Shown one piece after another: positions 1 through 64,000 of a stretch of DNA of 64,000 nt (within the stretch, counting starts at the first letter, position 1; every line of letters starts with the position of its first letter). The notes under the pieces were generated by a model, which saw nothing but the letters and a program-made list of their open reading frames with translations, made no database searches and had not been told where the DNA came from. The stretch comes from a bacterium (GTDB lineage Bacteria > Patescibacteriota > Patescibacteriia > Veblenbacterales > UBA10138). Location of the stretch: positions 36,704 through 100,703 of the forward strand of contig JAGVEX010000009.1 in the NCBI GenBank assembly GCA_020057885.1, in the 5' to 3' direction. A program made the position numbers and the translations under genes.

Positions 1-616
1 TAGCCTCTGTATAATAGGTGGAAGACATACCTAAAACCGCCGCCCGTTCATTCATTAAACGCACAAATTCAGTTTGATTTTTTCCAGTAAAACTTGCCAA
101 AGCAGAAGCGGCATTATTAGCTGAGCCGACCAAAGTGGCTCCTAATAAATTACGCAAGGTAACCTGTTCGCCATCTTTCACTTGTAAAAGACTAATTTTA
201 TCTCCCGCCTTAATATAAGGAGATGATAACAAGCTGTTATCTGTAGCAGTGATGGTTACGGGACTATCTAGATTAATTTTACTTTCCAAAGTAATTACCG
301 AAGTCATTAATTTGGTTAAGCTAGCAATAGGCAGTTCTAGTTCAGGCTCTAGGGCGCCAACAATTTCTCCTGAAGGTAATTTAACCACCAAAGCCGACAA
401 ACTGGAAAGTTCAAGCTCATCAAGTGTTGGCACAACTTCCCAATTAGTATAATCGGCAACTACACCTGGCAGTGGTAATTTAGGTAGAGATCCCAAATCA
501 GTAGCCGAAGAAGTTGGCATTTGCGGCCAACTGACTAATGTTATTACCAGGGCAATAATTAGCCAAATATTAGGCCAATGCCCCAGGCGCTCGTAAAAGT
601 TGTTCAAGATTTTCAT
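1..616 (-). CDS. D-alanyl-D-alanine carboxypeptidase (peptidase S11/PBP5-like), N-terminal part; C-terminus lies beyond window start
   Basis: Manual minus-strand translation from ATG at 614-616: MKILNNFYERLGHWPNIWLIIALVITLVSW... (signal/TM), SxxK motif ASLTKLMT, and FVRLMNERAAVLGMSSTYYT typical of DacA-type carboxypeptidases. Not in ORF track because it runs off the window edge. Overlaps scpB 3' end by ~47 nt. Confidence 0.55.
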   Translation of the reverse strand, partial: MKILNNFYERLGHWPNIWLIIALVITLVSWPQMPTSSATDLGSLPKLPLPGVVADYTNWEVVPTLDELELSSLSALVVKLPSGEIVGALEPELELPIASLTKLMTSVITLESKINLDSPVTITATDNSLLSSPYIKAGDKISLLQVKDGEQVTLRNLLGATLVGSANNAASALASFTGKNQTEFVRLMNERAAVLGMSSTYYTEA

Positions 617-1151
617 GGTTAGATAAAGTATCAAAATGAGGAAGCTGTTTAACTGAAGTAATTCCAAGGAAACGCAAAAAATCAACCGTTACCTGATAAA
701 GCGGCAAAGGTGATTCTTCGTTGGTTGCTTCCACCAAACCGCGAATTTGCAAATTGCGTAAAATTAAACTGCAATTTACTCCCCTAATCTGTTCCAACTC
801 GGCTTTGGAAATCGGCCCGCGGTAAGCGATGACCGACAAAGTTTCCAATTGTGGGCGAGTAAGTTCTCCTAACTCTTCCTTTTTTAAAAACTGACGCACC
901 AATTCGCTGTGCGCTGGATGTGTTGCCAAAAGCGCTTCGTTTTGGTGAATAATAATCTCTAAACCGTGTCCGTTATCCACATAACGCTTTTGCAGTTCAG
1001 CCAAAGCAGACTCAATATCCCCCACCGTAACTTCAGTGAGCTCGGCTAATTTTTTTAGTGACAAAGGCTTACCAGCGGCAAATAAAATACTTTCTAACTT
1101 ACTAATAAGCGTACTTTGACTATTTGTGATTTGATTATCTTTTGGTGGCAT
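570..1151 (-). CDS. scpB: segregation and condensation protein B
   Basis: 193 aa with two winged-helix ScpB-like repeats (LESILFAAGKPLSLKKLAE...; ETLSVIAYRGPISKAELEQIRGV); immediately downstream of scpA. Confidence 0.85.
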   Translation of the reverse strand: MPPKDNQITNSQSTLISKLESILFAAGKPLSLKKLAELTEVTVGDIESALAELQKRYVDNGHGLEIIIHQNEALLATHPAHSELVRQFLKKEELGELTRPQLETLSVIAYRGPISKAELEQIRGVNCSLILRNLQIRGLVEATNEESPLPLYQVTVDFLRFLGITSVKQLPHFDTLSNHENLEQLLRAPGALA

Positions 1152-1160
1152 ACTTGATAT

Positions 1161-1325
1161 TTAAGTAATAAATCCTAAATCCGAAATTCTACCTGCCCGC
1201 CAGCAGGCGGGAATCCCAAACAATAGTGGAGATAAAAAATTAAATTATTTTGACATTTGGATTTTGGATTTGTTTAGATATTAGCCTGCCTGCGGTAGGC
1301 AGGAAATTAGATATTAGATTTTTGT
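1161..1325. repeat. AAATCC-type intergenic repeat element, copy 1
   Basis: Contains aatcctaaatccgaaatt ... GC hairpin cctgcccgcc-agc-ggcaggcggg ... ttgacatttggattttggatttgtttagatattag plus a second hairpin cctgcctgcggtaggcagg. About 95% identical core to 26283-26500. Confidence 0.6.
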
Positions 1326-1328
1326 TTT

Positions 1329-2033
1329 TTATTCTGGTTTACTAAGCATAATATCTTGAAATAATTCTGACTGGTGAGCTATTAACTGACGTTGTTTTAC
1401 CAGCTCCAAGAGCGCTAAAAATGAAACAATGACTTCAGTTTTATCTTTTGCTTTAGCAATAAATGTTTCCCAGTTTAAATGTGCTTTGTCTAAAATTAAC
1501 TTTTTAAGTGTAGTTATTTTTTCTTGAATGGAAATTGCGCGCTGTAAAGTGATTTCCGGAAGTTTAATAATTGGCTCTAAGGCCGCTATTACTCGCCTAA
1601 TCCCCTTTTCAATTAACTCTAATACTAATCCTATTGGCGCCGTTGGTTTAGAAGATTCAAGTTTAATAAGTAAAGGTTTTTCACGTACCCAAGCCACATG
1701 GCTCTGTCGCCACATTTTAGCAATTTGCTTGCCAGCTTCCAAATATTCTTTATAAATTTTAAGTTGGCGTTCAAGATCCTGTGCTTCCTCCTGCCCGCCC
1801 AAATTAAGAGAAGGTAATAAATAACGCGATTTAATAAGCAACAACTTAGCGGCTATTACCAAAAAATCCGCCACCTCTTCCGGGTTAAGCTCCTCCACTT
1901 TATCCAGATATTCAAGATACTGATCTGTCACTTGCGCTAAAGCAATCTCGGTTATATCAAGCTCCTCCTGTTCAATTAATTGAAGCAGAAGGTCTAGTGG
2001 TCCTTGAAATTTTTCTAATTTAATTTCGTACAT
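1329..2033 (-). CDS. scpA: segregation and condensation protein A
   Basis: 234 aa; N-terminus FQGPLDLLLQLIEQEELDITEIALAQVTDQYLEYL is canonical ScpA. Confidence 0.85.
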   Translation of the reverse strand: MYEIKLEKFQGPLDLLLQLIEQEELDITEIALAQVTDQYLEYLDKVEELNPEEVADFLVIAAKLLLIKSRYLLPSLNLGGQEEAQDLERQLKIYKEYLEAGKQIAKMWRQSHVAWVREKPLLIKLESSKPTAPIGLVLELIEKGIRRVIAALEPIIKLPEITLQRAISIQEKITTLKKLILDKAHLNWETFIAKAKDKTEVIVSFLALLELVKQRQLIAHQSELFQDIMLSKPE

Positions 2034-2056
2034 GAAAAATTTAAATCTTACAAAAT

Positions 2057-2530
2057 TTACTTTCTCTTCTTGGCAAAGTTCACTAATTTACCCTCTACCA
2101 CTTTTAATAAATCTTTTGTTTTCATATGAAGCGAACTTTCAAAACTACCCGCTTGCACCACTGCTTTTTGCGCTTTCATTACTGCCTTATCTACATACAC
2201 CGGCAATTTATGCAAAGGGCCATGAAATGGTGAAATAGCACCTGGCTTAACTTTAAAAAGTTTTATCATTACATTTTCTCTATCAATATCAACTTTTTTG
2301 GCACCGGTAACTTTTTTGAGCGCCTTAAAATCAACTTGGTGTGAAGCTGGTAAAACTACCAAGGCGTGATCTTTATCAATTTTAACTACCAATGTTTTTA
2401 CCACTTCATTTAGTTTGCGTTTTAATGTTTGGGCTAAATCATAAGCTGTGAATACGGTACGGTGTTCTAACATCTCGTGTTTAATTTTATTTTTCTTTAA
2501 AAAATTTAAAACTTTCGCTGGAATCTTCAT
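2057..2530 (-). CDS. YbaK/ProX-family aminoacyl-tRNA deacylase (Cys-tRNA(Pro)/Ala-tRNA(Pro) editing domain-like)
   Basis: 157 aa; motifs HALVVLPASHQVDFKALKKVTGAKKV and GAISPFHGP resemble the YbaK/ProRS INS-editing fold. Confidence 0.5.
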   Translation of the reverse strand: MKIPAKVLNFLKKNKIKHEMLEHRTVFTAYDLAQTLKRKLNEVVKTLVVKIDKDHALVVLPASHQVDFKALKKVTGAKKVDIDRENVMIKLFKVKPGAISPFHGPLHKLPVYVDKAVMKAQKAVVQAGSFESSLHMKTKDLLKVVEGKLVNFAKKRK

Positions 2531-2542
2531 AGTAATAATAGG

Positions 2543-2851
2543 TTAAAAATTAAAATTAACAATTCCCTGTAACCAAGGCAATACAGGAACGTTGAAATAA
2601 GACAAAATAATTATAACTAAAGCCGCCAAGACCGCCAACATTAAAAGCTTGGTTACAATATGTGTAACAACTTTAAGCACTAACAATAAAACAACTACCA
2701 CTGCCAAACCTAAAGCCCACTGGGGTAAATCTTGGTCTAATTTCCAAGTTTGTCCGCCGCCTAAATTAATCCAAAGTTGCGGTAGGGTTACATAAGAACC
2801 AACAAAAACACCAATAATGGTTAGCCATTTGAGCGCGCGAGTAAAAAACAT
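2543..2851 (-). CDS. small integral membrane protein (3 predicted TM helices), unknown function
   Basis: 102 aa, strongly hydrophobic segments. Confidence 0.4.
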   Translation of the reverse strand: MFFTRALKWLTIIGVFVGSYVTLPQLWINLGGGQTWKLDQDLPQWALGLAVVVVLLLVLKVVTHIVTKLLMLAVLAALVIIILSYFNVPVLPWLQGIVNFNF

Positions 2852-2870
2852 AATATAATAAATCTTAAAA

Positions 2871-3188
2871 TTATTTGCTTACCTTTTTTAATTTAAAAGG
2901 AAAACACTGCTGTTCACCAAGTAATTTACGTGCTACTTTACGCCCTGCCGGCATAAGCTTAACCTCTTTGATATACCACTTTTTAGGAGTGCGTACTCCA
3001 TAACCAACCATTAAACCTTTATCTATTAAACTTTCAAAACTTTTAGTAATGATATTAACTATATCATCAATTTTTGGTTTAGTTTTTTGTTGATCATAAA
3101 ACTTTGCAAAGCCACCTCTCGACACTGCTCTCGGCGGAGTAAAATAACAACTGCGTAATATGTATTTTTGCAAAGGTGAAAGACGCAT
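2871..3188 (-). CDS. hypothetical basic protein
   Basis: 105-aa ORF, Lys/Arg rich; no recognisable motif. Confidence 0.3.
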   Translation of the reverse strand: MRLSPLQKYILRSCYFTPPRAVSRGGFAKFYDQQKTKPKIDDIVNIITKSFESLIDKGLMVGYGVRTPKKWYIKEVKLMPAGRKVARKLLGEQQCFPFKLKKVSK

Positions 3189-3210
3189 AATTAATAACTA
3201 TTAATAAATG

Positions 3211-4260
3211 CTAATTAGGGGCAACAACAGTACAACGCATGTCGTGCCGGTAAAACTGTTCACCCTGTTTGTTTAGCCCTTTCGCTTTCATATCAAAACA
3301 ATAACTACCGGGAAAAGTAGTGGTTTTATCAAATTTAACACCATAGTAACCATCGTTAGTATTGTTATCACCATGCTGACCATCGTCTAATAAAACCAGG
3401 TTGGTTACTACTACATCAACAGGCAGTGAAGTTTGTGTACCTGGACTGGTTCCTGTTTCTGTTTCTTTATTAATATTTCCTTTGTTTCTAAGGCTATCAT
3501 ATGCTTTTACTTCAAGTTCAACTTGTGCACCTTTTGCTGGCTCACCGGCTTGATTTACTATAGCAAGAAAATTTATCGCATCACCAAGGTGATACGTTTG
3601 TTTAGTTAGTTCGGCATCAAAAGAAAAATCTAACACAAGATTGGTGCCCACTAACAAATCAACAAATGGTACTTCACGATCTACTGATCCAGTCACCTGA
3701 ACTGTCCACTCACCCACCAGTGGTTCATAAAGACGATAAAATTCATAATGATCACTTTTTACCCGTTCAGTCACATTCTTGTACTCTGAATAATTATTTT
3801 GGTTAATAACCTTACCATTCGGCTGAATAAGCTCCATTGTAAAATTCAAACCATCAGCCATCCAACTAACAGGAAATTCGGCATAGCCAACGCTTGAATC
3901 AATTACATATTTAGTTATAACACGCTCATTACCAACTTCCTGATTGATTGGTTGCACTAAGGCATTGGGACGATTAAAACTAGGTCTAGATGATGTTGTT
4001 GTATTTATTGGTTCAATATCAGTGTTAGTTGGTGGATTTTCTTCTTCAATCACAACCAACCCCCCTGCCCCTTGTTTTGGTTGAATATAACCCTGTAATC
4101 GTTCAGCTATTCTTTCATCAACAGTTCCACCAAGACCATTATTGGTTTTGAATGGAGATGATGAAAATAACAAATTGTGTGCAAAAGAGTATAAAACAAC
4201 AACTGCAGTTGTAGTAGTTAAAAAAGCCACCGTTATTAAAATTTTTTCTCTAAGTACCAT
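3211..4260 (-). CDS. N-terminally anchored secreted/surface protein, unknown function
   Basis: 349 aa with one N-terminal TM helix (ILITVAFLTTTTAVVVLYSF) followed by a polar extracytoplasmic domain. Confidence 0.45.
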   Translation of the reverse strand: MVLREKILITVAFLTTTTAVVVLYSFAHNLLFSSSPFKTNNGLGGTVDERIAERLQGYIQPKQGAGGLVVIEEENPPTNTDIEPINTTTSSRPSFNRPNALVQPINQEVGNERVITKYVIDSSVGYAEFPVSWMADGLNFTMELIQPNGKVINQNNYSEYKNVTERVKSDHYEFYRLYEPLVGEWTVQVTGSVDREVPFVDLLVGTNLVLDFSFDAELTKQTYHLGDAINFLAIVNQAGEPAKGAQVELEVKAYDSLRNKGNINKETETGTSPGTQTSLPVDVVVTNLVLLDDGQHGDNNTNDGYYGVKFDKTTTFPGSYCFDMKAKGLNKQGEQFYRHDMRCTVVAPN

Positions 4261-4282
4261 AATACGTAAAATTATTAATGGT

Positions 4283-5704
4283 TTATTTGCTCCGATATAC
4301 TAATCCTAATTCCTCTAACTGTTCCTTAGTTACTTCCGATGGCGCGTCCATTAAAGGATCACGAACATCACCCATCAACGGAAAAGCAATGACTTCTCTA
4401 ATATTTTTTTCTCCAGCTAAAATAGAAACCAATCTATCCAACCCAGGCGCAATACCACCGTGTGGTGGTACGCCGTATTTAAAAGCTTCTATTAAATGAG
4501 CAAACTGTTGTTTTTGTTCGATGGTAAAACCAATTAAATCCCAAACTTTTTCTTGCACCTTAGGATCATGAATTCTCAAACTGCCTCCGCCAACCTCTAA
4601 CCCATTCAAAACTAAATCATGTTGGTAAGAATGAACTTTACCGGGATCAGTTTCGAGTAGCGGCAAATCCTCTTCTTTGGGACGTGTAAACATGTGGTGC
4701 GAAGGTGCCCATTGGCTTTTTCCCGAACCATGGAAAAAATCCTCTGCTGTTTGTTTATTAAATAATGGAAAATCAACTACCCAAGCAAAAGCTAACTCGT
4801 TTAAATTCTCTTTATCTTTCCGTAAATCTGGTTTATCGGTGCCGTACTTTTTTACCACATCAGCATGTTTAAGCCGCGGCCACGGCTCAAAAGTCAAATG
4901 TTTTTCCGGAAACAATTTTTTAACCATAGATGTAAACATTTTTTCCGTAAGATCAAGCACCTCGTCTTGCTCCATAAAAGACATTTCCATATCAATTTGA
5001 TAAAACTCACCCGGAGAGCGGTCGGCACGGGCATCCTCGTCCCTAAAACAAGGAGCTATCTGAAAATACCTCTCCACTCCAGCCACCATCAATAACTGTT
5101 TGTATTGCTGCGGCGACTGTGGTAAGGCAAAAAACTTTCCCTGATGCACTCGTGATGGCACTAAATAATCACGTGCTCCTTCGGGGGTGGATTTAGACAA
5201 CATCGGGGTTTGAATATAAGTAAAATTATGATCTACTAAATAGTCAATTACATATCTAATAACATCTGATCGTAATTTTATATTGCGGGCCATTCGCTCA
5301 TGACGCAAATCAAGATAACGATATTTAAGCCGCAATTCTTCACTAGCTTGCCGCTCCTCATTATCAATTTCAAACGGCGGAGTTTCGGCTTCGTTAATAA
5401 TTTCTAGTTTACTAGCCAAAATCTCAATCGTTCCCGATGCTAAATCTTTATTTTCGTTACCTGGCTTACGCGCTTGTACTTTACCGGTCACGGCTAACAC
5501 AAATTCCGGGCGAATTTTAGGCATAGCTTCCCTACTGACTTCATCTAATTCTGCCGGCACCAACACTACTTGGACTAAACCCGTCTTATCCCGCAAATCA
5601 ATAAAGGCAATTTTACCCATATTGCGGCGAGAGTTAACCCAACCTTTAAGTAAAACTTCTTCGCCTACTTTATTTATAGCTTCGGTAATAAAAATACGTT
5701 TCAT
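4283..5704 (-). CDS. aspS: aspartyl-tRNA synthetase (bacterial-type core, no GAD insertion)
   Basis: 473 aa; OB-fold N-terminus (VLLKGWVNSRRNMGKIAFIDLRD); class-II motifs QSPQQYKQLLMVAGVERYFQIAPCFRDEDARADRSPGEFYQIDMEMSF and GGIAPGLDRLVSILAG. Confidence 0.85.
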   Translation of the reverse strand: MKRIFITEAINKVGEEVLLKGWVNSRRNMGKIAFIDLRDKTGLVQVVLVPAELDEVSREAMPKIRPEFVLAVTGKVQARKPGNENKDLASGTIEILASKLEIINEAETPPFEIDNEERQASEELRLKYRYLDLRHERMARNIKLRSDVIRYVIDYLVDHNFTYIQTPMLSKSTPEGARDYLVPSRVHQGKFFALPQSPQQYKQLLMVAGVERYFQIAPCFRDEDARADRSPGEFYQIDMEMSFMEQDEVLDLTEKMFTSMVKKLFPEKHLTFEPWPRLKHADVVKKYGTDKPDLRKDKENLNELAFAWVVDFPLFNKQTAEDFFHGSGKSQWAPSHHMFTRPKEEDLPLLETDPGKVHSYQHDLVLNGLEVGGGSLRIHDPKVQEKVWDLIGFTIEQKQQFAHLIEAFKYGVPPHGGIAPGLDRLVSILAGEKNIREVIAFPLMGDVRDPLMDAPSEVTKEQLEELGLVYRSK

Positions 5705-5718
5705 AATATATAATATTA

Positions 5719-6492
5719 CTAATTACTTTCTACGCACGCCGCCTTAACACAGGCACACTTAATACCTTCCCGATATGGTGCTCGACCTAAATCTATACCA
5801 AGACGTTTATTATCTGCTTCCACTCGAGCCACATATTCCGGTGTATGACAACCGCCTGTGAACCAAATGAATTGACAATCGTTGTCTTGTGCACATTGAT
5901 CTTTCACTTTATCAATTAAAGTCGCTTTTGTAGTTAGTTTAAAAGTCGAAAGAATTTGCTGATATATACCCGAATCTATATCAGTAGTATTAGAGAACAT
6001 TATGTCATAAATATATCCACTATTCTCGTCTTTACTCCATACATTAATGAACGGCAATATACATTTTTCTACACCACAACGACCAGGAAATTTTACTTCA
6101 GTTGCCACAATACCACCTAATAAATAAGAATTTTCTGTATTGCCAGGGGGAGATGAAAAATGTTTCTGACCTACTACACTCACACTCACAGATTGCGTTT
6201 CATCAAGTGGATTTTTAACATCTAACACCACTCCGCCGATAGATGGAGTTGCGACTATATATGATTTTTCAATCCAGGAGGAAGGATGTTTTATCTCAAA
6301 CCCATATTGCTCATTACGATAGGTTTTTAAATTTGATGTATCAGTTAAATTGACTGGATTAATTTGGCCGTATTTTTTTAAATCCACTTGCTTTTGTAAA
6401 AGCATTGCACAACCAGCAGCTATAAGCAAAACAAAGACTATAGCTACGGTTGTAATAATTGATGAGGTAAAAAGATGTTTCCTTAGATTCAT
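5719..6492 (-). CDS. secreted Cys-rich protein, paralog family with 6568..7917
   Basis: 257 aa, N-terminal TM/signal; shares the KTYRNEQYGFE(I/L)xxPSxW module with the neighbour; C-terminal Cys cluster. Confidence 0.45.
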   Translation of the reverse strand: MNLRKHLFTSSIITTVAIVFVLLIAAGCAMLLQKQVDLKKYGQINPVNLTDTSNLKTYRNEQYGFEIKHPSSWIEKSYIVATPSIGGVVLDVKNPLDETQSVSVSVVGQKHFSSPPGNTENSYLLGGIVATEVKFPGRCGVEKCILPFINVWSKDENSGYIYDIMFSNTTDIDSGIYQQILSTFKLTTKATLIDKVKDQCAQDNDCQFIWFTGGCHTPEYVARVEADNKRLGIDLGRAPYREGIKCACVKAACVESN

Positions 6493-6567
6493 AAATTAAA
6501 TAGTTATTTATTTATAGCTTAGGTAATAAAAATACGGTTCATAATTTAATATTTTCTTATTTAAACT

Positions 6568-7917
6568 TTAATCATTCAAAGGAAAAATAACCTGCCCGTT
6601 TCTCCACGATACATTCTGATAACTATCATAGGGTTGAGAATCACCGGGAGTCTTAGTAGAATTCAGGGGAAAAATATCAAAGTTAAAGAAATAACCAGAC
6701 AATTGATTAGTTAATTTAGTCGCGATAATTCCTACAAAGTTCTCAATTTGTGCATTAGTAGGCTTTTCTTTTACGTATAGCCAAATAGTATAAGTTTTTG
6801 CCTTGTCAAATTCAATAAAGTATTTGTTTACCAAGTCTGTTGATTGGACAAGTCGTGTAAGCTCGTTATCTAAAATATTAGCGATGACTATATTAGATGA
6901 ATTTGAAGAAATAAATTTGAAGGTGGAAAGAATTTTATTTAATAACTCCTTTGACTCTATATTATCTGCTTCTAAAAAAACTGAAAGGTATGGCTGCTCA
7001 ACTATATTAATAAACTTAATAAAACGACTGTCTAATCCAGGCTCTTCCCATTCTCCTACCTTAGCTTTTTTCCCTGCAAACAAAGTTTCAGAACCATTAA
7101 TGAGTGGACTATATTGGCTGATGTCTATTGTGTTTACGGGCATGCTTGTTTCAGCTTGTTGCATATCAAATTCTGCAACCCTTACAATCGTGCCCTTAGC
7201 ACCATTAAGAATCAACCATTTAGATGGGTATTGTAATTCAAACCCATATTGCTCATTACGATAAGTTTTCCAGCCTGCAGTGAGCGAAGTCGAACTGGTT
7301 GACAACTCTTCTCCCTGCTTTAAAAACACATTCTCTGACACTTTGGTCCAGTCATTAAAATTAACAACTTCCGTGCCGCGGGTAATTTGTTTTACATAAG
7401 TTGCCACCTCATATTGTTCACTGCCATAGGTTTTAACAATTTCCTGCCACTTCGCACTAGTAAAAGGATAATCATCCTTAAAAGTATTAATATAATTAAA
7501 ATTATTATCTGCGCCGTAGCCAAATACTGCGGCGGACATTATATGGCCATCTTCAAAAGCAATTAACAATTTATTATTTCCAATAAATTGAAGATAATCC
7601 ACCTGCCAAGTTGTGGAGCCTAACACCGGAGAAATAGGAATTGATTTTTGTAGCACGTTCCACTGCGCCAGAAAATTATTAATAACCTCAACCTCAGTAG
7701 ACTGAGTGGTTGCTTCAGGGCAAGCTGTAAACTCGCAGGCTGGGCCAGTTCTCCCCACATAACTACCATCGGGACACTGTTTGGCTTCCATTGTACAAGC
7801 TCGAGCCACTGGCTGTTTTACTCCCTTATTCAAAACCAAATAAGTAAACCCAATGGCTGAAAAAACCACTATGACTGCTACAATTATTATCAAATTTGCA
7901 AAACCGCGTTGGTTCAT
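6568..7917 (-). CDS. secreted Cys-rich protein, paralog family with 5719..6492
   Basis: 449 aa, N-terminal TM; CxxC-rich segment after the anchor; WKTYRNEQYGFELQYPSKW module. Confidence 0.45.
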   Translation of the reverse strand: MNQRGFANLIIIVAVIVVFSAIGFTYLVLNKGVKQPVARACTMEAKQCPDGSYVGRTGPACEFTACPEATTQSTEVEVINNFLAQWNVLQKSIPISPVLGSTTWQVDYLQFIGNNKLLIAFEDGHIMSAAVFGYGADNNFNYINTFKDDYPFTSAKWQEIVKTYGSEQYEVATYVKQITRGTEVVNFNDWTKVSENVFLKQGEELSTSSTSLTAGWKTYRNEQYGFELQYPSKWLILNGAKGTIVRVAEFDMQQAETSMPVNTIDISQYSPLINGSETLFAGKKAKVGEWEEPGLDSRFIKFINIVEQPYLSVFLEADNIESKELLNKILSTFKFISSNSSNIVIANILDNELTRLVQSTDLVNKYFIEFDKAKTYTIWLYVKEKPTNAQIENFVGIIATKLTNQLSGYFFNFDIFPLNSTKTPGDSQPYDSYQNVSWRNGQVIFPLND

Positions 7918-7960
7918 AAAATTAATACCTATGGTCTCAAATAATTATACCTATGAAATT

Positions 7961-8659
7961 TCATTGAACCGGCGATAATACTATCTTATGGAGTTCAGCA
8001 CTTGCAATGATATTGAGCGATTTGTTTGATAGTGTAAGGGATCTAAGCTGACAAACCCAATATAATTCCTTACCCTTAGGGACTTCTATCTGACCCGAAG
8101 GTAATAAATAACCAGAAAACTTATCTTCATAATTGACAAGTTTTAAACCGGCTTCCTCAAGAACCCACTGTGCTTGCTCCTGTTTCACTCCTGTTTTAAA
8201 AAAAACATCAATCCTACCTATACTATAACTTCCTGGTTGAGTAAATTGACTCAAACTTCCTAAACAGGAAGTAAAACTCCTCTGGATGCCCTCATCTGTC
8301 TGCCCAATTTTTCTTTGATGACGATCGTATATAGCTGCGGCGGTAAAAAAAGACGCAACGTAATAATATAATAGAATAGCTATACCAAGAGCAATAAAAC
8401 TAACTAGTAAACGTCCTTTTGACACATCCAAATTTGTTTTCTTAGAAACAGAGGTCCCAGGCGTTGGTTCACCAACGCCTAAATGAGAGATGCTTAAATA
8501 AAAAACCACAACAAATAACAACAAAATAACCGCGAAATGTAGGTAAGGTAAAACTAACAAATAATATACGAGCCCAGATTTACTTAAAAACCATTCTACC
8601 AGGAAAATTAAAACCAATGTTAAACCAAAACTGATAGCTAACTTAATAAAAGTACGCAT
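7961..8659 (-). CDS. integral membrane protein, unknown function (likely co-transcribed with asnS)
   Basis: 232 aa, 4-5 hydrophobic helices; 2-nt gap to asnS. Confidence 0.4.
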   Translation of the reverse strand: MRTFIKLAISFGLTLVLIFLVEWFLSKSGLVYYLLVLPYLHFAVILLLFVVVFYLSISHLGVGEPTPGTSVSKKTNLDVSKGRLLVSFIALGIAILLYYYVASFFTAAAIYDRHQRKIGQTDEGIQRSFTSCLGSLSQFTQPGSYSIGRIDVFFKTGVKQEQAQWVLEEAGLKLVNYEDKFSGYLLPSGQIEVPKGKELYWVCQLRSLTLSNKSLNIIASAELHKIVLSPVQ

Positions 8660-8661
8660 AA

Positions 8662-9951
8662 TTATGGTCTCAATCTATTAATTAATCTCGGAAAAGGAAT
8701 ACTTTCGCGAATATGTTTAAGTCCACAAATCCACGCCACAATGCGTTCCAAACCATAACCAAATCCGGAATGTGGCACACTGCCAAATTTACGCGTATCC
8801 AAATACCACTGGAACGGCTCAATAGGTAATTTATGTTCTTTCATACGTGCGAGTAGCTCATTATAATTATCCTCACGCTGACTCCCGCCAATAATCTCCC
8901 CATAACCCTCATGGGCTAACAAATCCGCGTTTAATACTCGCGTAGGATCGCTGGGATCACGCTTCATATAAAAAGCTTTTACAGCCGCCGGATATTTTTC
9001 CACAAAAATCGGCTTATCGTACATTTGTGTTAAAACAGTTTCATCATCCGCGCCTAAATCATCCATTTCGCCAATATCACTCCCCTGCTCGCGTAACTTT
9101 TTTACAGCTTCAGCGTGAGTAATGCGATAAAAAGGCGGTTTTACATTTTCTAAAGGCTTGGTGTCGCGCTCTAAAATTTCCAATTCTTTCTTGTTTATCT
9201 CCAGTGTACGAGCCACAATAAAAGAAATCAACTCTTCCTGAATTTTTAAATTTTCCTCGTGCTCCACAAAAGCGGCCTCGGCGTCCATCATCCAAAATTC
9301 TGTTAAGTGGCGACGGGTTTTGGATTTCTCAGCGCGGAACACCGGACCAAAATCAAATACGCGCCCCAAAGAAGCAATGGCGGCTTCCAAATAAAGCTGG
9401 CCCGACTGTGTGAGGTAGGCCGGTTCGCCAAAATAATCTATCTCAAACAAAGTGGTTGTGCCTTCGCAAGAAGTCGGGGTTAAAATCGGCGAGTCAAATT
9501 TTATAAACCCTTGGGAATTCAAAAATTCGTAAGTGGCGTTGATAATAGTATTGCGCACTCGCTGAATAGCCCATTGTTTAGGCGACCTAAGCCATAAATG
9601 GCGGTTATCCAGTAAAAAATCTGGCCCGTGCTCTTTTTTGCCAATGGGATATTCCTCGGCCTTACCAACTAAAGTCAAAATTTTAGTCTGCAGTTCGTAC
9701 TCCTCTTTTTTAGGATGTTTGGAAACAACACCCTCAGCAATAATAGACGACTCAATAGTCACCTGCTGTACTGCCTGCCAAGAGGATTCTTCTACTTCTT
9801 TTTGATTTACTACTACTTGGGTAAATCCAGCGCCGTCACGAAATTCTAAAAAGTAGATTTTGCCAGAAGAACGCAAATTAGCTACCCAGCCTTTTAGGGT
9901 AACTTCTTTGCCTATATAGTCTTTGAGTTGGCTGGTAAATACTTGTTCCAT
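8662..9951 (-). CDS. asnS: asparaginyl-tRNA synthetase
   Basis: 429 aa; OB N-terminus; class-IIb motifs FDFGPVFRAEKSKTRRHLTEFWMMDAEAAF and GFGYGLERIVAWICGLKHIRESIPFPR. The EFWM..E signature favours AsnRS over archaeal-type AspRS. Confidence 0.7.
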   Translation of the reverse strand: MEQVFTSQLKDYIGKEVTLKGWVANLRSSGKIYFLEFRDGAGFTQVVVNQKEVEESSWQAVQQVTIESSIIAEGVVSKHPKKEEYELQTKILTLVGKAEEYPIGKKEHGPDFLLDNRHLWLRSPKQWAIQRVRNTIINATYEFLNSQGFIKFDSPILTPTSCEGTTTLFEIDYFGEPAYLTQSGQLYLEAAIASLGRVFDFGPVFRAEKSKTRRHLTEFWMMDAEAAFVEHEENLKIQEELISFIVARTLEINKKELEILERDTKPLENVKPPFYRITHAEAVKKLREQGSDIGEMDDLGADDETVLTQMYDKPIFVEKYPAAVKAFYMKRDPSDPTRVLNADLLAHEGYGEIIGGSQREDNYNELLARMKEHKLPIEPFQWYLDTRKFGSVPHSGFGYGLERIVAWICGLKHIRESIPFPRLINRLRP

Positions 9952-10039
9952 AATGAATATACTTTAACATTTTTTGCTAACTTTGGCAAAAAATAACCTA
10001 CTAACATAAATCACGGCTATCTTACCATCACACACCTCT

Positions 10040-10075
10040 GTATCAACGTGTTAACACATTGATACAGAGGATGTA
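10040..10075. promoter_or_regulatory. 36-bp near-perfect palindrome in divergent promoter region (candidate operator)
   Basis: cctctgtatcaacgtgttaacacattgatacagagg: 12-bp perfect arms around a tgttaaca core; lies between divergent asnS and the 10215 ORF. Confidence 0.35.
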
Positions 10076-10214
10076 ATTAAAATAATCACAAACTATGTGA
10101 CAAATTAGCCAATAAATGATAATCTCTAATTCGTCGGATTGATTTAAAATTATAAACACCAATTACTGTTTATCGCCAACAAAATGACATTGGGATTATT
10201 CATCCAAAACCTGA

Positions 10215-10676
10215 ATGTTTTATAGATTAAAAAAAATATTTTGGAGACTATTTGAACCTATTTTCCCCACCATGCGGGATACTTGGATATTTTTAGGCTT
10301 TATTAAACATAATGAACGCCAACGCCATCTCCTGGGCCATCTTAAAGCAAGTGCCAGCCGCCACGACCTGCGCACAATTTTAATAAAAGCTGGTTTTGAA
10401 GATGATTATTTGGGCTGGATTGATCCGGATGAAATTTTGAATATGAGAAAATTAATAAACTTTGTTTATCAGTATCATGTCCGCTTATTTCCCGACGGAG
10501 AAATACGCGGCCATTATGAATTTTCCACCGAAAGCCACCCATTTAAACATTTACGCGAGGTGGGAATGACTGATGGTTTTGATTATTTAAAACCACTTTT
10601 GGCTGAAGTAATGACTAATGATCCACATTTGTCTCCGGCCAAATTAAATCCCAAATTGCGCCCGCGGCGTTCCTAG
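10215..10676 (+). CDS. hypothetical protein
   Basis: 153-aa ORF; 3' end overlaps the convergent ATP-grasp gene by ~62 nt. Confidence 0.4.
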   Translation: MFYRLKKIFWRLFEPIFPTMRDTWIFLGFIKHNERQRHLLGHLKASASRHDLRTILIKAGFEDDYLGWIDPDEILNMRKLINFVYQYHVRLFPDGEIRGHYEFSTESHPFKHLREVGMTDGFDYLKPLLAEVMTNDPHLSPAKLNPKLRPRRS

Positions 10677-11832
10677 GCGTACCCGCAATTGGATAATGGT
10701 GTAAATCAATAAAAGGCAAACTATTGCATTCAATCACGCCGCAAGCTTGTTGCTGATGCCACGGATCACTGATTGAAGAAATAATAAAATCAATTCCAAT
10801 AATAGGATCTCCCACAAAATTCGCCACGCGCCTAAATAAATCGGCGTTGTGTTCGTGTACCTCTTGAGTAACGTCTGTTGTCACACCGCCAATACCACGG
10901 TTTACTTTATTACCCAAAGTAACTTGCTGCCCTTTTACCGGAACAGTCTGCCAAGTTAAACCTTGTCGCGCTAATTCCTCGCGAGCTTCTTGTTCGCTGG
11001 GCAAACTATGAAAAATATCTTCATCACGGCCCGGATGCTCGTTAGATGCACTTGCTAATTCTCCTATGGAATGCACTCCGTCACCAATGATTTGGGGAAT
11101 ATCACGCCTAGCCACACCAATTAACTTTCCACCCACCACTGTGGCACGGAAAACTGGGCCTTGTAATTCCTCCTCCACCACCACCCAAGGGCAAAGTTTT
11201 TGCGCTGAATAAAAAGCCTGTACCAATTGGCTACGCGTATTAATGTGTATAAAAGTATGGCGCGAGCGCGAACCAATACGCGGTTTTACAATTACGGGCG
11301 GGCCCATTTCGTCAAACATGACTAAGGCTTTTTTTACTAAAGTAAACATACCACCGCGCGCAATGGGAATTTTTGCCTCACTAAATTTTTTGCGCATTAT
11401 AGCTTTATCGTCCATCCATTCCGAGCCGTCACCCGTGTTGCCGCGTGGTCGGGGCAATCCATCAAAAGCATAAAGTCGGCCCTGGTGCCGCGCTACCATT
11501 AAATCCACTGAGCGACCAAAAGGTCTAAATTCAAAAAGCTCAATACCACGGCGCTTGGCCTCTTCCCATAGCACTCTTAAACGCAAATTATGATCTGGTT
11601 TAATATCGGTTACCACCTTACCCAAGCCTAAACGCTTGGCCCAAAACATAGAATGGTAAGCAATTTTATCAAGCGGCAGTTTTAATACTAAGGGTCGAAA
11701 CTTTTGCCAAATTTTATCCATAAATTTGGTATAAGGAGAAAAAAACCAATCAACCATAACTATAGTTCGCGCTAAAAAGTGCGAAGTTGGCGTGGGGCCA
11801 CAATCAGGACAAACTTTTTTAGATTTAAACAT
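10615..11832 (-). CDS. ATP-grasp ligase, cyanophycin-synthetase (CphA N-terminal domain)-like
   Basis: 405 aa; IPQIIGDGVHSIGELASASNEHPGRD...EVHEHNADLFRRVANFVGDPIIGIDFI matches the CphA/RimK-type ATP-grasp core; N-terminal CPDCGP. Confidence 0.6.
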   Translation of the reverse strand: MFKSKKVCPDCGPTPTSHFLARTIVMVDWFFSPYTKFMDKIWQKFRPLVLKLPLDKIAYHSMFWAKRLGLGKVVTDIKPDHNLRLRVLWEEAKRRGIELFEFRPFGRSVDLMVARHQGRLYAFDGLPRPRGNTGDGSEWMDDKAIMRKKFSEAKIPIARGGMFTLVKKALVMFDEMGPPVIVKPRIGSRSRHTFIHINTRSQLVQAFYSAQKLCPWVVVEEELQGPVFRATVVGGKLIGVARRDIPQIIGDGVHSIGELASASNEHPGRDEDIFHSLPSEQEAREELARQGLTWQTVPVKGQQVTLGNKVNRGIGGVTTDVTQEVHEHNADLFRRVANFVGDPIIGIDFIISSISDPWHQQQACGVIECNSLPFIDLHHYPIAGTPRNAAGAIWDLIWPETNVDH

Positions 11833-11882
11833 AAAGTGTTTAATATTTTAACAGTGGGTATAAAAAAGGTAAAGTCAACATT

Positions 11883-12521
11883 TTATTTATGCCAAAGTTT
11901 GCGCCAAAATTGTGAACCCGCGCTAAGTAATCGCTGACGTTGTTCAATATCTTTCCAAACTTGGATAAAAGGTGGCAAAAAAGAAACTATAATAATTAAA
12001 AAAATTATTGGCAAAAGATAACGATCGACTCCTGGAATAATACTGCCTAGCGAATAACCCAAGCCGGTTAAGCCAACGGCCCATAAAAATCCGCCCAACA
12101 AATTATAAGCTAAAAAAGTAGGGTAATGCATATCACCTACTCCGGCTAAGATAGGTGCCAACGTACGAACACCCGGCACAAAACGCGCCAAGATGATTGT
12201 TTTGCCGCCATGCTTAGCATAAAAAGCACGGGCTTTCTCTAAATTACCCTGATTAAAAAATAATGAATTAGGGCGAGTGAAAAATTTTTTACCTACCCGC
12301 CGGCCAAAAGTATAACCAACATTATCACCTAACACGGCTGCCAAAAAACACCCTATTATTAAAGTCGCGATGCTAAAAATGCCCTGTGAAGCCAAAAAAC
12401 CGGCGGTAAAAAGCAAGCTATCGCCTGGAAAAAACATACCAATTAATAAGCCCGACTCGGAGAAAATAACAGCGAGTAAGCCAAAATAGCCAATGGTAAT
12501 AATAATCTGTTCTAAATTCAC
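11883..12521 (-). CDS. DedA/VTT-domain membrane protein
   Basis: 212 aa; FFPGDSLLFTAGFLASQG DedA signature. Confidence 0.75.
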   Translation of the reverse strand: MNLEQIIITIGYFGLLAVIFSESGLLIGMFFPGDSLLFTAGFLASQGIFSIATLIIGCFLAAVLGDNVGYTFGRRVGKKFFTRPNSLFFNQGNLEKARAFYAKHGGKTIILARFVPGVRTLAPILAGVGDMHYPTFLAYNLLGGFLWAVGLTGLGYSLGSIIPGVDRYLLPIIFLIIIVSFLPPFIQVWKDIEQRQRLLSAGSQFWRKLWHK

Positions 12522-12618
12522 CTTATTATCTTAACATAAAAGCACAAAAACACTCAGGTATATAAAAAGCAAGGTCTATAAAAGCACCTTGCTTGTTCTA
12601 AAAATTTATTAGTTAATT

Positions 12619-13239
12619 TTAGGGAACTTCTGTAGACGGGGTTGCGCCATTAAACTGCCACTCCAAAAAACTAGCTATCGTGGCGTCATAATGAGCAGTA
12701 TGTTGAAACGCCTTAAGAGCTAATTGCTCACGAGTTGATGGTGTAATACCGCCATTTTGTATCTCAGAGATTATTAATTTATAATCATTTGGATCGCATA
12801 CTACCGCGACCCTTTCGTAATTTTTAGCAGCCGCCCGCAGTAGAGATGGTCCACCGATATCAATTTGCTCAATTGCTTCTGCTAAAGCAACATCAGGTTT
12901 GGATATTGTTTGTGCAAACGGATAAAGATTAACCACCACCAGATCAATGAGCCCGGCTTTGATCATTTGTATTTGCTCTAAATGTTCTGGTGTTTGTTTG
13001 GCCAAAATACCGGCAAACACCTTGGGGTGCAATGTCTTTACTCGCCCACCAAGAATTTCTGGCGAACCAGTGTACTCTGAAACTTGAATAACGGGAATCT
13101 TCCATTGTTGAAACAAACTAGCTGTACTGCTAGTCGAAATAATCTCATAACCAATGCTGGAAAAAAACCGGCCTAATAAAACTAAACAATCTTTATTAGA
13201 CACTGAAATTAAAGCGCGCTTAACTAATTGGTTTATCAT
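12619..13239 (-). CDS. purH: standalone IMP cyclohydrolase domain (PurH N-terminal MGS-like domain only)
   Basis: 206 aa; ALISVSNK...GGRVKTLHPKVFAGILA...DLVVVNLYPF...IDIGGPSLLRAAAKNYERVAVVCDP is collinear with E. coli PurH residues ~1-200. No AICAR transformylase domain follows. Confidence 0.75.
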   Translation of the reverse strand: MINQLVKRALISVSNKDCLVLLGRFFSSIGYEIISTSSTASLFQQWKIPVIQVSEYTGSPEILGGRVKTLHPKVFAGILAKQTPEHLEQIQMIKAGLIDLVVVNLYPFAQTISKPDVALAEAIEQIDIGGPSLLRAAAKNYERVAVVCDPNDYKLIISEIQNGGITPSTREQLALKAFQHTAHYDATIASFLEWQFNGATPSTEVP

Positions 13240-13398
13240 AAGCTATTACTCCTTTTTTATAATTATTATTAATCTGTTAAGGTGCGGATTTTGCCCACCT
13301 ATTTATTATTAGTTTTATTTTGTGCCATCACCTTAATACAAATCAAATAAAAAAGCAAGGGCAGAAATAATCCCATTAAAAAACAATTAATGCTCTGT

Positions 13399-13435
13399 CT
13401 TGACAAAAATATTTTAAAAGTTTAAGGTATAGAGC
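13399..13435 (+). promoter_or_regulatory. sigma70-like promoter (TTGACA-N17-TAAGGT) for the GC-rich micro-operon
   Basis: ttgacaaaaatattttaaaagtttaaggtataga read directly. Confidence 0.3.
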
Positions 13436-13482
13436 TCTTTAAAAACCAATACCTTTCGGTACCTGCTGGCCTCAAATATTTG

Positions 13483-13587
13483 ATGCCAAAAGCTACTGGA
13501 AGGGCAACGCGCAAAAAACGCGTTGGCAGACTGGGAGTTCGTCGCCCCAGCGTCACCAAGCTCTTCTGTTTAATATTAATGCTCTAA
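13483..13587 (+). CDS. small highly basic peptide (34 aa)
   Basis: MPKATGRATRKKRVGRLGVRRPSVTKLFCLILML; GC-rich relative to flanks; 4 nt before the next ORF. Confidence 0.25.
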   Translation: MPKATGRATRKKRVGRLGVRRPSVTKLFCLILML

Positions 13588-13591
13588 ACCT

Positions 13592-13756
13592 ATGTATAGA
13601 GCATTCACAGGGGCTTTAGCGCTGGCTCTGGCATTCCTAGTGCTGAATTGGACCCTTCCCGAGTTGGCAACAGCGTTTGTAGAAGTAGCGTTAAAAACGT
13701 TACATCTCTTAAGCGCGGCGCTAGATTTAGTGCTACAAAAAATGCCAACTCAATAA
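13592..13756 (+). CDS. small hydrophobic/amphipathic peptide (54 aa, one predicted TM helix)
   Basis: MYRAFTGALALALAFLVLNWTLPELATAFVEVALKTLHLLSAALDLVLQKMPTQ; stop abuts an intrinsic terminator. Confidence 0.3.
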   Translation: MYRAFTGALALALAFLVLNWTLPELATAFVEVALKTLHLLSAALDLVLQKMPTQ

Positions 13757-13761
13757 AAACT

Positions 13762-13799
13762 AGAGGCTATGAAAATTTCATAGCCTCTTCTCTTTTTTG
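13762..13799 (+). terminator. rho-independent terminator
   Basis: agaggctatga-aaatt-tcatagcctct followed by tctcttttttg. Confidence 0.6.
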
Positions 13800-13824
13800 T
13801 AAAAACGAATAAATTTACAACCAA

Positions 13825-14622
13825 CTATTCAATACGGTAATTTAAATTTATCTCAATAATAACTTCTTGAGTACCAGTAGGCAAAACAGGTGAAGATACC
13901 GCGCCAGCACCGCCGCCTTTACCATCTCCACTATAACTGCCATAAGATTGAATACCCGGGGCCTGCACAATATTTTCCCACCAACCCATAATATCTCCAA
14001 GCTCTACTCCTACTGCTTGCGCCAAAGCGCCGGCTTTGGATTTGGCATCGGCAATAGCCTTAAGCCTTGCCTCTTGTTTAAGATCATTCAAATTGGCCAC
14101 ATCAAAAGTAATTCCCATAACTTGATTGGCGCCGGCTTTGGTAGCCGCCGCTACTACTTTTGAAACACTTTCCTTGTTATCGTTTAACTTGCGTACTTTA
14201 ACTGTAAGCTGCTGGTTGGCGCTATAGCCAGCTGGAATAGATATGCCGTCTTTATAATCATACTGAGGATAAAGTGTATAATTTTGCGTTTCAATATCAG
14301 CTTCTGTAATTCCTAGCAATTTAATAGCCGTTACTACTTTATTCATTTTATCATTCAACTGTTGTAAAGCGTTTTCTGCAGAAAATTGTTTATCAACCTG
14401 CACACCCAGATTAACATTAGCTATATCGGGCTGATAAGAAACTTTGCCCAAGCCAGTTACCGATACCTGATATTGCGGCTGATTGACAATGCGATCACGC
14501 AAAATAGAAACTGTAATAATACCAGTGAGCAACAACATGCCTAAAATCGGCAAAATAATCTTTGGTTTTAACCACTCGCCGCAGCAATGGCAACTAGATT
14601 CATTGTTTTGATTGTTTTCCAT
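13825..14622 (-). CDS. SIMPL/DUF541 (YggE-like) periplasmic protein
   Basis: 265 aa; N-terminal anchor; ...QNYTLYPQYDY...ARLKAIADAKSKAGALAQAVGVELG...EVIIEINLNYRIE pattern typical of DUF541. Confidence 0.65.
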   Translation of the reverse strand: MENNQNNESSCHCCGEWLKPKIILPILGMLLLTGIITVSILRDRIVNQPQYQVSVTGLGKVSYQPDIANVNLGVQVDKQFSAENALQQLNDKMNKVVTAIKLLGITEADIETQNYTLYPQYDYKDGISIPAGYSANQQLTVKVRKLNDNKESVSKVVAAATKAGANQVMGITFDVANLNDLKQEARLKAIADAKSKAGALAQAVGVELGDIMGWWENIVQAPGIQSYGSYSGDGKGGGAGAVSSPVLPTGTQEVIIEINLNYRIE

Positions 14623-14812
14623 AAAATATTACCTTGTGTGGACCTTATTTGTAAGATAATAAAAGCCCAAACGTTAATTATAAGTAAGTGATAATGAGAT
14701 AATTATAAATCAATTCATCGGTGCGGTCAATAATATATAAAATTATAAACATTACAAAGTGGTGAATTTTTGCTACACTAATTAAGCAACTAAACATTAA
14801 CTTATTAATATT

Positions 14813-15625
14813 ATGGATGCAGAAAACACATCTCCCAAAAAACCGTGTCTGGAACAAATTCCAGCAGCTATTAAAATTTTAATATCAATGTTCCTGCTAA
14901 TTTGGCTGGGCGCGCTGGGCCTTGACCGTGCTATGCAAGCTGGCATTAATTGGAAAAACCTCGCTCACTGGCAAAATCCGCGCAGTACCAACGACACTAT
15001 CTCGGTAACGGCACAAGGCAAAGTAACCGCCATTCCCGATGTCGGACTTATTTCACTATCTGTGGAAAGCCGAAATAAGACAGTGACCGAAGTGCAAACT
15101 GATAACACTAAAAAAATGAACCAAGTGGTCGATTATTTAAAAGGACTTAAGATTGAAGACAAAGATATTAGCACCACTCAATACAATTTATATCCTATTT
15201 ATTCCTACGAACAAAGGACTGGCAAACAAAGTTTAGATGGCTATCAACTTACCCAAACAGTAGAAGTAAAAATTAGAAATCTTGATAAGGTGGGTGAAGT
15301 GTTAAGTGGCAGTATTGAACGCGGCGCTAACCAAGTTGGCCAACTGACTTTCTCTATAGATGATCCGGAAAAATTACAACAAGAGGCACGTGTTAAAGCC
15401 ATAGCTAAAGCACGGGCCAAGGCTGAAACTTTGGCTCAAGCCGCCGGAGTAGATTTGGGCAAAGTAAGATCCTTCTCGGAAAATGTTAATAACCCAACGC
15501 CATACCCAATGTACTACGCGCGCGATATGGCGGTGGGTATGGAAAGCAAGGCAGTAGCACCTCAAATAGAGGCCGGCAGTCAAGAAGTAATTGTGAACGT
15601 AACTTTGAGTTACGAAATTGAATAA
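14813..15625 (+). CDS. SIMPL/DUF541 (YggE-like) protein, divergent paralog
   Basis: 270 aa; same architecture (TQYNLYPIYSYE...ARVKAIAKARAKAETLAQAAGVDLG...EVIVNVTLSYEIE). Confidence 0.65.
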   Translation: MDAENTSPKKPCLEQIPAAIKILISMFLLIWLGALGLDRAMQAGINWKNLAHWQNPRSTNDTISVTAQGKVTAIPDVGLISLSVESRNKTVTEVQTDNTKKMNQVVDYLKGLKIEDKDISTTQYNLYPIYSYEQRTGKQSLDGYQLTQTVEVKIRNLDKVGEVLSGSIERGANQVGQLTFSIDDPEKLQQEARVKAIAKARAKAETLAQAAGVDLGKVRSFSENVNNPTPYPMYYARDMAVGMESKAVAPQIEAGSQEVIVNVTLSYEIE

Positions 15626-15647
15626 ACTAATTTCTGCCCAATTAACC

Positions 15648-15696
15648 ATCGGGGAAAAATAAGCGATCGCTTATTTTTCCCCGATGTTATTTTAAT
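15648..15696 (+). terminator. perfect 39-bp palindrome / intrinsic terminator
   Basis: catcggggaaaaataagcgatcgcttatttttccccgatg followed by ttattttaatt. Confidence 0.55.
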
Positions 15697-15720
15697 TGTA
15701 AATTAGTTTTATCATCAAAC

Positions 15721-15760
15721 ACAAAACTACTTTCTTATTCGCGCGAATAAGAAAGTAGTT
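15721..15760. repeat. perfect 40-bp palindrome
   Basis: aaaactactttcttattcgcgcgaataagaaagtagtttt. Confidence 0.5.
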
Positions 15761-15997
15761 TTAAATTGCTATAATTAATGGCCAATGGTAGTAGTACGGC
15801 CTCGACCTGGCGGATGATAAGGTGGGGATAGCTTGGCGCGTTTGGCCCCCTCGGCCTGGCGTACTTTAAAGGATGAAGGTGTGCGAAACCGCACTACTCG
15901 TTTATTGCTTTTTGATGAATAGTTACGCATATTGTTATTATATCACACAACTAAAGTAACTTTGAAAAGTTACGAAATGTAATACGGGGTGTTAAAA

Positions 15998-16486
15998 CTA
16001 ATAATTTCTTAAAAATGTAAGATCTCTCTCACGAATGAACTTACCTTCATATTCGTCTGGGTTGTCTATTTCAAAAGTCCTGATGGCATCTTCTAACTTT
16101 ACCCACTCAATTTTAAAGTCGTTACTTTTTTCACTTTCAGTAAATGAAGGTTCTCCTTTTATACCTACCGCTTTAGCTCTATAGCAGTATGAAATTTGTT
16201 TCAGTTTGAACTCGCCTCGGTATTCAACAATTTCTCCAATATCTGAGCCAATTTCTATTTGACAACCAATTTCTTCCATACACTCACGTTGTAGTGCAGT
16301 AGAAATATCTTCAGATATCTCAACCCCGCCACCTGGTATTTTGTGGTATTTATACTTTTGAACGTGAAGTAAGGCGACTTTGCCTTCGACATCAAAAACA
16401 ACAGCTCGAACAGCATGCCTCACATCAAATTCACTTACCTGTTTTTCTGTAATATTCTCTGGGTTTATTTTTGCAAGAAGTTTCAT
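15998..16486 (-). CDS. NUDIX hydrolase
   Basis: 162 aa; Nudix box GGGVEISEDISTALQRECMEEIGCQ. Confidence 0.75.
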   Translation of the reverse strand: MKLLAKINPENITEKQVSEFDVRHAVRAVVFDVEGKVALLHVQKYKYHKIPGGGVEISEDISTALQRECMEEIGCQIEIGSDIGEIVEYRGEFKLKQISYCYRAKAVGIKGEPSFTESEKSNDFKIEWVKLEDAIRTFEIDNPDEYEGKFIRERDLTFLRNY

Positions 16487-16521
16487 AGTTTAAGTATAAC
16501 AAAAACCGTCTAAAAATGAAC

Positions 16522-16567
16522 AGCTTTGTTTCCATCATTTAATTTGGTGGGTCCAGTGGGGATCGAA
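16522..16567. repeat. attL: 46-bp direct repeat duplicating the tRNA-Lys 3' end plus 23 nt of flank
   Basis: agctttgtttccatcatttaatttggtgggtccagtggggatcgaa, identical to 24023-24068. Confidence 0.65.
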
Positions 16568-16769
16568 ACACCTACTCCAATTATTCCAAAATTCAATTAA
16601 TATGGTATTAAGCTCTGAACATTGCCAAAATTCCATTTCTCAGTAGTACGCAACTATGGTCAACTTTTACTCACTTTCATCACTTCGTGGGCACCAGATG
16701 GGCACCAGCCTAAAGCAACTTTGGGAAGTGATGAAATGTGGTAGCTCAAATGGAAACGTATATGTAAAT

Positions 16770-17549
16770 TTATTCCAGTGCTACCTGGGTAATAAATTCT
16801 GGGAAAATCTCGACTTTTCGTACATCTGCCGGATTGAACAGAAACGATTGTACGTCTTGCCCTAACTCTTTGAAATCAAGGTTAGTAATAGACTCTAATA
16901 GCCGTTGGCGTAGTGCCGCCGCATCTCCAACGCCAAGCTTAACTTGAAGATAACCATAGTTTGGCTTGGTAAACGAGAGTAAAAAAACAATGTCGAAAAA
17001 ATCACGCCCCTTAGCTCGCTTGCGGTTGACGGCGGCGTAGATTTTCTGGGAGAGCAAGATATCTGGTGGGGTCACAAAAGCCTCTGAGAAAATATCGAAC
17101 TTGTTCAAAATTTTCTTATCGGGCTGGTACGGAAAATCATGCGCAAGACTGTCAATTTGTATCAGAATCTTCTCCTCCTGGAGAGGTGAGAGTTCGTTCA
17201 CAAACAAAATATCTGGTAAACGCACCCGACACCGGTAAGCATCTTTGCCCATAGTATCAACTTCAGCCTTTAGTCCCTGTCCTTCAAGCTTTACCTGTAC
17301 ATATTGAGCAAGCGCAGCAAACTCCCCCTCCTGAAGGCTAAAATTATCGAAATCCAAATCTTCTGAAAATCTAGTATTACCATATACAATACGGAGAGCG
17401 GTGCCTCCCAAAAATGAGAGTTTGCTCGCGTATTCAGAAGCAAATATAATTTCTAAAATTTTATATTGCAAATACTCCCGTAGTAGTCCGCGCTTGAATG
17501 GACGCAGCGATTCAGGGTATTGCTGTTCAATCTGCTCTAGGGAAAGCAT
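16770..17549 (-). CDS. AbiEii/DUF1814-family nucleotidyltransferase (type IV TA / abortive-infection toxin)
   Basis: 259 aa; FLGGTALRIVYGNTRFSEDLDFD matches the AbiEii GGTAL...R.SEDxD motif. Confidence 0.65.
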   Translation of the reverse strand: MLSLEQIEQQYPESLRPFKRGLLREYLQYKILEIIFASEYASKLSFLGGTALRIVYGNTRFSEDLDFDNFSLQEGEFAALAQYVQVKLEGQGLKAEVDTMGKDAYRCRVRLPDILFVNELSPLQEEKILIQIDSLAHDFPYQPDKKILNKFDIFSEAFVTPPDILLSQKIYAAVNRKRAKGRDFFDIVFLLSFTKPNYGYLQVKLGVGDAAALRQRLLESITNLDFKELGQDVQSFLFNPADVRKVEIFPEFITQVALE

Positions 17550-17550
17550 A

Positions 17551-18171
17551 CTATTTAGCTTGCTTTATTAATTCAATTAGCTCTTCTAGCCGAACTAAAA
17601 ACGTCTTGTTCTTAAATGCAACGGCATATTGGCGAAGCTTGGTCAGACTTGCCTTTTCCAAGAATTCCCTACTATTAAAGCGCCATTCATAAAAATCCGC
17701 TCGTTCAATAATTTTTGGATTTAGATATAAGTAATCCAGCACTGCCTTCTCAATTTCGGCAATTTTATACTTCTGTCCCTTATGCTTCTCAAGTTGATAG
17801 CCGAATAAAAGCCCTGGCTTAATTTTTCGATACGAGAATTGCGCGATCGGTGTCTTGAAGCTAGCTGTCTTCTTGCCAGCAGCTGACGTTACCGAATAGA
17901 CTCCCTCGGGAATGAGCCCATAATGTGAAAGCGCCATTTCAAACGAAACATAAGACGGAGCATACAACCTATTTGCAATCAAAAAGAGCGTCTCTTCGTT
18001 TAGGGTAATATCAGAAAACATATAGTACCCCCTACGAAGCTTTTTGATATAACCATTTTTCTGCCAATCCACAAGCTGATGAAGATAAAACTCCGGTGCA
18101 ACCTTTCGGATGTCAGCCAAAGAAAAAACCGTAAAATCCCCTAATTGCTCCTTTAGTTGCTGGTATCTCAT
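17551..18171 (-). CDS. AbiEi-like antitoxin/transcriptional regulator
   Basis: 206 aa; N-terminal wHTH-like FSLADIRKVAPEFYLHQLVDWQKNGYIKKLRRGYYMF; 1-nt spacing to AbiEii. Confidence 0.55.
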   Translation of the reverse strand: MRYQQLKEQLGDFTVFSLADIRKVAPEFYLHQLVDWQKNGYIKKLRRGYYMFSDITLNEETLFLIANRLYAPSYVSFEMALSHYGLIPEGVYSVTSAAGKKTASFKTPIAQFSYRKIKPGLLFGYQLEKHKGQKYKIAEIEKAVLDYLYLNPKIIERADFYEWRFNSREFLEKASLTKLRQYAVAFKNKTFLVRLEELIELIKQAK

Positions 18172-18476
18172 AATAGTTCCAAAAAGTACTGTTTTTAGTA
18201 CTCTTCGGAACCATTATAGCATAGATATACAATAAAATCAAGGCATCCAGCATTTGTAGCCATTTAAGCGAGGGTGGTGCGAGCTCTGGCCACACTAAGA
18301 TACAATTTAGCAAGGCTGTCTAAGTATTCCTCTGCCTTAGCTTTGGAAATTACAAGATTATACTTCGAGAGTGTATGGTCTTGGTATCTAACGACTAATT
18401 GTTTTGAATAAATCATTAGTCGAGCCCCAAGTCGTGGAGAATATTAGAATCAGAATTATAATTTTTTATAATATTT

Positions 18477-18986
18477 CTACTTCTGTATTTCTCTCGAGGG
18501 GTCAGTCTTGGCCAGTTGACTATAAGGTTGCATAGGTATTAAGCCAAGATCTTCCTGCATTTTTCTTTCTGAAGACTTTTTGATTTCGTCTATGACTTCC
18601 TCTACACTCATAGCTTTTCCGGATTTATATACTTCACGTATCAACCAAATAAGACACAGTGCCCCAGTAATAATAAAAATGGCTTGCCATACGTAGTGGG
18701 AAAATAACCAATCCTTAAAGTTTGAAGTTAGGATTGTTAATACTATTGATGCTAATAACCCAGCTGGAGCAATCCATGAACTTTTTCGTTCAACCGATGT
18801 CATATATTTAATTAGACATAAGTGGATTTTATCTTCAGTTGTAACAATAAAGCCCTCCCCTACATTCAAATGAACAGAAGACTTATTAATGAGTTCTTGG
18901 TGTACAGCTCCTTGAATAATCGTTGAGTTCCTTTTTTTAGATTTTCTCGCCATAGAGCTAGTTCCCTTGTGGGGGCAATAACCCAA
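18477..18986 (-). CDS. membrane protein (2 TM), unknown function; true start probably the internal Met (MARKSKKRN...)
   Basis: Hydrophobic helices IAPAGLLASIVLTILT and AIFIITGALCLIWLI. Confidence 0.4.
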   Translation of the reverse strand: MGYCPHKGTSSMARKSKKRNSTIIQGAVHQELINKSSVHLNVGEGFIVTTEDKIHLCLIKYMTSVERKSSWIAPAGLLASIVLTILTSNFKDWLFSHYVWQAIFIITGALCLIWLIREVYKSGKAMSVEEVIDEIKKSSERKMQEDLGLIPMQPYSQLAKTDPSREIQK

Positions 18987-19212
18987 GTGCCCCCAATGCG
19001 TGTTGACTAATAAATCCGCATCTTGTACAAACGACAGTCACTGATGGAAGGGCGGGCCCACCTAAGACTATCCCACCAATTTGTTCTTGTATTGGTTGGC
19101 TTAAATAGCCATCAACTAGAGAAAACTCCTGATTGCCACACCTTGGACATGGGTGACGGGCAAGCCTTTCGTTCAATCTATTTATTACTTCTTGTCGCTG
19201 TTCAGGTGTCAT
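18958..19212 (-). CDS. small zinc-ribbon protein
   Basis: 84 aa with CPRCG...CTRCG; overlaps the downstream membrane-protein ORF. Confidence 0.45.
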   Translation of the reverse strand: MTPEQRQEVINRLNERLARHPCPRCGNQEFSLVDGYLSQPIQEQIGGIVLGGPALPSVTVVCTRCGFISQHALGALGLLPPQGN

Positions 19213-19450
19213 ATTTAGACTTAGTTAAGTATATTTATATTACCATAAATCTTAAAACCATTCAGCCCAAGTAGGAGCTGGGTGAAACCAACTCGTAGCC
19301 GAACTTTGGGAAATGGTAAAAGTTGAAGAAAATTGTAAGGACTGATCAGATTGAGGCTATAAACACCGCACAGGACCTATATTAGTATACTACTTAAGGG
19401 GAGTAGAATTTATTTATTTAAGATTGCTTTATTTGTTACGGAATTTTTTA

Positions 19451-20149
19451 TTATTCCTCTGACCTAAAAAAACAAATGTCCTCAGACGGTGGTTGAGATG
19501 AAGCTTCTGTTGTTCCATCTGGTTCACAGTAAATACAATCTTTTTCTCCAAATATTACACATAGGCGCGACGACTTGCTACTAATCGCTATACGGCTCAC
19601 CGTCGCAACTAGAGTCTCGCGGGCAAGCGAGGTTAATTTACCATCTACTAAAGACTTAGGGTCAACTATTGTGAAAATATTCCCAAAGAGTTTTTCCTGT
19701 TCACTTGCTACATACTCAACAGGGTACTGTTTGCAGACGCGCCGCACAATGTAAGGGTAATTGAGTGACACGGAAAATTTATCTATGTCAATCCCAGAAT
19801 TTTTATCAATAACTTCTTTCAAGTTCTCATCAAATACTTTCAGCCTTTCCAAATGCCCGTTACTAACCGCAAAACCATAGTAATGACTTTCCCCTATAAT
19901 CTGTAAGATGACGCAATCTAAAGCTGGTAATAATAAATAGCTGGCTGTTGAAATGATTTTATCTGCCTTCGGTCCGTATTTTTCCATTACAAAATTAATT
20001 AGCATTTGCCTAACTTGTTCTACAGATTTGGTAGAGTCTTCTAAAGATAAGGGGGTGAATTTTTGTATCCCCAATTCTTTAAGTACTTTTACTTGGGGCT
20101 TGAATAACCAGGCGTAAAATTTTTTTAGAAAGTAAATCATAACTACCAC
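19451..20149 (-). CDS. hypothetical cytoplasmic protein, island cargo
   Basis: 232-aa ORF; 7-nt overlap with the upstream membrane-protein gene, implying an operon. Confidence 0.45.
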   Translation of the reverse strand: MVVMIYFLKKFYAWLFKPQVKVLKELGIQKFTPLSLEDSTKSVEQVRQMLINFVMEKYGPKADKIISTASYLLLPALDCVILQIIGESHYYGFAVSNGHLERLKVFDENLKEVIDKNSGIDIDKFSVSLNYPYIVRRVCKQYPVEYVASEQEKLFGNIFTIVDPKSLVDGKLTSLARETLVATVSRIAISSKSSRLCVIFGEKDCIYCEPDGTTEASSQPPSEDICFFRSEE

Positions 20150-20586
20150 CTAAAAAGAAAGAAATTAGCTATCATAGTGAGTAAATTAAGTGTAGGATCG
20201 CCATATTCATCAAAAAAATTATTAATTATGACGAATAAAATGATGGCGGGTACCCATAGTGCCCACAGAGGATAGACGTAGCTTTTTACTTTTTTTGAAA
20301 ACAGGTTGTGTAATAGAAAGAATGCCAGCACAAAGAATCCCACCCCCAACCAACGATCAGAATTTACAAAAGAAAAAAAGTTTACATCGCACGTTAAATA
20401 CTTAAATGACATGAAGAGCAACAAAACAATCATGTAACTTCTAAATATAAATCCTAAGAGATATAAAAGCCATCCCCATTTGTATCGCAACAAATCCTTC
20501 TCCCATTGTCTCCATTTTAACTCTTTACTTAATTTACTAGCGTTTTGATCAGTGGACTGAATGGAATTAGAAGTTTCGTCTACCAT
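20143..20586 (-). CDS. small membrane protein (4 TM), island cargo; likely ATG start at 20584-20586 (MVDETS...)
   Basis: Track ORF 20143..20616 begins at GTG. The first in-frame ATG gives MVDETSNSIQ...; hydrophobic helices follow. Confidence 0.45.
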   Translation of the reverse strand: MVDETSNSIQSTDQNASKLSKELKWRQWEKDLLRYKWGWLLYLLGFIFRSYMIVLLLFMSFKYLTCDVNFFSFVNSDRWLGVGFFVLAFFLLHNLFSKKVKSYVYPLWALWVPAIILFVIINNFFDEYGDPTLNLLTMIANFFLFRW

Positions 20587-20616
20587 AGAAATATATATTA
20601 GTAAAATTAGTAACAC

Positions 20617-20760
20617 AAAGCCCCGTGTTAGCTAGGCCTTGCGACCCCATACCGGTTTCCCGGTATGGCCCAATGACGAGTTGCTGAACACGGGGTTCAG
20701 TATCGTCATTGGGTCTTATGCTGCCATGCCCACAGCAGAGTCGTGGGTTTAGGCAATTAA
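20617..20760 (-). ncRNA. GC-rich highly structured 5' leader / ncRNA candidate (riboswitch-like)
   Basis: Nested perfect hairpins: CCAUACCGG-GAAA-CCGGUAUGG (GNRA loop), CCCAAUGACGA...UCGUCAUUGGG enclosing CUGAAC-CCCGUG-UUCAG, CUGC...GCAG, plus a possible pseudoknot CCCCGUG/CACGGGG. Lies directly upstream of the 20586 start. Confidence 0.3.
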
Positions 20761-20871
20761 ATTGTGATTATATATTAACAAAATTGTACACTATTATCAA
20801 TAAAACAAATTTGAATTTATATCCATAAGTGTCTATAGTTAATATTATAGTAGAGTCAATAATTTAATCGT

Positions 20872-21543
20872 ATGGTGTTGCTTGATGACATAATTAAGAT
20901 TATCGATGTTTTGCTTTTTCATTCGGAAGTTCGCAACGCTTCCGACAGTCTTCCATCTATCCCCATCATCATGTGCATAGGAGACCTTTCTTCGCCAGGT
21001 ATTTCTAAAAATAATACGGTGAATATTTTGAAGAAGTTGTACAATAACCACTGTATCTCCTCCATCCTTCCACTTGATGAGCCAGATGGTACTTTTGGAT
21101 ATGCTTTTTATAACAAGGACGATAGCGCAAGAATATTGTTAACAATATATAATTCGGCACTTATAAATTACAAACAGGAGTTGCTAGATAAATACCTAAA
21201 TAAAAAGACTACAATAGACCAATCCCATTCTTTGCAAAAAGATGGTATTTCATTTAATGACAATACAGGAGTTATAAAAGTAAAAGATAAACAATTTACT
21301 ATTGCGCCAGACACTAATGAGTTTGGGTTATGTAAGTTCATGTTCGATAGTAAAGTACTGGTACCTATAGATTGGTCAGAAGTATATAAATATGTACAAG
21401 GCGAGGAGCCAAAAGATAAGGTTAAAGATAGAAAGGTAATCTATGATGCAATGAAAAGGGTTAATAGACAAATACGAGAGAAAATTGGTGTTTCTGAAGA
21501 TTTTTTCACAGCTCAAAGAAAGACCATCAGACGAAATTACTAA
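20872..21543 (+). CDS. hypothetical protein, island cargo (AT-rich)
   Basis: 223-aa ORF. Confidence 0.4.
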   Translation: MVLLDDIIKIIDVLLFHSEVRNASDSLPSIPIIMCIGDLSSPGISKNNTVNILKKLYNNHCISSILPLDEPDGTFGYAFYNKDDSARILLTIYNSALINYKQELLDKYLNKKTTIDQSHSLQKDGISFNDNTGVIKVKDKQFTIAPDTNEFGLCKFMFDSKVLVPIDWSEVYKYVQGEEPKDKVKDRKVIYDAMKRVNRQIREKIGVSEDFFTAQRKTIRRNY

Positions 21544-21981
21544 AAGTGATCAAAAGTGGCCAAAAGTGGCTCACTGGGCCATTTGCTATGGTTAAGGTAT
21601 AAACAACCTTAACTTTTTTAATTGAACGATAATCATAGAGTTGTATAGAATCGTATACCATAGTATTCAAGATGACTCTGGCACACAAGGTGAATCCATA
21701 AGATGTAATTTACGTTCCTACCTCACCCCCACTACCTTAATGCTAGTCTAACGAATGTAAAAATGGCGTGTCGCAGAGAGAATAACACCCAGGTGAGATT
21801 GTAACTGATTGTTGTGATGAATATATATCACAAGTGTATGAAAATTTTCACTTTGACAAGCATTACAAAACATCAATAATTGGCTTAGTTGAGGTTAAAA
21901 TCATTGTTATAGGAGCATATTAAGTTGTTAAGTTTGTTAACATACTAACTGGGCAATAAATATGGAATATAAATTCAAATT

Positions 21982-22680
21982 ATGGAACAAATTGATGAAA
22001 TACTAAAAAAGAACCCCCCAGTTCAAGCGGAGTCTATAGCGACTTTTGCTACTCTACCCATTAGGCCGAAACTAAAAGAGACGAGGTTATTTTTAGATAA
22101 TGAATATTTTAGTGAAGGGTATGCGGCCAAATTCCCTAATTGGGTGACAGTGGTGTATGGCATATTAGCTAAGTATGCTAACGCAAAGGAACAAACGTGC
22201 TTTCCATCATATGAGACCATAATGAAAGGGTGTGGCGTAAGTAGGAATAAAGTTAATCCCGCCATAAAGGTACTTGAAATTCATAATATCATTGCTGTCC
22301 AACGCTCTAGGGGAGGTAAAAAGAAGCCGAATCAATATATTTTACTTAGTACAACAGTTTGGGAGTCATTTAACAATACCTATTTGAATACGGTTTTAAG
22401 AAACAAAAAGAACCATCAAACAGTACCTGATTTGTATGCCAAACAGTATCTAAATGAGTATCCAAACAGTACCCCCGTTGATACTGTAAATCAACTAACT
22501 AAATCAACTAATGAAATCAATGACGAACCAATAAAAAAACTAGATCAATTAAGACAACAACTAAAAAATGGGGGTATTCTTAAAAGGTCGACAGCCAATG
22601 AGGAGGAAACTCCACTATTAGGTGGTAAAATAGAAGAGTCCACTAGCGGCATTAAGGCTGCTATCAAAGTTGTACCTTAA
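21982..22680 (+). CDS. phage/plasmid replication-type helix-turn-helix protein (HTH_36-like)
   Basis: 232 aa; CFPSYETIMKGCGVSRNKVNPAIKVLEIHNIIAVQR resembles the PF13730-type wHTH of replication initiators. Confidence 0.45.
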   Translation: MEQIDEILKKNPPVQAESIATFATLPIRPKLKETRLFLDNEYFSEGYAAKFPNWVTVVYGILAKYANAKEQTCFPSYETIMKGCGVSRNKVNPAIKVLEIHNIIAVQRSRGGKKKPNQYILLSTTVWESFNNTYLNTVLRNKKNHQTVPDLYAKQYLNEYPNSTPVDTVNQLTKSTNEINDEPIKKLDQLRQQLKNGGILKRSTANEEETPLLGGKIEESTSGIKAAIKVVP

Positions 22681-22686
22681 CAATTT

Positions 22687-22902
22687 ATGAGTATTGATTC
22701 ACACATTACTTCTAGATTGCCCATGCTCCTAACACCTACGGAGGTAGCCAAGGCTTTACGTATTTCTATGGCGGGCATTTATCGTTTAGTTGATAAACGA
22801 GAGCTTCCGTTCCATAAAGTAGGTCGTGGCTTACGATTTACAGAACAGGATATAGTAGACTACTTATCTAGTGGCCGTGTTGAATCAATAAGGAGAATGT
22901 AA
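22687..22902 (+). CDS. xis: excisionase-family DNA-binding protein
   Basis: 71 aa; LLTPTEVAKALRISMAGIYRLVDKRELPFHKVGRGLRF is the MerR-like excisionase HTH; immediately upstream of int. Confidence 0.6.
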   Translation: MSIDSHITSRLPMLLTPTEVAKALRISMAGIYRLVDKRELPFHKVGRGLRFTEQDIVDYLSSGRVESIRRM

Positions 22903-22907
22903 ATGCT

Positions 22908-24110
22908 ATGTGTGTTCGTAAAATAGGTACATCTTGGAGAATAGATATTAGGTATCAACACATGCGGTACCGCCTTAAAAGCCCTGAAAACTCTAAAGCT
23001 GGAGCAGAGGCCTATGAAGCTACTTTGCGACAGAAATTAGCCCGTGGTGAGTCTATAGAGCCTGACAAACAAACACAGGTAACGACTATGCCTACGTTCA
23101 AAGAGTTTGCTGAAAAATGGTATCGCATCTATGTTCAAAATAATAATAAACCCTCGGAACAAAATACTAAGTCGTTAACTTTAGGTGCACACCTTTACCC
23201 GTGGTTTGGAAGTACTACGATTGATAAAATTACAGCATTACAGATTGAAGAATATAAAGCGTCAAAGCTTAAAACTGGTTTATCAGAGAAGACGGTTAAT
23301 AATCACTTGATAATTTTGAGTAAGTGTTTACGTACAGCTCAAGATTGGGCCGTGATAAGTGTTATGCCAAAAGTTCAACTACTTAAAGTTCCACCGTCAC
23401 GCTTTGATTTTCTGACACAAGAAGAAAGCGAGAGGCTACTTAAGTCAGTAAACCATCCCTTATGGCACGACATGATTCTATTGGCTTTAAGGACCGGCTT
23501 ACGCTTTGGTGAGATTATTGGTTTAGAGTGGAGTGATATAGATTTTGGGGCACAGGTATTAAATGTGAGGAGGTCTATTGTTGGGGGCGTGATTGGTAGC
23601 CCTAAGAGTAACAAAACACGCTGTATACCACTGACTAATGACATCATTGAGATGTTAAGAAAAAGGCAACATGCTAAAGGATTGGTGTTTGACGATAGTA
23701 TCAGCCAGGTAGTGAACTATTTCACTGCCAGAGATAACCTGACTAAACTTTGCAAGTCTGCTGGTTTGAGAGCTATAGGATGGCACACACTTCGTCATAG
23801 CTTCGCATCACAATTGGTAGCTAAAGGAGTTCCAATAATTACAGTACAAACATTACTAGGTCATTCAGATATAAGGATGACTACACGTTATGCGCACTTA
23901 GCTCCATCAACTTTACGTGAAGCGGTCATACTTTTAGAGAGCAATCCGAGAAATTTTGGGCACCAGATGGGCACTGAGTTTGCAACCCTATTTGACTCAC
24001 CAACGAAAAAAGCTCTTAATAGAGCTTTGTTTCCATCATTTAATTTGGTGGGTCCAGTGGGGATCGAACCCACGACACACGGCTTAAAAGGCCGCTGCTC
24101 TACCAACTGA
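22908..24110 (+). CDS. int: tyrosine-type site-specific integrase
   Basis: 400 aa; catalytic region LRTGLRFGEI...WHTLRHSFASQLVAKGVPIITVQTLLGHSDIRMTTRYAHL (R...HxxR...Y); reading frame runs into attR/tRNA. Confidence 0.85.
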   Translation: MCVRKIGTSWRIDIRYQHMRYRLKSPENSKAGAEAYEATLRQKLARGESIEPDKQTQVTTMPTFKEFAEKWYRIYVQNNNKPSEQNTKSLTLGAHLYPWFGSTTIDKITALQIEEYKASKLKTGLSEKTVNNHLIILSKCLRTAQDWAVISVMPKVQLLKVPPSRFDFLTQEESERLLKSVNHPLWHDMILLALRTGLRFGEIIGLEWSDIDFGAQVLNVRRSIVGGVIGSPKSNKTRCIPLTNDIIEMLRKRQHAKGLVFDDSISQVVNYFTARDNLTKLCKSAGLRAIGWHTLRHSFASQLVAKGVPIITVQTLLGHSDIRMTTRYAHLAPSTLREAVILLESNPRNFGHQMGTEFATLFDSPTKKALNRALFPSFNLVGPVGIEPTTHGLKGRCSTN

Positions 24111-24121
24111 GCTATGGACCC
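24046..24121 (-). tRNA. tRNA-Lys (anticodon UUU), CCA encoded
   Basis: Minus strand GGGTCCATAGCTCAGTTGGTAGAGCAGCGGCCTTTTAAGCCGTGTGTCGTGGGTTCGATCCCCACTGGACCCACCA folds as a cloverleaf with anticodon loop CUUUUAA. Confidence 0.85.
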
Positions 24122-24221
24122 AAATTAACCACAGCAAAAGAATTATAAGCGTAACTATATATTATTTCAAGTCCCCCACCCTAATAAGCCGCCCCAGATA
24201 GATTTATCACTCGTTCTTTAT

Positions 24222-24743
24222 TTATTTTTTAATATCCAACAATTTAAATAGCAACTCCCGCGTAACTTCCACATCTGCTAGTGCACGGTGAGCTTTAGGC
24301 TGGGGAATGGCAAAATGTTTAGCCAAATAACCAAGCGCATAACTTGCTACCAAAACCTTACTGCGCGCTAGTTCCAAAGTATCAAGCAAGGGGTTAGCAA
24401 GTGGTGGCAAACCCAAATCACGCAAATGTTTATTTATAAAAGACAAATCAAATTTAATATTGTGCGCTACTAATGTGGCATTCTCGCTAAAAAGCATAAA
24501 AGCCGGTATCACCTCAATTAAAGGTTTACCTTCGCGCTTAATAATATCATTAGTAATACCGTGAATAGCAACTACTTCAGCGTCTACTAATTTATCCGGA
24601 TTCACAATAGTATCAAAAGTATCAACCACTTCTCTACCCCGCACACGCTGAGCAGCCAGCTCAACAATGGCGTGGCCATCCTCTGGTTTCATGCCCGTAG
24701 TTTCCACATCAAAAATTACGTAATCTAAATCTGCCATAAGCAA
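24222..24743 (-). CDS. DnaQ-like 3'-5' exonuclease (DEDDh, Pol III epsilon family)
   Basis: 173 aa; Exo I FDVETTG, Exo II HNIKFDLSF, Exo III HRALADV. Confidence 0.75.
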   Translation of the reverse strand: MLMADLDYVIFDVETTGMKPEDGHAIVELAAQRVRGREVVDTFDTIVNPDKLVDAEVVAIHGITNDIIKREGKPLIEVIPAFMLFSENATLVAHNIKFDLSFINKHLRDLGLPPLANPLLDTLELARSKVLVASYALGYLAKHFAIPQPKAHRALADVEVTRELLFKLLDIKK

Positions 24744-24899
24744 TAGTTAATAACAAACTAAGTATAATTGATTAAAAACAGCCAGTCGAGGCGCAGATTA
24801 TGGTGGAAAACTCGTGTGAACAAACTGTGTACGGAAATGGGCTTGATTTAGCGCTCCCGCCGCCGTACAATAACCCTACCTATCATACATTGATTTTAT

Positions 24900-26288
24900 A
24901 TGGCACAAGCTAATAATCCGCAATTAGTGGGTAAATTACCCCCACAAAACCTAGATGCTGAAATATCTACCCTGGGCTCACTTTTGATAGATAAAGACGC
25001 CATTATTAAAATAGCCGATATTCTAGACTCTAGTGATTTTTACCTTGACTCGCACGGACAAATTTTTGCGGCCATGCTTGAACTTTATGAAAACCGTATA
25101 CCAATAGATATTTTATCGCTCGCCAGCCGTTTGCAGGAAAAAAATCAGTTGGAAGCAGTGGGTGGACATAGTTATCTTTCTGAATTGGCGAACGAAGTGC
25201 CTACCTCCAGTCACATAGTTTCCTATGCTAAAATTGTGCAACGCAAAAGCACTTTACGAAAACTGTTACGCGCCTCGGCTGATATTACTGAATTAGCCTA
25301 CAAAGAAACAGAAGACGTAGAAAATTTACTGGACGAATCGGAGCGCAGATTATATTCTGTTTCACAAAAATATTACAAACAAAATTTTATTCCCATTAAG
25401 TCAGTACTGAACGAGGCTTTTGACCGTATAGATGAGTTGCACCGTGAATCTGGTAAATTAAGAGGTTTGCCTACTGGTTTTGCTGATCTGGACAATTTGC
25501 TAGCCGGCCTGCAACGTTCTGATTTGGTTGTTTTGGCTGCCCGCCCGAGCGTTGGTAAGACAACTTTAGCGCTCGACATTGCGCGCAATGTGGCCACTAA
25601 ACAAAAAACTCCGGTGGGAATATTTTCGCTAGAAATGTCCAAAGAACAATTGGTGGACAGATTGCTTTGTTCTGAGGCAGGAGTGGATTTGTGGCGTATG
25701 CGCACAGGCAAACTTTCGGAAAAAGAAGATGACTTTCCTCGCATTGGTCACGCCATGGGTGTACTTTCCGAAGCACCAATTTTTATTGACGACTCTGCCA
25801 CTGCTAATGTAATGGAAATTCGCACCAAAGCGCGCCGACTACAAGCGGAACATGGTTTAAGTCTTATAATGGTGGATTATTTACAGTTGATGGAAGGGCG
25901 TAGTACTGAAAACAGAGTGCAGGAAGTAGCTGAGATAACACGCGGACTTAAAGCCCTGGCGCGCGAATTAAATGTTCCAGTGCTGGCACTTTCTCAGCTT
26001 TCACGCGCTGTGGAAATGAGCAAGCCGGCCATTCCCAAACTCGCCCATTTGCGCGAATCTGGTTCTATTGAGCAAGACGCTGACGTAGTAATGTTTATTT
26101 ACCGCAAGGCTGCTGATAAAAATTATCATCCTGATGATATTACTCCCGAAGAAAGGCATATAGCGGAAGTACATATTGCTAAACACCGCAACGGCCCCAC
26201 TGGTTTGGTACGACTATTCTTCGATGAGAACCGTGTTACTTTCCGCAGTATGGAAAGACAAGGCGCCGTTCCACCTCCCACAGAGTAA
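24900..26288 (+). CDS. dnaB: replicative DNA helicase
   Basis: 462 aa; N-terminus PPQNLDAEISTLGSLLIDKDA; Walker A GKTTLALD; RecA-like core. Confidence 0.9.
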   Translation: MAQANNPQLVGKLPPQNLDAEISTLGSLLIDKDAIIKIADILDSSDFYLDSHGQIFAAMLELYENRIPIDILSLASRLQEKNQLEAVGGHSYLSELANEVPTSSHIVSYAKIVQRKSTLRKLLRASADITELAYKETEDVENLLDESERRLYSVSQKYYKQNFIPIKSVLNEAFDRIDELHRESGKLRGLPTGFADLDNLLAGLQRSDLVVLAARPSVGKTTLALDIARNVATKQKTPVGIFSLEMSKEQLVDRLLCSEAGVDLWRMRTGKLSEKEDDFPRIGHAMGVLSEAPIFIDDSATANVMEIRTKARRLQAEHGLSLIMVDYLQLMEGRSTENRVQEVAEITRGLKALARELNVPVLALSQLSRAVEMSKPAIPKLAHLRESGSIEQDADVVMFIYRKAADKNYHPDDITPEERHIAEVHIAKHRNGPTGLVRLFFDENRVTFRSMERQGAVPPPTE

Positions 26289-26500
26289 AATCCTAAATCC
26301 AAAACTCTACCTGCCCGCCGCTAGCCTTCAACAATCAACGAATATTACTAGATTAAGCTGCGACTATTTATCGCGAGATAATATCTGTAATGTCAGCTTT
26401 GGCAGGCGGGAATCCTAAACAATAGCGGAGATAAAAAAATTAAAACATTTTGACATTTGGATTTTGGATTTATTTAGATATTAGTAATTAGATATTAAAA
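26283..26500. repeat. AAATCC-type intergenic repeat element, copy 2 (85-nt insertion in the hairpin loop; TTGACA promoter-like core upstream of ybaB)
   Basis: aatcctaaatccaaaac...cctgcccgcc[85 nt]ggcaggcggg aatcctaaacaatagcggagataaaaaaattaaaacattttgacatttggattttggatttatttagatattag. Confidence 0.6.
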
Positions 26501-26518
26501 AATTAATTTATACATTTT

Positions 26519-26824
26519 ATGTCAATGTTTTCAAAGCTCAAAGAAATTAAAGACCTGCGCAGTCAGGCTAAAACGATTCAGAACATGTTGGCGCAAGAAA
26601 GCGTGGAAACCAATGCCAATTGGGGCAAAGTAAAAATTAAGATGAATGGCAATCAAGAAATTCAGGCTGTGGAAATTGATGTAGAAATGATGCAACCAAG
26701 TAAAAAATCTGATCTGGAAAAAGCTGTTAAAGAAGCGGTGAATGATGCGAATAAAAAAGTTCAGCGGCTAATGGCAGAAAAAGTAAGACAGCAAGGTGGC
26801 CTTAATATCCCTGGTATAAAATAA
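26519..26824 (+). CDS. ybaB: YbaB/EbfC nucleoid-associated protein
   Basis: 101 aa; typical YbaB family sequence; precedes recR. Confidence 0.8.
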   Translation: MSMFSKLKEIKDLRSQAKTIQNMLAQESVETNANWGKVKIKMNGNQEIQAVEIDVEMMQPSKKSDLEKAVKEAVNDANKKVQRLMAEKVRQQGGLNIPGIK

Positions 26825-26848
26825 ATTTGTATTTTTTCATCTACTTTT

Positions 26849-27088
26849 ATGTCTATTGAATTAGCTGGGCCAGTAAGAGAATTCACCCCAAAAGAACTAG
26901 AAATAGAAGAAAAGGAATGGCAGAAAAAGAAATCAAAAACAACACCAGTAGAAAAACCATTGGCTCAGATGGAAATGCCACAGTATTGTCCTTCGTGCGG
27001 CACATTTAGTGCTGGGGCAGATGTGTGTCCGAACTGCGAACAAATTATAGAAATTGGGAGTAAAAATAATACGGAGCCATCTAGCTAA
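26849..27088 (+). CDS. small zinc-ribbon protein
   Basis: 79 aa; CPSCG...CPNCE. Confidence 0.4.
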   Translation: MSIELAGPVREFTPKELEIEEKEWQKKKSKTTPVEKPLAQMEMPQYCPSCGTFSAGADVCPNCEQIIEIGSKNNTEPSS

Positions 27089-27138
27089 AATTTTCTATTT
27101 TTAATTTAACCAAAAAGAGCTTCCATAAAAAGCTCTTT

Positions 27139-27759
27139 TTGGTTATAGTAAATAGCGTTATGTCCCCTACACCACGCGCCCTGGAAAGGCTGCTACAAGA
27201 ATTCACCAAACTACCCGGCATTGGTCCCAAGACCGCTGAACGGCTGGTTTATTATCTTTTAAAACAACCAAAAAGCGAACTGGAAGCTATGGCCGCCTCG
27301 CTGGCCCAGGTTAAAGACGAAGTTTTAACTTGCACCTCTTGTTTTAGGTTCACTGACCAAAATCCCTGCCCCATTTGCACTGATTCACGCCGCGACAAAA
27401 CTTTGCTGTGCGTGGTGGCAGAAAGCCAAAATATACCAGTCTTAGAGAAAACCAACGCCTTCCACGGCCTTTATCACGTGCTAGGAGGCGTGGTAAGCCC
27501 ACTTAATGGTGTAACACCTGATAAGCTTAAAATTAAGGAGCTGGAAGCACGCCTTAAGGCGGGTGGGGTAAAAGAGGTTATTTTGGCGCTCAACCCTGAT
27601 TTAGACGGCGAAACCACAGCTCTTTACCTGGCTAAAATAATTAAACCGTTAAATATAAAAGTTACGCGACTGGCACGCGGATTGCCGGTAGGAGCGGACT
27701 TGGAATATGCCGATGAAGTAACATTGGAAAATGCCATTACCGGCCGCAGAGAAGTATAA
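27139..27759 (+). CDS. recR: recombination protein RecR
   Basis: 206 aa; HhH LPGIGPKTAERL, C4 zinc finger CTSC...CPIC, Toprim domain. Confidence 0.9.
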   Translation: MVIVNSVMSPTPRALERLLQEFTKLPGIGPKTAERLVYYLLKQPKSELEAMAASLAQVKDEVLTCTSCFRFTDQNPCPICTDSRRDKTLLCVVAESQNIPVLEKTNAFHGLYHVLGGVVSPLNGVTPDKLKIKELEARLKAGGVKEVILALNPDLDGETTALYLAKIIKPLNIKVTRLARGLPVGADLEYADEVTLENAITGRREV

Positions 27760-27763
27760 ATAC

Positions 27764-27797
27764 AAAAACGCTCTGATATTAATCAGAGCGTTTTGTT
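27764..27797. terminator. bidirectional intrinsic terminator between recR and rplU
   Basis: aaaacgctctgat-atta-atcagagcgtttt. Confidence 0.6.
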
Positions 27798-27940
27798 AAG
27801 TATATTTAACTTAAGCTGCTGGAGTTGCTGGGGGACAAGTACAAGGATCGTTTTGGCATGTTGGACATGTATCCATAATATTTTTCTCCTTTTTCAACAA
27901 CTATAAGAGCTGCCAAAAAATTAAGAATAAGTAAATTAAA

Positions 27941-28255
27941 TTAATTTATTTTTTCCATTTTGATTTCAGTAAAGGGCTGGCGGTGTCCGTACTTTTTGTG
28001 ATGACGCACTTTGGCTTTGTAATGCACTACTAAAACTTTTTTAGCGCGGCCTTGTTTAACAACTTTAGCATCTACCGTGGTTTTAACCTGCGGCTGACCA
28101 AAATTTACTGAACTGCCGTCGGCTTCTGCTGTCATTAACACATCATCAAAAACTAAATCGTCTTTAAGGGTAAGTAATTTTTCTACTTTAAGCACATCGC
28201 CCTCTTTTACTATGTACTGCTTGCCTCCTGTTCTTATAACTGCGATTTTTGACAT
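27941..28255 (-). CDS. rplU: 50S ribosomal protein L21
   Basis: 104 aa; MSKIAVIRTGGKQYIVKEGD. Confidence 0.9.
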   Translation of the reverse strand: MSKIAVIRTGGKQYIVKEGDVLKVEKLLTLKDDLVFDDVLMTAEADGSSVNFGQPQVKTTVDAKVVKQGRAKKVLVVHYKAKVRHHKKYGHRQPFTEIKMEKIN

Positions 28256-28336
28256 AAAAATATAAATAAAAAACAGCCGATAAACTGCTCTTTTTATAAT
28301 AGACGATAACTCATATTATGTCAACCCTAACCCGCT

Positions 28337-28801
28337 TTAGGGTAACATGGTTACTGCCATACCATTTTGGATGTTATTTTGTGTCGCCCAGCCAGCTGGA
28401 ACTTCTATAACTCCATCAACTTCACTATTTGGCCGCAAGGTAACAGGTTGAGGCGATTGGGGCGTTGGCGCTGGTACATTGGTAGTAACTTGCGCAACCG
28501 CGCCATTTTTTATCCAAATAAAATCAAGCGAAAACTTCATGCCCTTCATCCAAAAACCATAAACACCTGGTTTGGGAAACGTAAAAAGCATACCCCGCCC
28601 AGCTGGTAAACTTTCACGACCAGATAAGCCTTGCTGACGTGCGCTATCGGTGTCCGCCACTTCTACAGTTAAATTTGCCTCCCCCACCTTAATCTCACGA
28701 ATAGGAAGAGTAGAAACAGAAGAAGTAATTGGAGTTTGGGACACAGCACAGCCCCAAAGCGCAAAGCTTAAAATAATTGCTGACAATACACGACTTGACA
28801 T
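28337..28801 (-). CDS. DUF192 (COG1430) secreted protein
   Basis: 154 aa; signal peptide; LTVEVADTDSARQQGL...MLFTF...MKGMKFSLDFIWI resembles DUF192. Confidence 0.55.
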   Translation of the reverse strand: MSSRVLSAIILSFALWGCAVSQTPITSSVSTLPIREIKVGEANLTVEVADTDSARQQGLSGRESLPAGRGMLFTFPKPGVYGFWMKGMKFSLDFIWIKNGAVAQVTTNVPAPTPQSPQPVTLRPNSEVDGVIEVPAGWATQNNIQNGMAVTMLP

Positions 28802-28933
28802 AATTACTTACTTATATTACACTAATCTATTAAATTAGTGTATCTTTTATATTAAAGAATGTTGCAAAAATAGAAAATAAACACAATAAAATAAATCATA
28901 AAAACAAATATAACAATTTAAAAAGGAGTAAAT

Positions 28934-29512
28934 ATGCCAACCAGAGCAATTAACCTACGAGAAGGAGAAATGAGTGGCACAACTATATGTGATGCTACAT
29001 GTTGTGTGGGCCTGCACCATATGGGGCAATGTTTTACTTTCAGCGAAGGGTTTGAATTGAACTTCTTCGTACAAGAGGCGAAACACAAAAGAATGGGTAT
29101 AGCTACTATCCAAAAAACGAAGGATAACACTACCCAATTATGCAATACCCTGTTCAAACTCAGTAAGATGGTCGATAATGACCAAACGACAGTCAAAAAT
29201 ATTTACAAACAAATCAAACATATTGTTAACAAATTTGGCGGCAACGATCCTAAGTTAAGAGCTGACTATTATAAAGGTTGCGTGGAAATTTTAAGACACC
29301 GCCGCGGTTTCAGGCAAATTAAGAAACATCGCATACCAGAAATTAATTCACTAAATGATATACTTTCAGCTATAGCAAACTGGAAACTTAACCCCTGGAT
29401 AGCAATGAATCTTGAATTTCTTTGCCGAAAAGCCAGTACCGTTTATGGGGCCACCAAACAACATATTAAATTCGCTCTGGAATTAGCCTCGCAAACAATC
29501 CTAATACACTAA
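28934..29512 (+). CDS. hypothetical protein in AT-rich insert
   Basis: 192-aa ORF; Cys-rich N-terminus. Confidence 0.35.
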   Translation: MPTRAINLREGEMSGTTICDATCCVGLHHMGQCFTFSEGFELNFFVQEAKHKRMGIATIQKTKDNTTQLCNTLFKLSKMVDNDQTTVKNIYKQIKHIVNKFGGNDPKLRADYYKGCVEILRHRRGFRQIKKHRIPEINSLNDILSAIANWKLNPWIAMNLEFLCRKASTVYGATKQHIKFALELASQTILIH

Positions 29513-29527
29513 TCTAAGTGTAAGTAT

Positions 29528-29565
29528 AAAGAAGGGAATTTTTATATATTCCCTTCTTTTTTATT
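29528..29565. terminator. bidirectional intrinsic terminator
   Basis: aagaagggaat-ttttatata-ttcccttctt followed by T-run. Confidence 0.55.
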
Positions 29566-30636
29566 TTTTTTATGATAAAACCAAACTAATCCCCCAGCCA
29601 CTAATGCCATGACTACTAATAAAATAAATAGAGCAATTACTTTGCCCTGTGTGCGTAAAAATAAAGAAGTAACACCAAAAGTAGCAGTTAAAAAATAAAG
29701 TAATACCACAGCCTGTTTTTGGCTCAATCCTACATCCAGCAAACGATAATGTAAATGTTTACGGTCGGCATGAGCAATACTTTTTTTATCCAAAAAAATC
29801 CTGCGGCCAACAACCCAAACCACATCCAAAATCGGAATACCCATTACTAAAAGAGCGGTGGCAATTTTAGCGCCTGAAATAATTGCTAGCACACCTAAGA
29901 TAAATCCCAAATAAAGACTGCCACCTTCACCTAAAAATATTCTAGCTGGATGCCAATTCCATACTAAAAACCCTAAACAAGCGCCAGCAAAAATAATAGC
30001 CAACATGCCAACCGAGGGCTGATAAAAAGGCGTGAATTGGGTAAGGCCAAAAATAATCAAACCGCCTACAGCGCCTATTCCGGTAGCCAAACCGTCTAAA
30101 CCATCCAACAATTTAGTGGTATACATCATGCCCAAAAGCCAAAGAAATGTAAAAATATCAGCCGCTACTGTGAAGTAATAAGGCATACCGCCCAGCTTTA
30201 TAATTTCGATTTTCCAAATATCTAAATGCAACAATCCACCCATTGGACTAGAAATTGCCTTTGCTCCAATACCAGAAATAATCACCACTAAAATTGCCAA
30301 AATCGGCCAAATAATTTGTTTACCTGGAGACAATTTGTATTTATCATCAAAATAACCGCCGAGCATAATAATTGCTCCGGCCAGGGTTAATCCAATAATC
30401 GCTTTAATAGTTATATCTTTACCTATTATAGAATTTGTAAAAAAAGCCAAAGTCAAAAGCGCTATGGTAAAAGACAAATAAATTGCCAAGCCACCCAAAA
30501 GTGGTTTAGGAGAAGAGTGTATTTTTCTATCACTATCTGGAATATCAACTACCTGCGCACGCACGGCGTAACGGCGAACAAAATAAGTCGCTGTTATGGT
30601 TAAAATAAATGATGATGCCAGAGCTAAAAAAAACAT
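29542..30636 (-). CDS. polyprenyl-phosphate N-acetylhexosamine-1-phosphate transferase (WecA/MraY family, GT4)
   Basis: 364 aa, ~10 TM helices; DDKYKLSPGKQ and LLDGLDGLATG motifs. Confidence 0.7.
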   Translation of the reverse strand: MFFLALASSFILTITATYFVRRYAVRAQVVDIPDSDRKIHSSPKPLLGGLAIYLSFTIALLTLAFFTNSIIGKDITIKAIIGLTLAGAIIMLGGYFDDKYKLSPGKQIIWPILAILVVIISGIGAKAISSPMGGLLHLDIWKIEIIKLGGMPYYFTVAADIFTFLWLLGMMYTTKLLDGLDGLATGIGAVGGLIIFGLTQFTPFYQPSVGMLAIIFAGACLGFLVWNWHPARIFLGEGGSLYLGFILGVLAIISGAKIATALLVMGIPILDVVWVVGRRIFLDKKSIAHADRKHLHYRLLDVGLSQKQAVVLLYFLTATFGVTSLFLRTQGKVIALFILLVVMALVAGGLVWFYHKKNKKEGNI

Positions 30637-30640
30637 AAAT

Positions 30641-30725
30641 AGAGAAAATCCGAAATCCTAAATTCTAAATCATAAATAAATTCAAAGTCCAAAATCCAAA
30701 TCTAAAAATAATTTATTCCACTATT
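30641..30725. repeat. AAATCC-type intergenic repeat element, copy 3 (degenerate)
   Basis: aaatccgaaatcctaaattctaaatc...gtccaaaatccaaatctaaa upstream of the WecA-like gene. Confidence 0.45.
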
Positions 30726-30734
30726 ATTTAGAGT

Positions 30735-31127
30735 TTAAATATTACGATCTAAATAATCTTGTAATAAAAACATCGCGGCCATTTCATCGCGCGAACGTGT
30801 TTTGAGATCGCGCGGCGCCGCATCAGCACGCTGGCTGGTAAAACGCTCGTCAAATAATTCCACTGAAATATTTAAGTTAGTTTTTAAAAAATTGGCAAAT
30901 TTCCTGCTGGCTTCTGTTTGCTTAGATGCGGCCCCCGAAGTGGACAAAGGCTCCCCTACTAAAACCACGTTAACATCTTCTTCTAAAATAATTTTTTGTA
31001 ACTGCTCTAAAACTAATTCATCTGATTCATTGTTTATTAAACCATAAGGCAGAGCCAATTTAGTTTCGGCATCACCAATAGCTAAACCTATTCTTTTTTC
31101 GCCGTGATCAAGCGCTAATACTTTCAT
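30735..31127 (-). CDS. ruvX: Holliday-junction resolvase-like protein YqgF/RuvX
   Basis: 130 aa; MKVLALDHGEKRIGLAIGD. Confidence 0.8.
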   Translation of the reverse strand: MKVLALDHGEKRIGLAIGDAETKLALPYGLINNESDELVLEQLQKIILEEDVNVVLVGEPLSTSGAASKQTEASRKFANFLKTNLNISVELFDERFTSQRADAAPRDLKTRSRDEMAAMFLLQDYLDRNI

Positions 31128-31159
31128 AATTAAATAAAAAATAACATGGTAAGGTTTTG

Positions 31160-31921
31160 TTACTGGGTCAAAATTTCATAACCATTATCCGTCACCAACA
31201 CGGTATGCTCAAAATGTGCTGACAAACTTTTATCAGCTGTTACTACTGTCCAACCGTCGGTTAAAACTTTAATTTTATAACTGCCTTCATTTACCATTGG
31301 TTCAATAGCAATAGTCATACCGGCCTCTAGTTTAATACCAGTGTTTTTTTTGCCAAAATTTGGTACCGCCGGCTCCTCATGCACGGCTTTCCCCACACCG
31401 TGCCCGGTAAGCTGACGCACTACAGAAAAACCATTTGCTTCCACAAAGTTTTGCACAGCCGACCCTATATCACCTATATATGTCCCAGCACGCACCTGCC
31501 GTAAACCTTCTGCGAGCGACAGCTTTGTTATCTTAATCAATTTAAGGGCTTTGGCTGAAACCTTGCCCACTGGTACAGTTACAGCCATGTCTGTACACAA
31601 ACCTTCATACCAACAACCAATGTCTAAACCAATAATCTCACCCTCTTGCAAAATATGATCAGCCGAAGGTATGGCATGCACCACTGCTTCGTTCACCGAA
31701 GTGCACAAACTGGCTGGATAAGGGGTACCACGTTCGCGCCCATAACCTAAAAAAGAGGGCGTGGCACCTTGTTGTTTTAATAAAGTTTCTGCCAAATTAT
31801 TTAACTCTCCCGTGCTAACTCCCGGCTTTACCGCTACTGCTACTTTTTCCAAAACAGCTGCCAAAATACGCCCCCCGGCGCGCATTTTTTCTATCTCCGC
31901 CTTGGTTTTTATAAGAATCAT
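31160..31921 (-). CDS. map: methionine aminopeptidase type I
   Basis: 253 aa; pita-bread fold metal ligands. Confidence 0.9.
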   Translation of the reverse strand: MILIKTKAEIEKMRAGGRILAAVLEKVAVAVKPGVSTGELNNLAETLLKQQGATPSFLGYGRERGTPYPASLCTSVNEAVVHAIPSADHILQEGEIIGLDIGCWYEGLCTDMAVTVPVGKVSAKALKLIKITKLSLAEGLRQVRAGTYIGDIGSAVQNFVEANGFSVVRQLTGHGVGKAVHEEPAVPNFGKKNTGIKLEAGMTIAIEPMVNEGSYKIKVLTDGWTVVTADKSLSAHFEHTVLVTDNGYEILTQ

Positions 31922-32559
31922 ATTTGCAATACCTTATTTATATTTTCAGTTACCTGGGGAATAGGCGGCGTGCCATCAATAACAATTAATCTACCCTCAC
32001 GCTTATAATAAGCGAGTAATGGTTCGGTTTGTTTATGATATATAACTAAACGATCACGAACTATGTTTTCTGCTTGGTCGCTACGCTGTGATAGTGGAGT
32101 GTTATCAATATCACAAATTCCTGAATTCTGAGGTGGCTTAAAATCAAGATGATAAATAGCGCCACACACTGAACAAGTCCAGCGGCGTGAGATGCGTTTT
32201 ACGGCTTCATCATCTGATAGTTCTAAATCTAGAGCTTGCACATTCATAGTTGATTCATTCAAAAAAGCGGCTTGTACCAAATTACGAGGATAACCATCTA
32301 GCACAAAACCTGGCACGGCATCAGCTTGGTTTAATCTATCGGCCACTATTTTATTAGTAATATCGTCCGACACCAACAAGCCTTGTTTTAAAATATTATC
32401 CACTTCTTTGCCTAGATCTGTTTGGCGCGAAATATGGTCACGAAAAATCTCCCCCGTAGAAATATGTGGAACTCTTAATTTAGCGGCCAAAAACTTAGCT
32501 TGTGTGCCCTTGCCCGAGCCGGGAGGGCCTAATAAAATGAATTGTTTATTGGGTGACAT
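31918..32559 (-). CDS. adk: adenylate kinase (zinc-lid type)
   Basis: 213 aa; P-loop GPPGSGKGTQ; LID CSVCG...C..D. Confidence 0.9.
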   Translation of the reverse strand: MSPNKQFILLGPPGSGKGTQAKFLAAKLRVPHISTGEIFRDHISRQTDLGKEVDNILKQGLLVSDDITNKIVADRLNQADAVPGFVLDGYPRNLVQAAFLNESTMNVQALDLELSDDEAVKRISRRWTCSVCGAIYHLDFKPPQNSGICDIDNTPLSQRSDQAENIVRDRLVIYHKQTEPLLAYYKREGRLIVIDGTPPIPQVTENINKVLQI

Positions 32560-32650
32560 AGTAATATTATTGTAGCTTATAAATAGATCTTTGAAAAATA
32601 AAAAACCGCCCCTAAAAAAGAGCGGTTTTGAATAATAATCAATCTATTAT

Positions 32651-33928
32651 TTATAATTCATCATAATCTCTCATTACGAGTTGGGCGTTGACTTGACGCA
32701 CAGTTTCAATAACCACTGATACTACGATCAAAAGTGAAGTGCCTCCAATTACCAAAAGTTGTGAACCAGTAACAAAACGTAAAATAAGTGGTAATACTGC
32801 TACCACACCCAAAAACAAAGCGCCTGGCAAAAGAACATGATTCATAACATGACCCAAATATTCTTCAGTGTTACGCCCCGGACGAATGCCTGGCACAAAG
32901 CCACCCTGTTTTTGCAAATTCTCAGCAATTTGATCAGGTTTAAAAATAACCGCTGTATAAAAATAAGTAAAACCAAAAACTAATACAAAATAAGCAATGG
33001 CATAAAAAAGCTGGTTTTGAAACAAATCAATAGTAAACTGAGCAGCCGATACCAACCAAGCTGATTGCGACTTCACCAAAAACTGCGCCACCATGGGAGG
33101 GAATATGATTACCGAAATAGCAAATATAATAGGGATCACGCCTGCTTGTAAAAGACGCAAAGGTAAAAAAGTTGTAGCGCCGCCATATGTTTTACTACCG
33201 CGAACCATACGTGCATAAGTAACTGGAATATTGCGTTGCGCCTCTGTTACCAATACCACAGCCACAATGGTTAAAATCGCCACAGCCACAAAAACTATTA
33301 TGTTAAAAATTTGGGATTGATCGAAAACAGCAAAAGCCTGCTGAATTTGCTGTGGAATGCCTGCCACAATACCGGCAAAAATTAAAAGCGAAATACCATT
33401 ACCCACCTTGCGTTCAGAAATAAGTTCACCAATCCACATTAAAAAAACAGTACCGGCTGTAATAGTAACAATACTAATAGTTAATTGCCAAGGATCCAGC
33501 GCGCCGACAATTTTACCTCCGCCTTGCCCACGTAAAATTGCTATAAAACCATAGGCTTGTAAAGCGGCCATTGGCACTGTCAGCCAGCGGGTATATTGAT
33601 TAATGCGATGGTATCCAGCTTCACCGTCTTTAGAAATTTCCTCTAAGCGCGGCACTATCATGGTCAAAAGCTGCATAATAATAGAAGCCGTAATGTAAGG
33701 GCCAACACCAAGCATTACCACGGAAAAATTCTCTAAACCGCCGCCGGAAAACAGATTAAGCAAACCCAACAACTGATTAGAGGAAAAAAAGTTACGCAAG
33801 GCTGCTGCATCAACACCTGGAATTGGTAAATGTGCGGCAATACGAAAAATCACCAAACAACCCAAAACAAACAAAATGTTTTTTCTAAGATCCGGAGTTT
33901 TCCAAATCTGTCCTAATTTTTGCCACAT
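32651..33928 (-). CDS. secY: preprotein translocase subunit SecY
   Basis: 425 aa, 10 TM. Confidence 0.9.
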   Translation of the reverse strand: MWQKLGQIWKTPDLRKNILFVLGCLVIFRIAAHLPIPGVDAAALRNFFSSNQLLGLLNLFSGGGLENFSVVMLGVGPYITASIIMQLLTMIVPRLEEISKDGEAGYHRINQYTRWLTVPMAALQAYGFIAILRGQGGGKIVGALDPWQLTISIVTITAGTVFLMWIGELISERKVGNGISLLIFAGIVAGIPQQIQQAFAVFDQSQIFNIIVFVAVAILTIVAVVLVTEAQRNIPVTYARMVRGSKTYGGATTFLPLRLLQAGVIPIIFAISVIIFPPMVAQFLVKSQSAWLVSAAQFTIDLFQNQLFYAIAYFVLVFGFTYFYTAVIFKPDQIAENLQKQGGFVPGIRPGRNTEEYLGHVMNHVLLPGALFLGVVAVLPLILRFVTGSQLLVIGGTSLLIVVSVVIETVRQVNAQLVMRDYDEL

Positions 33929-33940
33929 AAAAGCAAAAGT

Positions 33941-34399
33941 TTAAACCTTATTCTTTATAATCAATTCTACTTTGCCACCGGCTTTTTCTATAGAAGCTCT
34001 CGCTCCGGCCGAAATACTATTAACCATTACTGTAAGAGTTGGTTTAATTTTACCACCACCAATTAATTTAACCAATCCTTTGGCGTTCGTTATCAAACCT
34101 TTTTTCGCTAACATTAGTGGAGTTACTTGGGCGCCGTTTTCAAAAACATTCAATTCTGCCACGTTAATTACCTGAGGGCGTATTTTAAAACTACGAAAAC
34201 CGCGTACTTTTGGTAAACGAGTAATAAAATGTTTAACTCCGAATTGCACCAACCCTTTGCGCCCACCTTGGCGCGCACGCTGTCCTTTAACGCCACGGGT
34301 AGAATAAGCGCCATGCCCCGAACCCAACCCTCTGCCCAAACGTTTACGGCGGTGTCGTGAACCACTAGCTGACTTTAGTGAATGAAGTGTAAGTGTCAT
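33941..34399 (-). CDS. rplO: 50S ribosomal protein L15
   Basis: 152 aa. Confidence 0.9.
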   Translation of the reverse strand: MTLTLHSLKSASGSRHRRKRLGRGLGSGHGAYSTRGVKGQRARQGGRKGLVQFGVKHFITRLPKVRGFRSFKIRPQVINVAELNVFENGAQVTPLMLAKKGLITNAKGLVKLIGGGKIKPTLTVMVNSISAGARASIEKAGGKVELIIKNKV

Positions 34400-34418
34400 A
34401 AATAACTTATTTAAAACC

Positions 34419-34931
34419 TTAACGAGTTAATTTAAACTGACCAAAGGCTTTAATAACTGCTCTAACATTATTGATTTTATTAGGAGAACCTAAAATTTTA
34501 CTAACAACATTAGGTACGCCTGCCATCTCTAACACTACCCGCACCGGACCACCAGCAATAATACCTGTACCGGTAGGGGCTGGCCTTAAAATTACTTTAG
34601 CACTCTTATACTTAACTGTAATTTCATGTGGCAAAGTATCACCTTTTAGAGGCACTTGAATTAATGATTTTCGAGCTTTAGTAGCGGCCTTTTCCACAGC
34701 TAAACTAACATCGGCGCCTTTGGCCAAACCAACTCCCACTTTACCTTTTTTATTACCAACTACTATAAGTGCTCGAAAACGCATACGCTTACCACCAGCC
34801 ATTACACGAGTAACGCGAGCTAATTCTACTACGCGTTGATCAAACTCATCTTCCACCCTATCTCGTCTGGGGCCTCTGCCCATACCGCGTCCACCGCGAC
34901 CGCCTCTTTGTTGTTGCATACCCATTACCAT
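34419..34931 (-). CDS. rpsE: 30S ribosomal protein S5 (no L30 gene between rpsE and rplO)
   Basis: 170 aa. Confidence 0.9.
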   Translation of the reverse strand: MVMGMQQQRGGRGGRGMGRGPRRDRVEDEFDQRVVELARVTRVMAGGKRMRFRALIVVGNKKGKVGVGLAKGADVSLAVEKAATKARKSLIQVPLKGDTLPHEITVKYKSAKVILRPAPTGTGIIAGGPVRVVLEMAGVPNVVSKILGSPNKINNVRAVIKAFGQFKLTR

Positions 34932-34943
34932 AAAATAATTTAC

Positions 34944-35300
34944 TTAAAAAATTAATCCCCCAGCCCTAGCTCCTTCAGCCAAAGCTTTAATTCGGCCATG
35001 GTAAGCATAACCACCTCTATCAAATACTACTGTTTTAATTCCCTTGGCTACTGCTTTCTCAGCTACTAATTTACCAACCGCTTTAGCTAATTCTATTGGT
35101 TTACCAGCAGATTTTTTATTTTCTAACTCATGATCTGAAGCCGCACAAATAGTATGCGCTTTAATATCATCAATTAGCTGCACGGAAATGTGTTTTAAAC
35201 TACGATAAACGGCCAAACGCGGACACTCTGTTGTACCAGCTAAACGTGCACGTGTTCGACGATGTCGTGTAATTCTTGGATTTTTAAAAAAATTAGACAT
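34944..35300 (-). CDS. rplR: 50S ribosomal protein L18
   Basis: 118 aa. Confidence 0.9.
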
Positions 35301-35308
35301 AAATAAAA

Positions 35309-35863
35309 TTATTTAGCGCCAGCTGCTTTTACAACCTTGCCGGCCTTACGGCGAATTATTTCACCAGCATATTTTATTCCCTTACCCTTGTAAGGTTCTG
35401 GTTTTTTAAGAGATCTAATTTCGGCTGCTACTTGGCCTACTTGCTGACGAGAAGCGCCGCTTACGCTAATCACATTATTTTTTTCTACCGCCACAATAAC
35501 ACCGGCCGACACTATATATTTTACTGGATGAGAAAAACCAATATTCAAAACTAAATCTTTACCTTCCATTTGAGCTTTGAATCCAATACCTGACATTTCT
35601 AGTTTTTTAACAAAACCCTGAGATGTACCAATAACAGCGTTGTTGACTAATTGGCGTGCCAATCCCCACAGTGCTTTATCACTGCCGACTTCTGGCTGAC
35701 GCACTGTAACATGGAGTGTATTACCATCTTGAGTAACTGTAACGTGGGGGTGTAAAGGCTGTGCCACCTCTCCTTTGGGCCCTTTAACATGAACCATTTC
35801 GGGTTTAATTTCTACCTGAACGCCTGCTGGTATTATAATTGGAAGTTTGCCTAAACGTGACAT
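35309..35863 (-). CDS. rplF: 50S ribosomal protein L6
   Basis: 184 aa. Confidence 0.9.
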
Positions 35864-35869
35864 AAAAAA

Positions 35870-36256
35870 TTAATAAATTTCACAAATAACTTCTCCGCCC
35901 AAGCTTTTAGCACGTGCCTCACGATTAGTCATAAGGCCTTGGGAAGTTGAAATAATAGCAATACCTAAACCAGAAAGTACCTTGGGCAATTCGGAAGATT
36001 TAACATAAAAACGTCTACCTGGCTTGCTAATACGTTTTAAACTGCGAATAGGAACCTGTCCTTTGTCATAACTAAGCTGCAAACGCAAACTTCGATAAGG
36101 CGCTGCGACTTCATCAAACGACTTAAGGTACCCTTCGTGTACTAAAATATCAGCTAGGTTTGCCTTTAGCCTAGAGTACGGCACCATTACCTCAGTCTTG
36201 CGGACCATGATAATGTTGCGAATTCTTGTAAGCATGTCACTGATTGGATCTGTCAT
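35870..36256 (-). CDS. rpsH: 30S ribosomal protein S8
   Basis: 128 aa. Confidence 0.9.
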   Translation of the reverse strand: MTDPISDMLTRIRNIIMVRKTEVMVPYSRLKANLADILVHEGYLKSFDEVAAPYRSLRLQLSYDKGQVPIRSLKRISKPGRRFYVKSSELPKVLSGLGIAIISTSQGLMTNREARAKSLGGEVICEIY

Positions 36257-36299
36257 AAGATTAATTTAATTTCACTTTCTCAACTGATTTAATTAATAA

Positions 36300-36494
36300 T
36301 TACCAACTGGCCTTTTTAATTCCAGGAATTTCACCATTATTAGCTAGTTCCCTAAAACAAATACGGCAAAGGTTAAATTTACGCATATAACCATGTTTAC
36401 GACCACAACGCCAGCATCGGCGCACTATACGCGTAGAGTATTTAGGATTGGTTAACGAACGTCGTGATTTATTTTCTTGTGCTGTAGTAGACAT
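36300..36494 (-). CDS. rpsZ: 30S ribosomal protein S14 type Z (zinc-binding)
   Basis: C-terminal [23 protein letters not shown]; real start MSTTAQEN (track ORF is extended upstream in frame). Confidence 0.85.
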
Positions 36495-36498
36495 AAAA

Positions 36499-37053
36499 TT
36501 AATTCTTACTAAAAGGGAAGCCCAAAAGTTCAAATAAACGTTTTCCCTCTTTTTGTGTAGCAGCTGTAGTAACAATAGCCATTTCCAAACCGTGAATATT
36601 TTCTAATTCGTCTGAACGAATTTCTGGAAAAACCATGTGTTCGTGAAAACCGATTGATAAATTTCCCTTTGCGTCAACTGATTTTGTTGGCAAACCACGA
36701 AAATCACGCACGCGAGGCAAGGTGATATTTACTAACTTACCAATAAAATCATACATTCTTTTGCCACGCAATGTTACCATTGCGCCCACCACCATACCCT
36801 GACGAATTTTAAAATTAGAAATAGATTTACGAGCCTTAGTGGTTACCGGTTTTTGCCCAGCTATACGAGTTAAAGTTTTTACAGCCACCTCTTGCAGCTT
36901 AGCATCTTTGGAACTCTGGCTTAATCCAACATTAAGCACTACCTTAACTAAACGTGGTACGGCCAAATTATTGGTATAGCCAAACTCTTGTTTTAGCTTA
37001 GGCACTATTTCACGACTGTATAAATTATTTAAATTGATTTCGCTAATACTCAT
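36499..37053 (-). CDS. rplE: 50S ribosomal protein L5
   Basis: 184 aa. Confidence 0.9.
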
Positions 37054-37057
37054 AAAT

Positions 37058-37378
37058 TTATATATTTAAAGGTTGCGTGCAACGATGGCAAGTACGAATT
37101 TTTTTTCCATCGGGCGCCTGTGTTATACGGACACGCGTAGTTTTACCACATTGCGGACATACTACTGCCAATTTAGCTATAATTAAAGGAGCGGCGTACT
37201 GCACTTTACTACCTGTTTTACTACCCTTTTGCGCTCGTAAATGCTTAACGCGCAAATTAATTCCTTCCGCCACCACCAAGCCTTGGGTAGGAAAAACTTG
37301 GGTAACCTTGCCCTGCTTGCCTTTATCACGGCCAGATATTACACGAACTGTATCATTTTTTTTAATTCTGAGTCTCAT
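37058..37378 (-). CDS. rplX: 50S ribosomal protein L24
   Basis: 106 aa; KOW motif. Confidence 0.9.
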   Translation of the reverse strand: MRLRIKKNDTVRVISGRDKGKQGKVTQVFPTQGLVVAEGINLRVKHLRAQKGSKTGSKVQYAAPLIIAKLAVVCPQCGKTTRVRITQAPDGKKIRTCHRCTQPLNI

Positions 37379-37387
37379 AAAATATAA

Positions 37388-37759
37388 TTATAATACTTCG
37401 GGAGCGAGGGAAATAATTTTTTGAAAACCTTTAGCTCTTAATTCACGAGCCACGGGACCAAAAATGCGAGTGCCTTTTGGTTCTTTTGTTTTTTTATCAA
37501 TTATTACAACTGCATTGTCGTCAAAACGGATATAAGAACCGTCCGATCGGCGATATTCTTTATGCGTACGTACCAACACAGCGTGAACTACATCGCTCTT
37601 TTTTACCATACCATGTGGTTGCGCGTCTTTTACTACTACAGTAATAATATCGCTCAACATACCATAACGCTTGCGATGTCCGCCAAGAACTCTAATACAC
37701 TGGACTTTTTTGGCCCCAGTATTATCGGCTACATTAATCATTGAACGAAGTTGTACCAT
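37388..37759 (-). CDS. rplN: 50S ribosomal protein L14
   Basis: 123 aa. Confidence 0.9.
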
Positions 37760-37767
37760 AAATAATT

Positions 37768-38016
37768 TTAGCTAACTTTTTTTATAATACGCCAACGCTT
37801 AGTGCGTGACAGTGGTCTAGTTTCTTCAATCACTACCTTATCATTTAATTTATAAACATTATTCTCATCGTGAGATGGATAACGTCGGCTAGTTTGAAAC
37901 CTCTTGCCGTATTTAGGATGTACTTGAGTACGCTCCACTAGCACTATCCTAGTTTTAGGAGTACCAGCGGACACTACCACACCTTCGAGTTGTCTTTTAA
38001 TTACTGTACTGGACAT
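37768..38016 (-). CDS. rpsQ: 30S ribosomal protein S17
   Basis: 82 aa. Confidence 0.9.
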
Positions 38017-38022
38017 AAAATA

Positions 38023-38232
38023 TTAATTAACTTTTGATGAAATTTCTTTAATTCTACTAACCAAACGTGCTATTTCTAACCTAATAGTTCTAATAGCGCG
38101 TACATTTTTAAGGTCGTGAGCGGCCACCCGAACACGTAAATTCCTCAACTCGGCCAACCTCTCGCTCAAATGCTTTTGTAGCTCTGGCTTGTCCCAACCA
38201 CGTATCTCTTTCATACCTAATGATTTAGCCAT
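38023..38232 (-). CDS. rpmC: 50S ribosomal protein L29
   Basis: 69 aa. Confidence 0.85.
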   Translation of the reverse strand: MAKSLGMKEIRGWDKPELQKHLSERLAELRNLRVRVAAHDLKNVRAIRTIRLEIARLVSRIKEISSKVN

Positions 38233-38236
38233 AAAA

Positions 38237-38653
38237 TTATAAGTTAGGCTTAACTACAATAATAGTCTTAACTGGCATTTTGTGCGCCGCCAACTTTAAA
38301 GCCTCACGGGCTAACTCTAAAGTAACACCATCCATTTCAAACATTACTGTACCTGGTTTAATTGGCGCCACATAATGATCCACCGAACCCTTGCCACCAC
38401 CCATACGAATTTCATTGCCTTTTACCGAAATAGATTTATCTGGAAAAATGCGAATCCAAACCTTACCTCGACGCTGTAAATGACCAGTAATAGCCCGTCT
38501 AGCCGCTTCAATTTGACGCGAGGTTATCCAACCAGCTTCCAAAGATTTCAAGCCAAAGTTACCAAAACTCAAAGTGGCTTTTTGGGTAGCCTTGCCTTTA
38601 ATTTGGTCACCCCGATGCGTCTTGCGATATTTAACTTTTTTCGGCATTAACAT
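38237..38653 (-). CDS. rplP: 50S ribosomal protein L16
   Basis: 138 aa. Confidence 0.9.
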
Positions 38654-38673
38654 AAAAAGAATCCTGCAAAAAA

Positions 38674-39360
38674 TTAACGTTTGTGTGCGGATTGACGCAC
38701 CTCATTCATGGTAACTTGACGTGCTGGAGTAAAGACTTCGCCACGATTAATCCAAACTTTTATTCCTAAAACACCATAAGTCATATGAGCAGTAGTGCGA
38801 GCATAATCTATCTCAGCGCGAATAGTATGAAGAGGAACCTTGCCCACACTTAATTTTTCACTGCGCGCTATCTCCGAACCATTCAAACGACCACCAACCA
38901 TTACTTTTACCCCCAAAGAACCGGCTTTCATTGCCTGATCAATGGCCTGTTTCATCACCCGACGAAAAGGTAAACGTTTTTCAAGTTCCAATGCCATGTT
39001 TTCAGCTACGATTTCAGCCGACATCATAGGATTGGGCACCTCTTGAATATTAAGTTGAAAACTCTGACCTGGTTTTACGAAACGAGTTTTGAGCTCTTTT
39101 TTTAATTCTTCTACTTGTGCTCCGCCACGACCGATCACCAAACCTGGTTTAGCTGTACTGATAATAACAGTCAAGCTGGAAGCGCCGCGTTCTACTTCAA
39201 TTTGAGAAACAGCCGCACCACGCAATTTTTTCTTAAGCCAACGCCTAAGTCTAATATCAGCCTCTAATAACCCACGATAATCACGACGAGTAATCCACTT
39301 GGATTTCCAAGAGTAAAGTGTGCCAATTCGGAAAATTCTAGGATGAACTTTGTGTCCCAT
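38674..39360 (-). CDS. rpsC: 30S ribosomal protein S3 (start at MGHKVHP)
   Basis: KH domain; track ORF extends 45 nt upstream into rplV. Confidence 0.9.
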
Positions 39361-39364
39361 ATAA

Positions 39365-39727
39365 TTATACCTTTTTATTAAAACGACTTGGCCTATCCTC
39401 GTCACTCACGACTACAATAATATGACAAGTTGGTTTATGTATAGGGGTAGCTCGCCCCATAGCGCGTGGTCGCCATCTTTTCAAACGCGGTCCTTGGCCA
39501 ACTACAATACTCTTAATCCACAATTTTTTCTTGTCTAATTTATTATTGTTAACAGCATTAGCGGCCGCCGAATTTATTAGCTTAATAACTGGCCGAGCAG
39601 CTGCTTGCGGCAAAACCGCCAGCTGTTCCAAAGCGCGGGCTAATGGCAACCTACGCACCATATCAATCACCAATTTTACTTTACGAGGTGAGGCGCGGAG
39701 AAATCTGAGTTTAGCTTGAACTTCCAT
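39365..39727 (-). CDS. rplV: 50S ribosomal protein L22
   Basis: 120 aa. Confidence 0.9.
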   Translation of the reverse strand: MEVQAKLRFLRASPRKVKLVIDMVRRLPLARALEQLAVLPQAAARPVIKLINSAAANAVNNNKLDKKKLWIKSIVVGQGPRLKRWRPRAMGRATPIHKPTCHIIVVVSDEDRPSRFNKKV

Positions 39728-39736
39728 AAATCAAAA

Positions 39737-40075
39737 TTATTTCTTAGTTTCAGGCTCTTTAACTGCAGCCACTTGGGCGGCAACGGCTTGAGCCGCGGCG
39801 GCGGCCTGCTCACGAGCCATGCGACCACCATGGCCAGTAAATTTGCGTGTCGGAGAAAATTCACCCAATTTATGTCCCACCATATTTTCAATAATCAAAA
39901 CTGATATATGATTTTTGCCATTATGAACCGCAATAGTAAAACCAACCATCTCTGGAGTAATAGTGGAATCGCGCGACCAGGTTTTAATCACAGCTTTATC
40001 GCCAATCTTAAGCTTAGCTATCTTGGCTAAGAGCTTGGCATCAACAAAGGGACCTTTTTTAAGACTACGTGACAT
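39737..40075 (-). CDS. rpsS: 30S ribosomal protein S19 (with Ala-rich C-terminal extension)
   Basis: 112 aa; [12 protein letters not shown]. Confidence 0.9.
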
Positions 40076-40087
40076 AATAAATTTATT

Positions 40088-40924
40088 TTAAACTCTCTTA
40101 GGACGACGTGAAATAATAAAACGATTAGAAGCTTTAGTGCGTCTGCGTGTAGGTACGCCCAAAGCATGCTTACCCCAAGGTGTTTTAGGAAACTTTAAAC
40201 CAATTGGATTATGTCCCTCACCGCCACCATGTGGGTGATCAACGGGATTCATAGCTTTACCACGTACGCTCGGACGAAAACCAAGATGGCGTCTGCGCCC
40301 GGCTTTACCTAGACGCACATTACTGTGATCAATATTACCCACCTGACCTATTGTTGCTAAACAATTCTCTGATACGCTACGGATTTCGCCAGATGGTAAT
40401 TTCAAGCGAGCCATCCCCTCTTCAATTGACATTAAAGTAGCCCAAGCGCCTGCTGAACGTACCATAGCACCACCATGCCCAGGAGTTAATTCTATATTAT
40501 GAACCTGTAAACCTGCGGGGATAAATTTTAAAGGTAAATGGTTGCCCACTTTTATATCTACTAATTGACGTGAAGAAATTACTTCTTGACCAACTGTTAA
40601 GCCTTCAGAGGCTAAAATATAACGCTTTTCTCCGTCACTGTAAAAAAGTAAAGCCAAATTAGCCGTACGTCCAGGATCATATTCTAAAGCGGTTACGCGT
40701 GCTAATATATCAAATTTATCTCGTTTCCAATCAACCAAACGCAATAATCGTTTAGCTCCACCGCCACGATGACGCGTGGTAATTTTGCCTTGGAAATTAC
40801 GCCCGGCTTTAGAACGCTTACCAAAAACCAAACTCTTCTCTGGCTCTTTACGAGTGAGATTAGCGACTAATACGCCGGCATGCCGGCGACCAGGAGTTGT
40901 AGGACGGTAAAATTTAACTTGCAT
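40088..40924 (-). CDS. rplB: 50S ribosomal protein L2
   Basis: 278 aa. Confidence 0.9.
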
Positions 40925-40929
40925 AAAAA

Positions 40930-41295
40930 TTAAACTGCTTTAGTTGATTGTAAGGTTTGGCCCTTAGCCAAACGAACTATCATGTGGTGACGAATTTTGG
41001 TTGTGCCGTGAACGCGGCCACGTGTTACATTTTTGCGAGGCAAACGTACGCTATTTACTCCCACTACTCTTACTCCATAAGCTCGCTCGATGGCTTTTTT
41101 AACTTCAATTTTTGAAACTTTGGCATTAACTATAAAAGTATATTGCCCTAACCCATTCAACCGAGTACTCTTTTCGGACATTAGAGGAATAAGACCAACT
41201 GAGGTGGATTTAAAATCAACTACTCCAGCCTGACTTGGTTTATCAGTATTATTATTATTTATAATAGTAGCTTTTTTCCTGCTTAAAAATGACAT
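40930..41295 (-). CDS. rplW: 50S ribosomal protein L23 (N-terminal extension)
   Basis: 121 aa. Confidence 0.85.
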
Positions 41296-41299
41296 AAGA

Positions 41300-41938
41300 T
41301 TAAACCACTAATTTTATTAATTGTGCTAACCCCGCTTCCGATACTAACCATTGTTGTACAGATAAACCGTCATAAGCATTGAGTTGTTTTACTCCCATAA
41401 TCTCCACCCCTGGTAAATTAGCCAAGCCTCGACGCAGATTTTTCTCTTTATCCATCAATAACACCAAAACCCGCTTGCCAGTTTTAATTTTAAGAGAACG
41501 GAAAAGGGTAGCAAAAACTTTTGTCTTATCAGCTTGGGGAAATTCATTTACTACTATCACTTTTCCAGATAACAGATAATCGGCCACTACCATAGACAAA
41601 GCCTTCTTTTTAAGTTGTTGCGGTGTGCGCTTAGTATAATTGCGTTCATTACGCGGGCCAAACGTCACTCCACCACCAATCCACAATGGTGAACGAATGG
41701 AACCGTGTCTAGCACGCCCAGTACCTTTTTGTTTCCATGGTTTTTTACCACCACCAGAAACTTCAGCGCGATTTTTAGTATGTGCCGTACCTGCTCTTTT
41801 ATTAGAAGCATAGCCAACAACCACTTGGTGTACCATTGCCGGTTTTACTTTAAGCAAGGCAACTTCTGCTGGCAATGCAAACTCACGCACTGGCTGGCCT
41901 GCGGAATCAACAATAGAAATGTTAACTGACTTCGACAT
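41300..41938 (-). CDS. rplD: 50S ribosomal protein L4
   Basis: 212 aa. Confidence 0.9.
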   Translation of the reverse strand: MSKSVNISIVDSAGQPVREFALPAEVALLKVKPAMVHQVVVGYASNKRAGTAHTKNRAEVSGGGKKPWKQKGTGRARHGSIRSPLWIGGGVTFGPRNERNYTKRTPQQLKKKALSMVVADYLLSGKVIVVNEFPQADKTKVFATLFRSLKIKTGKRVLVLLMDKEKNLRRGLANLPGVEIMGVKQLNAYDGLSVQQWLVSEAGLAQLIKLVV

Positions 41939-41947
41939 AAAAATAAA

Positions 41948-42556
41948 TTAATTGGCGCTTATTAACAATAAACTATTCCGTCCACCTGGTACTGCGCCTT
42001 TTACTAAAAGTTCATTTTTTTCAATATCTACTGCCACCACCTTTAAATTAGGCACTGTTATTCTGTCTCCACCCATACGACCAGCCATGCGCATACCTTT
42101 ACGCACATGCTGAACTCCGCCTGCCCCAATTGAACCAGGCATACGCTCTTGATCCTTATGACCATGTGTGGATGGGTGGCCATGAAAACCATGTCGCCTA
42201 ACCACACCTTGGAATCCTTTGCCTTTTGATATACCTATCACCTTAACTAAATCACCTGGCGTAAATTGGCTTATATCTATAGTCTGACCAATTTTATATT
42301 CGCCACCATTAATATAAAATTCTCTCAAAAAGCGGGATTCTGCGCCACTGGTCTTAAGATGACCTAGCAATGGTTTTTTTAAGTTTCTCTTTTTTCCGGA
42401 AGATAATTGAACAGCCTCATAACCATCTTTATCCTTGGTTTTTACTTGCGTCACTACACATGGTCCAGCTTTTAATTTAGTAACAGAAACCACCACGCCA
42501 TCTTCACGGAAGATACGAGACATGCCGATTTTATTAGCTATTAAAAACTTAGACAT
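41948..42556 (-). CDS. rplC: 50S ribosomal protein L3
   Basis: 202 aa. Confidence 0.9.
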   Translation of the reverse strand: MSKFLIANKIGMSRIFREDGVVVSVTKLKAGPCVVTQVKTKDKDGYEAVQLSSGKKRNLKKPLLGHLKTSGAESRFLREFYINGGEYKIGQTIDISQFTPGDLVKVIGISKGKGFQGVVRRHGFHGHPSTHGHKDQERMPGSIGAGGVQHVRKGMRMAGRMGGDRITVPNLKVVAVDIEKNELLVKGAVPGGRNSLLLISAN

Positions 42557-42667
42557 AAAAACTTAAAACAAAAACCGCTTAGCTTAAACCACACTAACCC
42601 TATTTGCTAAACGGTAAAACATAAATAGTCTCGGATTAAAGTGTAAGAGTTAGTTGAATTAATAATT

Positions 42668-42770
42668 CCTGTGGGCTTTAACTAAATCTGCCAAATCGGA
42701 CCCTGGGTAACTGCTGGTTTGCTCCGCTTCTCGCGGAACACCTTAACAGTGCTCGGGTAAGCCACAAATA
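42668..42770 (-). ncRNA. ffs: candidate small SRP RNA (4.5S/ffs-like) embedded between rpsJ and rplC
   Basis: About 100-nt GC-rich segment in an unusually long 245-nt rpsJ-rplC spacer. On the minus strand the ends pair (UGUGGCUU/AAGCCCACA) and the apex is UCCGC-GAGA-GCGGA followed by AGCA...CCAGCAG. This resembles SRP domain IV (GNRA-capped helix followed by AGCAGCC). Confidence 0.4.
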
Positions 42771-42801
42771 ATAAATGATTTAAATGAATGTTAATACGTT
42801 A

Positions 42802-43173
42802 CTACATTTTAATTTCCACGTCAACCCCTGCTGGTAAATTCAAATTGGTTAAGGCGTCAATCGTTTTGGGGGTTGGCTCTAAGATATCAAGCAGTCTTTT
42901 ATGCACTCTCATTTCATACTGTTCACGGGCGTTCTTATCAATAAAGGAGGAGCTGTTAACTATATAACGCGTCTTTTCGGTGGGCAATGGTATAGGTCCT
43001 ACCACTTTAGCGCCAGTGCGCAAAACCGTGTCCAAGATAGTACGCACCGCCTGATCAATAATTTTATGATCATAGGCGCGAATGCGAATCCTCAGCCGCG
43101 AGCGTGATTCCTCTTCAGCCGCGACCTTCGTTTCGTTCTTAACTTTAAGATTATCAGTCTTTAATGCCGTCAT
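42802..43173 (-). CDS. rpsJ: 30S ribosomal protein S10 (N-terminal extension)
   Basis: 123 aa; [16 protein letters not shown]. Confidence 0.9.
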
Positions 43174-43242
43174 GGAACAGTTTATAAGTTGGTGAAAGAA
43201 CTACTTTTTGCCCTCCTATAAAGAACAATTTATATAATAAGA

Positions 43243-44445
43243 TTACTTAATGATCTTAGTTACTACGCCTGCGCCGACCGTACGACCACCTTCACGTATA
43301 GCAAAACGTAATTTTTCTTCCAAAGCAACTGGGGCAATTAACTTAACTGTAATGTTTACTTTATCACCAGGCATAACCATTTCTGCGCCAGCTGGCAAGC
43401 CAACTTCACCAGTTACATCGGTAGTACGAATATAGAATTGCGGTTTATAACCTTTAAGGAATGGGGTGTGGCGACCTCCTTCATCTTTAGTAAGGACGTA
43501 ACAGGAAGCCTCAAATTCTGTGTGTGGAGTTACTGAACCTGGTTTAGCTATTACCTGACCACGCTCAACATCTTCTTTTTTCAAACCACGCATTAAAAGA
43601 CCAGCATTATCACCAGCGCGACCTTCGTCAAGTTGCTTATTAAACATTTCAATACCAGTAATAACTGTTTTTTGGGTGTCGCGTAAACCAATTACTTCCA
43701 CTTCATCATTAAGTTTTACAATACCGCGCTCAATACGTCCTGTAACCACTGTGCCACGGCCTTCGATTGAGAAAATATCTTCAATTGGCATTAAGAAAGG
43801 CTTTTCGATATCACGAACTGGTTCGGGAATATATTCATCTAAAGCTTTTATTAATTCCATTATAGGTTGAAGTGCTGGATCATCTTTTTTACCGGCTTGA
43901 GCCGCCTCTAAAGCTTTAAGAGCACTACCACGAATAATCGGTGTTTTGTCTCCTGGGAATTCATATTTCTTCAAAAGATCCCTAACTTCCTCTTCTACCA
44001 AGTCAACCAAATCCTTGTCATCAACCATATCAACTTTGTTTAAGAAAACCACAATATAAGGCACGCCTACCTGCCTCGCCAATAGAATATGTTCGCGAGT
44101 TTGGGGCATTGGACCATCAGCCGCAGAAACAACCAAAATAGCGCCATCCATTTGAGCGGCACCGGTAATCATGTTTTTAATATAATCAGCGTGGCCTGGG
44201 CAGTCTACGTGGGCATAGTGGCGCTTATCAGACTCATACTCAACGTGTGCGGTATTAATGGTAATACCACGAGCTTTTTCCTCAGGTGCATTGTCAATAT
44301 TATCAACTCCTTTATCTTGAGCATTGTGTCCAGAAGCTCTCAAGGCCTGCAAAATTGCGGCTGTCAGAGTGGTCTTGCCGTGGTCAACGTGGCCAATAGT
44401 ACCAACGTTAATGTGCGGCTTGGAACGGTCAAATTTTTCTGCCAT
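43243..44445 (-). CDS. tuf: elongation factor Tu
   Basis: 400 aa; [10 protein letters not shown]. Confidence 0.95.
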
Positions 44446-44600
44446 TGTTGTATTCTCCTATTTACGACTAGTGATGTTTTGGGGCTTTAAAAGTAATGCC
44501 CAAACGTCAACTTAGCCAAAATTAGTATTAAAAGTTTAAAGTATGCTCGTTCACTTTAGCATGGTTTATTTGGTTTGGCAAGGGCTCCCCTACCGAAGCC

Positions 44601-44900
44601 TTAAATGGGTTCAGGAAAATACTGATCATCATCCATTAAGGCGCCTTGGGGCGGATCAATAGCTTCCAATCCGTCCTGGTTCGTTGGCTGACTGTTTTTA
44701 AAAACTTGTGCTTGTTTTGGTTGGTTTTTAATATCTTTATTAGGTATTTTGGCAACTAAACTATCAGATTTACGCGATTGCTCATATTCAGTCAATGGTA
44801 CCAATACCATTGGTTCACCCTCCGGCATAACCAAAACAACTTTTTCTCCGCGGCGGGAAAAAATCCGGTTAAGTTGTTCCAGATCAAGATTCACTTTCAT
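44601..44900 (-). CDS. small Phd/YefM-like (antitoxin-fold) protein inserted between fusA and tuf
   Basis: 99 aa; RRGEKVVLVMPEGEPMVLVPLTEYEQ resembles the Phd/YefM N-terminal fold; acidic C-terminal tail. Confidence 0.4.
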   Translation of the reverse strand: MKVNLDLEQLNRIFSRRGEKVVLVMPEGEPMVLVPLTEYEQSRKSDSLVAKIPNKDIKNQPKQAQVFKNSQPTNQDGLEAIDPPQGALMDDDQYFPEPI

Positions 44901-44902
44901 AA

Positions 44903-46981
44903 TTATTTTTTACCTTGGCCAATAATTTCTTCGGCCACGTGGCGAGGCACTTCGGTATAATGATCAAATTCCATATTGTAACTACCACGGCCTTGGGTCA
45001 TAGAACGCAAATTAGTAGCGTAGCCAAACATTTCTGCTAAGGGCACTTCGGCGTCAATTATTTTAACACCACCGCGATCGCGCATTTCTAAAATGTGTCC
45101 ACGCTTGGAATTCAAATCGCCAATCACGTCACCCATATTATTTTCCGGAGTAATAACTTCTACTTTCATAATCGGTTCCAAAATTACCGGACCAGCCAGC
45201 TTAAAAGCGGCTTGGAAAGCTATGGAACCAGCAATTTTAAAAGCTGCTTCAGATGAGTCTACATCATGATAAGAGCCGTCGTAAACAGCCACTTTAACAT
45301 CCACAATTGGATAGCCTGCGAGCACACCATTTTCCAAAGCCTCTTTGATGCCTTTGTGAATAGGCTGAATAAACTCGCGTGGAATAACACCACCCTTAAT
45401 TTCATCAACAAATTCAAAACCCTTGCCTTTTTCAGTTTGCGGCTCCACGCGTAACCAGCAATGACCATATTGACCATGACCGCCAGTCTGACGAATGTAT
45501 TTTCCTTCAGCTTGCGCCGTGCGAGTAACTGTTTCTTTATAAGCCACTTGCGGTTTACCAACGTTGGCTTCTACTTTAAATTCGCGCTTCATGCGATCCA
45601 CAATAATATCAAGATGTAACTCACCCATACCCCAAATAATAAGTTGGCCTGTTTCCTCATTGGAACGAATACGGAAAGTTGGGTCTTCTTCAGCCAGTTT
45701 TTGCAAAGCAAATCCCATTTTCTCTTGATCAACTTTAGTTTTGGGTTCAATGGCAAGTGAAATAACTGGCTCCGGAAAGACAATTGATTCCAATAGTACT
45801 GGGTTATTAATATCGCACAAGGTATTACCGGTTGTGGTAACTTTTAAACCCACGGCCGCAGCAATATCACCAGCATAAACTTCATCCACATCTTCGCGTG
45901 AATTAGCGTGCAAACGCACAATACGGCTAATACGTTCTTTTTCTCCGTTAGATGAATTCAAAACATAAGAACCAGCTTTAAGTGTGCCTGAATAAACTCT
46001 GAAGAAGGCTAATTTACCAACAAAAGGATCGGTGGCAATCTTAAAAGCCAGCGCCGTAAACGGTTCGCTATCCGCCGGTTTTCGCTCAACTGTAGCGCCG
46101 GTTTTGGGATCAGTAGCTTTAGTTGGTGGAACTTCCAAAGGTGACGGCAAATAATCTGCCACGCCATCTAACAAATACTGAACTCCTTTATTTTTTAAAG
46201 CCGAACCACAAAAAATTGGTACAATTTTATTGGCGATACAAGCCTTACGCAACACGCGTTTTAAATCTGCTATTGGAATTTCTTTACCATCTAAATACAA
46301 CTGCATTAATGCATCATCTTGCTCGGCAATTGCCTCAACTAAACTATGGCGGTACTCCTCTACTTTATCTTTCATGTCAGCCGGCACATCGGTTTCTTCC
46401 CATTCTTTGCCCAACTCATCTTTATAAATAACTGCCTGACGGCTAAAAAGATCAATAATTCCCGTAAATGTTTCGGCGGCGCCGATTGGTAATTGCACTG
46501 GATGAGCATTTTTAGTAAGCCGCTCGTGAATAGAGGCTATGTCCGCATAAAAATCAGCCCCCATACGATCCATTTTGTTAATAAAACAAATACGCGGCGT
46601 ACCATAATCATCCGCATAATGCCAGTTGGTTTCCGATTGCGGCTCCACGCCAGCCACACCGTCAAATACCACCACGCCACCGTCTAACACGCGTAAACTA
46701 CGCTTTACCTCAACTGTAAAATCAATATGGCCTGGCGTATCAATTAAGTTGATGCGAATATCTTTCCAAAAACATGTGGTAGCCGCCGCAGTAATTGTAA
46801 TACCGCGTTCTTTTTCTTGTTCCATCCAATCCATGGTAGCCTCGCCCTCATGCACCTCGCCAATTTTGTGTTTTTTTCCAGTATAAAATAAAACGCGCTC
46901 TGAAACTGTGGTTTTTCCAGCGTCGATGTGAGCGATTATCCCTATATTGCGTGTCTTTTCCAAACTATACTCGCGTGGCAT
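44903..46981 (-). CDS. fusA: elongation factor G
   Basis: 692 aa; AHIDAGKTT. Confidence 0.95.
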
Positions 46982-47118
46982 AAACTGAGCTTGCTATTAT
47001 AATACCTACTTGCCCCGTACCGAATCGCAGATTCTGGTGCGGGGTGTTACGAGTTCTTTCTAGAGAATATTCGCGGGGCACGGTTGAAAAATTAAAATTA
47101 AAAATTAATTTTAAATAT

Positions 47119-47586
47119 TTAAGCAAAATGTGCGAAGGCCCGGTTGGCTTCGGCCATACGATGGACGTCTAACTTTTTCTTAATAGCTTCGCCCTCATTT
47201 TTAGAAGCCAAAATAAGCTCATCTGCTAATTTTTCTGCCATCGGTCGGCCCTTTTTAGCTCTGGCCGCTCCAATAATCCAGCGTATTGCGAGCATCTGCT
47301 TGCGTTCTCCACGTACTTCCACTGGAACCTGATAATTAGCACCTCCTACCCGCCTACCGCGTACTTCTACTTGAGGTGTTACATTCTTTAATGCTAAATC
47401 AAACACGTCGCGCGGGTCTTGCTTGGTTTTTTGAGCCATCAAATCAAAAGCGCCATAAACAACCTTACGTGCCACGGTTTTCTTGCCGCGCTCCATAATA
47501 TTATTAATAAATTTAGCCACCACCGCGCTTTGATAACGCGGATCGGGTAAAATTATATGTTTGGGGGTTTGTTTTTTACCACGCAT
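47119..47586 (-). CDS. rpsG: 30S ribosomal protein S7
   Basis: 155 aa. Confidence 0.9.
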
Positions 47587-47587
47587 A

Positions 47588-47727
47588 CCCAGTAGAGCAA
47601 CCTTGACACGACACGCTTACGCGAGCCGTGAGGCAGAATTAATGATAAGGTTTAAAGTCTCTAGTCGAGTCATAAAATATAATTGATTAAAGATTGAAGC
47701 GAGCGTAGTCAAGGTTGTCATACTGGG
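47588..47727 (-). promoter_or_regulatory. structured rpsL-rpsG intercistronic element bounded by 20-bp inverted repeats
   Basis: cccagtagagcaaccttgac ... gtcaaggttgtcatactggg (18/20 complementary) enclosing ~100 nt. Confidence 0.4.
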
Positions 47728-47734
47728 CATAAAA

Positions 47735-48151
47735 TTAACTTGGTTTCTTAACACCGTAAAGTGAACGGCCTTGCTTACGATTTTCCATACCAGCTGTATC
47801 ATAAACGCCGCGTACAATATGATAACGCACACCAGGCAAATCTTTCACCCTACCGCCGCGAATAAGTACAATGGAGTGTTCTTGTAAATTATGGCCAATG
47901 CCAGGAATATAAGCCGTTACTTCCATGCCATTAGAAAGCCTCACACGGGCAATTTTACGAAGAGCTGAGTTCGGTTTTTTAGGAGTAGTGGTAGTAACCT
48001 TAACGCACACGCCACGCTTAAAAGGGCTTCCTTTCGGAAGATCGGTGCGCTTGCGCTTAAGTGCGTTAAATACTGGCTCCAAAGCCGGTGTTTTTGACTT
48101 ACGCTTTAAGCTGCTGCGGGAATGTCGCACTAGCTGATTAATAGTCGGCAT
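47735..48151 (-). CDS. rpsL: 30S ribosomal protein S12
   Basis: 138 aa; MPTINQLVR. Confidence 0.95.
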
Positions 48152-48274
48152 ACTTATTAGTTATTTTGCCATTTTAGAGTAAAAAAATAAAAGGTTTGGT
48201 ATAAACCATTTCCTCACGGGAGCATAACAGAACTTAAGATAGCCGTCAAGTCCTAAGGGCTTTAAGTAAAAGCA

Positions 48275-48880
48275 TCAAACAGTCTGACCGGCTAATAAAT
48301 TTGTAAGAAAACGTACTAATGGCGAAAGCAACCAATCAAATAAATAAAACATAAAAAACAGCAAAATAAAAAAACCATACTTTTCTAGCCACAATTTAAA
48401 CTTGTAATAACGATCTGGTAACAAGGCATAAAGCACTTTGGAACCATCCAGTGGCGCAATGGGCACTAAATTAAATACCGCCAACAAAATATTGGCGTAA
48501 ACTATAATTGTCAAAAGCAAACTAAAATTACTAAGCGGTAAAAAGCGAACCAATAATCCAAAAACCAAAGCGACTATTAAATTAGCCGCCGGTCCGGCTG
48601 CGCCTACTATAGCCGAGCCCCATCTTTGCCAGCGCAAAGCTAAGGGATTAAAAGGAACAGGTTTGGCATAAGCAAACAAAAAATGAGCTTGTGTTACTAA
48701 TAAAAGAATTGGTAAAAGTATTGATCCTATAGGATCAATATGCGGCAGAGGATTTATAGTAAGCCTACCAGCAAGTCGCGGTGTAGGATCACCTAATCTA
48801 TCCGCCATCCAGCCGTGCGCGTATTCATGTAACACAGCTGAGAAAATTATTACTAAAAAGAAAAATATTGTAAATTCCAT
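48275..48880 (-). CDS. site-2 protease family (peptidase M50) membrane metalloprotease
   Basis: 201 aa; HEYAHGWMA (HExxH) and NLVPIAPLDGSKV (LDG motif). Confidence 0.8.
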   Translation of the reverse strand: MEFTIFFFLVIIFSAVLHEYAHGWMADRLGDPTPRLAGRLTINPLPHIDPIGSILLPILLLVTQAHFLFAYAKPVPFNPLALRWQRWGSAIVGAAGPAANLIVALVFGLLVRFLPLSNFSLLLTIIVYANILLAVFNLVPIAPLDGSKVLYALLPDRYYKFKLWLEKYGFFILLFFMFYLFDWLLSPLVRFLTNLLAGQTV

Positions 48881-49019
48881 ATTATGAGTCTAATAATTTA
48901 TTATGAGTTAGCTCACTTAACTTGACAGATGTTAACTATATGTTAAGCTGATGTAGTTCTACATACAATAATACTACGTATTTTAGAATTTAGGAATTAA
49001 TTTAAAACTTTAAACTTTT

Positions 49020-49196
49020 ATGGCTCGAACTTGCCCTACCTGCAATCGCGGATATAACAAATCCGCTTCACGCAGTCACTCCAATATTAAAACCATTAAA
49101 CGTCAGCACTTAAACTTGCAATACAAGGTGGTTGGCGGTAAGCGTGTTAGAATTTGTACCCGCTGTATCAAAACTTTAGCCAAGCCTGTTAAATAG
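49020..49196 (+). CDS. rpmB: 50S ribosomal protein L28 (58 aa; below ORF-track threshold)
   Basis: Manual translation MARTCPTCNRGYNKSASRSHSNIKTIKRQHLNLQYKVVGGKRVRICTRCIKTLAKPVK; pattern matches bL28 (C..TGK...SHS...TKR...NL...KR). Followed by a terminator. Confidence 0.7.
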   Translation: MARTCPTCNRGYNKSASRSHSNIKTIKRQHLNLQYKVVGGKRVRICTRCIKTLAKPVK

Positions 49197-49222
49197 ACAA
49201 TTGTCATTTTTTAAAGCAATCA

Positions 49223-49255
49223 AAAACCCTGTTTCAAACAGGGTTTTTAGTTAAT
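49223..49255 (+). terminator. intrinsic terminator after rpmB
   Basis: aaaaccctgtttc-aaa-cagggttttt + tagtt. Confidence 0.6.
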
Positions 49256-49300
49256 ATTTTTAATATATAGAACGGTTGATAATCTATAGCCTACTGATAT

Positions 49301-50560
49301 TCATGCCGCACGTACTGCGCCATGACTTCGCACTAGCCACTTATATGTGGTAAGTTCTTGCAACGCCATTGGGCCACGAGCATGAAGCTTTTGAGTGCTT
49401 ATACCAATTTCTCCACCGAGGCCAAATTCATATCCATCAGTAAACGCGATAGAGGTGTTAATGTAGACTACTGCCGCGTCGATTACCTGCTGAAATTGCT
49501 TTGCAATTTTTGAGTTCGATGTAATAATACTTTCAGAATGCTTGGAAGTATAACGCTGGATATGGTTAACTCCCTCATGCCAATTTTTAACAACTTTCAC
49601 ACTCATAGTAAGGCTAAGAAATTCCTTGCCATAGTGTGATGGTTGAGCATGATGAAGTAAGACGCGAGGATAAACGCTATGTAATATACTATAGCTGGTG
49701 CGATCTGCATAAATTTTTACACCAGCTTGGGCTAATTTTGGTCCCAATATCTTAAAAAGTTTACTAGCAACAATGCGATCAACAACCAGTGTATCCAATG
49801 CGTTGCAAACGCTCACACGCCTCGTTTTAGCATTAAATACCGTTTGCACTGCCCAATTAAGATTTGCTGAACGTTCCACATAAATATGACACACGCCAGC
49901 ACCTGTTTCAATTAATGGAACTGTTGAATTACGTCTGGCATATTCAATTAATCTGCTACTTCCTCGTGGAATAATGACATCCAAATATTGATTCGCTTGT
50001 AAAAGACGATCAACGGAAGAACTATTAAAAGAATCAAGAAGAACCACGGCTTGGGGATTTATACCATTCATAAGCAACACTCTATGAATCAAACCTACGA
50101 GTACTTTATTGGTCTCATAAGCGTCGCGCCCCCCTTTGAGCACGAGTGCATTACCAGATTTTATTGCTAGACTAAATACTTCAATTGTAACATTTGGTCG
50201 TGCTTCGTAAATAATTCCAACAACGCCAAATGGAACGGTGCAACGTTCAATAGTAAGCCCGTTCTTTAAAACTCGATGATCGATCCTATGACCAACTGGA
50301 TCGGGGAGGTGCTCAACTGCCTTAAGACTCTCGGCTATTCCCTTAATACGTTCAGATGTTAATCGCAACCTATCTGCATGAGGATATGAAACTGTTAGGC
50401 GCAAAAAATCACGAGCATTAGCTGCTAAAATTTTTCTTGTTGAGGCAATGAGTAATAAACGGAGATCGCGAAGTACCGCGTTCTTCGTTTTAGTCTTTAG
50501 TAATTGAATATCACTAGAGGCTTGTTTGACCTTTTTAAGGGTTGAATCAAAATTTTTCAT
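49301..50560 (-). CDS. proA: gamma-glutamyl phosphate reductase
   Basis: 419 aa; ...PLIETGAGVCHIYVERSAN...AKTRRVSVCNALDTLVVDR matches ProA catalytic region. Confidence 0.8.
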   Translation of the reverse strand: MKNFDSTLKKVKQASSDIQLLKTKTKNAVLRDLRLLLIASTRKILAANARDFLRLTVSYPHADRLRLTSERIKGIAESLKAVEHLPDPVGHRIDHRVLKNGLTIERCTVPFGVVGIIYEARPNVTIEVFSLAIKSGNALVLKGGRDAYETNKVLVGLIHRVLLMNGINPQAVVLLDSFNSSSVDRLLQANQYLDVIIPRGSSRLIEYARRNSTVPLIETGAGVCHIYVERSANLNWAVQTVFNAKTRRVSVCNALDTLVVDRIVASKLFKILGPKLAQAGVKIYADRTSYSILHSVYPRVLLHHAQPSHYGKEFLSLTMSVKVVKNWHEGVNHIQRYTSKHSESIITSNSKIAKQFQQVIDAAVVYINTSIAFTDGYEFGLGGEIGISTQKLHARGPMALQELTTYKWLVRSHGAVRAA

Positions 50561-50694
50561 AGATGAATGTTCAATTATTATCCCACATATACAAATAAAG
50601 AATACACTATATCAAAATAAAAAGTAAGGCCAAATCGACGTAATTAAATACAAATCGATTTGGCCTTAATAGTATCCACTGATAGTGGTTTGTG

Positions 50695-52023
50695 TTAAAT
50701 AACCAAATGCTCTTTTTTATCCAGATTAATTGGACGATTGGGAGCAAATGTACGCAAGGACAGTGTATGTTGTTCGAACGGCACTGGAAGAGACACCGCA
50801 GCTTCTGTATCTACTCCGCGAATAATCTCTCGCACTAACAGCGCCGTAATTGGCGCATGCATAAGGCCATGTCCAGAAAAACCCGCAGCATGCACTAAGT
50901 TTGCAACCCTATCATCAAAACCAATCATGGGATTGTGATCTGGTGTTGTTTCATAGTACCCACATGTGATAGACGTTACAGCGCCACACTCTGCCAGCAC
51001 TGGAGAAAAATCAGCGACTTGGCTCATGAGTGCAACTGCACGATCTCCCATCGGAATATCGGCAAACATGGGTTCTACCAAATCTTGATCTGCATCGACG
51101 AAATTTGGCTCTGGTGGAGTTTCATGTGCCCATCCTAACATCAGACTACTACTTTCCGGACGAGAGTATACACCACGACCAGCGCCCATTCCATAAATGG
51201 TCATAGGCAGCTCATTCCACTTATTGGGCGCCACGACTTCATGATTACGGGTTGATAGAAACCACAGATACCGCTTAAGTGGCGAAATCCGTAAATCCAT
51301 ACCGCCCAGTGAACGACTCACGCGTGGTGACCAAGCACCGGCAGCATTTACTACCCAATCGCACTCAATTTCACCATGTGTAGTATTAAGAGCCACAATG
51401 TGATCATCAGAAATATGCGCGCCGATCACTTCAGTATTCTGGTGGAGAATAGCGCCAAGTTCCTGTGCCCGCCGAAAACCGAGTTAATAAATTTGATCGT
51501 GATTGAGAAATCCATCACTAGGACAATAGGTCGCGCCAATAAGACGACTACTGTCTATATGCGGCCAACGAACATGCACCTCAGATGGTGTCAAAACTTC
51601 AACCGGTAGTTTGATATCACGGTGCATCGCCGCTTGTGATTGGGCATGTATCCATGCCAATTCCACTTCCTTATGTTTTGATTGATCACCCTCATAGAAA
51701 ATCGGATCCTCATACAGAAAAAGGTATCCGTTATGCCGAATCATCCAGCATTGCTGATCTGATGGCGTGTGCATCAACTCATGAAAATGCTCATAGAAGT
51801 GCCCACTGAATGCCATACCGAGTGCTGTTTCCCGCACCCCAAACTGAGCACGGATGCACGCGGCTGAACGACTGGAAGACCCATTACCAATTGCTTTTTT
51901 CTCCAAGGCAATCACTTGGAATCCCGCTTCCGCGAGAAGAACAGAGCACAAAGCTCCAGTTGCGCCGCCACCAATAATGGCAACGCGGTCACCACTTTGT
52001 GGTGAATTCGATTGGTTTTTCAT
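50695..52023 (-). pseudogene. FAD-dependent oxidoreductase (DAO/glycine-oxidase-like) interrupted by an in-frame TAA stop at 51484-51486
   Basis: N-terminal ORF 51484..52023 carries the dinucleotide-binding motif VAIIGGGATGALCSVLLAEAG. C-terminal ORF 50695..51429 is in the same frame 54 nt later. Confidence 0.55.
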
Positions 52024-52033
52024 GTTTCACCTT

Positions 52034-53818
52034 TCAAGTTGTTTTTGCCAGAGTAAGCTGGCTGGTTGTATTGTTATGAGTGCGTGTTTGTTGAAACTCA
52101 ACACAGCGCTCTGTTATTTCATCTATATTGAGAATCTGACTTGCGCCAGTTTCCCGTACTCGTAGCTCTACCTTTCGTTCTGTTGCAAGACGCCCGACGG
52201 TAATTCTATATGGGCATCCAATGAGATCAGCGTCGTTAAATTTTACGCCGGCGCGTTCAGTGCGATCATCAAAGAGAACATCAACACCTTGCGCGGAAAG
52301 ATTCTCATAGAGCTCATTAGCCAAGCTTGATTGCTGTTGATTCGTGTAATCAACCGGCACAATATGCACTAAAAATGGTGCAACTGTAATCGGCCAGATA
52401 ATACCGTGATCATCATGATTCTGTTCAATAATGGCATGTAGCAATCTCGTTGTACCAATACCGTAGCAACCCATCCAAATTGCCTTGGCTTGCCCAGCAC
52501 TATCAAGAAATGTCGCACCCATAGCCTCAGCGTAAGCTTGCTGTAACATGAACACGTGTCCAACCTCAATTCCCTTGCTTTCCTCAAGCCCATCACCACA
52601 TTCCGGACAACCGTGACCTACCGTAGCCGTATGAAGCTCATAGAACTCTTTTGGTGTTTCGAGATCGCGACCAAAGTTTACATCCAGAGCATGGTGATCA
52701 GTCGTGTTGAACCCACAAAGGAAATTAGTCATCCCTTGTGTAGAATGGTCAAACAGAATGCGCTTCACTTTAGTGAGTCCAAGTGGACCCGCAAATCCCA
52801 CGGCGGCACCAGTAACCTCTTCAACCACTCGATCAATTGCTGGCACAACACTATCAACTGTCAAAAAATTTGTTAATTTCACCGTATTGACAGCAAGGTC
52901 GCCACGAATACAGACTGCGACTTCATATGGATTATTTGATTCTGGATTTACGGTAAATATGATCGTCTTGATCATATCGTGCGCTTTGATATCAGGGAAG
53001 AATCTTTCTAATTCCTCAACTGTTTTCGCATTTGGTGTTAACTCGTGTCGCAACGGACGCTGTGCAGAATTGTACTGATAGATCGGATAGCTACTATTAG
53101 CCTTTTCGGTATTAGCGCCGTAGTCACAGCGGGTGCAGGTGAGAAGTGTATCCTCCCCTACATCACATACTGCCATAAACTCGGCCGAACCTTGACCACC
53201 AATTGCACCAGAGTCTGCTTGGACGGAAACACAGTTCGTCAGCCCAAGTCGTAGAAAAATACGCGAATAAACATCACGCATCAACATAAAGGACTTATGC
53301 ATTCCTTCTTCATCGATATCAAATGAGTATGCATCTGACATAACAAACTCACGCGACCGAACCATTCCATACCGAGGACGCATCTCATCACGAAATTTTC
53401 TGCCGATTTGGTGAAGTATAACTGGCAGTTGCCGCCAAGATTTAATATCGTTCGCAACGAGCATTGTAATCACCTCTTCGGCTGTAGGAGACAAGCCAAA
53501 CATTTCACTAGAGTAACGCTCTTGGGTAGTGAACATTGTTTTTGATTTGAGATATTTTTCCCATCTTCCAGTTTGCTCCCACAAAGAGCTTGACTGTAAA
53601 ATGGGCAGATCAACATGTTGAATACCGACTTTGGTCATCTCATTAAAAACGATGCCACAAATTCGATCATGCACTAGCTTTCCTAGGGGAAGCAGGGCAA
53701 AAATACCAGCCGACCCGACGGATCTAATGAACCCCGCTTTTTCCAACAAGAGATGCGAAATGATCATATTTGATCGCATCCCTCGAAGGGTAGGTGGGAA
53801 TAGTTTTGAGAGTTTCAT
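52034..53818 (-). CDS. proS: prolyl-tRNA synthetase (bacterial-type)
   Basis: 594 aa; class-II motifs ...FRDEMRPRYGMVRSREFVMSDAYSFD... Confidence 0.85.
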   Translation of the reverse strand: MKLSKLFPPTLRGMRSNMIISHLLLEKAGFIRSVGSAGIFALLPLGKLVHDRICGIVFNEMTKVGIQHVDLPILQSSSLWEQTGRWEKYLKSKTMFTTQERYSSEMFGLSPTAEEVITMLVANDIKSWRQLPVILHQIGRKFRDEMRPRYGMVRSREFVMSDAYSFDIDEEGMHKSFMLMRDVYSRIFLRLGLTNCVSVQADSGAIGGQGSAEFMAVCDVGEDTLLTCTRCDYGANTEKANSSYPIYQYNSAQRPLRHELTPNAKTVEELERFFPDIKAHDMIKTIIFTVNPESNNPYEVAVCIRGDLAVNTVKLTNFLTVDSVVPAIDRVVEEVTGAAVGFAGPLGLTKVKRILFDHSTQGMTNFLCGFNTTDHHALDVNFGRDLETPKEFYELHTATVGHGCPECGDGLEESKGIEVGHVFMLQQAYAEAMGATFLDSAGQAKAIWMGCYGIGTTRLLHAIIEQNHDDHGIIWPITVAPFLVHIVPVDYTNQQQSSLANELYENLSAQGVDVLFDDRTERAGVKFNDADLIGCPYRITVGRLATERKVELRVRETGASQILNIDEITERCVEFQQTRTHNNTTSQLTLAKTT

Positions 53819-53894
53819 AAAAACACACTCCTTTCATAGAGGGTTTGGTTGTGAATGTTCAATTTTACTTGCATTTTATTTTCATACTACTTTA

Positions 53895-54731
53895 TCACTT
53901 ACGGAACGACCCGTCAAGAAAAGTAGAAATCGAACGAGAGCGTCGCGCGGCAGCACGAATTGCGTGAAGCCAAAGCTTATCAAGATGAGCTTTATGCAAA
54001 ATGTGAAAAGCCGCTTCAGTAGTACCACCTTTCGAAGCCACACGCTCACGCCAAATTTCGGGGGAATCAGTAGAATCCTCAAGGAGAGCAATGCTACCTT
54101 TTAGGGTTTGAAGCACTAATTTCTTAGCAACATCTGCTGATATTTTTAAATACTTCGCGGCACTAATAAGATCGGCGGCAAACGAAAAAAGATAAGCTGG
54201 CCCCGAGCCACTAACAGCCGTAATTGCATCAAACATATTTTCGTTATGAATTTCAATTTGCTCTCCTCCGGCACTGAAAAGCGATTGCGCAAAAAATTTT
54301 TGTTTCTTTGTTGTGGTACGAGTTGCATGCCAGGCAGAAAAACCTTTACCAATTATCATGGGAAGATTTGGCATCGCTCGCACAACACGAGAACACCCTG
54401 TGGCAGATCGAAGAGTTGCCACACTCACTCCAGCCATAATGGATATAATTAAGCCATTTTTGGAGAAGTGTTTATTAATTTGGTTGGCAACAGCAAAAAA
54501 ATCTTGTGGTTTAACAGCCACCAAAACGACTGTTGAGCTAGCCAAAACCGATGGTGAAAGATCGCTGATTGTATGAACTAAAAATTTAGACTTCAGTGTT
54601 CTCTGTTTTTGTATACTTCGTTCAATAACAGTAATTTGTCTAAAGGAAATACTAGACACGCGTAATAACGCCTGCAACACAGCAGTGCCCATATTCCCGC
54701 CGCCAATAATAGTAATATGATAATGTGTCAT
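53895..54731 (-). CDS. proC: pyrroline-5-carboxylate reductase
   Basis: 278 aa; Rossmann ITIIGGGNMGTAVLQAL. Confidence 0.8.
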   Translation of the reverse strand: MTHYHITIIGGGNMGTAVLQALLRVSSISFRQITVIERSIQKQRTLKSKFLVHTISDLSPSVLASSTVVLVAVKPQDFFAVANQINKHFSKNGLIISIMAGVSVATLRSATGCSRVVRAMPNLPMIIGKGFSAWHATRTTTKKQKFFAQSLFSAGGEQIEIHNENMFDAITAVSGSGPAYLFSFAADLISAAKYLKISADVAKKLVLQTLKGSIALLEDSTDSPEIWRERVASKGGTTEAAFHILHKAHLDKLWLHAIRAAARRSRSISTFLDGSFRK

Positions 54732-55807
54732 AAGGGAAAAAGAATTAAATTATCAGCATGCACGACCTCAATGTTAAATGGTCGCTCCTTGGTGACAATT
54801 ATTTTACCGAGATCAGTACTGGAGAGAGCTGACACGCCAAGAGCCACCGGACGATTTTCGTGATCGATAATTTCAACTGAATCGTCCGACTCGAATGTTC
54901 CATAAACATGTGTCACGCCAACGGCTAATAAACTCTTTCGTTGGCGAAGTGCGCCCATTGCGCCAACATCAATTTTAATACTGGCACTAGAAGTATGTGA
55001 AACAATTAGTCTTCGACTCCTGTCAGTTAATGAAATCGGCTGTGGCCAAGGTAAACAAACCGTGCCTCGGCACTTCTCACCGTCAATAATTTCAAGTGCA
55101 TGCTCAAGTATCCTACCATTGAGAATATATGTCGTGATACCAACAAAGCTAGCAAGACGGGCGGAACGCAACTTTGACTCCATACCCCCTCGCCCAGCCA
55201 AGCTCTTTTTGCCAAGATGCAAACTCATAAGCTCTTTGTTAACGTCGGTGATACAAGTAATAGGAGTCTGGTCGTGGTTGGTATTATTATCTGGTGCAGT
55301 ACGAAAAACGCCAGCTACATTAGTAAAAAGAAATATACTTTCTGCACCAATCACCACCCCGACGATTGTCGCAAGCTGATCGTTGTCTATAAAATCATGT
55401 GTCTCCGAAGATGATGTGGCATCATTTTCATTAATAAGTGGCGTAATACCTGCAGTGAGACATTCATGAAAAGTCTTTTGTAAGGTCATGTAGCGATTGC
55501 GCTCAATAATATCCTGACGGGAAAGAAGAAATTGCCCAAACTTAACACCAGTCGCAAGACCAAGTTGATACATAAATGCACTAATAATCAATTGCCCACG
55601 ACCAGCACGAGCTCCATATGAAGTAAGGGTAGGTGCATCTGATGTACCAACGGCTACGGCACCAGATAGTACTAATAATGGTAACTTGCCTCGGTTTTGA
55701 AAACCGCGTACTACATCAACAACCCTTTGGAGAAACGTTTGGCTAATATTGCCACGTTCATCTAACAAAGAGTTACTGCCAATCTTTATAACAACTGTAT
55801 TTTTCAT
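54728..55807 (-). CDS. proB: glutamate 5-kinase (with C-terminal PUA domain)
   Basis: 359 aa; VIKIGSNSL...PLINENDA...; 4-nt overlap with proC. Confidence 0.8.
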   Translation of the reverse strand: MKNTVVIKIGSNSLLDERGNISQTFLQRVVDVVRGFQNRGKLPLLVLSGAVAVGTSDAPTLTSYGARAGRGQLIISAFMYQLGLATGVKFGQFLLSRQDIIERNRYMTLQKTFHECLTAGITPLINENDATSSSETHDFIDNDQLATIVGVVIGAESIFLFTNVAGVFRTAPDNNTNHDQTPITCITDVNKELMSLHLGKKSLAGRGGMESKLRSARLASFVGITTYILNGRILEHALEIIDGEKCRGTVCLPWPQPISLTDRSRRLIVSHTSSASIKIDVGAMGALRQRKSLLAVGVTHVYGTFESDDSVEIIDHENRPVALGVSALSSTDLGKIIVTKERPFNIEVVHADNLILFPL

Positions 55808-56030
55808 AACATATCACTAAATCTAAAATATATATTAATTTTAGCCTATTTTTATACCTAAGTAAAGACTAAAAGTGGTGCACTGATAATCTGAATTGTT
55901 TGGTATTAATAATTCAATATATTTAATAAAAAACAATAGATAATCGGCATAATTTTTCACAAAAGCCGTTTGATATTCAAACGGCTTTTTTATATCTTTA
56001 TCTACTATATTTAAATTTAGAAAAATAAAA

Positions 56031-56083
56031 AAGCAAGTACGTTTAAAATACCACACGTACTTGCTTCAAGGTATATATTATTA
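56031..56083 (-). terminator. intrinsic terminator after the radical-SAM gene
   Basis: Minus strand agcaagtacgtgtggtattttaaacgtacttgct followed by ttttttatttttc. Confidence 0.55.
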
Positions 56084-56085
56084 TT

Positions 56086-57564
56086 TTATTTTTCACAGAC
56101 CGCTCGGGCTCGACGCGCAAAATCAAAAAAGATTATTGCATGCTCAATAGCTTCTGGTAAAGCCTTGGTTTTAGTAACGGCTGTTTTAATAATCAGCCAC
56201 CAGTACAACCAGCGCTCTTGAGAAAGCATTCCAATTTTCCAGTGAGCCAGTAAAACGGCTTTAACGTCTTGCAGTGACAAACGACCCTTTACTGTAGGAT
56301 TATAATGTTTCAAAAAAGTATGAATCCTTTGGTAATAAGGCTTGGGTGAGTAGATTTGTTCTATTAGCCAACGATAACCGTTACATAATATATCAGCCGG
56401 CATTTTAGGAACAAAATCAAGTTGAACATTAGTTTGTTCTCCTCCAGTGGTCTTAACTAAACGACCTTCTTTACGCAGACGAAAATACAGTTCGGTATTC
56501 TTAACAACATTCAACAAGCCAACCATGGCTGTAACAATACCGGAATTCTGTATAAAATTTTTCTGTAAAGAAAAAATATTTTCTGGGTCATTATCAAAAC
56601 CTACTATAAATCCACCCAATACTTGTAAGCCTTTTGTGTTTATTTTCTTCACCGCCGCCATTAAATCTGTGTGTGTATTTTGACGCTTATTGCATTCCTT
56701 TAAACTTTCCAAATGCGGGGTCTCAATACCAACAAATACCTTATAAAAGTTGGCCTTAACCATCAGGTCAAGTAGTTCGTCGTCATCAGCTAAGGTAATA
56801 TCGGCTTCTGTGGAAAATTTAAAAGGAAAACCATGCGCCTTCTGCCAGATAATAATGTCAAGTAAGAGTTTTCTCACTTTAATTTTATTGCCGATAAAAT
56901 TATCATCAACAATAAAAACTCCGCCGCGCCAACCAGCCCCATAAAGAGATTGCAACTCATTAATGAATTGCTGGTTTGTTTTGGTGCGGGGTACTTGACC
57001 AAACATTTTTCTGACATCGCAGAAATCGCACTTACGAGGACATCCGCGTGAAAACTGCAACATCATGGTTGAATAGTCTTTGAAATTAATCAGCGACCAA
57101 TCTGGTATGGGTGTTAAATTTAAATCTGGGTATGTATTGGAGATGTATTCACGTTGTAAATTTCCCAGCTCTAAATCTTTCAAAAACAGCGGCAATGTAA
57201 TTTCAGCTTCATTCAACACGTAATGGCTCACGCCCTTAAAAATATCAGGCTCGGTTGTAAATAGCGGTCCGCCTGCCACTACCGGCTTACTAAAACTATT
57301 GCAACGATCAATAATTTCTTGGGAGCTTTTAGTTTGCACTGTCATAGCGCTGATAAATACATAATCAGCCCATTGTATATCTGCGTCTGTTAAAGGTCTC
57401 ACGTTTTCATCTATCAATCGTCTTTCCCATTCTTTGGGTAACATAGTTGATACCGTTAGTAACCCTAGTGGTGGCGAGGCTGCTTTGCGGTTGATAAATT
57501 TAAGTGCTTTCCTGAATGTCCAAAAACTGTCGGGGAACCTTGGGTATACGAATAATATTCGCAT
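56086..57564 (-). CDS. B12-binding radical SAM enzyme (class B rSAM methyltransferase-like, DUF4070-type C-terminus)
   Basis: 492 aa; N-terminal cobalamin-binding-like domain (MRILFVYPRF...); CPRKCDFCD radical-SAM CxxxCxxC. Confidence 0.65.
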   Translation of the reverse strand: MRILFVYPRFPDSFWTFRKALKFINRKAASPPLGLLTVSTMLPKEWERRLIDENVRPLTDADIQWADYVFISAMTVQTKSSQEIIDRCNSFSKPVVAGGPLFTTEPDIFKGVSHYVLNEAEITLPLFLKDLELGNLQREYISNTYPDLNLTPIPDWSLINFKDYSTMMLQFSRGCPRKCDFCDVRKMFGQVPRTKTNQQFINELQSLYGAGWRGGVFIVDDNFIGNKIKVRKLLLDIIIWQKAHGFPFKFSTEADITLADDDELLDLMVKANFYKVFVGIETPHLESLKECNKRQNTHTDLMAAVKKINTKGLQVLGGFIVGFDNDPENIFSLQKNFIQNSGIVTAMVGLLNVVKNTELYFRLRKEGRLVKTTGGEQTNVQLDFVPKMPADILCNGYRWLIEQIYSPKPYYQRIHTFLKHYNPTVKGRLSLQDVKAVLLAHWKIGMLSQERWLYWWLIIKTAVTKTKALPEAIEHAIIFFDFARRARAVCEK

Positions 57565-57740
57565 AATCTTTCACCTGCCTTTCATGCGGTAATGTATTGA
57601 TTGTTAATGAATTATTTTTGTTTTAATAATAAAGTTTTAGCATAAAACTAATAATAATTCAAATATCTAAATATGCCTTTTAAACAAAACTCCACGGGCT
57701 TATGCCCGTGGTTTAAGTAAAGTATTATGGTATATAAAAA

Positions 57741-58150
57741 CATACCAATGGTCGGGGTGGAGGCCTGCCTGCGACTCGATTGAGCTCGTCGAAATCCGGC
57801 AGGCAGGGAGTCGCCCATAAACCACAATGGTTCAGGGCGCCCTGAACCGCGTTCCGCTCCGCGGAACTCTGGTTCTAGGGCGAACCCTCTGTCACACCCT
57901 CCGGGGTGAAATTATTTATTCTGAATCATCTCATCAGAGTCGGGGTGGAGGGAGTCGAACCCTCTGTCACACCCACCCCAAGGGTGCATGTTACCGGTAC
58001 ACCACACCCCGACCCTGATGAGATTTTTAAAAAATGTACACCCGTGAAAGCTGCAAGTTTTCGCTTTCACCCCCGCGGATGCTTAAAGTTGCCGGCTTGC
58101 CCTGTACCTCCGCCAAAGGCGGATGGTGCAGGGTACACCACACCCCGACC
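57741..58150. repeat. tRNA-Pro fragments and GC-rich perfect palindromes flanking the intact tRNA-Pro
   Basis: 3'-end fragment gtcggggtggag at 57741-57752; anticodon-to-T-arm fragment at 57883-57905; 5' acceptor/D-arm fragment at 58128-58150; perfect hairpins ggaacgcggttcagggcgccctgaaccgcgttcc. Confidence 0.5.
57940..58011 (-). tRNA. tRNA-Pro (anticodon GGG), no encoded CCA
   Basis: Minus strand CGGGGTG-TG-GTGT-ACCGGTAAC-ACAT-G-CACCC-TTGGGGT-GGGTG-TGACA-GAGGG-TTCGACT-CCCTC-CACCCCG-A; anticodon loop UUGGGGU. Confidence 0.7.
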
Positions 58151-58164
58151 ACTAGTATGTTTAT

Positions 58165-58192
58165 AAGCAAAAAAGCCCAACGGGCTTCAATG
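58165..58192 (-). terminator. strong intrinsic terminator (minus strand)
   Basis: agcccgttgggct followed by ttttttgc on the minus strand. Confidence 0.6.
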
Positions 58193-58608
58193 TAACATTA
58201 TTTCCCTAAAATTAAAAGCCCTACCATCGGTTTGATACAATTGGAGTTCCTGTGAATCAAGTTGGGTTGGTTCTAAAGGCCGCTGGGGCCAATGAGGGTG
58301 TGTTCCTTACTCCCACTGTTCCATACTGCCTCTACCCCTTTACCGCTTGGTGTTCTCGAACTTATGCCCAAGGGCATAAATTATACTGAACCCCTATATA
58401 TTGAGATTGTAGAGCTCAATAAATATCAAACCATGTTGGATAGAGCTATTATTAATGATAGCGCAGATTAAGCAAGTTGTCAAGGCAATAAAATGAAGTT
58501 TTTGGCTAAGATTAGCCTTTTTTAAGTAAGTTAGCCAAAAATAAAAGGGGCGAATTTTTCGTCCCTTTTTTAAGCAAAATTTTATTGTTTTTTATGAATA
58601 TTTTTTCA

Positions 58609-58932
58609 CTATGACGGCCCCCACGAAAACCCGCCACTAATACCTAAGCTAGCCTTGATCATATCATAAATAAATCCCCTTAATACGCCTTTATAATTAT
58701 AATAAAGATCATTTTTGGTTTCGCGAGGAATAACATCTATTAATTGATTCAAATTAGTTTTAGAATTTTGAAATTTCTTCTCCGCTTCCGACACTGCGTC
58801 ATAATAACTCTGCAATTCACATATTGCTGCGGGTGTACCGCCTTCTTTTAAAATTTTCTCTATACGAGCCTTTAGTCCCTCTCTAGCGCTTAACAAAAGA
58901 ATCAACTCATTATTTGGCTTTTCCATAATCAA
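58609..58932 (-). CDS. hypothetical protein
   Basis: 107-aa ORF. Confidence 0.35.
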   Translation of the reverse strand: MIMEKPNNELILLLSAREGLKARIEKILKEGGTPAAICELQSYYDAVSEAEKKFQNSKTNLNQLIDVIPRETKNDLYYNYKGVLRGFIYDMIKASLGISGGFSWGPS

Positions 58933-58952
58933 CTCCTTTCTTTTTTTTTGTT

Positions 58953-59279
58953 TTAAATAAACCCTTTCCCGACCACTGCCTGATCTGAGTTGGCTGAAAA
59001 ACTATTATCACAATCAATGTCTAAAACATATGGCAACGGCAAGGAAATACTTTTTTTACATTTTGATTTACTTGAAGTATGTTTTTTACCGCTGAGTTTT
59101 TCAAAGTTAAGTTGGCTGTTTAAACACATCTGACGAATTAATTCTCTGCCTTTTGCCATAGCCGGCGTAACTAAATCCTTATGTTCTGCAAAATGCGCAT
59201 TTACATCGGCGCAAAGAAACATAAAAGATTTAAGCATAAACTTAGCTACTTCAACTTCCTGTTTTTTGGGTTTTGACAT
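58953..59279 (-). CDS. hypothetical protein
   Basis: 108-aa ORF, Lys/Cys rich. Confidence 0.35.
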   Translation of the reverse strand: MSKPKKQEVEVAKFMLKSFMFLCADVNAHFAEHKDLVTPAMAKGRELIRQMCLNSQLNFEKLSGKKHTSSKSKCKKSISLPLPYVLDIDCDNSFSANSDQAVVGKGFI

Positions 59280-59461
59280 ACGTTACTCCTTTTATTTTTA
59301 TTTTTTAATTTATTTAATTTTCAAAGAACCATATAACAAAAATGCCTTCTAAAATAATCCAGAAGGTATTGAAACTTTAAATCTAATTTTGTATCTACAA
59401 CAACTCAGCTCCAAGCCTTCTAATCAGAGTCCGCCACCAATAAAAGTTGCTATGATTTATA

Positions 59462-59773
59462 TTAAGCATATTTTCTAAGTAATTCATTAAACCCATTATT
59501 CTTACTATATTTAAGTTCGCGTGAACCGCGTTCTACTGTGGCTATCGCCACACCCAAACGATAAGCAACTTCGCGAATAGATAAACCCTTGCTAAGCAAC
59601 TTAACTATCTGCCAACGCAAAGCCAACTCATTATACTCGCCTGGTGTTAATAAATCACCTAAAAATCTGCTAATCTGTCCGGCTGACTTTAGGTGAGCAA
59701 ATAAGCCAACCAACTCCTGTTGAAAAGCACGCTGAGCCTGGGGCTGTTTTTTAACTAATTTATCTCGCGCCAT
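59462..59773 (-). CDS. TrpR-family (YerC/YecD-like) DNA-binding protein
   Basis: 103 aa; LLTPGEYNELALRWQIVKLLSKGLSIREVAYRLGVAIATVERGSREL matches the TrpR/YerC HTH. Confidence 0.7.
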   Translation of the reverse strand: MARDKLVKKQPQAQRAFQQELVGLFAHLKSAGQISRFLGDLLTPGEYNELALRWQIVKLLSKGLSIREVAYRLGVAIATVERGSRELKYSKNNGFNELLRKYA

Positions 59774-59801
59774 AATCCAATAATCATTATATATTAGCTA
59801 C

Positions 59802-59838
59802 TCCTATACTATTGTACTAGTACAATAGTATAGGAGTC
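59802..59838. promoter_or_regulatory. perfect 37-bp palindrome with TrpR-operator-like ACTAGT core, 29 bp upstream of the TrpR-family gene
   Basis: ctcctatactattgtactagtacaatagtataggag. Confidence 0.5.
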
Positions 59839-59971
59839 AAATAAAGTCAAGCATCCCAAGCTAAACTGAATAAATAATTCCCCTACTCAAAATAAAAAGG
59901 TTCCTTGTTATGGAACCTTTAAAAAGATGGTTATTTTGAAATTATTTTTGTTTTAATTAAACATCTCTACT

Positions 59972-60148
59972 CTGCCTAAGCAGTCCAATTTGTCCACCAA
60001 TCCAATTCTGGCCTGTCTATTAACAATAAGCGACTGGATATTATGCAACCACGGCAGGAACAAAATTCATCTCGCATAAAATATGATAGTGAATAATGTT
60101 CACCGCTATGTTGACAATAATATAACATCTCAGCATTATTACTGATCA
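59972..60148 (-). CDS. small Cys-rich peptide (58 aa), translationally coupled
   Basis: MISNNAEMLYYCQHSGEHYSLSYFMRDEFCSCRGCIISSRLLLIDRPELDWWTNWTA; strong SD AAAGGAGGT lies 7 nt upstream inside the stop region of the preceding gene. Confidence 0.4.
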
Positions 60149-60151
60149 TAA

Positions 60152-60499
60152 TTAACCTCCTTTAATTGGTAACTTAACTGGTAACATAGAATCTAGGGCG
60201 TGAACTGACATTGAATGGGAGTCTTTGGCGTCTGGAAGAACAGCACTAAATTTATCACTAAATGGATCATGTTCTTGATGTAAACGGCTTTTTTCAACTC
60301 TCAAATCACCACTGGGTGATACACAATAGTTCTTAAAAGGAAGCAGGGTGCAATCTGGTGAAACAATAGCACAATCAACCTGTAAGCATTCTAGTGCGCA
60401 TGTGATATTATTTATTGCCAAAAAATGTCCATGGAAAGCAGTTATCACTTGGTATGTAGGCTCAGGTGCCTGTTGTTCTGTTTTTATTTCGTCAGACAT
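60152..60499 (-). CDS. Cys-rich small protein (115 aa)
   Basis: CALECLQVDCAIVSPDCTLLPFKNYC cluster; overlaps upstream gene by 8 nt. Confidence 0.45.
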   Translation of the reverse strand: MSDEIKTEQQAPEPTYQVITAFHGHFLAINNITCALECLQVDCAIVSPDCTLLPFKNYCVSPSGDLRVEKSRLHQEHDPFSDKFSAVLPDAKDSHSMSVHALDSMLPVKLPIKGG

Positions 60500-60731
60500 G
60501 AAAGTCCGTCCTCTCTTTTTCTTCTTTAGTGATTGATGAGTTATCTAGTTGTTCATTTTGCGTTTGTGATATGGGTAACATACAAGGAATGTTATCTGTG
60601 CTAATGTTTTCTGCAAAAATACCAGTTTGGCTGGCTCCGCACTTAGTACAATATAGTGCGGTTTTATCCAAAAAATATCCACAATTGCCACATTTCTTAA
60701 TATTATTAGTACTAGTCATGACAAACCTCAA
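60492..60731 (-). CDS. double zinc-ribbon small protein (79 aa)
   Basis: CGNCG...CTKCG. Confidence 0.45.
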   Translation of the reverse strand: MRFVMTSTNNIKKCGNCGYFLDKTALYCTKCGASQTGIFAENISTDNIPCMLPISQTQNEQLDNSSITKEEKERTDFHV

Positions 60732-61024
60732 AATAGTTTATTGAATTGGTAATTTATTAATTTGTTAAAAGGCTATGTTGTAACGAAACAACCGCTCTTT
60801 TTTGAGAGCGGTTGTGGAATTTACGAAATTTATCTGAAACTAGTGTATTATTTCATTATCCTCGCCGCTCTTGCGTTAATAATAGTAATAAGACCAAGTA
60901 TAATATCTTGGTTCTTACACACGAGCGACTTGTAGCTTAAATTGAACATAAATTTAGGATGTTACAATGCATATTAACATAGCTAAAAATTGTGTCAACG
61001 GGTAAACTTATCCACAAAAACAAA

Positions 61025-61056
61025 ATAGCGACAACATTTTTACTGTCGCTATTATT
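61025..61056 (-). terminator. intrinsic terminator
   Basis: aatagcgaca-gtaaaaatgt-tgtcgctatt then ttgtttttgtgg on the minus strand. Confidence 0.5.
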
Positions 61057-61067
61057 TCAACTATAAA

Positions 61068-61187
61068 TCACAATTTATTCGCACCAGGGCGTGGCCTTAT
61101 ACCCTGAGCTGCTGGGAGATTATATGTGATTCTTTTTTTGCGGCGTATTTTTTTACTCCGCGGCACCTTTTTCTTTGTGTTTTTCAT
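61068..61187 (-). CDS. tiny highly basic peptide (39 aa) with canonical SD
   Basis: MKNTKKKVPRSKKIRRKKRITYNLPAAQGIRPRPGANKL; AAGGAG 8 nt upstream; terminator immediately downstream. Confidence 0.35.
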   Translation of the reverse strand: MKNTKKKVPRSKKIRRKKRITYNLPAAQGIRPRPGANKL

Positions 61188-61215
61188 AACTACTCTCCTT
61201 TGATTATTTGTTTAA

Positions 61216-61464
61216 TTATTTATTTTTTGGTTTTAAGGAAACATATTTCTCTTCAATTTGGCGGTGCTGCTTTCGCAGATAACACTGTTTTATTTTTAAT
61301 TGACGCCATTCTCGCGCCGCTAACATTAAATCATGCTTGGCTTTCAATTCTTGTTTTATATTTTGACAAGCAATCTTAATCTCTATAAGTTGCTTATGTA
61401 AATCTTGAATGGTTGTTTCTTCTTTAATAGTTGTTCCTGCTGCACCATTGTTCCATAAAGACAT
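61216..61464 (-). CDS. hypothetical coiled-coil protein
   Basis: 82-aa ORF. Confidence 0.35.
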   Translation of the reverse strand: MSLWNNGAAGTTIKEETTIQDLHKQLIEIKIACQNIKQELKAKHDLMLAAREWRQLKIKQCYLRKQHRQIEEKYVSLKPKNK

Positions 61465-61939
61465 GGCTAACTCCTTTTAAAAGTGACTGATAATCAATTG
61501 TTAATTTACATTTTAATTTTATTTAAAACAAAAAGCGCTTTTCGCCCTAAAGCATCCGAGAGAGAAGAAACTTCTCTAACAGAAAATCTTAAGGACGAAA
61601 AGCGCTTTTCAAATTGTAAAACACTTTCCGCGGTACCACCCTGATTGGCTAATAACTAATGGCAACCTGCCTATAGCATTAACCCTCTTTATGCACTCCC
61701 AAATTTATGAGATATACACTTATTCTATAACGGGAACTCCCGTCCTTATCTAATATTCAAAAAATGAAATTCAATAAGGCAACTCCAGAGGGAACTTCCA
61801 CTAAAATACCCCGGAAAATGCTCACAATCAAGGCATTTTCTCCCTGTACAGGATAAATAAAGTGTACTTTCCTCTTTCACTGTTTTTAACTAATTTCTAA
61901 AAGAACAACCTGTAAAAACTATTATACACCCAGTTAAAA

Positions 61940-63013
61940 TTATGTCAATTCCAACACTTCCACCATCTGCTTAACAAGAGATACAACTATTGGAGGCGGT
62001 AGTAAACTATAACTATCGCGGCCCTCGTCATCCTTTATAACCCACTCCGATTCTTTGATATTCACCGTGCCGTCGGCTTTAAGCTCATAATCATAGCCTG
62101 GCGTAATTTCATAATCATCCACTTTGTCTTTAGCGCCCTCAACAGGAATTGCGTTGCGTAAATAAACCTTAGGTATGCCATGAAGGCCAAGTAGTTGTTT
62201 CATTATTTTATCATCCATCTCAAGCCGTTCTCTAATTGGATCAATACCAAGGTTATCACCTTCTTTGGGAACCATTCTAGTGCTATTGCAACCAGGGTTA
62301 TCACACTTTAAATAAAACTGCTTGGTCGCCTGATCATAACCAGCCTCTTTGGTAACCATTAATTTTAAATTTCGTGGTGTTTTGCAAATAGGACAAATTA
62401 CCCGGTATTTAATACGCTCGTTAATAACCGTGTTGGGTAAGCTGATAAAAGTTAAAAAATCAGGATCTTCGCGATAGCCAATAATCTCTTTAAGAAATAA
62501 AGAATATCCCACCTGATCCAAAGCCCGCGGAAAGCCATCAATAAAAATAGCTTGCCTGGGGCGCTTGGAAATTTCGTACTTAATAAGCGTGAGAATAAGT
62601 TCAGAGGAGATTAGAGTAGACTGGCTGCGTCCTAAAATAAGATCAACAATCTCGCTAGGCGAATGAAAGCCGCGATAATTTTTTTCAACAAAAGAAATAA
62701 ATTCTTTTTGTCCATCTTCTGTTTCCACTAATTTATGTGCATCGCGCACAATATCCCCTATGGAAAGATGTCCAATTTTGTCGCTTCCTACCGCCTCCAT
62801 AAATAATTTAGAATACGTTCCCTTGCCTGAATTCTTTTTACCCAATAAAAAAGCAACAAAAGTATTGCCTTTATCTAAATAATTCTTGATTATTTTAAGC
62901 TCCGCGCCCATTTTAGCGTCAAAATATTTCCGCCGTTCAGCTGGATCGTTTAAATTAAAACGTGCCGAACCTTCAACCTTTGTTTTGAACACTGGAAAAT
63001 TATTTAACTCCAT
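61940..63013 (-). CDS. adenylate-kinase-like P-loop NMP kinase with zinc-lid and ~150-aa C-terminal extension
   Basis: 357 aa; FLLGKKNSGKGTYSKLFMEAVGSDKIGHLSIGDIVRD parallels Adk (ILLGxPGxGKGTQ...ISTGDMLR); lid CPICKTPRNL...CDNPGC. Confidence 0.45.
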   Translation of the reverse strand: MELNNFPVFKTKVEGSARFNLNDPAERRKYFDAKMGAELKIIKNYLDKGNTFVAFLLGKKNSGKGTYSKLFMEAVGSDKIGHLSIGDIVRDAHKLVETEDGQKEFISFVEKNYRGFHSPSEIVDLILGRSQSTLISSELILTLIKYEISKRPRQAIFIDGFPRALDQVGYSLFLKEIIGYREDPDFLTFISLPNTVINERIKYRVICPICKTPRNLKLMVTKEAGYDQATKQFYLKCDNPGCNSTRMVPKEGDNLGIDPIRERLEMDDKIMKQLLGLHGIPKVYLRNAIPVEGAKDKVDDYEITPGYDYELKADGTVNIKESEWVIKDDEGRDSYSLLPPPIVVSLVKQMVEVLELT

Positions 63014-63094
63014 AAAAATAATATCTTTAAAAAAATTAACTATAAGTACTGCTCAGCATAGCACAACAATTGTGAAAGTCAACTAAAAGTAATT

Positions 63095-63931
63095 TTATTT
63101 TTTAGCCCACCTTTTTCCGTCACTTACAAAACTTATATCACCATCTATATCGGTGCGGAAAATCTTTATAGACAAATTTTTTAACCTTTCTAAAACTTCC
63201 TGATGGGGATGACCAAAACGGTTGTCTTTGCCCACTGAAATCACGGCGAATTCCGGCGCCACGGCACGTAAAAATTCCTCACTAGAAGAAGTACGACTAC
63301 CCTGATGCGCTACTTTTAAAATTTGAGAGCGCAAATTGGTACTAGTGGTTATAAGTGCCTGCTCGTTCACAATAGGCGTATCGCCTGTAAATAATACACT
63401 TGTTTCGCCAAAATTAATTTTATTTACTATTGAAGTTGAATTTAAATCATCTACTTGCTGTCCGGCATACGATATTGGCGGCCATAAAATATCCACGCTT
63501 ACGCCACTGGCTAATTTTATATTCTGGCCAGTTCGCGCTATGGCCAAAGGAATTTTTTTATCTTTTATTAATTTTAAAAAGGCAATGTATTCTGGTGTAG
63601 TATGCAAAACATCAGTGGTCAAAACCTGACGCACTTTATATCTTTCCAATACTTTAATAACACCAGTAATATGATCCGCGTGCGGGTGCGACAAAATAAT
63701 TAAATCAATATTACGCTTGGTCCACGGTAAGGCACCACCTAATTTTTGTAATACTGCCGCGCTAGGACCACCATCAATTAAAATATTTTGCCCACTTGGT
63801 GTTTGTACTAAAGCGGATTCTCCTTCACCCACGTCAAAAAAAGTAACTGTAAAAGGAGTTGGTTTATTAAGCCACCACCAAGCTACTCCGATAATCAAAA
63901 AAATGAATAAAAATATCCACCAACGTTTCAT
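63095..63931 (-). CDS. metallo-beta-lactamase-fold protein, ComEC/Rec2 C-terminal-domain-like, N-terminal TM anchor
   Basis: 278 aa; DVGEGESALVQTPSGQNILIDGG and ILSHPHADHITG. Confidence 0.6.
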   Translation of the reverse strand: MKRWWIFLFIFLIIGVAWWWLNKPTPFTVTFFDVGEGESALVQTPSGQNILIDGGPSAAVLQKLGGALPWTKRNIDLIILSHPHADHITGVIKVLERYKVRQVLTTDVLHTTPEYIAFLKLIKDKKIPLAIARTGQNIKLASGVSVDILWPPISYAGQQVDDLNSTSIVNKINFGETSVLFTGDTPIVNEQALITTSTNLRSQILKVAHQGSRTSSSEEFLRAVAPEFAVISVGKDNRFGHPHQEVLERLKNLSIKIFRTDIDGDISFVSDGKRWAKK

Positions 63932-64000
63932 AAAATTTTTAATTTATTTTTTAGAAACCATCCTGCACCGATGCCATACAAAATAATTAACGCCAACCAT

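Follow-up and report, generated by a model that had tools for sequence, protein, structure and literature searches.

A single autonomous transcription unit of about 360 nt appears to lie between the purH-like and SIMPL genes of the window, as we call the whole stretch of 64,000 nucleotides that was analysed. It would be transcribed from a sigma-70-type promoter and would encode one protein of 54 residues, and we have high confidence in the identity of these parts. The most likely role of its folded mRNA leader is translational gating of the encoded small membrane protein, such that translation would be low or conditional, and folding predictions make this role probable. The whole account, which takes in the gene, its family, the folded leader, the gating and a possible re-pairing among four sequence boxes, we likewise regard as reasonably likely.

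The spacer between the purH-like ORF (ending at 13239) and the SIMPL ORF (ending at 13825) measures 585 bp, as had been stated. The sequence of its plus strand reads as a promoter at 13400..13428, with a -35 element TTGACA (13400-13405), a 17-nt spacer and a -10 element TAAGGT (13423-13428), which would place the start of transcription near 13435. The original prediction had called this a good TTGACA-N17 promoter. TTGACA and N17 are indeed present, but the -10 element matches only 3 of the 6 consensus bases, and for this reason our promoter scan did not list it. The promoter is nevertheless credible because the motif recurs at the homologous position across lineages: TTGACA-N16/17-TAnnnT was found there in 7 of the 12 informative lineages, and TTGAC in 9 of the 12. 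Measured from the ATG, the promoter lies at -185 to -192 in the window and in lineages L092, L095, L099, L103 and L104; in L113, whose leader hairpin P1 carries an insertion, it lies at -231; L082 and L096 have TTGACT and TTGACC, respectively, at N17.

The unit ends in an intrinsic terminator on the plus strand (13762..13798), which, as predicted, follows the end of the 54-codon ORF by 5 nt. It consists of a 12-bp stem, AGAGGCUAUGAA / UUCAUAGCCUCU (13762-13788), and a U run, and this arrangement was seen after the stop codon in 13 of 13 lineages, with compensatory changes. The terminator scan detected it on both strands, and, because an A run precedes the stem, it can also serve the convergent SIMPL gene. 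With a promoter and a terminator of its own, both recurring at homologous positions in relatives, the unit is self-contained, as had been proposed. The whole of it is kept in 13 independent lineages; DNA was available for 13 lineages, some of them close relatives.

The GC content of the unit is 0.449, compared with 0.406 for the flanking genes, 0.27 for the AT-rich spacer and 0.394 +/- 0.043 for the window, and 11% of equal-sized windows are as GC-rich as the unit or more. The description of the module as much more GC-rich than its neighbours is therefore true of the AT-rich spacer only, and the unit is unremarkable against the flanking genes and the window. The horizontal origin suggested for it did not hold up, since its GC content falls within the normal range of the window and synteny is kept in other lineages, where the DedA, purH-N, 405-aa and SIMPL neighbours again adjoin the unit. 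The sequences that flank the unit show no conservation between lineages. A search of genome contigs with the purH-like protein returned 80 loci from unrelated phyla at about 50% identity, none of which contained the element; unrelated phyla were drawn in because the purH-like protein is so conserved.

The 54-codon ORF (13592-13756, plus strand; MYRAFTGALALALAFLVLNWTLPELATAFVEVALKTLHLLSAALDLVLQKMPTQ) is, judging by codon-level selection and by its homologues, a genuine gene. The numbers of invariant columns at the first, second and third codon positions are 10, 23 and 1 (of 45 each), the median dN/dS is 0.17 with dS saturated, and reading frame, length and the N-terminal 20 residues persist between lineages whose synonymous sites are saturated. 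Homologues fall into more than 50 clusters, all of 51-57 aa and all from Parcubacteria/Patescibacteria, and a metagenome scan with a degenerate hydrophobic pattern derived from the peptide alignment gave at least 6 loci, at least 2 of them new. The 54-aa protein is 72-77% identical where the syntenic DedA, purH-N and 405-aa proteins reach 49-66%, and one copy of the gene is present per locus and per 64-kb window. The family appears to be vertically inherited in Parcubacteria (CPR). Parcubacteria are uncultured, with minimal genomes and a large share of genes without known function, and small proteins of this type are easily overlooked by annotation. Conservation above the level of its housekeeping neighbours makes a 54-residue membrane protein a strong candidate for a core function of the cell envelope that is specific to the lineage.

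The product had been predicted to be a hydrophobic membrane peptide, and the structural models agree. AlphaFold2 places helices at residues 2-21 and 23-49 (pLDDT 86); the first has a hydropathy of 1.9-2.1 and the second a high hydrophobic moment, and the peptide is not cationic. These predictions suggest a membrane-bound protein whose N-terminal transmembrane (TM) helix is followed, after a kink at an invariant proline, by an amphipathic helix at the C-terminus. In the model, the layout of TM helix, hinge and amphipathic helix within about 50-70 residues resembles that of TatA/TatE, but the likeness is one of layout only: there is no sequence similarity and no Pfam (MttA_Hcf106) or NCBIfam match, the hinge is an invariant L-P-E/G and not of the F-G-x-K-K-L type, and the amphipathic helix is acidic to neutral.

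Current family databases contain neither the protein family nor the leader RNA. Pfam returned 0 families for 10 members of the small-protein family, and the small protein had no match above noise in NCBIfam, no match in PADLOC and none in plasmid and phage collections. The best match in a PDB profile search had an E value of 0.07 and fell on the TM segment, and Foldseek against the PDB gave 0 matches for the model. In the literature, no relevant account of such a CPR small protein or leader was found. MgtS, MntS and the small C. difficile proteins whose genes follow c-di-GMP riboswitches (bioRxiv 10.64898/2026.06.10.731418) likewise combine a very small membrane-associated protein with a structured RNA leader; the protein family and the RNA described here are unrelated to theirs, and our organisms are CPR.

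The first ~155 nt of the mRNA are, on the evidence of covariation, a conserved cis-acting leader in which the hairpins P1, P2 and P3 are followed by a two-tier start hairpin. The plus strand folds with z = -9.3 against shuffles (371 nt) and the minus strand with z = -5.2, and the leader precedes the same ORF in every locus. P1 (13452..13503, plus strand) is closed at its base by CCUUUCGGUA (13452-13461) and UACUGGAAGG (13494-13503). This base holds two conserved sequences, box 1 (CCUUYC) and box 2 (GGAAGG), and the distal part of P1 is variable. Every homologue folded alone forms P1, which has two-sided changes in 6 of its 10 base pairs and 98% of cells paired. P2 (13505..13525, plus strand) is the perfect hairpin caacgcg-caaaaaa-cgcgttg to which the original prediction had drawn attention, and it is a conserved stem of the leader with an A-rich loop: 8 of 9 pairs are compensatory, single positions show as many as 4 pair types, and the share of paired cells is 99%. 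P3 (13531..13550, plus strand) pairs CUGGG with CCCAG around the apical loop AGUUCGUCGC (consensus AGUUnGUCGC); it has compensatory changes in 5 of 6 pairs and 100% of cells paired, and the loop sequence is kept in 11 of 13 lineages. The transcript thus holds conserved RNA structure, as had been supposed.

Taken together, P1, P2, P3 and PS (the upper tier of the start hairpin) have two-sided changes in 24 of 34 pairs and 99.2% of cells paired, against 75.9% in shuffles, counts that lean towards structure because the alignment behind them was built by hand to fit the helices, with N as padding; the first pair count left out L110. The covariation score of these helices was 0.53, compared with 0.17 for shuffled alignments (0 of 500 shuffles as high) and 0.04-0.10 for slid controls. 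RNAalifold, run on an unguided MAFFT alignment, independently recovered P1, PS and the terminator.

Rfam 15 gave no match in the window region at gathering thresholds, and at E <= 10 it gave weak matches only, all below the gathering score, the best-scoring of them over the terminator hairpin. Candidate matches to psm-mec, snoRNA and plastid families were rejected, as they scored far below the gathering scores and those that aligned rested on the terminator hairpin. The free-standing, structured nature of the transcript also led us to consider tmRNA, RNase P, SRP and 6S RNA, which were rejected: ARAGORN and Rfam were empty, the motifs conserved in those RNAs were absent on reading, and the ORF is under protein-level selection. 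A search of viral contigs with the pattern GGAAGG-N22-45-AGTTNGTCGCC gave 120 matches, all due to chance, none of which matched the leader HMM.

Folding predictions show the start region of the 54-codon gene occluded by the conserved two-tier hairpin. In its upper tier, PS (13578..13605, plus strand), AAUGCUCUA (13578-13586) pairs with UAGAGCAUU (13597-13605, codons 2-5), and the AUG (13592-13594) lies in the apical loop. The hairpin alone has a dG of -10.4 kcal/mol, and its pairing is kept in all lineages; within it, a synonymous site, the third base of Ala4, covaries with its partner base in the leader (UA 7, CG 5, AU/GC 2). The lower tier is formed by a pyrimidine stretch of the linker, box 3 (13563..13569, plus strand; CUUCUGU, consensus CUUCCGU), which pairs with codons 6-8, or box 4 (13607-13615, plus strand), inside the gene. 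When 13 transcripts were folded independently, the mean probability of this pairing was 0.75. The helix has 93% of cells paired, compensatory changes in 3 of 7 pairs and a covariation score of 0.42, compared with 0.24 for shuffled alignments (0 of 500 shuffles as high). Compensation between boxes 3 and 4 took the form of ACG to ACA with C to U twice, and of ACG to AGC with CG to GC once.

The unpaired probability of the start region is 0.255, compared with 0.47 +/- 0.12 in 59 other genes of the window, and is the second lowest of 60; across homologues the predicted accessibility ranges from 0.20 to 0.51. An SD-like motif precedes 6 of 60 window genes. Since Shine-Dalgarno sequences are almost never used in this genome and start regions are kept open, we infer that the fold keeps synthesis of the small protein low or conditional. 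With a predicted unpaired probability of 0.77 for the AUG itself, the hairpin could present the start codon instead of hiding it. GGAAGG was rejected as a Shine-Dalgarno sequence, as it lies ~95 nt 5' of the AUG in a genome that hardly uses SD. An unclassified RNA element with support from covariation, the leader occurs in a genome nearly without Shine-Dalgarno sequences and offers a test case for translation gating by structure only and a candidate for the discovery of riboswitches and RNA regulators.

The complementarity among the four boxes suggests how such gating might be relieved. Box 1 would be the P1 5' strand (CCUUCC), box 2 the P1 3' strand (GGAAGG), box 3 the linker (CUUCC) and box 4 codons 6-8 (GGGAG). 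At rest, the pairings 1:2 and 3:4 would form and only the AUG would be exposed in the apical loop. If P1 were disrupted, or if its 5' strand were removed or bound, box 2 could capture box 3 and the start region would be freed; the 2:3 pairing would then close a three-way junction with P2 and P3, possibly the sensing domain. The best partners of the linker are the P1 3' strand (mean duplex z of -1.5) and codons 5-9 (mean z of -1.4); with the loops of P2 and P3, with J2/3 and with the 5' flank it gave no consistent signal of pairing. Boxes 2 and 3 are complementary in all lineages, with a single coordinated change, in one clade, that leaves an A bulge or a mismatch; in L082 and L096, GGAAGG has become GGGAGG alongside changes in both box 1 and box 3. 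However, the P1 hairpin has a predicted stability of -25 to -36 kcal/mol across homologues, and the predicted equilibrium probability of the 2:3 pairing is near 0 in every homologue, so the switch would need an active trigger. The four-box switch and its trigger are therefore speculative, a possibility that we hold tentatively. A triple helix between the linker and the base of P1 was considered and rejected, as the variant lineages fit antiparallel Watson-Crick pairing and not parallel Hoogsteen pairing.

It is possible, though doubtful, that the leader represents a new, Parcubacteria-specific class of translational RNA switch whose four boxes toggle between 1:2 plus 3:4, with the start buried, and 2:3. 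If true, the switch would sense a ligand, a protein or a processing event through the 2:3-closed junction with P2 and P3, and the small membrane protein under its control would be lineage-wide and perhaps essential in ultra-small, host-dependent bacteria. Translational riboswitches and attenuator-like leaders with four alternately pairing segments (the trp-type logic of 1:2/3:4 versus 2:3) share with our leader a conserved, covarying cis-leader, four complementary boxes and a last pairing, 3:4, over the start of the coding region. Here, segment 4 lies inside the coding region and not at an SD sequence because the genome is largely without SD; no Rfam 15 class matched, and 1:2 exceeds 2:3 in stability by far. 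The four-box model does not account for the conserved loop of P3 or the A-rich loop of P2.

A related reading takes the leader as a riboswitch or protein-binding leader in which P2 and P3, closed by 2:3, form a three-way-junction aptamer. A ligand or protein would stabilise 2:3, free codons 6-8 and turn translation on, in competition with P1, the helix of the off state. Besides its structure, the leader has conserved sequences in the loop of P3 (AGUUnGUCGC), the A-rich loop of P2 and boxes 1-3; boxes 2, 3 and 4 are alternatively complementary with some coordinated changes, and the same gene always follows the leader, all of which is consistent with this reading. Nonetheless, no Rfam family fits even at E <= 10, the hairpins stand in tandem with no pre-formed junction between them, equilibrium predictions never show the 2:3 helix, and the downstream gene gives no hint of a ligand. 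Complementarity between loops L2 and L3 was not established on reading the sequences, and we consider an aptamer rather unlikely. Kissing between the P2 and P3 loops and pairing of the P2 loop with the U tract were also tried and dropped, as they gave AU-rich matches only and 13 sequences are too few to establish them.

The small hydrophobic product also raised the possibility of a type I toxin, in which the 54-aa peptide would damage the membrane and the folded 5' UTR would hold its mRNA translationally inert until 5' processing removed the P1 5' strand, with an antitoxin sRNA encoded elsewhere or on the opposite strand. The tisB, dinQ and zorO mRNAs have such an inert, folded 5' UTR and are activated by 5' processing. 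Like the type I toxin mRNAs (tisB/istR-1, dinQ/agrB, zorO/orzO, hok/sok, aapA1/isoA1), the unit encodes on its own transcript a hydrophobic membrane peptide of less than 60 aa, predicted here to have a TM and an amphipathic helix, behind a long, highly structured 5' UTR that buries the initiation region. It is a free-standing gene with its own promoter and terminator, and activation by 5' removal or re-pairing is plausible, as the four-box layout would let 5' trimming open the start. In addition, one lineage has the unit beside an IS transposase and a LexA/DinB pair.

The evolutionary pattern, however, argues against a toxin. Known type I toxins (hok, ldr, tisB, fst, aapA) are fast-evolving, patchy and often multi-copy, and the pattern seen here is the opposite: the gene is single-copy per locus and per 64-kb window, its synteny is retained, its peptide is more conserved than the neighbouring housekeeping genes, and the family spans several Parcubacteria lineages instead of one genus. 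No antisense or antitoxin partner was found, the 14 aligned sequences have no positionally conserved sigma-70-like promoter on the opposite strand, and neither the plasmid and phage collections nor PADLOC gave a match. An antitoxin RNA driven by another kind of promoter, or encoded in trans, would escape such a promoter comparison. Unlike hok/sok, the unit has no conserved upstream frame (mok) that would couple translation into the toxin frame, the 'mok-like' ORF upstream being unconserved. We therefore regard a type I toxin as decidedly unlikely. For the toxin or bacteriocin role originally proposed, nothing specific emerged, and with a peptide that is moreover not cationic, such a role is not supported.

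We also weighed a dual-function RNA, whose leader would act in trans as a base-pairing or protein-sponging sRNA through its CU-rich and GGA-rich boxes while the 3' half codes for the protein. The conservation of box and loop sequences beyond the needs of pairing and the free-standing, sRNA-like nature of the gene would fit this idea, but there is no terminator or processing signal between leader and ORF, and a look through the window and the retrieved loci revealed no other target or extra copy. A second function of this kind is very improbable.

Upstream of the gene, a 34-codon Arg/Lys-rich ORF (13483-13587, plus strand) starts with ATG and spans the P1 3' strand, P2, P3 and the linker. It does lie 4 nt before the 54-codon ORF, as had been noted, but its start, frame and length are not conserved: leader ORFs differ in all three in other lineages, and the leaders of L103, L104 and L106 contain no ORF of 20 aa or more. 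Judged by this comparison, it is a chance open frame and not a gene, and the role of partner peptide assigned to it falls away. A two-peptide micro-operon, in which translation of the basic 34-aa peptide would be coupled to that of the 54-aa membrane peptide, has in its favour that the ORFs of the window are on the same strand and 4 nt apart; it is scarcely credible, because the presence, start, frame and sequence of the 34-aa ORF are all unconserved and its bases belong to the compensating stems P1, P2 and P3, which points to constraint on RNA and not on protein. Arg/Lys-rich 'ORFs' within GC-rich islands of this kind are artefacts of GC-rich stems.

The alternative that the whole ~360-nt transcript is a non-coding structured RNA with an incidental 54-codon frame, although in keeping with the strong fold over 371 nt and with the part that coding sequence takes in conserved helices, is virtually untenable given the clear codon-level purifying selection on the ORF, whose variation falls mostly at third codon positions and whose frame, length and N-terminus are kept, the 51-57 aa ORF recurring in all of the >50 clusters. 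Conservation of structure with loss of the frames had been named as the sign of a non-coding RNA, and what we found is conservation of both: the leader keeps its structure and the 54-codon ORF its frame. As this case shows, structured RNA and a coding gene can coincide in one GC-rich island of an AT-rich spacer.

The 585-bp spacer is bounded by a purH-like ORF (12619-13239) and a SIMPL ORF (13825-14622), both on the minus strand, and every feature listed for it in the original prediction is present in the sequence. On the plus strand, a -35 element TTGACA (13400-13405) is followed by a 34-codon ATG ORF (13483-13587), within which lies the perfect hairpin caacgcg-caaaaaa-cgcgttg (13505-13525), by a 54-codon ORF that begins 4 nt past the shorter one (13592-13756), and by a terminator with a 12-bp stem and a T run (13762-13798) that begins 5 nt past the stop codon. 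In the proposed promoter, the -10 hexamer at 17-nt spacing reads TAAGGT, with a consensus match of just 3/6, and a promoter scan of the sequence did not list the TTGACA/TAAGGT pair. Among the loci compared, 7 lineages carry TTGACA-N16/17-TAnnnT at the homologous position and 9 of the 12 informative ones carry TTGAC; in all 13 lineages with DNA, the stop codon is followed by a stem with a U run.

An initial protein search with the 54-codon ORF returned 8 further clusters at 61-77% identity, which were 53-54 aa long except for one 84-aa gene call starting upstream of the conserved Met, and in this set the first 20 residues were invariant. With profile searches the family grew to over 50 clusters (90% identity), and an exhaustive scan of cluster representatives gave 38 hits. 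Nearly all members have 51-57 aa, the longer entries being gene calls extended upstream, and the named sources are hypothetical proteins of Parcubacteria group bins, Candidatus Veblenbacteria, Candidatus Falkowbacteria and Patescibacteria. At the DNA level we compared 13 distinct lineages. Invariant columns in the aligned coding region numbered 10, 23 and 1 of 45 at codon positions 1, 2 and 3, respectively, and the median pairwise dN/dS was 0.17, with synonymous sites saturated. By these sequence measures, the 54-codon ORF is a real gene under protein-level selection, and the suggestion that the whole transcript is a non-coding RNA fails because the coding region carries this signature. AlphaFold2, run with 36 sequences, predicted two helices, at residues 2-21 and 23-49, separated by a break at the invariant Pro23 (mean pLDDT 86). 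The first helix is predicted to be hydrophobic enough to span a membrane and the second to be strongly amphipathic; as a whole, the peptide is neutral to slightly acidic. The protein had no match in Pfam, NCBIfam, PADLOC, PDB sequences or PDB folds.

The region 13430-13800 folds far more stably than its shuffles (z = -9.3 on the plus strand, -5.2 on the minus strand), and homologues folded singly gave the same series of hairpins in each. These are P1 (13452-13503, distal part variable), P2 (13505-13525, with an A-rich loop), P3 (13531-13550, with the loop AGUUnGUCGC), a linker containing a CUUCCG motif (13551-13577), and a start-codon hairpin, PS (13578-13605), in which codons 2-5 form the 3' strand and the AUG lies in the loop. 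The perfect hairpin noticed originally is thus P2, a conserved leader helix. In several lineages, though not evidently in the window, the 5' end bears an extra small hairpin with a CUUU loop. Given a MAFFT alignment made without structural guidance, RNAalifold returned P1, PS and the terminator, and these helices showed compensatory changes. Since MAFFT misaligned P2 and P3, we built a structural alignment by hand, whose counts are thereby biased towards structure: 99.2% of cells were paired vs 75.9% in shuffles, 24 of 34 pairs showed changes on both sides, and the covariation score was 0.53 vs 0.17, as high in 0 of 500 shuffles, with slid-partner controls at 0.04-0.10. At Ala4, the third codon base is paired with a base of the leader some 25 nt further upstream, as U-A, C-G or A-U depending on the lineage, and because the two bases covary this synonymous site is under RNA-pairing constraint. 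Taken together, these comparisons argue that the leader is a conserved structured RNA. Rfam contained no family for it, whether searched at gathering thresholds or up to E <= 10. What the lenient search returned were weak hits far under their own gathering scores, the best-scoring of which fell over the terminator hairpin, and ARAGORN found no tRNA or tmRNA here.

We rejected the 34-codon ORF as a gene. A leader ORF of at least 20 codons is absent in three lineages and differs in start, frame and length in the remaining ones, so the basic 34-aa partner peptide is not conserved. Its bases span the P1 3' strand, P2, P3 and the linker, regions that change by compensatory base-pair substitution, which indicates constraint on the RNA; its Arg/Lys richness results from GC-rich stems being read as codons. 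On the question of conservation raised in the original prediction, the 54-codon frame and the leader RNA structure are kept, but the 34-codon ORF is not.

The linker is also predicted to pair with the coding region, its motif at 13563-13569 with codons 6-8 at 13607-13613. In independent folds of 13 full-length transcripts, the mean pairing probability was 0.75 for this helix and 0.95 for P1. A change of Thr6 from ACG to ACA is accompanied by C to U in the linker both in the window and in L106, a marine lineage distant from it, and in a further homologous locus (L113) codon 6 AGC is accompanied by linker GC. This helix was 93% paired, with covariation of 0.42 vs 0.24, as high in 0 of 500 shuffles, and lower values in slid controls; the both-side-change measure alone was weaker, being reached by 39 of 500 shuffles. 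PS and the linker helix would thus form two tiers burying the start region. Among 60 window ORFs of at least 120 aa, only 6 had a Shine-Dalgarno-like motif no more than 20 nt from the start codon; AU-rich sequence lies upstream of the genes instead, and the genome appears from its sequence to initiate translation largely without Shine-Dalgarno pairing. Start regions (-12 to +15) of the other window genes are usually open, with an unpaired probability of 0.47 +/- 0.12, yet that of the 54-codon gene is 0.255, the second lowest (homologues, 0.20-0.51). Because the genome is poor in Shine-Dalgarno motifs and its starts are open while this one is buried, we infer that the leader fold limits or conditions initiation.

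Four conserved, mutually complementary segments suggest, more speculatively, a switch: box 1 (P1 5' strand, CCUUCC), box 2 (P1 3' strand, GGAAGG), box 3 (linker, CUUCC) and box 4 (codons 6-8, GGGAG). One state would pair 1:2 and 3:4. The alternative would pair 2:3, and that helix would close a three-way junction whose other arms are P2 and P3. Of 6 candidate partners, only two were consistently complementary to the linker, box 2 and box 4 (mean duplex z of -1.5 and -1.4, respectively), and in the clade of loci L082 and L096 box 2 has become GGGAGG alongside altered boxes 1 (CCUCCC) and 3 (CU[A]CCC). Against a switch, P1 is very stable and 2:3 pairing is predicted in no homologue at equilibrium, so a trigger would be needed, whether 5' processing, the kinetics of co-transcriptional folding, or a ligand or protein. 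This scheme accounts for neither the conserved loop of P3 nor the A-rich loop of P2.

We refer to the promoter, leader, gene and terminator as the unit. Its GC content of 0.449 exceeds that of the AT-rich spacer surrounding it (0.27), which is the contrast behind the original remark on its neighbours, but not clearly that of genes: the two flanking genes have 0.406, the upstream 405-aa gene 0.445 and the whole window 0.394 +/- 0.043, and 11% of segments of the unit's size reach or exceed its GC. The neighbours recur in other lineages, with the 405-aa protein, DedA/VTT and the purH N-domain near the unit in L092, DedA in L088, the purH N-domain in L095, and SIMPL homologues flanking the unit in L103 and L104. 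Since its GC is ordinary among genes and its neighbours are recurrent, the sequences point to vertical inheritance of the unit and not to recent import, contrary to the proposed horizontal origin. Compared with its homologues in L092, L088 and L095, the window's protein has 77%, 72% and 76% identity, respectively, vs 49-66% for the syntenic neighbours.

The unit is best classed as a small membrane protein probably gated by a structured leader in cis. In mode of action it would most resemble small-membrane-protein genes under riboregulation and the mRNAs of type I toxins, but it falls short of membership in either by defining features. A type I toxin, one of the roles originally proposed, would share the small hydrophobic peptide and an inert folded mRNA, as predicted here, and its antitoxin could be encoded in trans; we nevertheless consider it unlikely, because no positionally conserved antisense promoter was found, there is one copy per locus and per window, the peptide is better conserved than its neighbours with synteny kept, and searches of plasmid and phage collections and of defence-system profiles gave no match. 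Nothing specific supports a bacteriocin; the peptide is not cationic, and its N-terminal hydrophobic helix is its most conserved part. The unit matched no curated RNA or protein family, and a literature search found no description of it; CPR bacteria with Shine-Dalgarno-poor translation are an unusual taxonomic setting.

Several further observations concern the surroundings. The stand-alone purH-like gene (12619-13239 minus; L092 1690-2325; L095 1-468) encodes 206-211 aa matching only the N-terminal part of PurH, with residues 2-206 aligning to full-length PurH from many phyla, and Pfam records MGS and AICARFT_IMPCHas hits for the L092 protein. This short form adjoins the unit in at least 3 lineages and is therefore not a recent truncation. 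Two divergent SIMPL (PF04402) paralogues lie directly downstream (13825-14622 minus, 14813-15625 plus). In L106, an IS-type rve transposase lies on one side of the unit and a LexA-like S24 peptidase and DinB-type polymerase on the other (5-949 and 1614-3501), the sole context observed that hints at mobility or stress linkage. Within 15640-15990, a GC-rich island (about 15775-15900; genome GC 0.39) is preceded by two perfect hairpins of some 18 bp (15647-15686 and 15722-15763). This segment has fold z-scores of -6.3 (plus strand) and -8.2 (minus strand), no Rfam match even at E <= 1, and an extended -10-like TGTGATATAAT on the minus strand, making it a candidate unannotated non-coding RNA of that strand. 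A LOOT RNA (RF03000; 20634-20755 minus) scored 79 bits, where the gathering score is 46, and a T-box leader (RF00230; 61588-61889 minus) scored 114 bits, its alignment to the model containing long insertions. The rest of the window is densely coding, and a stretch of about 3.9 kb (57600-61500) stands out by having only short ORFs (<= 115 aa) around tRNA-Pro (57939-58011).

Follow-up and report, generated by a model that had tools for sequence, protein, structure and literature searches.

Borders of the element and its tRNA target

In the 64,000-nucleotide stretch of bacterial DNA analyzed here (the window), a 46-bp string recurs at the end of a tRNA-Lys gene, raising the questions of whether the intervening genes form a mobile element, of what kind it is, and what its small membrane-protein genes contribute. 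We consider it likely, with a probability of roughly 0.75, that these genes form a site-specific integrative element, 7.5 kb long, whose insertion point is the 3′ end of tRNA-Lys(UUU) and which works as proposed below. Its borders comprise the following features.

16522..16567, + strand: attL, the left 46-bp copy, with the displaced tRNA-Lys 3′ fragment occupying its last 23 nt (16545-16567)
24023..24068, + strand: attR, the right 46-bp copy
24046..24121, − strand: intact tRNA-Lys(UUU), the integration target (ARAGORN, ttt, and Rfam)
16688..16705, + strand: exact 18-bp repeat TGGGCACCAGATGGGCAC, copy 1, with two GGGCAC half-sites; candidate arm-type integrase site (P′ arm)
23957..23974, + strand: exact 18-bp repeat TGGGCACCAGATGGGCAC, copy 2, inside the int 3′ region; candidate arm-type site (P arm)

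A recount confirms the two copies of the 46-mer that the first-pass annotation of this DNA had reported, at 16522-16567 and 24023-24068, and gives no third; both are on one strand, spaced by 7,501 nt and with 0 mismatches. None of 100 dinucleotide shuffles gave two matches to the 46-mer. The two copies enclose 7,455 bp of unique DNA, for an element of ~7.5 kb. Only the final 23 nt of the repeat (24046-24068) represent the tRNA 3′ end. The remaining 23 nt lie downstream of the tRNA, and the element supplies part of the terminator-like hairpin of tRNA-Lys at 24009-24028.

By the Islander definition, a tDNA island is recognized by an intact tRNA gene, a displaced 3′ fragment of it, and an integrase gene (PMC4383910). 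Here a full tRNA gene and its cognate 3′ fragment bound the island in direct orientation, and a gene for a tyrosine-recombinase integrase lies within it. The earlier reading of the locus as a tDNA-type integrative element with attL, attR, int, xis, a rep-like gene, and an AbiE pair is borne out by the repeat, the ARAGORN and Rfam tRNA calls, and HMM searches, and all of the ORFs that it named exist. That the repeats are perfect and the ORFs intact points to an element that is recent or still active. The 18-bp repeat pair, which had been overlooked at first pass, looks in its sequence like arm-type integrase sites.

In the proposed cycle, Int would recombine attP with attB within the 46-bp identity, and the element's copy would restore the tRNA 3′ end plus terminator; Xis would direct excision, and Rep would bind iterons, leading to replication of the circle. 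No empty attB or attP junction was found, the 46-mer being without a match in the metagenome contig collection and the source genome having no close relative among the species-representative genomes. A 7,515-bp Logan contig was considered as an excised circle and rejected, as it arises simply from the k=31 graph breaking at the repeat.

Integrase, excisionase, and replication genes

The only other family member found is a metagenome contig (L083), in which the element is also at tRNA-Lys and has the same gene layout. The integration and replication genes in the window are as follows.

22908..24110, + strand: tyrosine integrase, 400 aa (PF00589, 2e-32; phrog_1, 2e-70)
22687..22902, + strand: excisionase/HTH_17, 71 aa (Pfam PF12728, 3e-14)
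21982..22680, + strand: Rep-like initiator, 232 aa, HTH_36 (Pfam, 2e-11; PHROG replication initiation, 2e-13)
21542..21570, + strand: 10-bp iterons AAAAGTGGCC, 2.9 copies, directly 3′ of a 223-aa gene

The integrase ORF extends through the attR core to a stop within the antisense of tRNA-Lys, and the same layout occurs in L083. Because int spans attP, integration would replace the last 10 to 13 residues of Int: the computed tail is ...IE-TPTPIIPKFN in the excised form (predicted 397 aa) and ...IE-PTTHGLKGRCSTN in the integrated form (400 aa). The Int match of another integrase, 33% identical, extends 59 nt into the antisense of tRNA-Met. Precedents for a change of the Int C terminus upon integration come from the Islander work (PMC4383910) and a review of myxophages (PMC6070905). 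As in intP/intX of phage Mx8, the Int ORF runs through the attachment core and integration makes a new int 3′ end (PMC6070905, PMC4383910), but the predicted change here is confined to the 10 to 13 terminal residues, and the element is not a phage. It adds a natural example of an integrase C terminus rewritten by integration, and such rewriting may bias the reaction toward integration or excision.

Two sets of repeats within the rep ORF, at 22417-22473 (23 nt, 2.5 copies) and 22487-22520 (13 nt, 2.6 copies), are a candidate origin. This arrangement is like that of lambda O-type initiators, which have the origin in the gene, both in the N-terminal wHTH domain (PHROG "replication initiation O-like") and in the direct repeats within the rep ORF, present in the window element and L083 alike; the iterons, however, have no sequence similarity, and the origin here is a candidate only. 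An array analogous to the 10-bp iterons occupies the equivalent position in L083.

A conserved backbone that includes a LOOT RNA

Beyond the iterons lie a gene and, divergent from it, an RNA followed by two genes.

20872..21543, + strand: 223-aa backbone protein, divergent from LOOT
20762..20800, − strand: promoter-like sequence immediately upstream of LOOT, TTGATA-17-TAATAT plus a conserved ACAAT motif (consensus match only)
20616..20755, − strand: LOOT RNA plus 3′ extension (Rfam RF03000 match, 20634-20755)
20143..20586, − strand: membrane protein, 147 aa, 3 to 4 TM, the first ORF after LOOT
19451..20140, − strand: two-domain protein, 229 aa; N-domain part of the backbone, kept in L083 and L082; C-domain at residues ~125-224

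Gene order in L083 is that of the window element, with protein identities of 73% for int, 77% for xis, 48% for rep, 43% for the 223-aa protein, and 46% for the N-domain of the 229-aa protein, and its LOOT scores 80.2 bits. L082 has the same core as these two. As read from these sequences, the backbone comprises int, xis, rep, and the 223-aa gene, followed by the divergent LOOT, a small membrane protein, and the 229-aa protein's N-domain. The division between backbone and cargo depends on one incomplete relative, since L083 stops ~440 bp past the backbone. The membrane-protein module and its RNA had previously been taken as cargo; together with the 223-aa gene, they are instead conserved backbone in L083 and L082. 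The 223-aa gene itself (20872-21543, + strand) was absent from the first-pass annotation. Its product, for which only two family members occur among 5.8 billion clusters, is possibly a DNA-binding regulator.

The 147-aa protein is a membrane protein as had been proposed, with three hydrophobic segments that are clear and one that is weak, in place of the four that were claimed; at its position, L083 encodes an unrelated 73-aa protein with 2 TM segments. The C-domain of the 229-aa protein belongs to an unannotated small-protein family with 67 other matches, counted as representatives of 50%-identity clusters.

The GC-rich leader ahead of these genes is a structured RNA, as had been noted, but not an uncharacterized one: it is Rfam LOOT (20634-20755, − strand), a motif described by Weinberg et al. 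in 2017 (PMC5737381). The covariance match is full-length (model positions 1 to 121, all six helices) and scores 79.3 bits versus a gathering score of 46.4. Compared with RF03000 (PMC5737381), this copy differs in its setting, a defined mobile element within an assembled chromosome, in its promoter-like site, and in an extra 10-bp pseudoknot helix to the 3′ tail, outside the Rfam model. In this helix, GAACCCCGUG (20698-20689) pairs with CACGGGGC-UUU (20627-20617), and pair counts in six LOOT sequences support it. The ACAAT motif is conserved just 5′ of LOOT at most loci, and LOOT also occurs in phage contigs encoding terminase, capsid/portal, or Zot.

LOOT would be transcribed from its own promoter, forming the 5′ end of the membrane-protein operon, and would act as operon leader or else as a separate small RNA. 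The odds fall just short of even that it is a free-standing, trans-acting small RNA whose position ahead of the operon is incidental rather than regulatory. Rfam gives its type as "Gene; sRNA," and the genes 3′ of it vary, encoding portal, Zn-ribbon/Glucodextran_B, 907-aa, and NucS-like proteins; moreover, the host seldom uses SD (6 of 29 ORFs), which weakens the case for the G-rich tail as a ribosome-binding site. Yet LOOT and the next ORF are co-oriented at all six distinct loci, at most ~140 nt apart in five, and there is no terminator-like site between them in the window. The window element and L083 also retain the series LOOT, membrane protein, N-domain protein despite their unrelated membrane proteins. 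If LOOT is a leader, the pseudoknot, in which the loop of hairpin 2 pairs with the G-rich tail immediately 5′ of the first start codon, may gate the membrane-protein operon in phages and satellites. Neither a function nor a defined genetic context had been known for LOOT; its fixed position in a two-member element family and in several phage contigs, together with the promoter-like site and an extra helix that can be tested, now opens its role to genetics.

AbiE and a two-gene cassette shared among mobile elements

The remainder of the element holds four genes in one orientation.

18958..19212, − strand: Zn-ribbon protein, 84 aa, CPRC...CTRC, first cassette gene (weak Zn-ribbon HMM matches)
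18477..18953, − strand: membrane protein with 2 TM segments, 158 aa from ATG, second cassette gene (phrog_32870, 1e-13; homologues P0003-5)
17551..18171, − strand: AbiEi antitoxin/regulator, 206 aa, 1 nt upstream of abiEii (PADLOC AbiEi, 2e-61)
16770..17549, − strand: AbiEii nucleotidyltransferase toxin, 259 aa (Pfam PF08843, 4.5e-17; PADLOC AbiEii, 4e-94)

All four are probably accessory, since they are unseen in the sequenced part of L083. The adjacent genes for AbiEi (wHTH antitoxin) and AbiEii (DUF1814 nucleotidyltransferase) resemble the AbiE type IV toxin-antitoxin and abortive infection systems (PMC3985639) in their bicistronic arrangement and strong HMM matches, and nothing unusual is apparent in them. 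AbiE is reported to stabilize integrative elements as well (PMC11062541).

The Zn-ribbon and 2-TM genes are present as first annotated, though without the overlap ascribed to them: from its ATG start (18953), the 2-TM gene leaves a 4-nt gap to the Zn-ribbon gene, and an overlap requires an upstream TTG. The two genes occur together, adjacent and in the same order, in the temperate Arthrobacter phage Shoya (the gp27 region is 31% identical to the Zn-ribbon protein, and gp28 is the 2-TM homologue) and on a 4.6-kb Klebsiella Col plasmid (Zn-ribbon ORF, 39.5% identity, E 5e-23). To judge by their sequences and arrangement, they are a real conserved cassette, now linked to an island, a phage, and a plasmid whose hosts are distant from one another.

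All four ORFs first regarded as cargo (this pair and the membrane-protein pair following LOOT) are genuine genes, each with homologues or conserved synteny. That they match no family holds for the Zn-ribbon/2-TM cassette with respect to curated families, as it falls within no family of Pfam, NCBIfam, or PADLOC, but not for the 2-TM protein, which matches phrog_32870 (1e-13), or for the two-domain protein (232 aa in the first-pass annotation), with its 67 C-domain matches. PADLOC-DB 2.0 yielded no family at E ≤ 0.1 for the 147-aa membrane, 229-aa, Zn-ribbon, and 2-TM proteins, and none for either cassette gene as found in the phage and on the plasmid, or for three further 2-TM homologues. PADLOC recovered nothing beyond AbiE, and a defence role for either module is a possibility raised only by its context.

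From its context, the cassette is a fair defence or toxin candidate, and together with AbiE it would stabilize the element and/or exclude phages. Somewhat less than an even chance attaches to its serving instead as housekeeping for mobile elements, e.g., in entry exclusion, replication membrane anchoring, or as a lysis accessory. The start of the Klebsiella pair overlaps the end of rep by 4 nt, the Shoya pair comes after the lysis genes, PADLOC matches are lacking, and three other 2-TM homologues are partnered with TPR proteins, not Zn-ribbons. Against this, the three replicon types that carry the cassette are unrelated, their three hosts are distant, and the cassette is absent from the sequenced part of L083, a patchy spread that is typical of accessory conflict genes, and here it adjoins AbiE. 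With one copy in laboratory-tractable Klebsiella, a defence or toxin assay is straightforward. Two linked possibilities, that LOOT is a cis-acting 5′ riboregulator of mobile elements and that the cassette is an undescribed membrane-acting defence, exclusion, or toxin-antitoxin system, are, taken as one reading, rather unlikely.

Affinities and mobility of the element

Among the 10 island ORFs, there are no Pfam or PHROG matches to virion structural, packaging, or lysis genes, as a prophage would have, and no Pfam, NCBIfam, or PHROG matches to relaxase, coupling protein, or type IV secretion genes, as expected of an ICE or integrative mobilizable element. No packaging-interference gene is recognized by Pfam or PHROG, although the int-xis-rep-iteron layout matches that of a phage satellite. 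Lacking capsid, relaxase, and secretion genes, the element would have to rely for transfer on a helper, most likely a phage, in the manner of a satellite. That no transfer or packaging function is recognized leaves cell-to-cell mobility unexplained and counts against the integrative-element reading.

In itself the element is ordinary, tRNA-targeting integrase islands with AbiE being common. Like other tDNA-targeting islands (Islander-type, P4-like), it has tRNA/fragment direct repeats, a tRNA-adjacent int, xis, and a size of >2 kb (PMC4383910); it differs in being very small, without recognizable transfer or virion genes, and in its unusual backbone (LOOT and the 223-aa and 229-aa proteins), represented by only two sequences. 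Phage satellites (PICI, P4-like, minimal islands) share its int-xis-regulator-rep-ori layout, small size, and accessory anti-phage genes, and LOOT is seen elsewhere in phage contigs, but no gene for capsid redirection, a terminase small subunit, or a primase-helicase was found here.

It is unlikely that the locus is a cryptic remnant, left immobile by the decay of a prophage or island after a single integration, with its unknown ORFs as drifting leftovers: although structural, lysis, relaxase, and secretion genes are missing from the 10 ORFs, no empty site or circle was found (metagenome contigs, species-representative genomes, Logan contig), and all island proteins are singletons at 90% identity, the 46-bp and 18-bp repeats are perfect, the backbone ORFs are all intact, and their order is conserved, at 43 to 77% protein identity, at the same tRNA in a second host. 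The rarity of the proteins reflects poor sampling of the host, as its EF-Tu and SecY are also singletons, and conservation of the backbone at the same tRNA in the second host points to selection and independent integration.

An integrative element at tRNA-Lys(UUU)

The 46-bp sequence AGCTTTGTTTCCATCATTTAATTTGGTGGGTCCAGTGGGGATCGAA occurs exactly twice in the window, in direct orientation, at 16522-16567 and 24023-24068, as the first-pass annotation had claimed, and two matches were reached in none of 100 shuffles. Because tRNA-Lys(UUU) is placed at 24046-24121 on the minus strand (ARAGORN and Rfam), the repeat covers the tRNA's last 23 nt, CCA end included, and 23 nt beyond it. The tRNA is intact at the integrase end of the element, and a displaced tRNA fragment (16545-16567) marks the opposite end. 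Part of the sequence of a terminator-like hairpin of tRNA-Lys (24009-24028, minus strand) comes from the element, and this hairpin sequence recurs in the same place in a sister element, L083. Inside the element, an exact 18-bp repeat, TGGGCACCAGATGGGCAC (16688-16705 and 23957-23974), contains two GGGCAC half-sites per copy; these repeats fit the role of candidate arm-type integrase sites, which in the circular form would flank the core on both sides. The predicted empty-site (attB) junction is CTAAAAATGAAC, the 46-mer and CCCACGACAC, and the predicted circle (attP) junction is CTCTTAATAG, the 46-mer and ACACCTACTCC.

HMM searches assign all five genes of the proposed integrase/excisionase/replication core and AbiE pair.

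Element genes assigned by HMM searches
16770-17549, minus strand, AbiEii (PADLOC, 4e-94)
17551-18171, minus strand, AbiEi (PADLOC, 2e-61)
21982-22680, plus strand, HTH_36 protein matching many PHROG replication-initiator families (best, 2e-13)
22687-22902, plus strand, HTH_17 excisionase (3e-14)
22908-24110, plus strand, tyrosine integrase (PF00589, 2e-32; phrog_1, 2e-70)

These searches gave no match between an island ORF and a virion, lysis, relaxase or secretion family. Candidate iterons (21542-21570, 10 bp, 2.9 copies) lie directly 3' of the gene for a 223-aa protein, and further direct repeats occur within the rep ORF (22417-22473 and 22487-22520). The element is a small tRNA-targeting integrative element, and it is probably replicative and helper-dependent.

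The integrase ORF meets its first stop at 24110 and therefore spans the attR core and terminates in the antisense tRNA. The integrated protein has 400 aa and ends in ...IEPTTHGLKGRCSTN; joining 24068 to 16568 predicts an excised form of 397 aa ending in ...IETPTPIIPKFN. This arrangement resembles that of Mx8, in which attP sits within int and integration creates a new int 3' end (PMC6070905, PMC4383910). The L083 integrase likewise reads into tRNA-Lys, and in a Desulfobacteraceae MAG (L067, 4-690) the match to a 33% identical integrase reaches position 672, extending 59 nt into an antisense tRNA-Met (614-690). ORFs that span attP may be characteristic of this clade of integrases.

Neither an empty site nor a circle was found through look-ups of flanking proteins, a genome integrase scan or a metagenome 46-mer scan: exact look-ups of the NUDIX and DnaQ-like proteins for island-free strains returned no record, integrase relatives in species-representative genomes were all ≤35% identical, and the 46-mer had no match among the metagenome contigs. 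A 7,515-bp Logan contig (SRR6489632) corresponds to 16538-24052, which comprises the interior of the island and 30 nt from each of the two repeats. It was rejected as a circle: its extent is that expected of a k=31 graph artefact, and since its ends fit a k=31 assembly graph, it is uninformative on circles. The flanks are ordinary chromosome, encoding AspRS, AsnRS, DnaB, SecY, EF-Tu, EF-G and ProRS. Among 15 billion proteins, none matches EF-Tu, SecY or the seven island proteins looked up at 90% identity over the full length, and the lineage of the host is poorly sampled.

A conserved backbone shared with a sister element

When the 229-aa protein (19451-20140, minus strand) was used as query in a deep search, a 96-aa protein related to its N-terminal part came up on a 1.8-kb contig, L082, to whose synteny the N-domain relative P0007 gave the lead. 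L082 also carries a LOOT RNA (Rfam RF03000), a small membrane protein and a divergent homologue of the 223-aa protein (20872-21543, plus strand). Scanning metagenomes with the 223-aa alignment identified the sister element L083 (contig Ga0172379_10011816), in which iteron arrays are found at both of the positions seen in the window.

Layout of L083 from the tRNA inwards, with identity to the window
tRNA-Lys(UUU), the same target gene
Integrase, 73%
Excisionase, 77%
Rep, 48%
217-aa homologue of the 223-aa protein, 43%
LOOT RNA, divergent, 80.2 bits
73-aa 2-TM protein, matching the window's membrane protein in position, unrelated in sequence
111-aa homologue of the 229-aa protein's N-domain, 46%
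Terminator-like hairpin, innermost, then the end of the contig

The layout kept in L083 argues that the membrane protein and the 229-aa protein, which had been taken for a second cargo module, belong, together with their RNA and the 223-aa gene that the first-pass annotation had missed, to a backbone conserved in a rare family of elements. This split between backbone and cargo is drawn from one relative, whose contig stops ~440 bp beyond the backbone; the sequenced part of L083 contains neither AbiEi/AbiEii, the Zn-ribbon/2-TM pair nor the C-domain of the 229-aa protein. The first-pass annotation was thus sound in its observation, the integrative element and AbiE, but its second module is reassigned to the backbone and its RNA to LOOT.

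When 5.8 billion protein clusters were searched by profile, the 223-aa family yielded only two members, and a PDB sequence search gave no match. Its AlphaFold2 model was too poor for use (pLDDT 44); our tentative impression is of an OmpR-like winged helix at the C-terminus.

A word-index search with the 229-aa protein returned only itself, and full phmmer returned 67 further proteins (representatives of 50%-identity clusters), nearly all aligned over residues ~125-224. Most of these proteins stand alone, are 100-140 aa long and share the motif YPYxVVR...CxVFGExDCVYCEPDG...PPSGG; a fusion to TPR repeats or DUF932 occurs in a few. AlphaFold2 (63 sequences) modeled the C-domain confidently (10-residue block means of 88-98) and the N-terminal part weakly, as helical. 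The protein looks like a backbone N-domain fused to a small mobile C-domain. Gene neighbors of four relatives (three C-domain, one N-domain) showed no common pattern. The closest stand-alone C-domain relative (P0006; L081, 1028-2263) is followed by an ADP-ribosylglycohydrolase gene, a neighbor absent beside two other relatives.

LOOT RNA in a defined setting

The main value of the element is that it provides a defined setting for LOOT RNA. The GC-rich leader described in the first-pass annotation is indeed a structured RNA but one that already has an Rfam family, being a full-length LOOT (20634-20755, minus strand) whose 79.3 bits exceed the gathering score of 46.4. The promoter-like sequence TTGATA-17-TAATAT lies upstream, ending ~15 nt before the RNA. 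Rfam types LOOT as an sRNA, and a literature search returned one passing mention, in a structure-prediction paper. The motif reportedly stems from the Weinberg 2017 survey; the name is absent from the text of that paper.

A pattern scan of viral contigs gave 62 matches. Ten loci were put to Rfam, and the five that passed its threshold represent four distinct phage-like contigs with LOOT; most of the 62 are rejected as chance matches or other RNAs. Neighbors on the phage contigs include terminase and ParB-methylase, Zot, SU10-type capsid and portal, and reverse transcriptase. Among the 62 loci, the only island protein encountered was a distant integrase match (25% identity, L034). LOOT is co-oriented with the next ORF at all six distinct loci. 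On one phage-like contig (L003, 5520-7071, minus strand), a reverse-transcriptase gene stands immediately upstream of it in the same orientation. A near-identical ~135-nt sequence that begins with the LOOT hairpin-1 motif (GCCTAAACC...GGCATGGC) occurs in 13 viral contigs (L008, L009, L018, L021, L023, L024, L029, L038, L039, L045, L051, L055 and L062). It falls below the Rfam LOOT threshold in both contigs tested (L008 and L023) and may be a diverged LOOT-like RNA.

Alignment with 3' flanks revealed a 10-bp helix, outside the Rfam model, in which the hairpin-2 loop region (20698-20689) pairs with a G-rich tail (20627-20617). It crosses the lower stem of hairpin 2 and would therefore form a pseudoknot. 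All 60 cells are paired, with both-sided changes at four pairs; neither the pairing nor the covariation score was reached in 500 shuffles, and slid controls paired at only 38-55%. Coming from six sequences, this evidence for the helix is suggestive. The codon after the tail is GUG, AUG or UUG. The idea that the tail is a sequestered Shine-Dalgarno sequence was downgraded, and masking of a ribosome site is given low weight, because this codon starts the main ORF at just two of the six loci and such motifs are infrequent in the host (6 of 29 long ORFs, with AT-rich upstream regions).

A Zn-ribbon/2-TM cassette on three kinds of mobile elements

Through its Zn-ribbon/2-TM pair (18477-19212), the element also leads to a conserved cassette found on three kinds of mobile elements. 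In the temperate Arthrobacter phage Shoya (MN908684), tblastn places the pair adjacent as genes 27 and 28, with order and strand kept, flanked by the lysis genes on one side and the integrase/immunity region on the other (L084, 21410-22128). In Klebsiella NZ_CP055165.1, a 4,648-bp Col-type mobilizable plasmid, both genes lie directly 3' of rep (L085, 1600-2326). The Zn-ribbon proteins are pairwise 37-40% identical (E, 5e-23 and 3e-18). The conserved synteny by which the pair was to be checked is thus present on phage and plasmid, which makes it a credible candidate for an accessory conflict module. The claim that the pair belongs to no family stands for Pfam, NCBIfam and PADLOC, none of which has a model covering either protein or its relatives, but the 2-TM protein matches phrog_32870 (1e-13).

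Shoya gene 27 is seemingly annotated too short, as homology begins ~90 nt ahead of the start given in the annotation. On the Klebsiella plasmid, the pair is among the few genes other than rep, mob and nadS. In three other clusters of 2-TM homologues, on ~1-kb contigs, a TPR protein follows and no Zn-ribbon gene stands in front. TPR-based sensing may be what connects the 2-TM homologues with the C-domain relatives of the 229-aa protein, some of which carry TPR fusions. In 2 of 3 contexts (L074-L080), the end of the 2-TM gene is overlapped by the TPR gene.

Other features of the host chromosome

The host AspRS is short (473 aa), with the bacterial model matched in two separate stretches, and is read as having lost the insertion domain. 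A T-box leader (61588-61889, minus strand, 114 bits) is followed on the same strand by an ORF of only 82 aa (61216-61464), an unusual T-box target. Outside the island, immediately left of the NUDIX gene, two perfect intergenic 40-bp palindromes (15647-15686 and 15723-15762) lie 36 bp apart, each loop-less and made up of 20 + 20 nt that are 100% complementary.

Follow-up and report, generated by a model that had tools for sequence, protein, structure and literature searches.

What is the compact GC-rich segment that stands on the minus strand just ahead of a small membrane-protein gene in the 64,000-nt stretch of DNA analysed here (the window)? The original prediction had taken it for a multi-hairpin RNA, either a riboswitch or other cis-regulatory RNA or a captured piece of a ribozyme. 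A structured RNA does lie at this place. The covariance-model scan proposed as a check was run against Rfam and returned LOOT RNA (RF03000) at 20634-20755 of the minus strand, scoring 79.3 bits where the gathering threshold is 46.4, with an E value of 2.7e-13. The match is full-length (model positions 1-121 of 121) and was confirmed by a local Rfam scan; an extended LOOT covariance model scored 125.3 bits at 20611-20755 of the same strand. The MFE of 20610-20765(-) is -69.3 kcal/mol (z = -6.8), and none of 200 dinucleotide shuffles folded as well. The GC content of the element is 54-55%, short of the 60% or more first read from it, as compared to 32-33% in the immediate flanks; the island that carries it is barely more AT-rich than the window as a whole (38% vs 39.4% GC). 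When positions 20450-20900 were scanned permissively (E up to 5), Rfam yielded LOOT and chance miRNA matches only, with no riboswitch family and no c4 RNA among them. Judged by score, by the conserved bases of P1, internal loop and P2, and by the P3/P4/P5 architecture, the GC-rich element is a genuine copy of LOOT RNA, extended on its 3' side by a pseudoknot-closing strand.

The LOOT motif is said to have been described by Weinberg et al. in 2017 (NAR 45:10811). The literature searched for its function consisted of database and method papers, which give no host, context or function; the Rfam 14 paper calls LOOT a "metagenomic-based RNA" (PMC7779021). Relative to the Rfam model and the literature searched, what is new here is the covarying 3' strand of the pseudoknot, the leader geometry, the mostly Patescibacteria hosts, the location in variable islands or mobile elements and the alternative pairings.

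The extended model gave full-length LOOT matches at 100 loci among the matches listed, and the comparative set is made up of 100 aligned copies, that of the window and 99 others, again among the matches listed. Hosts of the copies among the matches listed are largely Patescibacteria (CPR), from many CPR lineages; within that scope, LOOT is largely a Patescibacteria RNA. Viral contigs scanned by pattern gave 67 matches, only 5 of them true LOOTs. The helices of the window copy are as follows.

20722-20755, minus strand: P1 (UGCC/GGCA), internal loop CCUAAA/CAUGG and P2 hairpin, from conserved bases and P2 covariation
20669-20713, minus strand: P3, an 11-bp long stem (5' strand 20713-20703, 3' strand 20679-20669) enclosing P3a and the pseudoknot 5' strand
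20700-20684, minus strand: P3a, the inner hairpin of the Rfam model (CUGAAC/GUUCAG), overlapped by the pseudoknot 5' strand
20689-20703, minus strand: pseudoknot 5' strand AUACUGAACCCCGUG, core CCCCGUG at 20695-20689, from covariation
20647-20668, minus strand: P4 hairpin CCAUACCGG-GAAA-CCGGUAUGG, GAAA tetraloop at 20659-20656
20635-20646, minus strand: P5 hairpin GGUC-GCAA-GGCC with a GNRA loop, from covariation
20611-20634, minus strand: 3' tail beyond the Rfam model, made of the linker UAGCUAA, the pseudoknot 3' strand CACGGGG (20627-20621) and the U-rich extension CUUUGUGUUA

Conservation with compensatory changes was checked in the 100 homologues, and the helices proved to be maintained: the whole structure is 92.7% paired across the copies, where shuffles give 66% and sliding gives 37-49%. 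Pairing stands at 89% in P2, which has 4 covarying pairs; at 99.5% in P3, with double-sided changes at 9 of its 10 pairs; at 94.5% in P4, which has 8 covarying pairs; and at 100% in P5, whose 3 modelled pairs all covary. For P3a the structural alignment gives only 59.8%. The window sequence is able to form P3, P4 and P5 together. Several details of the original prediction can be read against this fold. Its 11-bp stem enclosing a second hairpin corresponds to P3 with P3a; its GNRA-capped hairpin is P4, which in the window copy has 9 perfect pairs and lacks the GG bulge; its CUGC/GCAG hairpin dissolves, the bases belonging to the conserved 3' strands of P2 and P1 (GGGCAUGGCA). The segments GCCUAAACC and GGCAUGGC are invariant in the LOOT seed alignments of 33 and 30 sequences, as is the GAAA loop of P4, an invariance that is partly circular since the genome-scan pattern demanded GCCUAAACC...GGCAUGGC...GAAA and missed divergent members. 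The window copy carries UGCCUAAACC...GGGCAUGGCA, that is, the conserved CCUAAAC...GCAUGG motif of P1, internal loop and P2.

The complementary CCCCGUG and CACGGGG segments, first noticed as a possible pseudoknot, are borne out by strong covariation. This 7-bp core is 97.6% paired, compared with 77% in shuffles and 37-65% when slid, and compensatory changes occur at 7 of 7 pairs; this helix was absent from the covariance model with which the alignment was built. All 100 LOOT copies have residues in the tail columns, and the U-rich segment of the tail pairs with an A-rich segment, extending the pseudoknot. By the covariation of its pairs, the pseudoknot is real and has its 3' strand outside the Rfam model. 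Covariation in the aligned sequences shows P1, the internal loop, P2, the long P3, P4, P5 and a pseudoknot of 7-15 bp, which joins the top of P3 to the 3' tail, to be the actual fold of LOOT.

The canonical 11-nt receptor of GAAA tetraloops reads CCUAAG...UAUGG (PMC2615604, PMC2275092). The invariant CCUAAA/CAUGG loop of LOOT looks like a receptor of this type and may dock the GAAA tetraloop of P4. The GAAA and the receptor-like bases are upper-case in the Rfam consensus too. Some 15 more positions that stay unpaired, spread over J1/3, linker and pseudoknot, are nearly invariant. As a side remark on ligands, the tetraloop-receptor contact would explain most of the strictly invariant bases and leave no obvious ligand pocket, a point against ligand binding.

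How the element relates to the adjacent gene can be read from its two flanks, both of which hold recognisable signals.

20772-20800, minus strand: promoter-like site found by consensus scan, TTGATA (20800-20795), 17-nt spacer and TG-extended TAATAT (20777-20772)
20756-20765, minus strand: conserved 5' segment ACAAUUUAAU (family consensus ACAAYNNAAU, by motif comparison), predicted transcription start region
20587-20610, minus strand: 24-nt AU-rich spacer read from the sequence, with UUACUAAU present twice and no Shine-Dalgarno
20143-20586, minus strand: multi-pass membrane protein of 147 aa from the ORF list, first gene of the LOOT-led unit

On the upstream side, ACAAY occurs 9-22 nt before LOOT nt 1 in 79 of 99 loci, compared with 5 of 99 in a control region, and in 70 of those 79 loci there is a TAnnnT hexamer that ends mostly 6-7 nt further upstream. 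The window's -10 element ends 6 nt before its ACAAU motif, which is the modal spacing among homologous loci. No covarying RNA partner was detected for the 5' ACAAY segment, own-locus and cross-locus duplex energies being equal. On the downstream side, an ATG-initiated ORF starts on the same strand within 100 nt at 80 of 91 loci, as compared to 27.6% at random positions (p = 3e-33). The spacer between LOOT and ORF has a median of 35 nt (40 nt or less in 61 of 93), which leaves the ORF too little space for a promoter of its own. At the window locus the structure ends at 20611 and the ATG occupies 20586-20584, leaving a spacer of 24 nt, close to the 30 nt first estimated, that is predicted to be unpaired; a scan for terminator-like sites on the minus strand between LOOT and ORF found none. 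An SD-like motif is found with 8.6% of LOOT-led genes and 9.6% of other genes, equally rare in both, and is uninformative on LOOT for that reason. This arrangement suggests that LOOT has the geometry of a 5' leader and is not a free-standing small RNA.

The gene that follows LOOT in the window encodes a protein in which a hydrophobicity scan flagged three segments and which has no Pfam, PADLOC or PHROG match; its ORF overlaps the next one (19451-20149) by 7 nt. Both lie inside a mobile element.

16522-24068, no strand: 7.5-kb integrative element whose two ends carry the same 46 nt of the 3' end of tRNA-Lys as a perfect direct repeat (16522-16567 and 24023-24068)

Besides the LOOT-led genes, the element carries AbiEi/AbiEii, a replication-initiator-like gene, an excisionase-like gene and a tyrosine integrase (22908-24110; Phage_integrase, 2e-32). 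The integrase adjoins the tRNA-Lys gene (24046-24121) and repeats of the tRNA 3' end stand at both borders, the hallmarks of an integrative element that targets a tRNA. An exact look-up of this integrase in public assemblies gave no record, and annotated phages and plasmids showed no similarity to the LOOT leader or to the island. Across the family, a divergent large serine recombinase lies upstream of LOOT in 39-46 of 99 loci (about 40-46%), with defence or accessory genes on both of its flanks. Proteins encoded downstream of LOOT are singletons in 60 of 98 cases; among Pfam families, DNA methylases come first (6), followed by zinc ribbons (4-5) and DUF4352 (4), next to assorted surface and defence proteins, and no single conserved gene family emerged among the 98. 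The downstream genes are heterogeneous accessory and defence cargo rather than the functionally coherent regulon of a generic riboswitch. Heterogeneity of this kind is atypical of metabolite riboswitches, an observation that speaks against a switch.

Two strands of the LOOT fold have alternative partners near the start codon in part of the family. The 3' strand of P3 pairs with the region before the AUG at -15 kcal/mol or better in 19% of own loci, compared with 0.5% of cross-locus pairs; the start-codon region can engage this strand in about 20-25% of loci. Exact copies of the P3 5' strand were seen to end 0-10 nt before the ATG. The 3' strand of the pseudoknot pairs with the spacer at -14 kcal/mol or better in 47% of own loci, compared with 18% in a permutation control, and the resulting anti-pseudoknot hairpins at other loci are mostly without a following U-run. 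At one locus (L121) the MFE structure of the whole leader is the masked state. To go by these predicted duplexes, the two alternative pairings together resemble, in part of the family, an expression platform with two states; recognisable platforms are found in only about 20-50% of members. When both pairings were sought in the window copy, no platform was detectable: its spacer has no complementarity to the 3' strand of either the pseudoknot (-4.8 kcal/mol) or P3 (-7.1), and folding predictions leave its start codon open whatever the LOOT fold.

We consider it probable, though far from certain, that the window element as a whole is a LOOT copy with its 3' pseudoknot strand, acting in cis as the 5' leader of a cargo unit of the island. 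LOOT would be transcribed from the promoter about 10 nt upstream, with a predicted start near 20765, and would form the leader of a leftward unit in the 7.5-kb tRNA-Lys integrative element of a Patescibacteria chromosome; the unit would begin with the 147-aa membrane protein, followed by a 232-aa ORF and possibly further genes. Family-wide, the fully folded state, with P3 and pseudoknot formed, would leave spacer and start codon single-stranded so that translation can start. At many members the pseudoknot 3' strand could switch to the adjacent spacer as its partner, and in a subset the P3 3' strand could pair instead with the 10-18 nt directly before the AUG. If LOOT unfolded, the initiation region would become masked; the balance might be tipped by a ligand, by a protein or Mg2+, by temperature, or by the kinetics of folding. 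The window copy, with a complete core and neither alternative partner, probably supplies its operon with the LOOT core function only: it might bind some conserved host factor or ligand, or stabilise the mRNA. We infer the transcription start, the read-through and the regulation from sequence features. More tentatively, and as something possible rather than probable, LOOT may be a widespread cis-regulatory switch of Patescibacteria (a riboswitch or factor-sensing leader) whose fold, braced by pseudoknot and tetraloop-receptor contact, would control whether the accessory, defence and surface genes of variable islands and mobile elements are translated.

One specific version of the favoured explanation would make LOOT a true small-molecule aptamer, sensing for example a second messenger of the host state and turning on translation of the mobile-element cargo. 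The compact multi-helix fold with its pseudoknot and probable tetraloop-receptor contact, the 5'-UTR position of this structured, aptamer-like RNA, the 15 or so extra nearly invariant unpaired positions and the mutually exclusive helices that reach the initiation region, as in translational ON switches, all agree with it. However, neither a coherent regulon nor a ligand candidate was found, the platform is absent from half of the members and from the window copy, and the tertiary contact would explain most of the strictly invariant bases; we regard this version as unlikely. Where the original prediction spoke of regulation, its cis-regulatory part is upheld by the family-wide leader geometry and by the start-region pairings of many members, but the riboswitch part is no more than a possibility in view of the heterogeneous genes and the platform-less window copy.

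Could LOOT instead be a free-standing, trans-acting sRNA, with the neighbouring gene incidental and the GC-rich tail helix and U-rich stretch serving as its terminator? Rfam types the family as "Gene; sRNA", the tail GGGGCUUUGUGUU does consist of a GC-rich helix strand followed by Us, and the window copy lacks complementarity to its own downstream region. Nevertheless, the U-rich segment of the tail is engaged in the pseudoknot extension, the same-strand ORF follows too closely to have a promoter of its own, and no terminator-like site was scored in the window, so that neither a terminator belonging to LOOT nor independence from its neighbour was found. That many members have segments complementary to the spacer and start region of their own locus argues further for action in cis. 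A trans-acting sRNA is, on the whole, quite unlikely.

It is also conceivable that LOOT is a structural module acting independently of sequence, either a stabiliser of the mRNA 5' end or a put-like processive antiterminator that binds RNA polymerase, serving horizontally acquired operons. LOOT begins 10-20 nt from the predicted transcription start, the identity of the downstream gene appears irrelevant, and conservation across many CPR lineages is mainly one of shape; such a module would account for platform-less copies such as that of the window. Still, it leaves the locus-specific alternative pairings unexplained, known stabilisers are simple 5' hairpins, and the scan found no terminators downstream within the window unit, all of which renders this possibility very unlikely.

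The leader could, finally, be processed into an "immunity" antisense RNA like c4 of P1/P7 or CI of P4, the 3' strands of P3 and pseudoknot being its element-specific antisense segments. Mobile-element context and locus-specific complementarity of two segments to downstream sites, one of them directly before the AUG, are both reminiscent of those systems, as is the finding that MAGs with two LOOT copies have P3 and pseudoknot sequences unrelated between the copies (L068/L098, L130/L140, L126/L137, L086/L149, L148/L151 and L073/L162). But the putative antisense segments are locked inside helices that covary and are very stable, whereas those of c4 are exposed in loops, the downstream genes are cargo and not antirepressors, and targets exist in a subset only, with none for the window copy, nor was there an Rfam match to c4; such a role appears highly improbable. 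As to a captured ribozyme or group II intron (domain V) fragment, or part of a mis-called coding frame, there is practically no chance of either: the GNRA-capped hairpin is superficially domain V-like, but no Intron_gpII or ribozyme match appeared at E up to 5, real group II introns at other loci were detected by the same Rfam tool, P4 is a perfect 9-bp helix without a 2-nt bulge, LOOT is found full-length at 100 loci, and the element is not coding since no ORF in the window's list spans it and substitutions preserve pairing, not the reading frame.

The cis-acting leader is thus the reading retained here. At the level of the window the result is modest, a catalogued RNA family sighted within a well-delimited 7.5-kb integrative element. 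For the family it means more: in the literature searched LOOT had stood as an orphan from 2017 on, and its hosts, its 5' position and its integrase context are now placed. CPR bacteria are a major lineage whose gene regulation is, to our knowledge, little characterised, and the same holds for RNA-based regulation in them and in their mobile elements. LOOT heads genes for restriction-modification, abortive infection, superinfection exclusion and surface proteins, and might offer a handle on the control of accessory functions in these episymbionts and their mobile elements. As a leader of cargo units with a pseudoknot and start-region pairings, it calls for study of leader, structure and effector, not of sRNA targets; should the switch prove true, the extended model provides, together with the pseudoknot and both alternative helices, a testable design for an effector search.

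Comparison with known systems sets LOOT in context. The window copy has the same core as RF03000 (P1, internal loop, P2, P3 with P3a, P4 with GAAA, P5 and the CCUAAAC/GCAUGG bases). With the GAAA tetraloop/11-nt receptor module LOOT shares an invariant GAAA loop, in P4, and an asymmetric internal loop that separates two helices and reads CCUAAA...CAUGG without variation; the G.U wobble position of the receptor is A/C in LOOT (CCUAAA/CAUGG). c-di-GMP-I (GEMM-I) riboswitches are leaders stabilised by a tetraloop-receptor contact that precede very heterogeneous genes, including phage and surface-protein genes. LOOT, too, is a probable leader, with a putative tetraloop-receptor contact, upstream of heterogeneous genes, but its architecture is different and it has no Rfam riboswitch match. 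The c4 and CI immunity RNAs are processed from leaders, and two of their segments pair with target sites, the ribosome-binding region among them, of the transcript itself or of incoming ones. Like those of P1/P7 and P4, LOOT appears to be a leader RNA of a mobile-element operon, with two segments that in a subset of members are complementary to downstream sites of the same transcript, and with element-specific covarying sequences; unlike them, it keeps these segments base-paired inside its fold, precedes cargo and defence genes, and does not match them in sequence or structure. In translational ON riboswitches, such as the adenine riboswitch of add, a strand of an aptamer helix pairs alternatively with the initiation region. 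LOOT departs from these in its heterogeneous regulon, in having a platform in a subset of members, the window copy not among them, and in taking its switching strand from the internal helix P3 and not from the closing P1; it resembles them in its compact, aptamer-like fold with 5'-UTR geometry and, within that subset, in helix strands, the 3' strands of P3 and pseudoknot, with a predicted second, mutually exclusive partner on or next to the start codon.

The covariance-model scan proposed with the original prediction (Rfam, whole window, gathering threshold) matched the GC-rich element to the LOOT RNA family (RF03000) at 20634-20755 on the minus strand, the match scoring 79.3 bits where the curated cut-off is 46.4 (E = 2.7e-13) and covering model positions 1-121 of 121. 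It is nearly certain that the element belongs to LOOT, a catalogued family to which it adds a new member. The structured RNA occupies 20611-20755 on the minus strand; its single-sequence fold has -69.3 kcal/mol (z = -6.8), and none of 200 shuffled sequences was equally stable. The GC content had been put slightly too high, at 60% or more, while the enrichment itself is borne out (54-55% versus 32-33% in the flanks). A fragment of a ribozyme or intron, also considered originally, was rejected: when Rfam was run permissively (E up to 5) over 20450-20900, it gave, besides LOOT, only chance miRNA matches.

Features of the proposed LOOT leader in the window
20800-20772, minus strand: promoter-like site (TTGATA, 17-nt spacer, TG-TAATAT)
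20765-20756, minus strand: conserved 5' segment, ACAAUUUAAU, between the promoter-like site and LOOT
20634-20611, minus strand: 3' tail, UAGCUAA-CACGGGG-CUUUGUGUUA
20590-20613, minus strand: AU-rich spacer separating LOOT from the ATG, with two tandem copies of the 8-mer UUACUAAU (GUG-UUACUAAU-U-UUACUAAU-AUAUAU)

Relatives were gathered with a sequence pattern built on conserved LOOT bases, so that the sample is pre-filtered. The search yielded five true LOOTs in viral contigs and at least 118 loci in a one-genome-per-species collection, about 100 being genuine among the matches listed. Chance pattern matches unrelated to LOOT also arose in viral contigs L016 (8733-9031), L018 (4758-5040), L047 (12172-12268) and L058 (10759-10827), where they adjoin group I introns, domains of group II introns and, in the case of L018, a cluster of 13 tRNA genes. 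Among the matches listed, 67 of the 96 aligned genome-derived copies come from records explicitly labelled Patescibacteria/CPR (Parcubacteria, Saccharibacteria, Microgenomates, Paceibacterota, Doudnabacteria and others); 16 are labelled "bacterium" only, 10 "uncultured Gammaproteobacteria" and three are archaeal MAG contigs. We suspect that the gammaproteobacterial and archaeal labels are unreliable; one record labelled "Gammaproteobacteria" is a chromosome of just 886 kb. The host of the window is also a Patescibacterium, the named close relatives of its chromosomal DnaB being all Patescibacteria (Candidatus Kerfeldbacteria, 82% identity).

A covariance model was built from 30 copies that reach past the Rfam 3' end, and 100 copies were aligned to it. 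It gave exactly one full-length match per source, that of the window scoring 125.3 bits. Of the nested helices, P3 is 99.5% paired in the 100 copies (9 of 10 pairs covarying), P4 94.5%, P5 100% and P2 89%. The predicted 11-bp stem around a second hairpin corresponds to P3 with P3a, the Rfam inner hairpin on top of it. The GAAA-capped hairpin is P4, which has 9 bp and lacks the GG bulge ascribed to it; the bases assigned to a CUGC/GCAG hairpin belong instead to the conserved P2 and P1 strands. Following P5, all 100 copies have a conserved 3' tail. Its partner is the 5' side of the inner hairpin together with the hairpin loop, and the helix so formed crosses P3 as a pseudoknot; this is the CCCCGUG/CACGGGG complementarity noticed originally. 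Because this helix was absent from the model that made the alignment, its covariation test is unbiased. Pairing in the 7-bp core reaches 97.6%, versus 77% in column shuffles and 37-65% with the partner slid, and double-sided changes occur at all seven pairs, one position showing five pair types (CG 31, AU 26, GC 25, UG 9, UA 7). The full 15-bp helix is 87.9% paired. RNAalifold picked the pseudoknot helix unprompted. P3a, which competes with the pseudoknot, is just 59.8% paired in the same alignment, a value that may partly stem from misalignment between subfamilies. The GAAA loop of P4 is strictly invariant, as are GCCUAAACC and GGCAUGGC; all of these bases were in the search pattern, so their invariance in the sample is partly by construction, and they are upper-case in the Rfam consensus too. 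The CCUAAA/CAUGG loop of LOOT is close to the 11-nt GAAA-tetraloop receptor, CCUAAG/UAUGG (PMC2615604), and from this resemblance we infer that the P4 loop would contact the P1/P2 internal loop in a tetraloop-receptor type of interaction.

The surroundings of LOOT have the geometry of a leader. An ACAAY motif lies 9-22 nt 5' of the first LOOT nucleotide in 79 of 99 loci (control region, 5/99), preceded in 70 of the 79 by a TAnnnT -10-like hexamer ending mostly 6-7 nt from the motif; transcription is therefore predicted to start at about ACAAY. The conserved ACAAYNNAAU segment (20756-20765, minus strand, in the window; 79/99 loci), between the predicted -10 box and P1, often contains the palindrome CAATTG. 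No covarying RNA partner was found for this segment, which may mark the start site or serve as an operator for a protein. With genes called by simple ORF heuristics, 80 of 91 loci have a same-strand ATG ORF (50 aa or longer) beginning within 100 nt downstream, versus 27.6% of random positions (p about 3e-33). The intervening spacer (median 35 nt; up to 40 nt in 61/93 loci) is too short for a further promoter, and in the window no terminator-like site was found between LOOT and the ORF. In 61 loci the gene upstream of LOOT runs divergently. Shine-Dalgarno motifs are rare in LOOT-led genes, as in the other genes of these loci. Judged from sequence, LOOT is, with fair confidence, a cis-acting 5' leader and not an independent sRNA.

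In part of the family, two LOOT strands have alternative partners specific to each locus. In about 27 of 105 loci the locus's own "AAAACC + P3 5' strand" is exactly repeated (9-18 nt) 150-185 nt from the LOOT start, the repeats ending 0-10 nt before the ATG; in the upstream control, a copy of at least 10 nt occurs in just 1 of 101 loci. Expressed as pairing, this signal corresponds to duplexes of -15 kcal/mol or better between the P3 3' strand and the downstream region, predicted in 19% of loci versus 0.5% of cross-locus permutations. For the linker and pseudoknot 3' strand, the alternative partner is the start of the spacer: an anti-pseudoknot hairpin at -14 kcal/mol or better is predicted for 47% of loci versus 18% cross-locus. 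Whole-leader folds place the two states close in energy, and in the minimum free energy fold of locus L121 the P3 3' strand masks the pre-AUG region. As modelled, these pairings match how a translational expression platform works: folded LOOT, with P3 and pseudoknot formed, would leave the initiation region free, and unfolded LOOT would mask it. We are moderately confident that many members would behave as such two-state translational switches. The window copy lacks both alternative partners (-7.1 kcal/mol for the P3 3' strand and -4.8 for the pseudoknot 3' strand, both background values), and the predicted fold leaves its start codon unpaired; it would supply the LOOT core function without the add-on switch. 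Two LOOT copies, each on a contig of its own, are present in six MAGs (L068/L098, L130/L140, L126/L137, L086/L149, L148/L151, L073/L162). In each MAG, the P3 and pseudoknot sequences of the two copies are unrelated, which fits leader-specific pairing; if pairing specificity matters, such copies would be orthogonal leaders.

The window copy lies in a 7.5-kb tRNA-Lys integrative element, delimited by an att-type perfect 46-nt direct repeat (16522-16567 and 24023-24068) over the 3' end of tRNA-Lys (24046-24121).

Gene content of the island and its flanks
Rightward module: replication-initiator-like gene, excisionase-like gene, tyrosine integrase
Leftward, divergent, LOOT first: 147-aa membrane protein, 232-aa ORF, 84-aa zinc-ribbon ORF, 169-aa membrane ORF, AbiEi/AbiEii
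Flanks, ordinary chromosome: DnaB, RNase T, RecR, L21, AspRS, AsnRS

The AbiEi/AbiEii abortive-infection/type IV toxin-antitoxin pair (16770-18171, minus strand; PADLOC 2e-61 and 4e-94) occupies the distal island end on the strand of the LOOT-led genes. Some 50-120 nt inwards from each border lies a copy of a second perfect repeat, of 18 nt (TGGGCACCAGATGGGCAC; 16688-16705 and 23957-23974), which might serve the integrase as an arm site or belong to a longer imperfect duplication. Contigs L186 and L187 (Logan SRR6489632 and SRR6489855), from public assemblies that encode a DnaB identical to that of the window, start 861 nt upstream of dnaB, corresponding to the attR/tRNA-Lys border of the window (~24039); they may reflect an assembly break due to island presence/absence or variation in the population. 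Just outside the left border, divergent paralogues (13825-14622, minus; 14813-15625, plus) both match "oxidative stress defense protein" (NF008299), and the window chromosome carries a T-box leader (RF00230; 61588-61889, minus; 114.3 bits versus gathering 93, full-length model).

Across loci, the commonest neighbour of LOOT is a large serine recombinase (Resolvase, Recombinase and Zn_ribbon_recom domains; 46/99 loci by BLAST clustering, 39 by phmmer), located upstream in 35 of 40 cases, divergent in 34 and within about 700 nt in 15. Defence or accessory genes occur on both flanks of these loci. Defence-island-like DNA was seen on the LOOT side in L100, L175, L139 and similar loci and on the recombinase side in L122, L130 and similar loci, with MmeI-/MamI-type restriction-modification, KAP NTPase, SMODS-associated 4TM effector, SpvB/FG-GAP toxin-like and superinfection-immunity proteins. 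LOOT is also found on phage-like contigs (L064, terminase large subunit; L059, Zot-like protein).

Among the rival readings, a true small-molecule riboswitch would suit the architecture and is at odds with the heterogeneous regulon: by BLAST, 60 of the 98 downstream proteins are singletons, and their Pfam domains include DNA methylases, restriction enzymes, zinc-ribbon membrane proteins, DUF4352, PG-binding and protease domains, Ltp and superinfection-immunity proteins, T5orf172 and others. Two-segment complementarity and genomic context fit a c4/CI-like mobile-element immunity RNA, although in LOOT these segments lie inside helices. If LOOT were a stabiliser or antiterminator module that acts independently of sequence, platform-less copies would be accounted for, but not the alternative pairings. 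The Rfam type, a trans-acting sRNA, conflicts with both leader geometry and alternative pairings.

The literature searched gives no function for LOOT, which figures there just as a "metagenomic-based RNA". Compared with it, the pseudoknot extension, the mostly CPR hosts, the leader geometry, the integrase-linked islands and the alternative pairings appear to be new, and these additions run counter to the database label "sRNA".
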